From positions 1 through 37,913 of the forward strand of contig JANXTP010000394.1 of assembly GCA_025352345.1 (NCBI GenBank): a stretch of 37,913 nt of DNA, given 5' to 3'. Position numbers and translations under genes: made by a program. Positions 1 to 37,913 of this stretch are shown piece after piece (positions within the stretch are counted from its first letter, which is position 1; each line of letters starts with the position of its first letter). The DNA comes from Burkholderiales bacterium. GTDB taxonomy: Bacteria; Pseudomonadota; Gammaproteobacteria; Burkholderiales; Burkholderiaceae_C. Under the pieces are notes generated by a model, which saw nothing but the letters and a program-made list of their open reading frames with translations, had not been told where the DNA came from and did not search any database.

Positions 1-347
1 GCATCGTCCAGGCCGAAGCGCCCCGCCTCGACGACGAACAGCACCACATCGACATCGGCCAGCACACTGTGCACCGTCTTGTTCAACGTGCGGTTCATCG
101 CGGCCGCGTAGCGTGTTTGGAACCCGGGGGTGTCTACGAACACGAACTGTGAGCCACCGACAGTGCGGATGCCGGTGATGCGGTGGCGTGTGGTCTGCGC
201 CTTGGCCGAGGTGATGCTGACCTTCTGCCCGACCAGCGCGTTGAGCAGCGTGCTCTTGCCGACGTTCGGGCGACCGACGATGGCGACCAGGCCACAACGC
301 TGGCTCTCAGGCTCGACGGCAGCGGACGTTTCTACAGGTTCGGTCAT
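1..347 (-). CDS. era: GTPase Era, N-terminal part (gene runs off the left edge)
   Basis: Not in the ORF track because there is no stop in the window. My reverse-strand translation from the ATG at 347..345 reads [62 protein letters not shown]...[10 protein letters not shown]. It has the G1 P-loop GRPNVGKST and the G3 motif DTPG. It lies directly downstream of rnc, as in the conserved rnc-era operon. Confidence 0.9.
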
Positions 348-398
348 GGACAGGCAGTCATGGAAGATCTCGGCGCGGCACGGCAGACGCCGTATAGC

Positions 399-1103
399 TC
401 AGGAGCGCAGCGGACTGCCCGGCTGATCGGTCGCCTTCAAGGCATCGAGCATACGGCGTGCGGCCTCCTGCTCAGCAAGACGCCGGGAGCGGCCTTCGCC
501 CGTGTGCGTCATGTTGAGGGTCGGCACTTCGCATTCGACCTCGAAGGTCTGCGCATGGGCCTGGCCGCGGGTCGCGCTGATGCGGTAGCTGGGGACGGGC
601 AGGCGCCGCGCCTGCAGCCATTCCTGCAGCTCGGTTTTCGCGTCCTTCGCCCAGCTACCGATGTCGGTGGTGTTGATGACATCGCCGAACAGCCGCTGCA
701 CCAGCGCACGGGCCGAGGCGAAACCGCCATCGACGAAAGTGGCACCGATGATCGCTTCCAGCGCGTCGGCCAGGATCGACGCGCGCTGCGCGCCGCCACC
801 ACGGGCCTCGCCGTCGCTCAGGCGCAGCACCTCGGGCAGGCCCTGCAACACCGCCACCTTGTGCAGGCTGTCTTCGCGCACCAGGTGCGCACGCACGCGG
901 GTCAGGTCACCCTCGTCGGAGCCGGCGAAACGCTCGTAGAGCAGGTTGGAGATCGCCAAACTGAGCACCGCATCGCCGAGGAATTCCAGCCGCTCGTTGT
1001 GATCGGCGCTGAAACTGCGATGGGTCAACGCCAGGGCGAGCAGGCTCGGGTCGGAAAAACGGTGCCCGAGGCGGCGCTGCAGGGCGTCGAGGCGAGGGTC
1101 CAT
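399..1103 (-). CDS. rnc: Ribonuclease III
   Basis: Lies inside track ORF 399..1556. The ATG at 1103 gives 234 aa starting MDPRLDALQRRLGHRFSDPSLLALALTHRSF. It carries the RNase III signature ERLEFLGDAVL and a C-terminal dsRBD-like tail. The upstream part of the track ORF is Arg/Gly-rich and overlaps the next gene. Confidence 0.93.
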   Translation of the reverse strand: MDPRLDALQRRLGHRFSDPSLLALALTHRSFSADHNERLEFLGDAVLSLAISNLLYERFAGSDEGDLTRVRAHLVREDSLHKVAVLQGLPEVLRLSDGEARGGGAQRASILADALEAIIGATFVDGGFASARALVQRLFGDVINTTDIGSWAKDAKTELQEWLQARRLPVPSYRISATRGQAHAQTFEVECEVPTLNMTHTGEGRSRRLAEQEAARRMLDALKATDQPGSPLRS

Positions 1104-1147
1104 CGAGGGGGGACGAGCGAGGCGATCGACAGCGCAGCCCGGCCGAC

Positions 1148-1519
1148 CTAGCGGGAGCGGCCTTCGTACTTGATCAACACGAACACCGGTGCCATCAACT
1201 CGATTTCCTTGTTGTAGGCGAAGCGGACGACGATCCGGTCGTTCTCTTTGGTGATGTCGAGGTCCTTGGAGGTGATTGACTGGATCGAGTACTCGATGTC
1301 CTTCTGCTTCTCGAACGCAGCACGGATTTCCGGCACCGTGGAGCCACCCTCCAGCGCCACTTTGTTGACGGCCTTCTGGATCGTGAAGAACTCGTTGAGC
1401 GTGGGCAGCACGCGCATCCCCAGCAGCGCGATGAAGCCGACGATGATCGCCCAGAACAGCAGGCCCAGTAGGGTGATGCCGTGCTGTTGTCGCCCTACCC
1501 GATGCCGCTTGCTCATCAT
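1148..1519 (-). CDS. Small membrane-anchored protein (DUF4845-like by position and shape)
   Basis: Lies inside track ORF 1148..1594. ATGATG at 1519 gives ~123 aa starting MMSKRHRVGRQQHGITLLGLLFWAIIVGFIALLGMRVL. This is a basic N-terminus, one TM helix and then a soluble domain. It sits between lepB and rnc, as in Burkholderiales. The family name is from memory and is not verified. Confidence 0.65.
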   Translation of the reverse strand: MMSKRHRVGRQQHGITLLGLLFWAIIVGFIALLGMRVLPTLNEFFTIQKAVNKVALEGGSTVPEIRAAFEKQKDIEYSIQSITSKDLDITKENDRIVVRFAYNKEIELMAPVFVLIKYEGRSR

Positions 1520-1590
1520 GCGTTGATGCTCCAGGTGATCCGGGTGCACCGAGCACCCCATGTCATTGGCTATTTTCGGCGAAGTCCCGG

Positions 1591-2556
1591 TCAATGGAAG
1601 AACCCGATTCGACTCACATTACCGAAATTCATCCAGACCAGAAAGGCGCGGCCGACGATGTTCTCATCAGGGACGAAGCCCCAGTAGCGGGAATCCTCGG
1701 AGTGATCGCGGTTGTCACCCATCATGAAGTAGTGGCCCGCAGGCACCTTGCAGGTCACGCCCTCGACGGTGTAGGTGCAGTTCTCACGGAACGCATAGTC
1801 GTCGATCGCACGCGCGTAGCTTGGCTGGGTTCGATCGACGAGGATGTGGTGTGCCTGAGCGCCCGCGCCTTCGATGTATTGCTTCTCGTAACGCAGCGCA
1901 TCTTCGTTGTAGAAATCCGGCAGGGGCTGCGACGGTATCAGCGCACCGTTGAGGTAGAGGAGTTGGTTGCGGTAGGAAATCTCGTCGCCCGGGATGCCGA
2001 CGACCCGCTTGATGTAGTCGACGCTCGGGTTGCGCGGGTAGCGGAACACCATCACGTCGCCGCGCTCGGGATCGTGGTTCGGGATGATCTTCTTGTTGAT
2101 CACCGGCAGCCGGATGCCGTAGTGGAATTTGTTGACCAGAATCAAGTCGCCGACCAGCAAGGTCGGGATCATCGATCCCGAGGGAATCTTGAACGGCTCG
2201 AACAGAAACGAGCGCAGCAGGAACACGACCAAGATGACCGGGAACAGACCAGCGGTCCAGTCCAGCCACCAGGGTTGGGCCAGCAGTGTCTGGCGGGCCT
2301 GGCTGACGTCGCCATCGACCTTGTCGATGCCTTTGGCCGCAAGCTGCGCACGACGCGCCTCGGCCTGCACGTCAAGCGCGTTGGCCGCCGCCAACCGGCG
2401 CGGCGCGAAGTAGAAGCGCTCGACCAACCAGTACGCCATCGTGACCACCGTCAGCACCAGCAGCAGCAACGAGAAATTGCCAGTCCACTTGCCGACGTAC
2501 CAGCCACCCAGGAAAACAATCAGACAGCCATAGAGCAAACCGGTCAACGCACTCAT
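1591..2556 (-). CDS. lepB: Signal peptidase I
   Basis: Lies inside track ORF 1591..2691. The ATG at 2556 overlaps the lepA stop (ATGA) and gives 321 aa. It has the catalytic-Ser box SGSMIPTL and the C-terminal box GDNRDHSEDSRYWGFV. Confidence 0.93.
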   Translation of the reverse strand: MSALTGLLYGCLIVFLGGWYVGKWTGNFSLLLLVLTVVTMAYWLVERFYFAPRRLAAANALDVQAEARRAQLAAKGIDKVDGDVSQARQTLLAQPWWLDWTAGLFPVILVVFLLRSFLFEPFKIPSGSMIPTLLVGDLILVNKFHYGIRLPVINKKIIPNHDPERGDVMVFRYPRNPSVDYIKRVVGIPGDEISYRNQLLYLNGALIPSQPLPDFYNEDALRYEKQYIEGAGAQAHHILVDRTQPSYARAIDDYAFRENCTYTVEGVTCKVPAGHYFMMGDNRDHSEDSRYWGFVPDENIVGRAFLVWMNFGNVSRIGFFH

Positions 2557-4364
2557 CAGTCTTCCACTTGGAGTATGGCCAGAAATGCCTCTTGCGGCAC
2601 CTCCACCGAGCCGATCTGTTTCATGCGCTTTTTGCCCGCCTTCTGCTTGTCGAGCAGCTTGCGTTTGCGCGAAATATCGCCGCCGTAGCACTTGGCAATC
2701 ACGTTCTTTCGGAGCGCTTTGATTGTCTCACGCGCGATGATGTTGGCCCCGATCGCCGCCTGGATCGCGACGTCGTATTGCTGGCGCGAAATCAGCTCAC
2801 GCATCTTGGCAACCACCGCGCGGCTGCGGTACTGGCTCTGGCTGCGGTGCACGATGATGGACAGCGCATCGACCTTGTCGCCGTTGAGCAGGATGTCGAC
2901 CTTGACGACATCGGCGGCGCGGTATTCCTTGAACTCGTAGTCCATCGAGGCATAGCCGCGGGAGACGCTTTTGAGCTTGTCGAAAAAATCGAGCACGATC
3001 TCGGCCAGCGGCATCTCGTAGGTCAACATCACCTGGCGACCGTGATACGCCATGTTGAGCTGGTTGCCGCGCTTCAGGTTGGCCAGCGTCATCACCGGGC
3101 CTACATAGTCCTGCGGCATGTACAGGTGCACGGTGACGATGGGCTCGCGGATTTCGTTGATGCGGCCGAGGTCGGGCATCTTCGACGGGTTGTCGACCTG
3201 GATCACCGTCTTGTCGCCGAGCTCGACCTGGTAGACGACGCTCGGCGCGGTGGTGATCAGGTCCTGGTCGAACTCGCGCTCAAGCCGTTCCTGCACGATC
3301 TCCATGTGCAGCAGGCCGAGAAAGCCGCAGCGGAAGCCGAAGCCCAGCGCCTGACTGACCTCGGGCTCGTAACGCAGCGACGAGTCGTTGAGCTTCAACT
3401 TTTCCAGCGCGTCGCGCAGTTGGTCGTATTCGCTGGCCTCAGTCGGGTACAGGCCGGCAAACACCTGCGGCTGGATTTCCTTGAAGCCAGGCAGTGCCTC
3501 GCTGGCGGGGCCGAGGTTGTTTGGCAGCTTCTTTTCCAACGTGATGGTGTCGCCGACCTTCGCCGCCTGCAGTTCCTTGATGCCGGCCACGATGAACCCG
3601 ACCTCACCTGCGTTGAGACGATCGCGCGGCACCGACTTGGGTGTGAAAACACCCAGGTTGTCAGCGCCGTAAACCGCGTCGCTGGCCATCATCCGGATCC
3701 GCTCGCCCTTGATCAGCGTGCCGTCGACCACCCGCACCAGCATCACCACACCGACGTAATTGTCGAACCAGGAGTCGACGATCATCGCGCGCAGCGGCGC
3801 CTCGGGGTTGCCGCGTGGCGCGGGCATGCGGGTGATCACTGCTTCGAGAATCTCGTCGATGCCCATGCCAGTCTTGGCGCTGCACGGGATCGCATGGTCG
3901 GCGTCGATGCCGATCACGTCTTCGATCTCCGACTTCGCGTTCTCGGGGTCGGCGTTCGGCAGATCCATCTTGTTCAAGACCGGGATCACCTCGACGCCGA
4001 GATCGAGCGCGGTGTAGCAGTTGGCCACCGTCTGCGCCTCGACGCCCTGGCTCGCATCGACCACCAGCAACGCACCTTCGCAGGCCGACAGCGAGCGGCT
4101 CACTTCATACGAGAAGTCGACGTGCCCCGGCGTGTCGATCAGGTTCAGGTTGTAGACCTTGCCATCGCGCGCCTTGTATTCGAGCGATGCGGTCTGCGCC
4201 TTGATCGTGATGCCGCGCTCGCGCTCGATGTCCATCGAGTCGAGCACCTGTGCTTCCATCTCGCGATCGGAGAGACCCCCGCAACGTTGAATCAAACGAT
4301 CGGCGAGCGTGCTCTTGCCGTGATCGATGTGGGCAATGATCGAAAAATTTCGGATGTGATCCAT
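2556..4364 (-). CDS. lepA: Elongation factor 4 (LepA)
   Basis: The 602-aa ORF starts [24 protein letters not shown] (G1). It also has DTPGHVDF (G3) and NKMD (G4). Length is typical of LepA. Confidence 0.97.
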
Positions 4365-4480
4365 GCTGACGGCGAGTGTTCTTCAGTGGAGCTTCGATGA
4401 GGGACCAAAACGGCGCAGCCGTTTCAGCGAAAGCTCATATCGCGTAGCGATGTGGATAGCCGCAGACCTGTGCTGAAGCT

Positions 4481-4512
4481 AAAAAAAAGGCACGTCGAAC
4501 GATTGACGCGCC
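4481..4512 (-). terminator. Rho-independent terminator (minus strand)
   Basis: The minus strand reads GGCGCGTC-AATCGTTC-GACGTGCC followed by T8. This is an 8-bp GC-rich stem with one G.U pair, an 8-nt loop and a U8 tail. It lies 249 nt downstream of the degP/mucD stop and upstream of lepA. Confidence 0.7.
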
Positions 4513-4760
4513 TTCCAACAAAAATGTTTGGCAACTGCTTGTTGGGATTTCATTGTAGCCAAAAGCATGGCCGCAGAACCGCGCCAGTGCTTGTTTAGCG
4601 ATCGTTGCGCATCGCCAACAGAAAACTTATGCACATTTTATACACAGACCAGAGAAGCTATTTCCATGCCTTGGAGACTCTCTGGGACGGCTTTGCGTCC
4701 TGGGCTTGTGGAAGTGAGCAGATTCAAGAATGTAAGCGCTCGCAAACAAAAGACTTTGAA

Positions 4761-6263
4761 TCACCGAGCGGGGCGGATCACGATGTAGTTGACCCATTCG
4801 CCGCGCTTGACCAGCAGGGTCACCGATTTCGGCTTGTCCAGCTTGCCGATGGCCGCCTCGAACTGCTTGACACTGGTGATTTCGGTCTTGTCGAGCGACA
4901 GGATGATGTCGCCCTCGCGGATGCCCGCCTTGGCCGCCGCGCCTTCGATGGCTTCGACCCGAACGCCGTTCTTGACCTTGAGTTCGGTTTTCTGCGCGTC
5001 GCTCAGGTCGGACACCGCCAGCCCCAGCAAGCCGATCACCGCCGGAGGCTTGGGGGCGTTGCGCTCGACCGGGGCGCTGCGGGGTCGCTCGGCTTCGAGT
5101 TCGACGACGGTCACGCTCAACTCCTTGGCCGCGCCGCGGCGGAACACCTCGAGCGTCGCCTTGGTGCCCGGTTTGGCGCTGCCGACGATGCGCGGCAGGT
5201 CGCCCGCCTTGTCGATCGTGCGGCCGTCGAAACGGGTGATGATGTCGCCCGCTTCGACCCCGGCCTGGTCCGCAGGACCGCCGGCTTCGACGCTGCGCAC
5301 CATCGCACCACTGGGCTTGCCCAGGCCGATCGACTCCGCCACTTCCTTGGTCACCTGGTCGATCTGCACCCCGATGCGCCCGCGGATCACACGCCCGCTG
5401 CTGCGCAGCTGGTCGGCGACACGAATTGCTTCATCGATGGGAATGGCGAACGAGATGCCGATGAAGTTGCCAGAGCGGCTGTAGATCTGCGAATTGATGC
5501 CGACGACTTCACCGCGCATGTTGATCAGCGGGCCGCCGGAATTGCCCGGGTTGATGGCCACGTCGGTCTGGATGAACGGCAGGAAGTCGCCGGTGTCGCG
5601 CGCCTTGGCACTGACGATGCCGGCGGTGACGGTGTTGTCGAGCCCGAATGGTGAACCGATGGCGATGACCCACTCCCCGACCTTCAAGCGGCTGACGTCA
5701 CCGACACGCACCGCCTGCAAGCCGGTCGCCTCGATCTTCACCACCGCGACGTCGGTCCGCTTGTCGGCGCCGATCACGCGGGCCTTGAATTCGCGCTGGT
5801 CGGTCAGCGTGACGAACACTTCCTCGGCACCTTCGACCACGTGCGCATTGGTCATCACATAACCGTCGGCATTCAAGATGAAGCCGGAGCCCACGCCGCG
5901 CTGTTGCGGTTCGCTTTCCTGAGGGGAAGGCTGCTGGGGCGTGCGCTTCGGACTTTGCTGGCCAGGAATCGGCACACCGAACCGCTTGAAGAACTCAAGC
6001 ATGTCCTCGTCCATCTGCGGCGCGCCATTGCCGCGGGCCGCCCGATGCCGCTCGGTCGTGCGGATGTTGACGACCGATCCGCCCACGTTCTCGACCAGCA
6101 CGGTGAAGTCGGGCAGACTTTGCGCGTGCGCGACGGTGTGCAGGCCGCCGAGGGACAGCACCATCGATGCCGACAGACAGCCAACGGCACGACGCCACCC
6201 ATGCAGGGTTGGCGAAAGGACGAGATGAAAACCAGCGCGGGTCCAGCGGGATGACGTCTGCAT
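4761..6263 (-). CDS. degP: Periplasmic Do/DegP-family serine endoprotease (MucD-type), two PDZ domains
   Basis: Lies inside track ORF 4761..6368. The ATG at 6263 is downstream of the rseB stop and gives 500 aa. The signal-peptide-like N-terminus ends ...LGGLHTVAHAQ. It has the protease motifs TNAHVV and NPGNSGGPLIN, followed by two PDZ-like segments. Confidence 0.9.
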   Translation of the reverse strand: MQTSSRWTRAGFHLVLSPTLHGWRRAVGCLSASMVLSLGGLHTVAHAQSLPDFTVLVENVGGSVVNIRTTERHRAARGNGAPQMDEDMLEFFKRFGVPIPGQQSPKRTPQQPSPQESEPQQRGVGSGFILNADGYVMTNAHVVEGAEEVFVTLTDQREFKARVIGADKRTDVAVVKIEATGLQAVRVGDVSRLKVGEWVIAIGSPFGLDNTVTAGIVSAKARDTGDFLPFIQTDVAINPGNSGGPLINMRGEVVGINSQIYSRSGNFIGISFAIPIDEAIRVADQLRSSGRVIRGRIGVQIDQVTKEVAESIGLGKPSGAMVRSVEAGGPADQAGVEAGDIITRFDGRTIDKAGDLPRIVGSAKPGTKATLEVFRRGAAKELSVTVVELEAERPRSAPVERNAPKPPAVIGLLGLAVSDLSDAQKTELKVKNGVRVEAIEGAAAKAGIREGDIILSLDKTEITSVKQFEAAIGKLDKPKSVTLLVKRGEWVNYIVIRPAR

Positions 6264-6333
6264 GTTCGGTACTCTTGTCTCAAGAAGGCGGCCGCCGACA
6301 GCACAGTGATCGCATCGGCCAAAAACAGAAAGC

Positions 6334-7413
6334 TTACTTGTTCCGATCCACCGCCTCATAAAAGGCACGCAGCGTCACCCGCGGCACGTCGCCGACCACA
6401 GTGATCCAGAAATCGCCCTGGCGGCTCATCAGCGTCTGCGTGGCGCCGACGACGGTGATCCTCGGCCGCGGGTGCCGGTCTTCGTTGTACGGTTCGATGA
6501 ACAGCGACACATTGGTGATGCCATCGGAAAACACGGCCTGGATCAACTGATTGGCAGCCGATTTCCGATCAGCCGGAGCGAGCATGTCGAACGGCCTGCG
6601 GATGCAACTCAGCTGCCGAAAGCCTGCCACCGTCTTGCGCAGCTTCCAGCCTTCGGCTTCGAGCCGGGTCGGCGTTAACTGCGGTTTGACGACGCGGTAG
6701 CCAGCCAGCTTGCGCATCGGCAGCAAGACCATGTCGGGCTGCGAGCGCACGCCGATGTGCACGTCTGAAAACGCCGAGGTCTCCAGCGTTTCGCCCAGCG
6801 CGTTGAGGATTTCGGCGCGCAGCAGCAAGCCGCTTTGCTTGTCGGTCCACAGTCGATAGCCGTAGCGGAACTCGTCGCGCGGCTTGAGCATCAGCACATT
6901 GGCATCGTGCCCAGCGACGCGCTCGGCAGGCTGGAGGCTCACGTCGTAGAAATCGGCCACATGGTCGTCGGCGTCCTGCAGCAGGGACGGAAACGAATTG
7001 AGCACATCGCGCTGTTCGATCAGCGTGACCTTGTCGAAGGGCCACACGGTGTGCACCATACCGTTGTGGCGCAGCACTTGGCGGGCTTGCCCATCCAGCG
7101 GCTCGATGCGCTCGAACTGGTCGGTTCCATCGTAGAAATGCGAGATGCGCGCACTGGTCATCGCGCCCGACGAGCTGATGACGAAGGTGCCTTGAAAATT
7201 TCGCTGGTTCGCCGCGTTGTGGATGCGCGTCAACCACTCCCTGACTTCCTGCGGCTCGACCGCCACACCGGGGACAGCTACGGCCTGGCCCACGGCCATC
7301 AGCAGCATCAACAGCACGATCAGCCCCGAGCCTGCCGAAACCACCCGCGACCGGCGCCGATCCGCGGCGTGCGAGTTCAATGGATCACCGCTCAGGAATT
7401 TCGACAGCCGCAT
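6334..7413 (-). CDS. rseB: Sigma-E regulatory protein RseB/MucB
   Basis: Lies inside track ORF 6334..7458. The ATG at 7413 gives MRLSKFLSGDPLNSHAADRRRSRVVSAGSGLIVLLMLLMAVGQAVA (signal peptide), followed by EWLTRIHNAANQRNFQGTFV, which is typical of MucB/RseB. This start overlaps the rseA 3' end by 29 nt, so the exact start is uncertain. Confidence 0.8.
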   Translation of the reverse strand: MRLSKFLSGDPLNSHAADRRRSRVVSAGSGLIVLLMLLMAVGQAVAVPGVAVEPQEVREWLTRIHNAANQRNFQGTFVISSSGAMTSARISHFYDGTDQFERIEPLDGQARQVLRHNGMVHTVWPFDKVTLIEQRDVLNSFPSLLQDADDHVADFYDVSLQPAERVAGHDANVLMLKPRDEFRYGYRLWTDKQSGLLLRAEILNALGETLETSAFSDVHIGVRSQPDMVLLPMRKLAGYRVVKPQLTPTRLEAEGWKLRKTVAGFRQLSCIRRPFDMLAPADRKSAANQLIQAVFSDGITNVSLFIEPYNEDRHPRPRITVVGATQTLMSRQGDFWITVVGDVPRVTLRAFYEAVDRNK

Positions 7414-8077
7414 TGCGCAGCAGGCCCGAGGTCGGCCCGAGCACCGAGGTGCCGGCAAACTGCTTGTGGGCCGACAGGTACCGATCCAGCCGCGGATCGC
7501 GAATGACTTGGCCGTCGAAGACCAGTTCCATCCCTGCGGGGTACACCTCGGAAGGCGGTGCGACGTCTTCTGTTCTGCTGACCTTGATCAGCGAGTTCGA
7601 GGAACTGCCCGCCGGCGCCATCGCCACTTGCGGCACGGCAACCGGATTCACCGCAGGATGCTGGATCCCGACGACGGCACCGACCACCACCACGAACCCC
7701 GCCGCCAAGGCCATCGGAAGTGCCCAGGCACGCGCCGGCCGAACGACGGGCGGCGCCCCCCCCCCTTGACCCGCCGGCTCCGCAGCAGGATGCTGCACCG
7801 GCCGAGGCGCCAGGACGACCGGTTCGGCCGCCATGCGTTTGCGGAAGTCGCGCAGAAACTGCTCGTCACTGGCGCACGACTGCGCCAGGTCTTCGCAGCG
7901 CATGACGTCGCCGATCAGACTGTAGGCATGCCAGGTGTCACGGCTGCACACATCGGTGCGCCATTCCGAACAAATGCGCTCAACCGGGCCGCCCAGCAAC
8001 TCACCGTCGAGCAATGCCGACAGTTCCTCGCCTCGTGCGCGCCCCGGGTCGGATCCTGAACCCGAATGATCTGCCAT
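7385..8077 (-). CDS. rseA: Anti-sigma-E factor RseA/MucA
   Basis: Lies inside track ORF 7385..8107. The ATG at 8077 gives 230 aa. The N-terminal anti-sigma motif reads ELSALLDGEL...WHAYSLIGDVMR. There is a single central TM helix, WALPMALAAGFVVVVGAVVGI. It is located between rpoE and rseB. Confidence 0.82.
   Translation of the reverse strand: MADHSGSGSDPGRARGEELSALLDGELLGGPVERICSEWRTDVCSRDTWHAYSLIGDVMRCEDLAQSCASDEQFLRDFRKRMAAEPVVLAPRPVQHPAAEPAGQGGGAPPVVRPARAWALPMALAAGFVVVVGAVVGIQHPAVNPVAVPQVAMAPAGSSSNSLIKVSRTEDVAPPSEVYPAGMELVFDGQVIRDPRLDRYLSAHKQFAGTSVLGPTSGLLRNAAVEIPER
7756..7765 (-). repeat. Homopolymeric G10 tract (C10 on + strand) within rseA coding sequence
   Basis: Read directly. The + strand is ...ggcg cccccccccc ttgac.... 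The coding strand is CAA GGG GGG GGG GCG, encoding Q-G-G-G-A. It is the longest homopolymer I noticed in the window. Confidence 0.95.
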
Positions 8078-8145
8078 GACAATCTCCTGTCCCACCCCAA
8101 CACACATCGCCCGACGACCTGACTGCGGTCAGCGCCCATCCATGG

Positions 8146-8766
8146 TCACCACCGTTCGCCGACCCGAGTGTCCAATAAAGGTCGTAAACGCAGTGCAATA
8201 GCCTCCCGTGCGCGAAAAATCCGGGAGCGCACGGTGCCGATCGGGCAATTCATCAATTCTGCAATTTCTTCGTAGCTCAATCCCTCGATCTCGCGCAACG
8301 TGATCGCCTGCCGCAGATCTTCGGACAACGCGTCGATGGCGGCATTGACCGTCATCGCCACTTCCTTGCTCGCCAGCAGCGATTCCGGCGTTTCACCGTC
8401 GGTTAGTTCGTTCTCGGTGCGGGAAGTTTCATCGTCGTCGTCATGAGACACACGTGAAGACTCCGTCACCAGCAGGTCGCGTTTGAGTTCACCCAGCGCT
8501 TTCTTGGCGGTGTTGACCGCAATCCGGTACAGCCAGGTGTAGAACGCGCTTTCACCGCGGAACTGCGGAATGGCCCGGTAGGCGCGGATGAAGGTTTCCT
8601 GAGCGATGTCGGGCACCAGATCGACATCCCGGACCATGCGCCCGATCAGCCGTTCAATGCGGCGTTGGTACTTGACCACCAGCATTTCGAAGGCCTTGAC
8701 GTCACCCTGCTTGACCCGATCGATCAGCGGCGCGTCAGCGTCGGGGGCGTTGATGCGCTCAACCAA
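8146..8766 (-). CDS. rpoE: ECF RNA polymerase sigma factor sigma-E (RpoE/AlgU)
   Basis: The track ORF is 8146..8829 (GTG start). It shows region 2 (FYTWLYRIAVNTAK) and region 4 (LSYEEIAELMNCPIGTVRSRIFRAREAI). I prefer the TTG at 8766, which gives 206 aa. Its N-terminal length then matches E. coli RpoE, and it forms a TTGGTTGA junction with the upstream ORF stop. The GTG at 8829 and the ATG at 8820 remain possible starts. Confidence 0.88.
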   Translation of the reverse strand: MVERINAPDADAPLIDRVKQGDVKAFEMLVVKYQRRIERLIGRMVRDVDLVPDIAQETFIRAYRAIPQFRGESAFYTWLYRIAVNTAKKALGELKRDLLVTESSRVSHDDDDETSRTENELTDGETPESLLASKEVAMTVNAAIDALSEDLRQAITLREIEGLSYEEIAELMNCPIGTVRSRIFRAREAIALRLRPLLDTRVGERW

Positions 8767-9250
8767 GCTGGGCCTGCCGATCGGGTGTAGGCGGCCGAAC
8801 CGATGCGGCCGCGTGGGCATAGACCGCACAGCGCAAGGCGTGCCAGTGGGATTCGAGGCCCCGCCGCTGCACCGGAATCCAGCCGCGCCGCAGCGTGCGC
8901 CTCGGGGCGTCGCAGCGGAACTTCAGCAGCATCCAGCCACCGAGGTCCAGCACAACCCGCAACTCGCAGACGTCGATCGAGCCTGTCCCGAGACCAGGGT
9001 CGGTGACCTGCCAGCGCTGGGTATCCCAGAGCAACCTGATCGGCCAGCGCCGCAGCAAATCGACCGCACCAAGCACCCCGACCAGCACGGATGCCATCAG
9101 CAGCACGCCGCTCCAGCCAGGCAACTCGTCATGGCGCGTGACGAGCCAAGTCGCGACTGCCGACAGCGCAGTCGCACTGACCAGCCCGAGCGCCGTGTTC
9201 CAGACACCAAAGCGCTGGACTGTCACCTGCACCGCCGACGCCGCTTGCAT
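8759..9250 (-). CDS. Hypothetical inner-membrane protein (two TM helices; tentative YgfX/CptA-like shape)
   Basis: 163-aa ORF beginning 18 nt after the fabF stop. It has two hydrophobic helices (LGLVSATALSAVATWLV and GVLLMASVLVGVLGAV) followed by a Trp/Arg-rich soluble tail. Its frame is compatible with its neighbours. Function is unknown. Confidence 0.5.
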   Translation of the reverse strand: MQAASAVQVTVQRFGVWNTALGLVSATALSAVATWLVTRHDELPGWSGVLLMASVLVGVLGAVDLLRRWPIRLLWDTQRWQVTDPGLGTGSIDVCELRVVLDLGGWMLLKFRCDAPRRTLRRGWIPVQRRGLESHWHALRCAVYAHAAASVRPPTPDRQAQLG

Positions 9251-9268
9251 GACGCCGCCGCGGGGCCC

Positions 9269-10513
9269 TCAGACACGCTTGAAAACAAGCGTGCCGTTGG
9301 TTCCGCCAAACCCGAAGTTGTTTTTGACCGCCAGCTCGATCTTCATCTCGCGCGCCGTGTTGGCGCAGTAATCGAGGTCGCAGTCCGGGTCTTGGTTGAA
9401 GATATTGATGGTCGGTGGCGCCACCTGGTCACGCACCGCGAGCACGGTGAACAGCGACTCGATGCCACCCGCCCCGCCGAGCAGGTGCCCGGTCATCGAT
9501 TTGGTGGAACTGACCGCCAGCTTGTGCGCGTGATCGCCGAAGGCCAGCTTGATGGCATTGGTTTCATTCACATCGCCGAGCGGCGTGGAGGTGCCGTGGG
9601 CGTTCAGGTACTGGACCTGATCGGCCGACACGCCGGCGTTCCGCAAGGCCGCACGCATCGAGCGCTTCGGGCCATCGACGCTGGGCGCCGTCATGTGATG
9701 CGCGTCGGCGCCCATGCCGTAGCCGATCAACTCAGCATAGATCTTCGCGCCGCGCCGCTTCGCGTGCTCGTACTCTTCTAGCACCATGGCACCGGCGCCT
9801 TCGCCGAGCACGAAACCGTCCCGGTCCTTGTCCCAGGGGCGAGACGCGGTGGCGGGATCGTCGTTGCGGGTGGACAGCGCCCGCGCGGCCGCGAAGCCGC
9901 CGACACCCAACGGCAACACCGTCGCTTCGGCACCGCCTGCGACCATCACGTCGGCGTCGCCGTATTCGATCAGCCGGCCGGCCTCGCCGATGCAGTGCAA
10001 GCCAGTGGTACATGCGGTCACGATGGCCAGGTTGGGTCCCTGGAAGCCAAACTTGATCGACAGATGGCCGGAGATCATGTTGATGATCGAAGCCGGCACG
10101 AAGAACGGGGAGATGCGACGAGGACCGCGGGCCGACAGCTCCGCGTGGGTGTCCTCGATCAACGGCAAACCGCCGATGCCTGAGCCGACGATGCAACCGA
10201 TGCGCTCGGCCTGCTCTTCGGTCAACTCATCGTTGGTCTTCAGACCGGAGTCGCGCACCGCTTGGATGGATGCGGCCATGCCGAACTGCATGAAAACGTC
10301 CATGTGTCGAGCTTCCTTGGCAGGGAAGTAATCCTCGACATTGAAGTTCTTCACCTCGCCCGCGAAACGGCACGAGAAGCTGGACGCATCGAAGCGCGTG
10401 ATGTTGGCAATGCCAGAACGGCCCGCCAGGATGTTGGCCCAACCTTCCTTCACCGAATTGCCAACCGGACTGATCAGTCCGAGGCCGGTGACCACAACAC
10501 GACGCCGGCTCAT
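9269..10513 (-). CDS. fabF: 3-oxoacyl-ACP synthase II
   Basis: Lies inside track ORF 9269..10525. The ATG at 10513 gives [19 protein letters not shown]. It has the active-site Cys context [10 protein letters not shown], plus HGTSTPLGD and [11 protein letters not shown]. Confidence 0.96.
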
Positions 10514-10607
10514 TGGCGGCCCCAAAGTGGAACAAGCCCGCTGGTCGTCGAGCAGGCTGGATCAATCGAACATGGCGGGCGGAAATGCATGCAATGAAGG
10601 CTCGGAC

Positions 10608-10847
10608 TCAGGCCTTTTGGTGCTTCAACGCGTAATCGATCGCGAGTTGAACCGTGGTGATTTTTTCGGCTTCTTCATCGGGAATCTCGATACCGAACTC
10701 GTCTTCGAGGGCCATCACCAGCTCGACCGTATCGAGTGAATCAGCGCCCAGGTCGGCGACGAAGGCCTTCTCGTTGGAGACATCGGATTCGGGTACGCCC
10801 AGTTGTTCGGCGATGATTTTCTTGACACGGGATTCGATATCGCTCAT
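10608..10847 (-). CDS. acpP: Acyl carrier protein
   Basis: Lies inside track ORF 10608..10943. The ATG at 10847 is preceded by GGAGGA and gives 79 aa, [18 protein letters not shown]...[17 protein letters not shown]. The DSL phosphopantetheine attachment site is present. Confidence 0.97.
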
Positions 10848-10974
10848 GACTCCTCCAGGAGTGTTGTCTGAAACAGCCCGGGATTCTAAAGGTTGCACCA
10901 TGTCGCCTCGCGGAGGTGGTGCGTGCTTAGGCCGGCCGGGCAAAACCGGGTCGATGGATGGGGGGCGACGGTGG

Positions 10975-11724
10975 TCAGTTCATGAACATGCCGCCGTTGA
11001 CATGCAGCTCGGTGCCGGTGATGTAGCCCGCGGCGTCTGACGCCAGGAAGGCGACCGCATGGGCCACATCATCGACGCTGCCGAGTCGGCCGAGCGGGAT
11101 CTGGCTCAGCAAGGCTTCCTTCTGTGCGGCTGGCAGCGCATCGGTCATGTCGGTCGCAATGAACCCAGGCGCCACGCAGTTGACGGTGATGCTGCGGCTG
11201 CCGATCTCACGCGCCAAGGCGCGGGTCATGCCGGCGACGCCGGCCTTGGCCGCGGCGTAGTTGGCCTGACCCGCGTTGCCGCTGGCGCCGACCACCGAAG
11301 TGATGTTGATGATGCGGCCCTGCCGCTGCTTGACCATGGGCCGGATGACAGCACGGCTGAGCCTGAACACTGCATTCAGGTTGGTGTCGATCACCGCGTC
11401 CCAGTCGGCGTCCTTCATCCGCATCGACAGGTTGTCGCGGGTGATGCCGGCGTTGTTGACCAGCACATGCAGCGCGCCGTGGGTCTTCAGCACCGTCTCG
11501 ACCGTGCGCTCGACAGCGGCGGCGTCATTCACATCGAGGCAGGCGCCAGCGCACCCCGCAAAGGCGGCCAGCGCCTCGCCAATCGCCAAGGCGCCGGCCT
11601 CGGTCGTTGCGGTGCCGACCACCACCAGACCACGGCGCGCCAGTTCGAGCGCGATCGCCCGGCCGATGCCGCGCGAGGCGCCTGTGACCAGCGCCACGCG
11701 GGTCGTCGTCTGTTCTGTCGTCAT
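10975..11724 (-). CDS. fabG: 3-oxoacyl-ACP reductase
   Basis: 249-aa SDR with [12 protein letters not shown] and YAAAKAG (YxxxK). Its start overlaps the fabD stop (ATGA). Confidence 0.95.
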
Positions 11725-12665
11725 GCCAACACTCCACGCACATCAACCAGCGAGGCCGGATCGAACAGCGCGGCCGAGACCGCCTCGGCATCGATGCGTT
11801 TGACCATGCCCGCCAGAATTTTCCCGGGCCCGCATTCGATCAGGTGCCCGATACCCAGGCCACGGATGGCCTGAATGGTTTCAAACCAGCGCACCGGCCC
11901 GAACGCCTGGCGGTACAGCGCATCGCGAATCCGCGCCGGGTCTGCTTCGGCGCTCACATCGATGTTGTTAAGCACCGGCATCGCAGGCACCTGGAAAGCC
12001 ACCGACGCCAGCTTGTCCTTCAGCCGCTCAGCGGCGGGTCGCATCAGGCTGCAGTGGAAAGGAGCAGACACTGGCAGCGGCAAGGTGCGCTTGGCGCCTG
12101 CGGCCTTCAGCAACTCGCAGGCCAGTGCCACACCGGCGTACGAGCCGGAGATCACCGTCTGCCTGGGATCGTTGAAGTTGGCCGCTTCCACCACTTCGCC
12201 GCTGTCGGCTGCCGCGCTGGCGCAGCCCGCACGCACGGCGTCGGCATCCAGCCCGAGGATGGCTGCCATGGCACCTGCACCCACCGGTACCGCCTCTTGC
12301 ATCGCCCGGGCGCGAAAGCGCACCAGCGGCAGCGCGTCGGCCAGGGTCAGTGAACCGGCGGCCACGAGGGCGCTGTATTCGCCCAGCGAGTGCCCGGCGA
12401 CCACCGCCGGTGCCAAGCCGGTTTCGGCCATCCATGCGCGGTAGCAGGCGATGCCTGCCGTCAACATCACCGGCTGGGTGTTGGTCGTCAGGTCGAGCTG
12501 ATCCTTGGGACCCTCACGCACCAGCCGCGCCACGTCGGTGTCCAGCGCGTCGGACGCTTCGCCCAGCGTTTGCGTGACCGCGGGATGATCGCCCCAGGCA
12601 TCGAGCATGCCCACAGACTGCGAGCCCTGACCAGGAAAGAGAAAAGCGAACGACATGATCGACAT
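11721..12665 (-). CDS. fabD: Malonyl-CoA:ACP transacylase
   Basis: Lies inside track ORF 11721..12713. It has FLFPGQGSQ and GHSLGEYSAL. Two candidate ATGs are at 12665 (MSIMSFAF..) and 12656 (MSFAF..), and I cannot separate them. Confidence 0.93.
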   Translation of the reverse strand: MSIMSFAFLFPGQGSQSVGMLDAWGDHPAVTQTLGEASDALDTDVARLVREGPKDQLDLTTNTQPVMLTAGIACYRAWMAETGLAPAVVAGHSLGEYSALVAAGSLTLADALPLVRFRARAMQEAVPVGAGAMAAILGLDADAVRAGCASAAADSGEVVEAANFNDPRQTVISGSYAGVALACELLKAAGAKRTLPLPVSAPFHCSLMRPAAERLKDKLASVAFQVPAMPVLNNIDVSAEADPARIRDALYRQAFGPVRWFETIQAIRGLGIGHLIECGPGKILAGMVKRIDAEAVSAALFDPASLVDVRGVLA

Positions 12666-12709
12666 GACAAACAGAAAAGAAACAAACAGGAGGGGACGCG
12701 CGAACTGCC

Positions 12710-13720
12710 TCAAAAATCCAGCAGCACAGCACCCCAGGTGAACCCGCCGCCCACACCTTCGAGCATCACCGTGTCGCCCCGCGCGATGCGCCGATCGCGC
12801 ACCGCCACATCGAGCGCCAGCGGGATCGATGCGGCGGAGGTGTTGCCGTGGTCGGCCACGGTGACGATCACCTTGTCCATCGACAGCTTCAGCTTGCGCG
12901 CGGTGCTTTGCATGATGCGGATGTTGGCCTGGTGCGGAATCAGCCAGTCAATGTCCGCTTCGCTGCGTCCTGATTTGGCCAGCACCGAGCGAGCCACATC
13001 TTCCAGCACACCCACGGCCAGCTTGAACACGGCTTGGCCGTCCATTTTCAGCAGCGGGTCGCCGCGCACCTGACCGCCGGCCACGCTGCCGGGCGTGCAC
13101 AGGATGCCGACGTGTCGGCCATCGGCATGCAGCTCGCTGGCGATGAGCCCGGGCGTGTCGCTGGCCTGCAGCACCACCGCACCGGCGCCATCGCCAAACA
13201 GCACGCAGGTGCCGCGGTCATCGAAATCCAGCAGTCGGGAAAACACTTCAGCGCCGATCACGAGCGCCTTGTTCGCCGCACCGGTGCGGATCATCGAATC
13301 AGCCACCGTCAGTGCATAAACAAAGCCGGAACACACCGCCTGAACGTCGAACGCAGGACAGCCGGAGATGCCGAGCTTCTGTTGCACGATGCAGGCGGTC
13401 GACGGGAAGACCATGTCCGGCGTCGAGGTGGCCACGATGATCAGGTCGATCGACGATGCGTCGCAATCGGCGGCCTCAAGCGCGCGCCGCGCTGCGGCCA
13501 CGGCGAGGTCGCTGCACTGCTCACTATCGGCGGCGAAATGCCGCGCCCGGATGCCGGTGCGCTCGACGATCCAATCGTCAGACGTCTCGACGCCACGAGC
13601 GGCCAGCTGGTCGGCCAAAGCGGCATTGGTCAGCCGTTTGGCGGGCAGATGACCGCCGGTTCCCGCGATGCGCGAAAAGCGTCCCGGTGGGGTGGCTGCA
13701 GTAGAGGCTGTGCCGTTCAT
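12710..13720 (-). CDS. fabH: 3-oxoacyl-ACP synthase III
   Basis: 336 aa. It has the Cys context [10 protein letters not shown], plus HQANIRI and GNTSAASIP. Its start overlaps the plsX stop (ATGA). Confidence 0.95.
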
Positions 13721-14826
13721 GCGGTGAGACGGGGCGCCATCATCTTGGGGTTGTCGTTGTCGCCAGAAAGCGAATTGGCCGGCATGGCCTGCAGGGTGTC
13801 ACGGATGCGATCGTGCACGGCGTCGAGCAACCCATTGCGGGCGGCATCATAAGCCCGGTTCAGCGCCTGCTCGAAGGCGAACGCATCAGCAGAGCCATGG
13901 CTCTTGAACACCAACCCACGCAATCCAAGCAAGGCGGCGCCGTTGTAGCGCCGGTGATCGACACGCGCTTTGAATCGGTTCAGCACGGGCATCGCCACCA
14001 AGGCGGCGATCTTGGTGAACAGGTTGCGCTTGAATTCCTGCTTGGTGAAATCCGACAGCATGGCTACCAGTCCTTCGGCGGTCTTCAAGGCCACATTGCC
14101 GACAAAGCCGTCGCACACGACGATGTCGGCGGTGCCCTTGAAGATGTCGTTGCCCTCGACATTGCCGTAAAAGTTCAGGTGCCCGCTGGCCGCCGCGGCA
14201 CGCAGCAGCTCGCCGGCCTGTTTGATGGTGTCACTGCCCTTGATCGCTTCCTCGCCAATGTTCAGCAGTCCGACGCTGGGCTGCTCCTTGCCTTCGACCG
14301 CCGCCACCAAGGCGCTTCCCATCACTGCAAACTGAAGCAGGTGCTCGGCGGTGCAGTCCACATTGGCCCCCAGGTCCAGCACGGTGGTGTAGCCGTCCCG
14401 CTGGTTGGGCATCACGGTGGCGATGGCGGGCCTGTCGATGCCTTCCAGGGTTTTCAGCACATAGCGCGACACCGCCATCAGCGCGCCGGTGTTGCCGGCA
14501 GACACGCAGGCGTCGGCGGCGGACACGCCGTTGTCGTCGGGTTTGACGAGATCGACGGCCAGACGCATCGACGAACGCTTCTTGCGCCGCAACGCAACTT
14601 CGATCGCGTCGTGCATCTCGACCACTTCAGGGGCATCGACCAAACGGCATCTCGCCCAATGGGCCGCAGGCGACAGCGCTTCGGGGCGGCCAACCAAGAT
14701 CAAATCAGCTTGCGGATGCCGTGCGAGGAACGCCCGACAAGCCGGCAGCGTGACCGATGGACCGTGGTCACCCCCCATGCAATCGACGGCCAGACGCACT
14801 TGGCGACGCGAAATGCCCTGGTTCAT
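13717..14826 (-). CDS. plsX: Phosphate acyltransferase PlsX
   Basis: Lies inside track ORF 13717..14919. The ATG at 14826 gives [23 protein letters not shown], the PlsX N-terminal signature. Confidence 0.92.
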
Positions 14827-15007
14827 GTTGTCGACACAGCGATCACGGTGACGCTTACCAGTTGGAGGGCCGCAGGGACCGAAGGGGCCAAGCACAAATG
14901 CGAAGGCCCGGCATTGCAAGTGTGCAGCGGCCGGGCCATCGGTGACAGCGGATCATCAGTCTAGGCGCTGCGGCAGCGCAACGCTTTCGATCGAGCGCGT
15001 CAAACGC

Positions 15008-15190
15008 TCACGCGTCGGCTTTGGTCTTAAAGATCTTCCGGCCGCGGTAGAAACCGTTGGGGCTGATGTGATGACGCAGGTGCTGCTCACCCGTGGTCGG
15101 CTCAATGGCCGTTCCAGGCGTGTTCAGCGCGTAGTGGGACCGGTGCATGCCGCGCTTCGAAGGCGACTTCTTGTTTTGCTGGACAGCCAT
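15008..15190 (-). CDS. rpmF: 50S ribosomal protein L32
   Basis: Lies inside track ORF 15008..15283. The ATG at 15190 is preceded by GGAG and gives 60 aa starting [19 protein letters not shown]. Confidence 0.96.
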
Positions 15191-15335
15191 GTGAATCTCC
15201 GCATACGTTGGTGGTGGCGCCCGGTGGCGAACCACTGCGGGACGGGCCCTGGTCAGGGCCTGCAGGCAGTTGGCCCGGAGCAAACCGCGGGAACAACACC
15301 TGCCGAAAAGCTCATGAGTGTACCAGCAGGCTGCC

Positions 15336-15887
15336 TCAGTTGGGCAGTGACTTTCGCTTCAGCTCGCCCAGCACCGCAAACGGGTTGGCACGCTCCTCGA
15401 GAGGTTGGGCGTCATCCGGCGGCTTCAAGGGCTGCGGGCAGGTCGGGTGGCGCGGCACCAATGGCAGCGCCAGCAGCAACTCGTCCTCGATCAGCTCGAC
15501 CAGGTTCAGCGTTCGGCTGAGCGCCAGCACGTCTTCTTCACTGTCGGCGTCGATTTCTGCCGCCAGCGCTTCGTTGGCGACGAACTGAAAGCTGCGCTTC
15601 GCATGCACTGCCGTGTCCACCGGCTGCAGGCAGCGCTGGCAGACCAGGCTCAACCGTGCATCGCACGCCATGTGCAACCAGATCTGGGGCTCGCCGCCGC
15701 GGCGGGCGCGGGTTTCACCTTTGGCGCGCCACTCGACCTGCTCACCGGCGACCGGCTTGGCGTCGGCGTGGGCTTCGTCGCACAGCCGATCCAGCGCCGC
15801 CAGCGGCCAGCCGCCCGATGCCTCGCCGCTTTGTTTGGCGAACGCGGCGATGTCCACGCTCAAAGGGTCGAAGTCACGCGCTGTCAT
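15336..15887 (-). CDS. yceD: DUF177/YceD-family protein (23S rRNA accumulation protein)
   Basis: Lies inside track ORF 15336..15959. The ATG at 15887 gives 183 aa. It has the Cys motifs VCQRCLQP and PRHPTCP. Its position upstream of rpmF-plsX is conserved. Confidence 0.85.
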
Positions 15888-15953
15888 GACAACGAGTTTA
15901 CGGCGAGGGGGATTCGCCGATGCTGCGCCGGGCCCGATGGGACAATCCCGTGG

Positions 15954-16556
15954 ATGCATACGCCACCCCTTCTGATCCTGGCATCGACCTCGGTGTACCG
16001 GCGGGAATTACTGGCGCGGTTGCGGCTGCCGTTCGAGGTGGTCGCACCGGATGTCGACGAAGCGGCATGGCCCGCAGAGCCGCCAGCGTCTCTAGCGGTG
16101 CGTCTGGCGCTGGCCAAGGCCCGTGCGGTGGCGACGCGGCATCCGCAGGCGGTGGTGATCGGCTCGGATCAGGTCGCCGAACTCGACGGCGTGGCGCTGG
16201 GCAAGCCAGGCCATCACGACGCGGCCGTGCAGCAATTGCGCGCGATGCGCGGCAGGCGGGTGGTCTTCCACACCGCGGTGGCCGTGGTGGGCGCCGACCG
16301 TGGATTCGAAGCGAGTGATATCGCTTGTGTCAGCGTGACGTTCCGCGACCTGTCGGACGCCGAGATCGAGCGCTACCTGCGCACCGATCGTCCTTACGAC
16401 TGCGCGGGCAGTGCGAAGGTCGAGTCGCTCGGCATTGCGCTGCTGCAATCGGTCGAGTCCGACGACCCGACCGCGCTGATCGGGCTGCCGCTGATCCGCA
16501 CCTGTGCGCTGCTGCGCCAGGCGGGGATCGATCCGCTGAGCCACGACGCGCCATGA
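15954..16556 (+). CDS. maf: Maf-like nucleoside triphosphate pyrophosphatase
   Basis: This is the 3' part of track ORF 15405..16556. The ATG at 15954 gives 200 aa starting MHTPPLLILASTSVYRRELL, with IGSDQV and YDCAGSAKVE. It is divergent from yceD, as in many proteobacteria. Confidence 0.9.
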   Translation: MHTPPLLILASTSVYRRELLARLRLPFEVVAPDVDEAAWPAEPPASLAVRLALAKARAVATRHPQAVVIGSDQVAELDGVALGKPGHHDAAVQQLRAMRGRRVVFHTAVAVVGADRGFEASDIACVSVTFRDLSDAEIERYLRTDRPYDCAGSAKVESLGIALLQSVESDDPTALIGLPLIRTCALLRQAGIDPLSHDAP

Positions 16557-17320
16557 CCGGCACCGTGTACCTCGTGCCCAACACGCTGGACCTCGGCATG
16601 GCGTCTGTCGAGGCCGGCGGCATGCCGGATCTGCAAGACGTGCTGCCGCTGGGCGTGATCCGCATCGCCGCGCGGCTGCCCTGCTGGGTGGCCGAGAACG
16701 CGAAGACCACGCGGGCCTTCCTGAAGCGGGTGAACGAAGTGGTGCCGCTGTCGCAGCCGGTGCAGGCGATCTCGATCGTCGAATTGACGCGTGCCAACAA
16801 GGGCGCAGCACCAGTGCAGCCCCCCAGGCTGGATGCCTTGCTGGCACCTGCCCTCGCTGGCCAGGACATCGGGCTGATCTCCGAAGCGGGATTGCCTGCC
16901 GTGGCCGATCCGGGCGCGGCTCTGGTGCAGGCGGCGCACGCCATGAAGCTGCGCGTCGAGGCGCTGTCGGGACCGAGTTCGCTGATGCTGGCGCTCGCCG
17001 CCAGCGGGCTGAACGGCCAGAGTTTCGCCTTCGTGGGCTACCTGCCGGTCGATGCCACCGCACGCACGGCACGCATCCGCGAGCTGGAAGCCCTGTCGCG
17101 CCGGGCGCAGCAGACCCAGCTGATGATCGAGACACCCTACCGCAATGCCGCTCTGCTCGGCGCTTTGCTGGGCACGCTGAACGGCAACACGCGCCTGTCG
17201 GTCAGCTGCGCCTTGACACTCACCCAGGGCTGGAGCCGCACCGACAGCGTGGCCGACTGGAAAACCCGGCCCGCATCGATACCTAACGACATGCCTGCCG
17301 TATTTTCCTTGCTCGCCTGA
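16553..17320 (+). CDS. SAM-dependent methyltransferase of the tetrapyrrole-methylase/RsmI-like fold
   Basis: This is the 3' part of track ORF 16325..17320. The ATG at 16553 overlaps the maf stop (ATGA) and gives 255 aa. The segment GLISEAGLPAVADPG resembles the RsmI SDAGTPxISDPG box. The substrate is unknown. Confidence 0.75.
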   Translation: MTGTVYLVPNTLDLGMASVEAGGMPDLQDVLPLGVIRIAARLPCWVAENAKTTRAFLKRVNEVVPLSQPVQAISIVELTRANKGAAPVQPPRLDALLAPALAGQDIGLISEAGLPAVADPGAALVQAAHAMKLRVEALSGPSSLMLALAASGLNGQSFAFVGYLPVDATARTARIRELEALSRRAQQTQLMIETPYRNAALLGALLGTLNGNTRLSVSCALTLTQGWSRTDSVADWKTRPASIPNDMPAVFSLLA

Positions 17321-17354
17321 ATCAAATCAGGCGGCAGCTGTCAATCGTTGGCGC

Positions 17355-18923
<1,569 letters not shown>

Positions 18924-19009
18924 GGAGAATCCTTAAAAAACCGACCCTAGAATGGTTTGCACCTTGGCTGCTCGCGTCAATGCAGCCACCCAACTTCACC
19001 CAAGCACCC

Positions 19010-20089
19010 ATGATCCTCGTGACAGGCGGCGCCGGTTTCATCGGCTCGAATTTCGTCCTCGACTGGCTGGCGCAGTCGAGCGAGCCGGTGCTCAACCTCG
19101 ATGCGCTGACCTACGCGGGCAACCGGGACAACCTGCGCTCGCTGGATGGCGATGCGCGCCATGTGTTCGTGCAGGGCGACATCACTGACCGCGCGCTGCT
19201 TGATGCGCTGTTCGCCACCCACCGACCGCGCGCGGTGGTGCATTTCGCCGCCGAAAGCCATGTCGATCGCAGCATCCACGGGCCGGGCGCCTTCATCCAC
19301 ACCAATGTGCAAGGCACCTTCACCCTGCTGGAAGCAGCGCGGGCCTTTTGGCTGACGCTGCCTGAGGCCGAAAAGTCCTCGTTCCGCTTCCACCATGTGT
19401 CCACCGACGAGGTCTATGGCTCGCTAGGCCCGAACGACCCGCCGTTCACCGAAACAAATCTGTACGAGCCGAACAGCCCGTACTCGGCCAGCAAGGCCGC
19501 CAGCGACCACCTGGTGCGCGCCTGGCACCACACCTACGGGCTGCCGGTGCTGACCACCAACTGCAGCAACAACTACGGGCCCTTCCATTTCCCCGAGAAG
19601 CTGATCCCGCTGCTGATCGTCAATGCACTGGCGGGCAAGCCGCTGCCGGTCTACGGTGACGGCAGGCAGGTGCGCGACTGGCTCTATGTGAAGGACCACT
19701 GCGCCGCGATCCGCGTGGTGCTGGCGCGCGGCCGCGTCGGCGAGACCTACAACATCGGCGGCTGGAACGAGCAACCCAACATCGACATCGTGCACACGGT
19801 GTGCGCGCTGCTCGACGAGATGCGCCCCGATGCGGCCGGCCCGTACCGCCGACTGATCACGCACGTCACCGATCGTCCAGGCCACGACCGGCGTTACGCG
19901 ATCGATGCCCGCAAGCTCGAACGCGAGCTCGGCTGGAAGCCGGCCGAGACCTTCGAGACCGGCATTCGCCAGACGGTGCGCTGGTACCTGGCCCACGCCG
20001 ACTGGGTGGCCCGGGTGCAAAGCGGCGCCTACCGCGAATGGGTGGACACCAACTATGCTGCGCGCGCCGCCAGCACCACCTCGCCATGA
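19010..20089 (+). CDS. rfbB: dTDP-glucose 4,6-dehydratase
   Basis: This is the 3' part of track ORF 18755..20089. The ATG at 19010 gives [16 protein letters not shown], with [11 protein letters not shown] (YxxxK). An alternative ATG lies at 18980. Confidence 0.95.
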
Positions 20090-20976
20090 AAATCCTGTTG
20101 TTCGGCAAGAACGGTCAGGTCGGCTGGGAACTGCAGCGCGCGCTGGCGTCGCTGGGCGAACTGGTTGCACTCGACAGCGGCAGCACCGAATGGCACGCCA
20201 ACTTTGCCGACCCCGAAGCGCTGGCTGCCACGGTGCGTGCGGTGGCACCGCAGTGGATCGTCAATGCCACAGCCCACACCGCGGTGGACAAGGCCGAAAG
20301 CGAGCCCGACCTGGCCCGCACCCTCAACGCCACCGCCCCCGGTGTGCTGGCCCGCGAAGCAACGGCCATCGGCGCTACGCTGCTGCACTACAGCACCGAC
20401 TATGTGTTCGATGGCAGCGGCAGCACGCCCTGGGTGGAAGACGCAGCCACCGGCCCGCTGAGTGTCTACGGCGCCACCAAGCTCGAAGGCGAAGAGGCGA
20501 TCCGCCGCAGCGGCTGCACGCACCTGATCCTGCGCACCAGCTGGGTCTATGCAGCGCGTGGCGGCAATTTCGCGAAGACGATGCTGAAGCTGGCAGCCGA
20601 GCGCGACGCATTGAAGGTCATCGCCGACCAGATCGGCGCGCCCACCGGCGCCGACCTGCTGGCCGATGTCTCGGCGCATGCGCTGCGCCAGCTGGCGCAT
20701 CAGCCCCAGCTCAGCGGCACCTATCACGCCGTCGCCGCCGGCCAAACCAGCTGGCACGGCTACGCGCGGCACGTGATCGAGCACGCGCGCGCCGCGGGCT
20801 GGCCGATCCGGGTCGCGCCCGACGCCATCGAAGCAGTGCCCGCCAGCGCGTTCCCAACACCGGCCCAACGGCCCCGCAATTCACGGCTGGACACCCGCAA
20901 GCTGCGAGACAGCTTCGGTCTGCACCTGCCCGCCTGGCAGACCGGCGTCGATCGCCTGCTGGCCGAAATTCTCTGA
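20086..20976 (+). CDS. rfbD: dTDP-4-dehydrorhamnose reductase
   Basis: This is the 3' part of track ORF 19801..20976. The ATG at 20086 overlaps the rfbB stop (ATGA). The protein starts [16 protein letters not shown] and has STDYVFDG and YGATKLEGE. Confidence 0.94.
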
Positions 20977-21001
20977 CCCCACCCTCGGACGCTCTCCCCG
21001 C

Positions 21002-21892
21002 ATGAACGCACCCCGCCGAAAAGGCATCCTGCTGGCCGGCGGCTCCGGCACCCGGCTGCACCCGGCGACGCTCGCGATCAGCAAGCAGCTGCTGCCGGTC
21101 TACGACAAACCGATGGTCTATTACCCGCTGAGCACGCTGATGCTGGCGGGCATCCGCGACATCCTGCTGATCAGCACCCCGCAGGACACACCCCGTTTCG
21201 AAGGCCTGCTGGGCGACGGTAGCCGCTGGGGCGTCAACATCAGCTACTGCATGCAGCCCAGCCCCGACGGGCTGGCGCAGGCCTTCATCCTCGGCAGGAA
21301 CTTCGTCGGCAGTGCCCCCAGCGCACTGGTGCTCGGCGACAACATCTACCACGGCCACGATCTGCAAGGCCTGCTGTCGGCCGCAGACGAGCGCACCACC
21401 GGCGCCTCGGTGTTCGCCTACCACGTGCAAGATCCGGAGCGTTACGGCGTGGTCGCCTTCGACGCGAACAAGCGCGCTCGCAGCATCGAGGAAAAGCCGA
21501 AGGCGCCGCAGAGCAACTATGCCGTCACCGGCCTGTATTTCTACGACGCCCAGGTCTGCGACATCGCCGCCGACATCAAGCCTTCTGCGCGTGGCGAGCT
21601 GGAGATCACCGACGTCAACGCACGCTACCTGGCGCAGGGGCAATTGAACGTCGAGATCATGGGCCGCGGCTATGCGTGGCTGGACACCGGCACACACGAC
21701 AGCCTGCTCGAAGCCGGCCAGTTCATCGCCACGCTGGAAAAACGGCAGGGCCTGAAAGTGGCCTGCCCCGAGGAAATCGCGTTCCGCTCCGGCTGGATCG
21801 ACGCGGCCCAGCTGGAAGCACTGGCCCGCCCGATGCTGAAGAACGGCTACGGCCAGTACCTGATGCAGATCGTCAACAACCAGGTGTTCTGA
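21002..21892 (+). CDS. rfbA: Glucose-1-phosphate thymidylyltransferase
   Basis: 296 aa. It has [21 protein letters not shown] and the C-terminal part typical of RmlA. Confidence 0.96.
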
Positions 21893-22428
21893 TGAGGGTG
21901 ATTACTACAGCCATCGACGGCGTGTTGATCCTGGAGCCCAGGGTGTTCGGCGACGAACGCGGCTTCTTCTTGGAAAGCTTCAGCCAGCGGGCCTTCAACC
22001 AGGCCGTCGGTCACGACATCCACTTCGTTCAGGACAACCACTCGCGCTCCGCGCGCGGTGTGCTGCGCGGCCTACACGGACAGCGCGCGCCGCATGCCCA
22101 AGGCAAGCTGGTGCGCGTGACGCAAGGCAGCGTGTTCGATGTGGCGGTCGACGTGCGCACCGACAGCCCCACCTACGGCGAGTGGGTGGGCGTCGAACTG
22201 AGCGGCACCAACCACAAGCAGCTGTGGATCCCACCGGGCCTGGCGCACGGCTTTCTGGTGACCAGCGACATTGCCGATTTCCTCTACAAGACGACGGCCT
22301 ACTACCGCCCCGATGCCGAGTTCGCGATCCGCTGGGACGATCCCACGCTGGCGATCGCCTGGCCACTCAACGGCATCGTGCCCGCGCTGTCGGCCAAGGA
22401 CGCTGTCGCGCCGCCGCTCGGCGGCTGA
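21892..22428 (+). CDS. rfbC: dTDP-4-dehydrorhamnose 3,5-epimerase
   Basis: This is the 3' part of track ORF 21676..22428. The ATG at 21892 overlaps the rfbA stop (TGATG) and gives 178 aa. The protein starts [26 protein letters not shown] and has RGLHGQ and a cupin fold pattern. Confidence 0.95.
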   Translation: MRVITTAIDGVLILEPRVFGDERGFFLESFSQRAFNQAVGHDIHFVQDNHSRSARGVLRGLHGQRAPHAQGKLVRVTQGSVFDVAVDVRTDSPTYGEWVGVELSGTNHKQLWIPPGLAHGFLVTSDIADFLYKTTAYYRPDAEFAIRWDDPTLAIAWPLNGIVPALSAKDAVAPPLGG

Positions 22429-22479
22429 GCCGGCGATGGCGCCGACACGCACGACGGGCACCGGCTCGCTGCCTCCCAC

Positions 22480-23571
22480 ATGAGTTTTCTGCTGCTGAGT
22501 TTCACCGTGTCGCTGCTGAGCACCTTGGTGGTGCTGCGTTCGAGCGATCACCACGGCAGCCTGTCGGCCGACACCGAGATCTCGGGCCCGCAGAAATTTC
22601 ACAGCCGCCCGGTCCCCCGCATCGGTGGTGTTGGCGTGCTGCTGGCGGTGTTGGCCGGCACGGTGCTGGCACAGTTCACACGGCCAGCGCTGAGCGAGTC
22701 GCTGTGGCTGCTGCTGGCGTCTGCGTTGCCGGCTTTCCTCGGTGGTCTGGCGGAAGACCTGACGAAGAAAGTGTCGGCAGCACGCCGGCTGATCGCTGCC
22801 GTCATCTCGGCCGCCCTCGCGGCGTGGCTGCTCGACGCGGTGGTTCACCACACCGCCATTCCGGGTGTCGATCCGCTGATCCGCCTCGAGCCCTTCGCCG
22901 TCGCACTGACCCTGCTGGTGGTGACCGGCGTGTCCAACTCGATCAACATCATCGACGGCTTCAACGGGCTGGCCTCGATGTGCGTGCTGATCATGCTGAT
23001 GGCGCTGGCCTATGTGGGTCTGCAGGTGCAGGACCGGCTGGTGCTGACCGCCGCCTTGATCTCGGCCGGCGCGGTGCTGGGCTTCTTCGTCTGGAATTTC
23101 CCCGGCGGTCTGATCTTCCTGGGCGACGGAGGCGCCTACCTGCTCGGCTTCATGGTCGCCGAGCTCGGGGTGCTGCTGATCGTGCGCAACGCCGACGTGT
23201 CGCCGCTGTTTCCGCTGTTGATGTGCGTCTACCCGATTTTCGAGACGCTGTTCTCGATGTACCGGCGCAAGGTGCTCAAGGGTGTCGCCTCGTCACAGCC
23301 TGATGGCATTCACATGCACACCTTGATCCACCGCCGCCTGGTGCGGCAGATGATCGGCGAGACCGCGACGAACCGCCTCACCGCGCGCAATTCGATGACC
23401 TCGCCCTACCTCTGGCTGCTGTGCAGCCTGTCGGTGATCCCTGCCGTGCTGTGGTGGCGTAACACCGCGGTGCTGACCGGTTTCCTGGCGCTGTTCATGG
23501 GGTCGTACGTGCTGCTGTACTGGCGCATCGTGCGCTTTCGGGTGCCGAAGTGGATGCTGCCGCGGCGCTGA
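22480..23571 (+). CDS. Polytopic polyprenyl-phosphate HexNAc-1-phosphate transferase (MraY/WecA/WbpL family)
   Basis: 363 aa with about 10 hydrophobic helices. It has PRIGGVGVLL, NSINIIDGFNGLA and FLGDGGAYLLGF, all characteristic of the WecA/WbpL family. It is the last gene of the + strand rfb block. Confidence 0.85.
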   Translation: MSFLLLSFTVSLLSTLVVLRSSDHHGSLSADTEISGPQKFHSRPVPRIGGVGVLLAVLAGTVLAQFTRPALSESLWLLLASALPAFLGGLAEDLTKKVSAARRLIAAVISAALAAWLLDAVVHHTAIPGVDPLIRLEPFAVALTLLVVTGVSNSINIIDGFNGLASMCVLIMLMALAYVGLQVQDRLVLTAALISAGAVLGFFVWNFPGGLIFLGDGGAYLLGFMVAELGVLLIVRNADVSPLFPLLMCVYPIFETLFSMYRRKVLKGVASSQPDGIHMHTLIHRRLVRQMIGETATNRLTARNSMTSPYLWLLCSLSVIPAVLWWRNTAVLTGFLALFMGSYVLLYWRIVRFRVPKWMLPRR

Positions 23572-23599
23572 ACCGGGGCGCTCGACCCGCGTTCAGCGC
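23565..23599. terminator. Hairpin at the convergent gene junction (possible bidirectional terminator, no U-tract)
   Basis: Perfect 9-bp inverted repeat, GCGCTGAAC (23565-23573) and GTTCAGCGC (23591-23599). It incorporates both convergent stop codons (TGA 23569-23571 and tca 23593-23595). The 17-nt loop has an internal CGGG/CCCG pairing. Confidence 0.4.
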
Positions 23600-25470
23600 G
23601 GCTGGTATTCGGGCACGAAGCGGGCCAGTGCCGCGCGCTGTTCGGCAGGCACTCGCCCGGGCTGCGGCTGCGTCAACCAGTGCAGCAAGTCATGCGTCCA
23701 CGCCTCGGTGGCGTCGTCGTTGAGTCGCGCAATGCGCAGTCTCGGATGCGCTGAGGGCTGCGTCAGGTCGTCGTCGGCCAGCAGCTCCTCGTAGAGTTTT
23801 TCGCCTGGCCTCAGGCCGCTGAAGACGATGCCGATCTCGCGCTCGCGGTGGCCGGCGAGGCGGATCAAATCGCGCGCCAACTCGACGATCTTCACCGGCT
23901 CGCCCATGTCCAGCACATAGACCTGCCCACTGCGCGCCAGCACCGCTGCCTGCAACACCAGCCGCACCGCCTCGGGGATGGTCATGAAGTAGCGCGTGAT
24001 GTCGGGGTGCGTCACCGTTACCGGGCCGCCCTTGGCAATCTGCTCCTTGAACTTCGGGATCACGCTGCCACTCGACCCCAGCACATTGCCGAAGCGCACC
24101 GCCGAGAAAACAGTCGCCGAACCCTGCGTGGCCAGGTGCGACAGCACCCGCTCGGCGGCGCGCTTGCTGGCGCCCATCACATTGGTCGGGTTGACCGCTT
24201 TGTCGGTGCTGATCATCACAAAGCGCTCGGCGCCAGATTCCATCGCGGCCAGTGCGGCTTGGCGTGTGCCCAGCGTGTTGTTCTGCAACGCGGCCCAGGC
24301 GTTGTCGTCTTCCATCAACGGCACATGTTTGAACGCAGCGGCGTGGAACACGAGTTGCGGCCGCTGCGCGGCAAAGGTGGCACGCAGATGAGCCAGGTCT
24401 TTCACATCGCCCATCAGCCGCACCAGCGGCAACGCCGGGTGCAGCTCGCCGAGCTGCTGTTCAATCTGGTACAGCGCAAATTCGCTCAGCTCATAAAGCA
24501 CCAGCCGCGCCGGGCCGTAGCGGGCAATCTGCCGGCACAGCTCGCTGCCAATCGAGCCGCCAGCACCGGTGACCAGCACCGTCTTGCCGGACACCAGCTC
24601 GGCAATGCCGGCTTCATCGAGCACCACCGGTTCGCGGCCCAGCAGGTCGTCGGGCTCGATAGCGCGGATGCGCTCGACGCGCGCGCTGCCCGATTGCAGC
24701 TCGCTCACCGACGGCACGGTGAGCACCGGCAGCGTGGTGGCCGCCGCCAGCTCGATGGCACGACGCCGCTGCGCCGCGGTGGCACTCGGCAGCGCGGTGA
24801 TGATGTGCGTGGCCCCGGCGATCACGCGCGGATCGCTGAGTTCATCGAAGCGACCCAGCACCGGCGCGCCGGAGATGCGCGCGCCGCGCTTGGCCGGGTC
24901 ATCGTCGAGCAGCCCGAGCACCGTCCAGCCCTGCTGCGGCAGCCCGGCCACCAGCAGCCGTGCGGCCTCGCCCGCACCCATCACGATGGCGCGCCGCGCC
25001 TCGCCGTGGCCCTCGCCATTCGCACCGGTGATCTGCGCACGCGCGTGTTCGTAGAGCATGCGGTAGGCGATGCGCGTCATGCACAGCCCCATCAGGCTGA
25101 CGATGGGGTGCAAGGCCAGCACCGCGCGCGGCACCTGGTAGAGCTGCAGCATCAACACGCCGGTGGCACACAGCGCGCCCGCAATGCCGCAACTCCAGGT
25201 CAGCCGCTTCACCTCGCCAAAGCCCGAGAAGCGCCACATGCCGCGGGGCACACCGGCCACCGCAAACACCAACAGGTACGTGACGACAACGCCGAGCAGC
25301 ACCCAGCCGTCGTAAGAGGGTCGCTGGCTCCACCAGCGCTCGAAGCCCAGCCGGAACAAGTAGGTGAAGTTCCAGCACACCGCAATCGCTGCGGCGTCGA
25401 TCAACAGCGTCAGCGGCCGCCGGTGCGGGCGCCAGCGGGCCAGAAAGCGATCGATGCGGTGCCAGACCAT
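23593..25470 (-). CDS. Membrane-anchored nucleotide-sugar 4,6-dehydratase/epimerase (CapD/WbpM/PglF family)
   Basis: 625 aa. It has N-terminal TM helices, then two Rossmann regions. Motifs are LVTGAGGSIGSEL and STDKAVNPTNVMGASKRAAE. Confidence 0.9.
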   Translation of the reverse strand: MVWHRIDRFLARWRPHRRPLTLLIDAAAIAVCWNFTYLFRLGFERWWSQRPSYDGWVLLGVVVTYLLVFAVAGVPRGMWRFSGFGEVKRLTWSCGIAGALCATGVLMLQLYQVPRAVLALHPIVSLMGLCMTRIAYRMLYEHARAQITGANGEGHGEARRAIVMGAGEAARLLVAGLPQQGWTVLGLLDDDPAKRGARISGAPVLGRFDELSDPRVIAGATHIITALPSATAAQRRRAIELAAATTLPVLTVPSVSELQSGSARVERIRAIEPDDLLGREPVVLDEAGIAELVSGKTVLVTGAGGSIGSELCRQIARYGPARLVLYELSEFALYQIEQQLGELHPALPLVRLMGDVKDLAHLRATFAAQRPQLVFHAAAFKHVPLMEDDNAWAALQNNTLGTRQAALAAMESGAERFVMISTDKAVNPTNVMGASKRAAERVLSHLATQGSATVFSAVRFGNVLGSSGSVIPKFKEQIAKGGPVTVTHPDITRYFMTIPEAVRLVLQAAVLARSGQVYVLDMGEPVKIVELARDLIRLAGHREREIGIVFSGLRPGEKLYEELLADDDLTQPSAHPRLRIARLNDDATEAWTHDLLHWLTQPQPGRVPAEQRAALARFVPEYQPR

Positions 25471-25521
25471 AAGCGGCCGATTATGTTGGCGCGCTGGCGG
25501 GCTGTGAGGTGCCCGATGCCA

Positions 25522-26142
25522 TCATCGCCTCAGCGGGACCCGCGTCCACAGCGCCCGCAGCGTGGCAGCGATCAGCCGCAGATCGCCCATGAAGTTGGCC
25601 TCGTCGACATAGCGCGCCGAGAGTTTCAGCTTGGCCGGCAGCAGCACCTCGACGTACTCGCGCTCGGGGTCCGCCGCGCGCGCCAGCCGTGCCGATTCAT
25701 CGCGAAAGGCCAGCGATGCGGGGTCGGTGATGCCGGGGCGCACGCTGAGTACCTTGTCGCGCAGGGCTGGTGGATACAGCGCCACATAACGCGGCACTTC
25801 CGGGCGCGGCCCGACCAGGCTCATGCGCCCGGCAAACACATCGATCAGTTGCGCCAATTCGTCGAGCTTGGTACGACGCAGCAGCGCTCCGATGCGGGTG
25901 ATGCGGGGGTCTGCTCCGACGGTGATCTGAGCGGTCGCCGCGTCGGCACCGGCAGCCCGGTTCATCATCGTGCGGAACTTGTGGATGTGGAATGGAGCGC
26001 CGTGGCGCCCGACGCGCACCTGCCGGAAGAACACCGGCCCCGGCGAGTCCAACTTGATGGCGATGGCGATTGCCAGCCACAACGGCGACAGCAGCAGCAG
26101 CCCGAGGCCCGAAGCGCACACATCGAACAGCCGCTTCACCAT
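25522..26142 (-). CDS. Small monotopic phosphoglycosyl transferase (PglC / WbaP-C-terminal 'bacterial sugar transferase' family)
   Basis: 206 aa starting [60 protein letters not shown], with VRPGITD. This is the canonical family pattern. Confidence 0.9.
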
Positions 26143-26158
26143 GGGCTGTGGCGCGCCC

Positions 26159-27340
26159 TCAGCCCAGCAGCGCGCGCACCGCGTCGATCACGCGCTGCAC
26201 TTCGGCGGGGCTCATGCGGGTGTATAGCGGGAGGCTCAGCATCCGCTCGTAGGCGTGCTGGCTGTGCGGAAAGTGCTCGGGCGCGAGGCCGTACCGGTCG
26301 CGCCAGTACGGCTGCAGATGCAGTGGGATGTAGTGCACGCTGCAACCAATGCCCGCCGCATACAGCCCGTCGATCAACGCATCGCGCGAGAGCGTCGCGC
26401 CATCGGCCAGGCGCAGCACGTACAGATGCCACGCGTGGGTGTCGCCGGGCTGCGGCAGTGGGGGCGTGATGACGGGCAGATCGGCAAAAGCAGCGTCGTA
26501 GCGCCCAGCGATGTCGGCGCGAGCCTGCTGAAAGGCGCTCGCCCGCTTGAGTTGATGGATGCCCATCGCCGACGCGATGTCGGTCAGGTTGTACTTGTAG
26601 CCGGGCGCGGTGACCTCGTAGTACCAGCTCGGCACCTTGGCAGTAAAGCGGTCGAAGGCGTCGCGGTTGATGCCGTGCAGGCGCATCAGCTGAATGCGCT
26701 GGGCGAGCGCCGCATCGCGCGTCACCACCATGCCACCCTCGCCGGTGGTCATCGTCTTGTTGGCGTAGAAGCTGAACACCGTGGCATCGCTTTCGAGTGT
26801 GCCGACGAGCCGCCCGCCACAGGTGGTTGGCAAAGCGTGGGCAGCGTCTTCGACCACCTTCAAGCCATGGCGACGCGCCAGTGGCAGCAAGGCCGCCATG
26901 TCGGCCGCCAGCCCCGCGTAATGCACCGGCATCACCGCCTTCGTGCGCGGCGTGATCGCGGCCTCGACGTCCGCCACATCGATGCACAAGGTGGCCGGAT
27001 CAATGTCGACCAGCACCACATCGGCACCCAGGTAGCGCACCACCTCGGCGGTGGCCGTGAAGGTGTGCGTGGTGGTGATGACCTCGTCGCCGGGGCCGAT
27101 GCCCAGGGCTTCGAGCGCCAGGTGCAGACCGGCCGTGGCGGAGTTGACGGCCAGCGCGTGAAGTGGAGGCTCGCCCGGGTGCGATGCCCCGAGGAACGCG
27201 CTGAAATCCTCTTCGAAGCGCCGCGTCTTCGGCCCCGTGGTGATCCAGCCCGACTTCAGCGTGTCGACGACTTCAGCGATCTCGTCGTCGCCGATGTCGG
27301 GCAGCGCGAAGGGGATGAAGGGCAAGGCGGCAGGGGTCAT
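26159..27340 (-). CDS. PLP-dependent sugar aminotransferase (DegT/DnrJ/EryC1/StrS family; PglE/VioA-like)
   Basis: Lies inside track ORF 26159..27499. The ATG at 27340 gives 393 aa. The start [30 protein letters not shown] is typical. The PLP-Lys context is [16 protein letters not shown]. Confidence 0.9.
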
Positions 27341-27341
27341 G

Positions 27342-27794
27342 TCACGCTGCCTGCCACGGGTTGACCAGCGCCAGGCCAGAAACCTTCGCAAAGTCGCGGG
27401 TGTTGCGCGTAGCCAGCGGCAGGGCATGGTGCGAGGCGATGGCCGCGATCTGCGCGTCCTCGACCGACATGGGCGTGCCGTTGCGACTGCACAGCGCAAC
27501 GAGGGAGGCGTACACCGGAGCCACTGGCGCGTCGAACGCGAGGTTCAGTCCCTGAAACTCCTGCTCGAACATGGCCTGAGCCACCTCGGACAAGGCGCTG
27601 CGCTTCTTGCCCGCAGGCAGCAGCGCGATGCCGAGCAGGATCTCCGCCTGCGTGATCGCGCTGATGAAAAACCGGGTCTGTCGGCCCTGTGTGGCGAACC
27701 AGTCAAGCACCACGGGGTCGGGGCGGGGACGCATCAGCTCGAACAACACATTCGTGTCGAGCAAGATACGCGCTGCGCTCAACGGCGGCCCCAT
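27342..27794 (-). CDS. vapC: PIN-domain toxin VapC (FitB-like)
   Basis: 150 aa. It has [11 protein letters not shown] (first acidic residue) and [12 protein letters not shown], and the C-terminal part LATRNTRDF is typical of VapC. The ATG at 27794 overlaps vapB by 16 nt. An alternative TTG at 27782 forms a TTGA junction with the vapB stop. The vapC stop lies 1 nt from the aminotransferase ATG. Confidence 0.85.
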
Positions 27795-28027
27795 TGGGGC
27801 GGCGGGCGCGGCACCTGCCGCTCAGGCAGCGGCAGTGCGTCGACCGCGACCTTGGCGAACCGCTGCTGTATGCGTTGCGCGAACGGCTGATCATGCGTTG
27901 GCCCCAGCACCGCGCGCTCCAGAATGTCGCGCGCCTGCTGCTCCATCGAGACACCACGCCGCGCGGCGAGCACGCGCAACTCGGATTTCACGCGGTCGTC
28001 GATGCTGCGGATCATCAGCGTGGCCAT
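27779..28027 (-). CDS. vapB: Antitoxin VapB (FitA/Arc-type ribbon-helix-helix)
   Basis: 82 aa. MATLMIRSIDDRVKSELRVLAARRGVSMEQQARDILERAV fits a beta-strand plus two helices RHH pattern like FitA. A GGAG lies 5 nt upstream of the ATG. It is immediately upstream of, and overlapping, vapC. Confidence 0.8.
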   Translation of the reverse strand: MATLMIRSIDDRVKSELRVLAARRGVSMEQQARDILERAVLGPTHDQPFAQRIQQRFAKVAVDALPLPERQVPRPPPQWGRR

Positions 28028-28053
28028 GCGGACTCCATGGAGTTATCAATGAA

Positions 28054-28071
28054 TGCATTGTAATCAATGCA
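28054..28071 (-). promoter_or_regulatory. Palindromic putative VapB operator overlapping a -10-like hexamer
   Basis: Perfect inverted repeat TGCATTG-N4-CAATGCA at 28054-28071. A further self-complementary AATGCATT lies at 28052-28059. On the minus strand, TACAAT (28062..28057) lies inside the palindrome, with ATGACC 18 nt upstream. This is the AT-richest stretch of the region and lies 27-44 nt upstream of the vapB ATG. Confidence 0.55.
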
Positions 28072-28096
28072 ATCACTTTGGGTCATGGGTGTTGAC

Positions 28097-28969
28097 TCAT
28101 AGGCCTTCAGCATCGCGCAGCGCATCGACTTGCGCGTTGGTCGTCACCACACCGGGCTTGGCTGCAAACGGCTCGAAGGCTGGCTTCGCGATCCAGCACA
28201 ACACATGCGTTCGCAGAAACGGCAGCGCATTGAACAGCCCATAAGCCGCCGGGCTGATGCGGCAGACACGGCGGCTGATCGGCGGCGCCAGCGTGACCCG
28301 CCGGGCCTCGATGCGGCCCTGCGGAAACAGCGCCTGAATGCGGCTCAGCGGCACGCCGCGCACATCGGGGTTGCGCGGGTTATTGTAGGTGAAGTCGTAC
28401 CAGAGCACGGCGCCGCCGGGCTTCAGCCAGCGCCACATCGCATCGGCCAAGCGCTGCTGGAAAGCGTTGTCGAGCAGCGAGCTGAACACCGTCGATTGAT
28501 AGACCAGGTCGAAACTGCCATCACCGAAAGGCAAGGCCAGGGCATCGCCTTCGTGCAGCGCGGTGGCAGCCGGCAATTGGCGGCGCGCGGCGGCTGCGCG
28601 TTCGGGCAGCAGTTCGTTGCCGACCAGCCAACTCGCATCGAAGCCAAGGCTGGCCAACTCGAGCAGATTGCTGCCGCTGCCAAAACCCACTTCCAACACG
28701 CGAAGTTGATCCAGCGGCTTGGGCGCGAAACGCGCCAGCAGCGCCAGCATCACCCGCTGCCGCTCATGTCGCGCCAGCAGCACCTCCGGGCGCAGCGGGC
28801 TGTAGAGGTCGCTGGCCGCGCTGCGGGCTTCGCCCTGGGTTGCATGTCGGGCAGCACGTCGGGCATAGCGTTCGGCCACCGCTTTCGGTTCGTCGTCGGG
28901 CTCAGGCGAAATCGTCACGGGCGGGGTCGTCACGGGCGGGGTCGTCGGGGGCGCTGTCGTCGGGAGCAA
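28097..28969 (-). CDS. Class I SAM-dependent methyltransferase
   Basis: The track ORF is 290 aa and starts with TTG at 28969. It has motif I (RVLEVGFGSGSN), an acidic loop (VGNELL) and motif II (FDLVYQSTVFSSL), then LKPGGAVLWYDF. The N-terminal 30 aa are Pro/Thr-rich. A GTG at 28879 (..AERYARRAA) is a plausible true start. Confidence 0.82.
   Translation of the reverse strand: MLPTTAPPTTPPVTTPPVTISPEPDDEPKAVAERYARRAARHATQGEARSAASDLYSPLRPEVLLARHERQRVMLALLARFAPKPLDQLRVLEVGFGSGSNLLELASLGFDASWLVGNELLPERAAAARRQLPAATALHEGDALALPFGDGSFDLVYQSTVFSSLLDNAFQQRLADAMWRWLKPGGAVLWYDFTYNNPRNPDVRGVPLSRIQALFPQGRIEARRVTLAPPISRRVCRISPAAYGLFNALPFLRTHVLCWIAKPAFEPFAAKPGVVTTNAQVDALRDAEGL
28913..28942 (-). repeat. 15-nt tandem duplication (2 copies plus a partial third)
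   Basis: The + strand reads cgtcacgggcggggt twice, followed by cgtcggggg. It encodes TTPPV-TTPPV in the annotated N-terminus of the methyltransferase ORF. Confidence 0.8.
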
Positions 28970-28988
28970 AGTGCAGCAGATCAGCGTC

Positions 28989-30020
28989 TCAGCGCGTCAA
29001 GCGTGTGGCCGCTGCGCTCGGTGTGCGCCGCAGCAGCCACAGCTCGATCAGCGCCCGCCCGAAGCCAATACCGTAGGCGACCTGCATGCAGGTGGTGGCC
29101 AGGGCGATGCCTGCGGTGTCGCGCAGCCGGTGCGGCGCTTTCGCGATCACAGCAGCATTGAAGAGCGCCGTCGCGGCATACACCCCGAGCAGCGCAGCCA
29201 GTGCGGCACCCGTCAGGTTCGACCACGGCGCCAGCGCAGCCAGCACGGCAACCGCAGCCACGAACGCGAACGGAGCCAAGTGGCGCGGTGATGCGGGCAG
29301 CCGGTGCTTTCGGATCACCGGCACCTTCCAGTAACCGTATTGATAGAACTGGCGGAACAGCGCCGCAAACGAACCGCGCGGCGTGTAGGTTGAGCGAATG
29401 GCGGCGCTCTGCCAGACGCTGCCGCCAGAGCGCACGATGCGCAGGTTCAACTCATCATCTTGGTTGCGCACCAGCGACTCGTCGAAGCCGCCGAGTCGCA
29501 ACAAATCCTCGCGTCGCCAGGCGCCCAGATACACCGTGTCGGCCGGGCCGCTGTAGTCGATTCGCCGCGATGCCGCGCCCCCCGAGCCGAAGCGGCTTTG
29601 AAAGGCCAGCGCGATCGCTGCTTGCGGCCAGCCTTCGCCGACCGGTCGCCAGGGGCCGCCGACACAGGTGGCGCCGGTTTCGGCGAGCGCCAAGAGGCAT
29701 TGCGCCACATAGTCGGCCGAGTACGCGGTATGCACATCCATGCGCACGATCACCTCGCCGTGGGCCGCATCGATCGCGCGGTTGAGCCCGCTGGAGACGA
29801 TGCGCGGCGGGTTGTCGACAAGCTGAATTCGGGAGTCGCTCATGCACAGCGATTGCAGCAGATCACGCGTGCCATCGTCGCTGCGGCCATCGGCGATCAG
29901 CACCTGCAGCGCCCAGCCGACCGCGTGTTGCTGCGCGAGCACCGCACAGCAGAAAGCCTTGATGTGCTCTCGCTCATTGCGACAGGGCACGATGACCGAG
30001 ACGAGGCATGGCGAATTCAT
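28989..30020 (-). CDS. Glycosyltransferase family 2 with C-terminal TM helices
   Basis: 343 aa starting MNSPCLVSVIVPCRNEREHI, with ADGRSDDGT (DxD-like). Three to four hydrophobic helices lie in the last 100 aa. Confidence 0.88.
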   Translation of the reverse strand: MNSPCLVSVIVPCRNEREHIKAFCCAVLAQQHAVGWALQVLIADGRSDDGTRDLLQSLCMSDSRIQLVDNPPRIVSSGLNRAIDAAHGEVIVRMDVHTAYSADYVAQCLLALAETGATCVGGPWRPVGEGWPQAAIALAFQSRFGSGGAASRRIDYSGPADTVYLGAWRREDLLRLGGFDESLVRNQDDELNLRIVRSGGSVWQSAAIRSTYTPRGSFAALFRQFYQYGYWKVPVIRKHRLPASPRHLAPFAFVAAVAVLAALAPWSNLTGAALAALLGVYAATALFNAAVIAKAPHRLRDTAGIALATTCMQVAYGIGFGRALIELWLLRRTPSAAATRLTR

Positions 30021-31120
30021 TGCGCCACCTCAGCAACCAACGAGCGCCAGCACTTGCGGTGTTCGTCCAGCGAGAAGCGCTCGCGACTACGCTGGATAGC
30101 GGCGTGAGCGAAACGCTCGCGTAACGGTCGCTGCTGCAAAAGCTCGACGATTGCCAAGGCTAGCGCAGTCACATCGTCTTGTGCCACCAGGATTCCGGTG
30201 CCGACACCCAGGATCTCCGCCGGACCCGTCGGGCAGTCAAACGCGACTGATGGCACACCCAGGGCTTGCGCCTCCAGCAGCACCAGCGGCATACCCTCAT
30301 AGCGCGACGGCAGCACAAATACAGCGGCGGTTCGGTACTGGGCTTCGATGGCTGAAGTCGGCGCGATCCAGGCCACCCCGTCCGCGATACCAAGCCGCTG
30401 TGCCTGCGCCCGAAGCACAGGCTGCAGCGGACCATCGCCAACAATGCGAAGGCGCGCTGAGGGAACTGCGGCACGGACGGCGGGCCAGGCATTAAGCAGG
30501 CGATCCAGACCTTTCTGCGCGACATGCCGACCGACGGCCAGCACAACAGAATCAGCCGGCATAGCAGGCGCATCTGCGCGCAACGCCGATGCGTTGTGAA
30601 TAACCTCGGTGCGCGGGTTGAGTGCCGCGAATCGCACAGCGTCGGCCTGCGTCAGGCTCACCACCGCAGCTACGCGCGGGTACAGCAGCGCGCGCAGCCA
30701 TTGCCAGGGCATGGAGCGCGCACAGAAGTGGTTGTGGTCGCAGCAGATGGCACGCGACGCAAGATCGCGGCCGAAAAAGAGTACCGAGCAGGCGGTGGTC
30801 AACCCGTTGAGGACAACGGCATCCGGCCGCTCGTGGCGGATCAGCATCGCCAGTCGCCGACCGGTGCGCCATTGCGCGCGCAGCAGTCGCCACGCCCGCG
30901 GGCCGCGCGGCGCCGCAGACAGAGCATCGGCGGCCAGCACGCGCACGGCTGGCGGAAGGGGATAGCACAGCGCAGCGGCGGGCGTGTCGACAGTCGCGAC
31001 AGTCACCTCCATGCCGGCAGCCGCCAGGTCCGCCGCGGTCTCGCAGACGAAGCGCTCGACGCCGCCAGCGATGTCCAGCCGCTCGCAGACAAGCATCACA
31101 CGGCGCGGCCGGGCGCTCAT
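30017..31120 (-). CDS. Glycosyltransferase, GT-B fold (GT4 family)
   Basis: 367 aa. It starts with the N-terminal segment VMLVCERLDIAGGVERFV. The C-terminal EX7E region reads SRYEGMPLVLLEAQALGVPSVAFDCPTGPAEIL. There are ATGA overlaps at both ends. Confidence 0.88.
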   Translation of the reverse strand: MSARPRRVMLVCERLDIAGGVERFVCETAADLAAAGMEVTVATVDTPAAALCYPLPPAVRVLAADALSAAPRGPRAWRLLRAQWRTGRRLAMLIRHERPDAVVLNGLTTACSVLFFGRDLASRAICCDHNHFCARSMPWQWLRALLYPRVAAVVSLTQADAVRFAALNPRTEVIHNASALRADAPAMPADSVVLAVGRHVAQKGLDRLLNAWPAVRAAVPSARLRIVGDGPLQPVLRAQAQRLGIADGVAWIAPTSAIEAQYRTAAVFVLPSRYEGMPLVLLEAQALGVPSVAFDCPTGPAEILGVGTGILVAQDDVTALALAIVELLQQRPLRERFAHAAIQRSRERFSLDEHRKCWRSLVAEVAQ

Positions 31121-32043
31121 CGTGGCGGCTGCAACAGCTGTTGCACCTCGATGCGTCGGTAGTCGGGCTTCGGCAGGTCAACGCCGCTGGCGCGCAACAC
31201 CCGTCGGCGCTCGCGCCAAGCGCGCGCCGCGTCGATCAGGCCCAAGCGTACAAGGACCGCGCCCAGGCGACGGCGCACCACGGGCGTCGCTTCCACAGCC
31301 TGCTCGGCAGATGGGCCGTGAACCCACTCATCCTGCGCGTAGTCAGACTGTTGGGGCGGCGGCATGCTGCCGGGCTCGCGCAACTTGCGCGCCAGCACCA
31401 GCATATAAGTCTCGTGCGCGTTGCACAGATTGACACGGCGGCGCACCTGCATCGGGTCTGCCACCGCCCACCAGTAGCGCCGGTCGGCCTTCATCGCGAA
31501 CCACAGTCCACGAAGCTCGAAACCACGCGACGGCTGGTACAGATTAAAAAACAGCTCGGGCGAGAACTGGTAAAAGCCGTGGCCACTCAGGTTGTTGGCC
31601 GGCAGCGCGTGCAGTACATGGCCGCCGACGCGGCACAGGTCGACGCAATTGCGCCACGCGGTCGGAAAGTCGAACACGTGCTCAAGGCATCCGAAGTCGA
31701 GCACGGCGTCGTAGGTACCACGTGCCTCGCCCGAGGCGCCGTCCTGCGGCCACGTCCGGTTCATGTCGTGAATCAGCGTCGCCTGTTCGTAAGCCGATGC
31801 GTCGACAGAGTCAACCGTCGCCGCGCCCAGCCACTGCTGCATCAGCGGCTCGAAGTAACGAGGCGCACCGGCCGTCCGCATCGGCTCGTGCAGCGGCGGT
31901 AGACCGCGCAGGCGACGGTGCTCCTCGAACTCCCAGTCCTCGATGAAAACCGCCTGCCGACCGATGCCGATCGTGCGCTCGAACGACACGTTGAGGTCGC
32001 GCGCATGTGCGAGCAGGTTGAGGTTGTGAATGTCGATGCCCAT
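31117..32043 (-). CDS. Methyltransferase-like protein (class I fold suspected, degenerate motif I)
   Basis: This is the 3' 308 aa of track ORF 31117..32700. The ATG at 32043 lies 2 nt after the wzx stop. YDAVLDFGCLEHVFD and VGGHVLHALPANN resemble motif II/III of Methyltransf_11/23-type enzymes. No clean GxGxG is present (only TIGIGRQ). Confidence 0.55.
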   Translation of the reverse strand: MGIDIHNLNLLAHARDLNVSFERTIGIGRQAVFIEDWEFEEHRRLRGLPPLHEPMRTAGAPRYFEPLMQQWLGAATVDSVDASAYEQATLIHDMNRTWPQDGASGEARGTYDAVLDFGCLEHVFDFPTAWRNCVDLCRVGGHVLHALPANNLSGHGFYQFSPELFFNLYQPSRGFELRGLWFAMKADRRYWWAVADPMQVRRRVNLCNAHETYMLVLARKLREPGSMPPPQQSDYAQDEWVHGPSAEQAVEATPVVRRRLGAVLVRLGLIDAARAWRERRRVLRASGVDLPKPDYRRIEVQQLLQPPR

Positions 32044-32045
32044 GC

Positions 32046-33296
32046 TCAGCCCTCCGCCGTGCGGCGCTCGGTCAGCATGATGCCAAGCAGCGCGACCGCG
32101 ATCACCACGACCTCGACGGCAATCGCGGTCCAGGCCAGGCCGCTCGCGCCACCGGCACCGCCTATGGTGGCCGCGCCGGCCACGCCAGCCACTCCACCGA
32201 CGACCACGCAGGCCCGGTACGCGCGGTCGTAGCGGCCGCTGGCGAGCATCCAATAGCCAACGAACTTCCAGCCCAGCAGCAGCGGAAGCAAGGCACCGAG
32301 GACGGCGACCACGTCGGCCAGACGCGCAAGGTCGAGCCCGGCGGCGCGACCTGCCAGCAGTGCGGTGAGACCCGGCCAGGCGAGCACGCCCACCGCATAG
32401 AGCAGCGCGCCGGCACACACGCCACCCGCAGCCCAGCGAAGCGCGAAGCGTAGCGCCTCCCCCGGCCCGTCCGCGCACAGCCTGACGATGCGCGGGTAGA
32501 CGAGCGCGAATGCCGGCTCGCCAGCGGCGAGCACCGCGCGCACGATGCGGTCGGCCATGTAGTACAGGCCGAGCTCGGGCTTGCCGAGCTGCGCCGAGGC
32601 TGCGGCTGGCAACGCGAACGAGTACGCAGCCCCGGCAATCGATACCGGCAGCATTCTCCAGCCCAGGCGCAGCCCGGGCCCGAGCTCGGGCGCCGACCAC
32701 AGCGGCGCAGCAGCCTGCAAATCACGGCGCACCCAGTACCAGCCCAGCGCGGCGAGCAGCACCGACGCGGCGAGCTGCAGCGCGACGAACACCGCGATGC
32801 GGTCAGCAAAGGCGCAGCACGCGGCGATCAAAGCCGCGTAGACAGCGAACTCGACGCGCGCCCAGCGCGCCAGTTGCTGGGTAGCCTGCAGGTACCAAGT
32901 CGCAGGCCAGCCGAGCGCGACCGCCAGCGCCGAGATCGCTACGGCATCGGCCCACCCGCCGCCACTGCCAATCGCAGCGACGACCAGCCAGGGCCCCAAC
33001 AGCGCCAGCACGCTGAGTGCGCAGCGCGCGCTGAATACCTGCTGCGCGATGCGCCACAGGCTGGCGGCGTTGGCGTTAACCGCCAGCCGCGTCGCCGCGG
33101 AGAGGAAGCCGCCCTCGACCACCGTCGACAGCAGGCCGGACCAGACCAGGATGAAGCTCAGCCGGCCGAACTCCTCGGGCCCGACACGCACGGCCACCAG
33201 CGGCAACACCAGCAGCGGCAGCAGCACCCGCAGCGCCGCGGCTGCATAGACCGGTGGCAGCGCGTGCCTCAGCCGTGGAAATCCAGCATCGCTCAT
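32046..33296 (-). CDS. wzx: Oligosaccharide-unit flippase (Wzx / MOP superfamily polysaccharide biosynthesis protein)
   Basis: 416 aa, with about 12 hydrophobic helices and Ala/Leu-rich composition. The N-terminus ...VRVGPEEFGRLSFILVWSGLL is typical of Wzx-type proteins. Its start overlaps the TylF-like stop (ATGA). Confidence 0.8.
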   Translation of the reverse strand: MSDAGFPRLRHALPPVYAAAALRVLLPLLVLPLVAVRVGPEEFGRLSFILVWSGLLSTVVEGGFLSAATRLAVNANAASLWRIAQQVFSARCALSVLALLGPWLVVAAIGSGGGWADAVAISALAVALGWPATWYLQATQQLARWARVEFAVYAALIAACCAFADRIAVFVALQLAASVLLAALGWYWVRRDLQAAAPLWSAPELGPGLRLGWRMLPVSIAGAAYSFALPAAASAQLGKPELGLYYMADRIVRAVLAAGEPAFALVYPRIVRLCADGPGEALRFALRWAAGGVCAGALLYAVGVLAWPGLTALLAGRAAGLDLARLADVVAVLGALLPLLLGWKFVGYWMLASGRYDRAYRACVVVGGVAGVAGAATIGGAGGASGLAWTAIAVEVVVIAVALLGIMLTERRTAEG

Positions 33297-34042
33297 GCCT
33301 TGACGACGAGCCGCGCGGTGTAGTCCACGCGATGGAGGAAGACTGACTCAGACCGTTCTGCGAAGTACTCGTCCACCGCGCGGCGTGCGCCTTGCCAGTG
33401 ACCGTAGTCGTCGATGAGGAGCACGCCTTGTCGGGACAAGCGCGGGTAAAAATGCTGCAGTTCATGGCGGGTGGACTCGTACCAGTCGGTGTCCAAGCGC
33501 AGCAGCGCAATGCGCTGTGGGCCAGTTTCGGGGATCGTGTCCTCGACCTTGCCGCGAACGAAGTGCATGCGATCCGCAGGATAGCCAGTGCTGCGCAGGT
33601 TGGCCTGCACGTCATCCAAGCTCGCCACGGCCCAGAGCGCCGAGTCCTTCAGGCTGCTCTTCAGCCGCTCGGCGGCCAGCGCGCCACTGGGGTCACGATC
33701 GTGCTCGGTCGGCTCGCTCATGCCCTCGAAGGTGTCGAACAGCCAGAGATCGCGTGACGTGTCGCCACGTGCCATCAGTGCCAGCGCGGTGACCATCATG
33801 CTACCGCCGCGCCAGACACCACATTCAACGATGTCGCCAGCGATTCCGTGGCACACGACATGGTCGATAGCACCGATCAGGCTGGCACGGCGCTCCGGGC
33901 CCGTCATGGTGAACGGCGCAACACAGGCAACGATCGCGCGATCGGCATCGCTGAGATCAGCGACCGCCTGGGCTTCGCGCTCGGCGGTGCGGACAATCTC
34001 CAGTCCGATCCGGGCCAGAACGGCCTTAGCGAATTTCTTCAT
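33293..34042 (-). CDS. TylF/MycF-family (macrocin-type) sugar O-methyltransferase
   Basis: 249 aa. It has GDIVECGVWRGGS (SAM motif), the metal-binding LRLDTDWYEST, and LLIDDYGHWQGARRAVDEYF. Confidence 0.88.
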   Translation of the reverse strand: MKKFAKAVLARIGLEIVRTAEREAQAVADLSDADRAIVACVAPFTMTGPERRASLIGAIDHVVCHGIAGDIVECGVWRGGSMMVTALALMARGDTSRDLWLFDTFEGMSEPTEHDRDPSGALAAERLKSSLKDSALWAVASLDDVQANLRSTGYPADRMHFVRGKVEDTIPETGPQRIALLRLDTDWYESTRHELQHFYPRLSRQGVLLIDDYGHWQGARRAVDEYFAERSESVFLHRVDYTARLVVKA

Positions 34043-34097
34043 GGGGTTGGGAGCTCAATGAGGCAGTAGCCCGAAGGCAGCTCTGACCTTCATTGTG

Positions 34098-35213
34098 TCA
34101 TTGGGCTTTTACTGGGGCATAGGCATCAGCATGGGTGGCTAGCAGGCGCGCCCAGTCCAGCTCGGCCTGCGCGCGGCGCAGCCCGTCGGCCACCTGTTCG
34201 CGGTGCGAAGCCAGCCAGTCCAGGCAGTCGAGCACGGCCTGCGCACCGTGTTCACGCAGTATTAGCCCATCGAGCCCAAAGCGGCGCAGGAACGCACCGA
34301 GGTCGCCTGCGTCGCTGCAGACGAACACAGCGCCGTGGTGCAACAACGTGTACAGCGCGCCAGACTGCGAGGCTTGGCGGTACGGCAGCAAAAACACCAC
34401 TGGCTGCGCAAACAGCGCGAGCAGTTCGTCACCGGCGAGGTAGCGGTCGGTGACGCCCACGCCAAGCTCGCGCAGCCGTTGCTGTAACCCGGCCAACCCG
34501 TCCCACCGGCCGACCACCTGCAGAGCAAGTCCGCGCGCGGACACCGCTGGCGAATGCGCTAAGGCCTCGAACAGCTCGACGCCCTTGTACGACTTGACAT
34601 TACCCCAGAAGACAAGGGCGCGCGGCACAGCAGCCAGTTCTGGCGGGGTCGGATGCAAACATGGGGCGACCGGCAATAGACCATGCGGTAGCAGTGTCGC
34701 TTTGCCGCGAAAGAAGTCTCCGTAGCGGCGCAGGAAGTCATCGCGCGTCGCCACGCTGACAAATATGATGCGGTGAGCCAGGCGTGCCAGCCGTGCCGTC
34801 GGCGCGTGCGGCCCTTCTCCGTGGCCGTGCGGAACCGCGTTGTGCAGCGTCAGCACCAGCTTGCCGCGCAGCGGCGCGAGTAGCAGCCACTCAAGAGGCC
34901 AGGCCACACTAAATTGCAGGTTGACCAGTTCGGCATGACTGCCGTGCCACAGAACGCGCAGCAGCAGGCCCAGGTAGGCCAGCGCGCCGCGCCAGCGCGA
35001 GGCCACCGTACCCGAGATTCCGGCGGCATCGACCGCGACGCCGGGCAGACGGCGCATCGCGTCGAGCAGCGCGCCGTTATAGGTGGTGCGTGAACCGCAG
35101 AACCGCACTGTGCGGCCTGCTGTGACCAGCGCTCCGACGAGCTGGAAGTCGTACGGCAGCACCGACGACGCGCCGTCGAGCACGACGATCAGCCGCCCGG
35201 CACCCACGGTCAA
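34098..35213 (-). CDS. Glycosyltransferase, GT-B fold (GT1/GT4-like)
   Basis: 371 aa. The TTG start at 35213 forms a TTGA junction with the upstream stop, and a GTG at 35207 is an alternative. The C-terminal half reads LVFWGNVKSYKGVELF...YRQASQSGALYTLLHHGAVFVCSDAGDL, which resembles the GT-B donor-binding domain. Confidence 0.7.
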   Translation of the reverse strand: MTVGAGRLIVVLDGASSVLPYDFQLVGALVTAGRTVRFCGSRTTYNGALLDAMRRLPGVAVDAAGISGTVASRWRGALAYLGLLLRVLWHGSHAELVNLQFSVAWPLEWLLLAPLRGKLVLTLHNAVPHGHGEGPHAPTARLARLAHRIIFVSVATRDDFLRRYGDFFRGKATLLPHGLLPVAPCLHPTPPELAAVPRALVFWGNVKSYKGVELFEALAHSPAVSARGLALQVVGRWDGLAGLQQRLRELGVGVTDRYLAGDELLALFAQPVVFLLPYRQASQSGALYTLLHHGAVFVCSDAGDLGAFLRRFGLDGLILREHGAQAVLDCLDWLASHREQVADGLRRAQAELDWARLLATHADAYAPVKAQ

Positions 35214-35770
35214 TGGGCCAGCCAGAAGCGGCGGCGCAGCGTGTAGGTCGGGTGCCCGCCCTGGCGCGGACCGAGGTCGACAGCCGGATTGCCACCGACG
35301 ATGCGATAGGGTGGAACGCTGCGGATCACCACAGCGCCGGCCATGACGACCGCGCCCTCGCCCAAGTGCACTCCGGGCATCAGCATCGCGCCGGCGAAAA
35401 GTACTGCGTAGTCGTCGATACGCACAGGCTTGGTCTTAGTGGTGAATGAGGCCGGGTCATGTACCTCGTGGCCCGCCGTATAGATGCGGGCATCGTGGGC
35501 GATCGAGACGTGCGCGCCGATCACGATGCCTCCTCGGTTGTCGAGCAGAACACCTCTATTGATCACGGTATCGGCGCCGACGGCAAGCCGACCAATGTGG
35601 AAGAAACGAATGCCCCCTTGCAACGTGGCACTTCGGGCAACGTCGAAGTGACAGATTTTGTACAGCAGAGGCCGAAGGCAAAAGGGCAGCAGACCGTGAA
35701 CGGAATTGATTGCTCTCAATCCGATGAAGTACGTTTGATCGCGCAGGTACTGCAACAGTCGAAGCATCAA
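35210..35770 (-). CDS. Left-handed beta-helix (hexapeptide) acyltransferase, WbbJ/LacA-like sugar O-acetyltransferase
   Basis: 186 aa. Hexapeptide repeats are present (IGAHVSIAHDARI, IDDYAVLFAGAML, LGEGAVVMAGAVV), together with PYRIVGGNPA. The 5' end of the gene is visibly AT-richer than its neighbours. Confidence 0.85.
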   Translation of the reverse strand: MMLRLLQYLRDQTYFIGLRAINSVHGLLPFCLRPLLYKICHFDVARSATLQGGIRFFHIGRLAVGADTVINRGVLLDNRGGIVIGAHVSIAHDARIYTAGHEVHDPASFTTKTKPVRIDDYAVLFAGAMLMPGVHLGEGAVVMAGAVVIRSVPPYRIVGGNPAVDLGPRQGGHPTYTLRRRFWLAH

Positions 35771-35859
35771 CCTATTAACCGTTGACTGATATTGGCTAAC
35801 AAGATCAGATTGTGGGTAGCTTGTAGACGCAGCGCTCTCGAACGGTCGGGCTCAAAGCC

Positions 35860-36447
35860 TCAAGCCACCACTTCCACCGCCAGCGCGCACACGCCGTCTC
35901 GCAGCACGTAGCGTTCGCCGGTGGCAGGGCAGGTGGCGATGCCGTCGCCCTTCAGCGGCAGCGACAGGGGCTCGCCGTGGCGGCTCATCCAGCCGATCTG
36001 GCGGGCGGGCACACCGACCACCAGCGCGTAATCGGGCACGTTGCGGCTGACCACCGCACCAGCGCCGACGAAGGCGTGGCGGCCGATGGTGGTGCCGCAC
36101 ACCACGGTGCAGTTGGCGCCCAGCGTGGCGCCTTGGCGGATCAAGGTCTTGCACAGGTTGCTCTCGCGGGTCACCGCAGCGCGTGGGTTGAACACGTTGG
36201 TGAACACCACGCTGGGGCCGCAGAACACATCGTCTTCCAGCGTCACTGCGTCATAGACCGACACGTTGTTCTGGATGTTGACGTTGCGCCCGATGCTGAC
36301 TTCGTTGCCGATGTAGACGCCCTGCCCCAGCATGCAGTCGGCGTCGATGCGGGCACCGGCACACACATGCGCAAAGTGCGACACCCGCGTTCCGGTGCCT
36401 AGCCGGGCTCCGGGGTCGATCACCGCCGTGGGGTGGATCAAGCTCAT
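35860..36447 (-). CDS. LbH amino-sugar N-acetyltransferase (WlbB/WbpD/QdtC-like)
   Basis: Lies inside track ORF 35860..36531. The ATG at 36447 gives 195 aa. The string [34 protein letters not shown]...[33 protein letters not shown]...[11 protein letters not shown] matches my recollection of the WlbB/WbpD class. Confidence 0.8.
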
Positions 36448-36620
36448 GCGCTGACTTGCCGACCACGCAAGTGCGATGTGCCTGGGGGATTGAAGCGACC
36501 GATCATTGCGCAGCGATGGCGTGAGCGTCATGAAGCATGCTCCGTATTTTAGGGGTCACCGCCGCCCCGGTGGGTAAAACCCCCCAACCTAAAATCAACG
36601 ATCACACGAACCGCGCCCTC

Positions 36621-37913
36621 ATGACCGCCGACCACACCCCTTCCGCACCGCCCTCGCCCGCCAACGCAGCCCCTGCGTTGGACGAGAACCAGCTCATCAC
36701 CGAGCGCCGCGAAAAGCTGGCTGCGATCCGCGAGTCTGCGAAAGCCAGCGGAGGTGTCGCGTTCCCCAACGACTTCAAGCCCCAGCACCGCGCAGCTGAA
36801 TTGGTGGCTGCTCATGGCGAGCGCAGCAACGAAGAACTCGAACCCCTGAGCCTCGTCGTCAGCGTCGCTGGCCGCATGGTGCTCAAGCGGGTGATGGGCA
36901 AGGCCAGCTTCTGCACGCTGCAAGACGGCTCACTCGGCGCCACCGGCGGGCGCCTCCAGTTGTTCGTCACCAAAGACGCGCTGGGCGACGCAGGCTATGA
37001 ATCGTTCAAGCACCTCGACCTGGGCGACATCCTCGGCGCCGTGGGCACGCTCTTCAAAACCAAGACCGGCGAGCTGTCGGTGCGCGTGAGCACGCTGCGC
37101 CTGCTGACCAAAAGCCTGCGCCCGCTGCCCGACAAGTTCCACGGAATGAGCGACCAGGAACAAAAGTACCGCCAGCGCTACGTCGATCTGATCACCGACG
37201 CCGAGGCCCGCCTGCGGTTCACGGCGCGCAGCAAGGCGCTGAGTTCGATCCGCCAGTTCATGGTCGATCACGGCTTCATGGAAGTCGAGACGCCCATGCT
37301 GCACCCGATCCCCGGCGGTGCGAACGCCAAGCCCTTCGTCACGCACCACAACGCGCTCGACCAGCAGATGTTCCTGCGCATCGCGCCCGAGCTGTATTTG
37401 AAGCGGCTGATCGTCGGCGGTTTCGAGCGGGTGTTCGAGATCAACCGCAGCTTTCGCAACGAAGGCATCAGCGTGCGGCACAACCCCGAATTTACGATGA
37501 TGGAGTTTTACGCCGCGTACTGGAACCACCACGACCTGATGGACTACACCGAGCAGGTGCTGCGCCATGCGGCACGCGGCGCGACCGGCTCGGCCACGCT
37601 CAGCTACGGCGGCAAGGTGGTCGACCTCGACGCGCCATTCACGCGGCTCACGGTGCGCGATTCGCTGGTCGCCTACGCCGGCCTGAGCGCCGCCGAAGCG
37701 GGCGACACGCAGGTGCTGCATGCGAAGCTGAAGTCGCTGGGCGAGGAGCCGCCGGCGCACTGGAAGCTGCCCGAGCTGCAGTTCGGTCTGTTCGAGGCGG
37801 TGGTCGAGGAACAGTTGTGGAACCCGACGTTCATCATCGACTATCCGGTCGAAGTGAGCCCACTGGCCCGCGCGTCAGACACCGACCCGGCCATCACCGA
37901 ACGCTTCGAGCTC
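36621..37913 (+). CDS. lysS: Lysine--tRNA ligase, class II (C-terminus beyond right edge)
   Basis: Not in the ORF track because there is no stop in the window. My translation from the ATG at 36621 reads [38 protein letters not shown]...[21 protein letters not shown] (OB fold). It continues ...[51 protein letters not shown] (class II motifs 1 and 2). The frame is open for 431 codons to the end of the window. Confidence 0.95.

Follow-up and report, generated by a model that had tools for sequence, protein, structure and literature searches.

In a 37,913-base stretch of DNA from an uncultured Burkholderiales bacterium (hereafter, the window), the rseA/mucA-type anti–sigma-E gene carries an uninterrupted run of ten G residues shortly ahead of the codons for its transmembrane helix, and one assembly of the same near-clonal population carries eleven. 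We favor, at even chances, the explanation that this tract is a recent, lineage-specific, and incidental mutational hot spot that yields signal-blind rseA alleles, and is not a switch shaped by selection. Overall, the observation from which the analysis started is confirmed and its interpretation is partly supported, so that the tract stands as a credible but unproven mutational switch.

Results

The G10 tract is the longest homopolymer in the window

The tract is located at positions 7756 to 7765. It reads as C10 on the plus strand and as CAA GGG GGG GGG GCG on the minus (coding) strand, which encodes Gln104-Gly105-Gly106-Gly107-Ala108 of a 230–amino acid (aa) RseA/MucA-type protein; the ten bases thus comprise three Gly codons and the first base of the Ala108 codon. 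An earlier note, made from the sequence alone, had singled out this run as the longest in the window and the A8/T8 of a terminator as the next. Our count of homopolymers agrees: the runner-up is the A8 at 4481 to 4488, the U-tract of the terminator located 3′ of mucD. Besides the tract itself, the window contains no G/C runs of 7 to 9 nt and only six of 6 nt.

The number of G/C runs of at least 10 nt expected per window was ~0.005 both under an order-2 Markov model and when extrapolated from the 499 kb of related loci; an order-1 Markov model gave ~0.05. Scaled to a 4.5-Mb genome, chance runs of this length amount to roughly 0.5 to 0.7, i.e., about one. By this expectation, the tract is exceptional locally, yet about one such run per genome would arise by chance, and its position in rseA could be coincidental. 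Since GGG is a minority Gly codon in the window (~13.5% of Gly codons), three consecutive GGG codons are unusual in coding sequence. Contingency loci are typically recognized by a homopolymer of ~8 nt or more within a reading frame or promoter, and the G10 tract in rseA, which lies within the reading frame, is of this kind.

Two further features of the tract region were considered and set aside. The G run is a poor candidate for the ribosome-binding site of an internal start, the first in-frame ATG (Met122) lying ~47 nt downstream. Antisense open reading frames (ORFs) over the tract (7380 to 7769 and 7720 to 7905, both on the plus strand) were taken as the shadow frames that are usual in high-GC DNA.

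The tract lies in the linker of a divergent RseA/MucA-family protein

The gene containing the tract occupies positions 7385 to 8077 of the minus strand, with an ATG at 8077; an in-frame ATG upstream of this start, at 8107, would give a 240-aa product. Its identity as an anti–sigma-E gene, proposed in the earlier note, is borne out by a match to Pfam RseA_N (PF03872; E value of 1.4e-12, 48.5 bits versus a cut-off of 24), by matches of a clade profile to Protein Data Bank (PDB) structures of the N-domains of MucA (6IN7 and 8Z6G) and RseA (1OR7) at 2.5e-5 to 7e-5, and by the canonical operon in which it lies. The E. coli RseA equivalog model of NCBIfam (NF008116) scored 27.2 bits, below its threshold of 263. 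Judged by these profile scores, the protein belongs to the RseA/MucA family as a divergent betaproteobacterial member and not as an E. coli–type equivalog.

The sigma-E–binding N-terminal domain spans residues 17 to 100 (7778 to 8029, minus strand; Pfam residues 27 to 110 of the 240-aa ORF), and the PDB profile matches cover residues ~5 to 63. It is followed by a cytoplasmic juxtamembrane linker (residues 101 to 117; 7727 to 7777, minus strand) that holds the tract. In an alignment of 53 homologues, this hypervariable linker is the least conserved stretch of RseA. The tract is located 11 residues ahead of the transmembrane helix WALPMALAAGFVVVVGAVVGI (residues 118 to 138; 7664 to 7726, minus strand), which is the sole hydrophobic segment of the protein, with a 19-residue Kyte-Doolittle mean of 2.44. 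The helix is conserved throughout the alignment and includes the conserved Ala125-Ala126 pair: W118 and A126 do not vary, and conservation of A125 is at least 90%. A single central helix is a feature of the RseA/MucA family, for which it goes with a type II topology, here a prediction from the hydrophobic segment.

The remainder of the protein (residues 139 to 230; 7388 to 7663, minus strand), delimited by the alignment and by frame analysis, forms the predicted periplasmic domain. Pfam RseA_C gave no match to the window protein even at E values of up to 10, and the search of the PDB with the clade profile returned no structures of periplasmic domains. No part of RseA is more conserved in the clade than the C-terminal ~45 aa (residues ~185 to 230; 7388 to 7525, minus strand; ELVFDGQVIRDPRLDRYLxAHKQFAG...), which may constitute a clade-specific module for RseB binding or protease recognition.

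The operon has the canonical sigma-E gene order

Upstream of rseA lies rpoE, encoding an extracytoplasmic function (ECF) sigma-E of 206 aa with a TTG start (8146 to 8766, minus strand; Pfam Sigma70_r2 and r4_2). It scores 255 bits against the RpoE equivalog TIGR02939 (cut-off of 236) and is also called as a gene in two contigs of the same population described below, L002 and L003. Downstream, rseB/mucB (359 aa; 6334 to 7413, minus strand), identified by gene calls and by Pfam MucB_RseB (1.8e-53) and MucB_RseB_C (1.3e-20), starts with an ATG at 7413 that overlaps the final 29 nt of rseA. The last gene of the operon encodes a MucD/DegP-type periplasmic serine protease with Trypsin_2 and two PDZ domains (4761 to 6164, minus strand). 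The order rpoE-rseA-rseB followed by a mucD/degP-type protease gene is identical in L002, L003, L084, and L183.

Sequence inspection revealed an intrinsic terminator with a 12-bp stem and a T8 after mucD (4481 to 4516, minus strand), between this gene and lepA. In ~45 of 79 related Burkholderiales loci, a T8 is found at a matching relative distance 3′ of rseA; therefore, the terminator is conserved across the clade. At the other end of the operon, a 163-aa ORF (8759 to 9250, minus strand) is located between fabF and rpoE. It is separated from the fabF stop by only 18 nt and overlaps the rpoE TTG (8766) by 8 nt. A gene of 163 aa is called at the equivalent place in L003, L084, and L183. The ORF contains hydrophobic stretches and has no Pfam or NCBIfam matches; it looks like a conserved membrane protein that is apparently cotranslated with rpoE.

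A search of both strands of positions 7300 to 10700 for sigma-E promoters of the E. coli/Pseudomonas type (GAACTT-N15-18-TCNNA and looser forms) revealed nothing useful upstream of rpoE and rseA. The promoter of this operon may differ from the textbook motif on which the search was based.

Off-frame alleles are predicted to encode soluble sigma-binding proteins

Alleles of altered tract length were translated. Loss of one G (G9) yields a predicted product of 142 aa ending in ...GGGRRPSFGRRVPGHFRWPWRRGSWWWSVPSSGSSILR; the corresponding G12 product has 143 aa, and both end in ...SSILR. The stop codon used by both is located at 7648 to 7650 (minus strand), 235 nt upstream of the rseB start, and the G9 allele may thus possibly cause polarity or a loss of translational coupling. 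Gain of one G (G11) yields 228 aa with a Gly/Arg-rich tail (227 aa for G8), and translation terminates at 7392 to 7394 (minus strand), in a stop that still overlaps the rseB start. Tract lengths of G7 and G13 stay in frame.

As the earlier note had predicted for G9 and G11, translation of these frames shows that both products retain the N-domain and lose the transmembrane helix together with the periplasmic domain. The sigma-binding domain is kept whole, as it is in the predicted product of every tract-length variant; Ala125-Ala126 are lost along with the helix; and the sequence that follows the tract is replaced by a nonsense tail of 37 or 123 residues. Neither product contains a hydrophobic segment, the best 19-residue Kyte-Doolittle mean being 0.66 versus 2.44 for the wild-type helix.

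One of four assemblies of the population carries G11

A protein search returned P0001, which is identical to the window protein, and P0048, a 228-aa protein. The latter is 99% identical to window RseA over the aligned 45% and diverges afterward. It is encoded on a 1111-bp contig (L001) from the Logan assembly of SRR23617307, where the gene call at 178 to 864 follows the reading frame of the G11 allele. L001 carries G11, and its remaining 1110 of 1110 positions are identical to the window. G10 is present in three assemblies, one of them common to two samples: the window; L002, contig JAYUMW010000372.1 of the NCBI metagenome-assembled genome (MAG) GCA_043762345.1, which differs from the window by five single-nucleotide polymorphisms (SNPs), all at 444 to 501; and L003, from the Logan assembly of SRR23617210, which differs by one SNP and has an identical contig in a second sample. 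Within the 13.9 kb aligned from L001, L002, and L003, the tract is the sole indel.

The five SNPs between the window and L002 fall within 58 bases, with no differences in the remaining 9.1 kb, a pattern that suggests hypervariability or recombination confined to 444 to 501 in an otherwise clonal population.

The search for additional copies of the locus was negative. Neither a G9 allele nor the in-frame alleles G7 and G13 occurred in the protein collection that we searched. The tract with its flanks was also sought among metagenome contigs of the Joint Genome Institute (JGI): a first scan gave no matches, and a looser scan gave 97, none of which fitted the window, so that no copy was added. 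Look-ups of the exact proteins of the neighboring rpoE and rseB, which could reveal further contigs or contigs broken at the tract, again returned only L002 and L003.

Two other catalogue entries, P0045 and P0049, resembled recurrent inactivation of rseA and were rejected as errors of a 1x to 3x long-read assembly (ENA ERZ26165887). Their low-coverage contigs (L183, ctg134767_3x_l, and L184, ctg113722_1x_l) have fabF, rpoE, and mucB split as well. Contigs of this kind, on which many genes are split, are a source of false frameshift alleles in the protein catalogue.

Relatives lack the tract

The genome scan yielded 79 orthologous loci, mostly from MAGs, of Burkholderiales of the Rubrivivax/Rhizobacter/Piscinibacter/Methylibium group. 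The longest run per rseA orthologue is 3 to 7 nt. Homopolymers of 9 nt or more are absent from the 499 kb of related loci, where G/C runs reach 8 nt only twice. The closest relatives (87 to 88% identity) have no Gly run at the tract site and are two residues (6 nt) shorter there: L083 reads CAA AAG GTG CGG CCT, and the window counterpart is CAA GGG GGG GGG GCG CCG CCC.

In a contingency locus, an uninterrupted tract would be expected to be maintained in the lineage or to recur in orthologues; among the 79 orthologues it does neither. The earlier note had proposed a comparison of rseA orthologues for an uninterrupted tract, length variation, and frameshifted alleles. This check was positive in one respect: an assembly of the same strain with G11 exists. 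Orthologues have no comparable tract. The tract is thus recent and confined to one near-clonal population, and its absence from orthologues provides no sign of selection maintaining mutability. We infer that it has no adaptive value.

The longest runs of other rseA orthologues (C6 to C7; L026 at ~3280, L057 at ~3294, and L004 at ~3269) are located ~270 to 295 nt into the gene. From these sequences, the Pro/Ala/Gly-rich linker of rseA seems generally prone to short G/C runs.

Discussion

A predicted hypermutable tract ahead of the membrane anchor

By established knowledge, slipped-strand mispairing is expected to add or remove a base in a 10-nt G:C homopolymer at a rate that exceeds the rate in ordinary sequence by orders of magnitude. 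On this basis, we regard the hypermutability of the rseA tract as close to certain, irrespective of any benefit to the cell. According to the explanation that we favor, the tract would have arisen recently in an unconstrained linker that joins the sigma-binding domain to the membrane helix, and rseA would since then give rise to +1 and −1 alleles that are reversible and raised in frequency. The G11 seen in the assembly of SRR23617307 is probably such a slippage allele. The off-frame product would consist of an intact sigma-E–binding domain and a nonsense tail and would lack the helix, the DegS and RseP cleavage sites, the RseB-binding domain, and the Ala-Ala end.

In the canonical pathway, DegS cuts the periplasmic domain, RseP cuts in the helix, and ClpXP destroys the N-domain, whereby sigma-E is freed (PMC7593790). 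The off-frame product, with neither cleavage sites nor an anchor, could not enter this pathway, and control of sigma-E would be uncoupled from envelope signals. Two outcomes can be envisaged: the product could act as a signal-blind inhibitor, with sigma-E low and noninducible, or it could be unstable, with sigma-E on. We lean somewhat toward the inhibitor because a soluble MucA fragment of aa 1 to 75 binds AlgU strongly and suffices for viability (PMC10069406) and because stops that activate mucA in P. aeruginosa are seldom cytoplasmic (0 to 3%, versus 84 to 100% periplasmic; PMC2781719). Nonsense tails of 37 or 123 aa may destabilize the protein and thereby reverse the predicted direction, and the view expressed in the earlier note that the direction of the effect is unpredictable from sequence remains fair.

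Alternative explanations

The difference between L001 and the three G10 assemblies is a candidate for real heterogeneity, with a chance that we estimate as roughly even or a little better; a lone G11 contig would look the same if it stemmed from a slip during library preparation or sequencing. It is possible, though we find it less than likely, that G11 is an artefact of slippage in library PCR or of a low-coverage miscall, that mismatch repair keeps G10 stable in the cell, and that the tract is a chance run in a tolerant linker. Such a history would agree with the presence of G10 in three of four independent assemblies, one of them common to two samples, with the carriage of the tract by no relative, and with the ~0.5 to 0.7 such runs that chance would place in a genome. 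Homopolymers this long do slip in library PCR and in sequencing; L001 is short, and therefore its coverage is probably low; and P0045 and P0049 show that artefactual frameshifts occur in the database. However, L001 matches the window at all of its other 1110 bases, which indicates that the data set is not generally error-prone. Provided that the Logan graph admits only k-mers that occur at least twice, G11 was carried by two or more reads and was the path retained in SRR23617307. A 10-nt G run is, moreover, known to be unstable in vivo even with mismatch repair, which argues against a tract that stays at G10. Should the length variation prove not to be biological, it would serve as a caution: homopolymer frameshift alleles from metagenome protein catalogues need read support.

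A contingency locus shaped by selection appears unlikely. Such a locus would provide a heritable and reversible switch through which a biofilm-dwelling subpopulation shifts its sigma-E regulon independently of envelope signals, as a form of bet-hedging that would resemble the phase-variable regulators of pathogens; we are similarly doubtful that a free-living uncultured Burkholderiales bacterium uses G10 to toggle RseA, heritably and reversibly, from a sensor bound to the membrane to a soluble form blind to signals and back. The tract length falls within the classical range of phase variation, in the gene of a master regulator, and three successive GGG codons contrast with a GGG usage of ~13.5%. 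Of the five data sets sampled from this otherwise near-clonal population, one has G11 as its consensus, and the overlap of the G11 stop with the rseB start means that downstream translation would be preserved. Against this, the tract is conserved in none of the 79 species and in none of the ~45 closer homologues, the window contains only one such tract, contingency loci are not known from environmental Burkholderiales, and reversibility, phenotype, and fitness benefit would all have to be assumed. The habitat of the host is probably a stream or glacier-fed biofilm, as judged only by the names and accession series of neighboring MAGs.

We consider it very improbable that slippage by RNA polymerase or frameshifting by the ribosome at G10 gives every cell a minority of soluble anti-sigma factor that buffers sigma-E with the DNA unchanged: the length of the tract and the alternative frames, open for 37 and 123 codons, are all that speaks for it, and transcriptional slippage is indeed established for long homopolymers, but for A/T runs, being less efficient on G/C runs; alternative frames are, in addition, commonly open in a window of 65% G+C, and no conserved mechanism can depend on a tract that is absent from all relatives.

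Comparison with known systems

The closest parallel to an incidental mutational hot spot in rseA is the P. aeruginosa mucA gene, where the G5-SSR426 repeat biases mutation to mucA and a 1-bp slip gives mucA22 (PMC2781719). The earlier note had invoked this allele and quoted it correctly: loss of one G from a G5 run truncates MucA and releases AlgU (PMC2781719). The analogy holds for the gene family and the principle, since in both cases a G run is located in an anti–sigma-E/AlgU gene of orthologous type, within an algU-mucA-mucB-mucD–type operon, and a slip of 1 bp yields a truncated anti-sigma factor, so that the sigma factor is no longer coupled to envelope sensing (here, by prediction). In other respects it is loose. 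A run of ten, compared to five, should be far more mutable and readily reversible. The tract described here precedes the helix, whereas the mucA22 product (aa 1 to 143) retains the helix and ends within the periplasmic part; with activating mucA stops located in the periplasmic part and so rarely in the cytoplasmic one, the outcome here may be the opposite, i.e., sigma-E held off. Furthermore, G5-SSR426 is conserved across P. aeruginosa strains, whereas the window tract is found in one near-clonal population only.

With respect to their predicted structure, the G9 and G11 products resemble soluble N-fragments of RseA and MucA, such as the E. coli RseA cytoplasmic domain and MucA aa 1 to 75, in having no anchor and an intact sigma-binding domain. 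The natural product of RseP ends in a C-terminal Ala-Ala, which directs the fragment to ClpXP. In contrast, the frameshift products would have no Ala125-Ala126 and would end in nonsense tails of 37 or 123 residues.

Homopolymers are also known to switch regulators in other bacteria: the C-run of bvgS in Bordetella pertussis, itself a member of the Burkholderiales, and the tracts of flgS and flgR in Campylobacter jejuni turn regulons on or off heritably. As in these cases, the tract studied here is a homopolymer inside a regulatory gene that controls a whole regulon. Those switches have been shown experimentally and recur among isolates, whereas here a single variant contig is available; the host here is free-living and uncultured, and the gene encodes an anti-sigma factor and not a two-component system. 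A search of the literature revealed no phase-variable rseA and no homopolymer-bearing anti-sigma factor apart from mucA.

If the tract did act as a true switch, the population would at all times include cells whose envelope-stress or biofilm program is fixed, and this would be a phase-variable ECF sigma regulon outside the host-pathogen setting. If the variation is biological, it would represent a natural case of the main envelope-stress regulator being switched by a repeat ahead of its membrane anchor, in an environmental bacterium and not a pathogen. It would extend the principle of mucA22 to a more mutable tract and would provide a natural test of whether an untethered anti-sigma domain locks sigma-E off or frees it.
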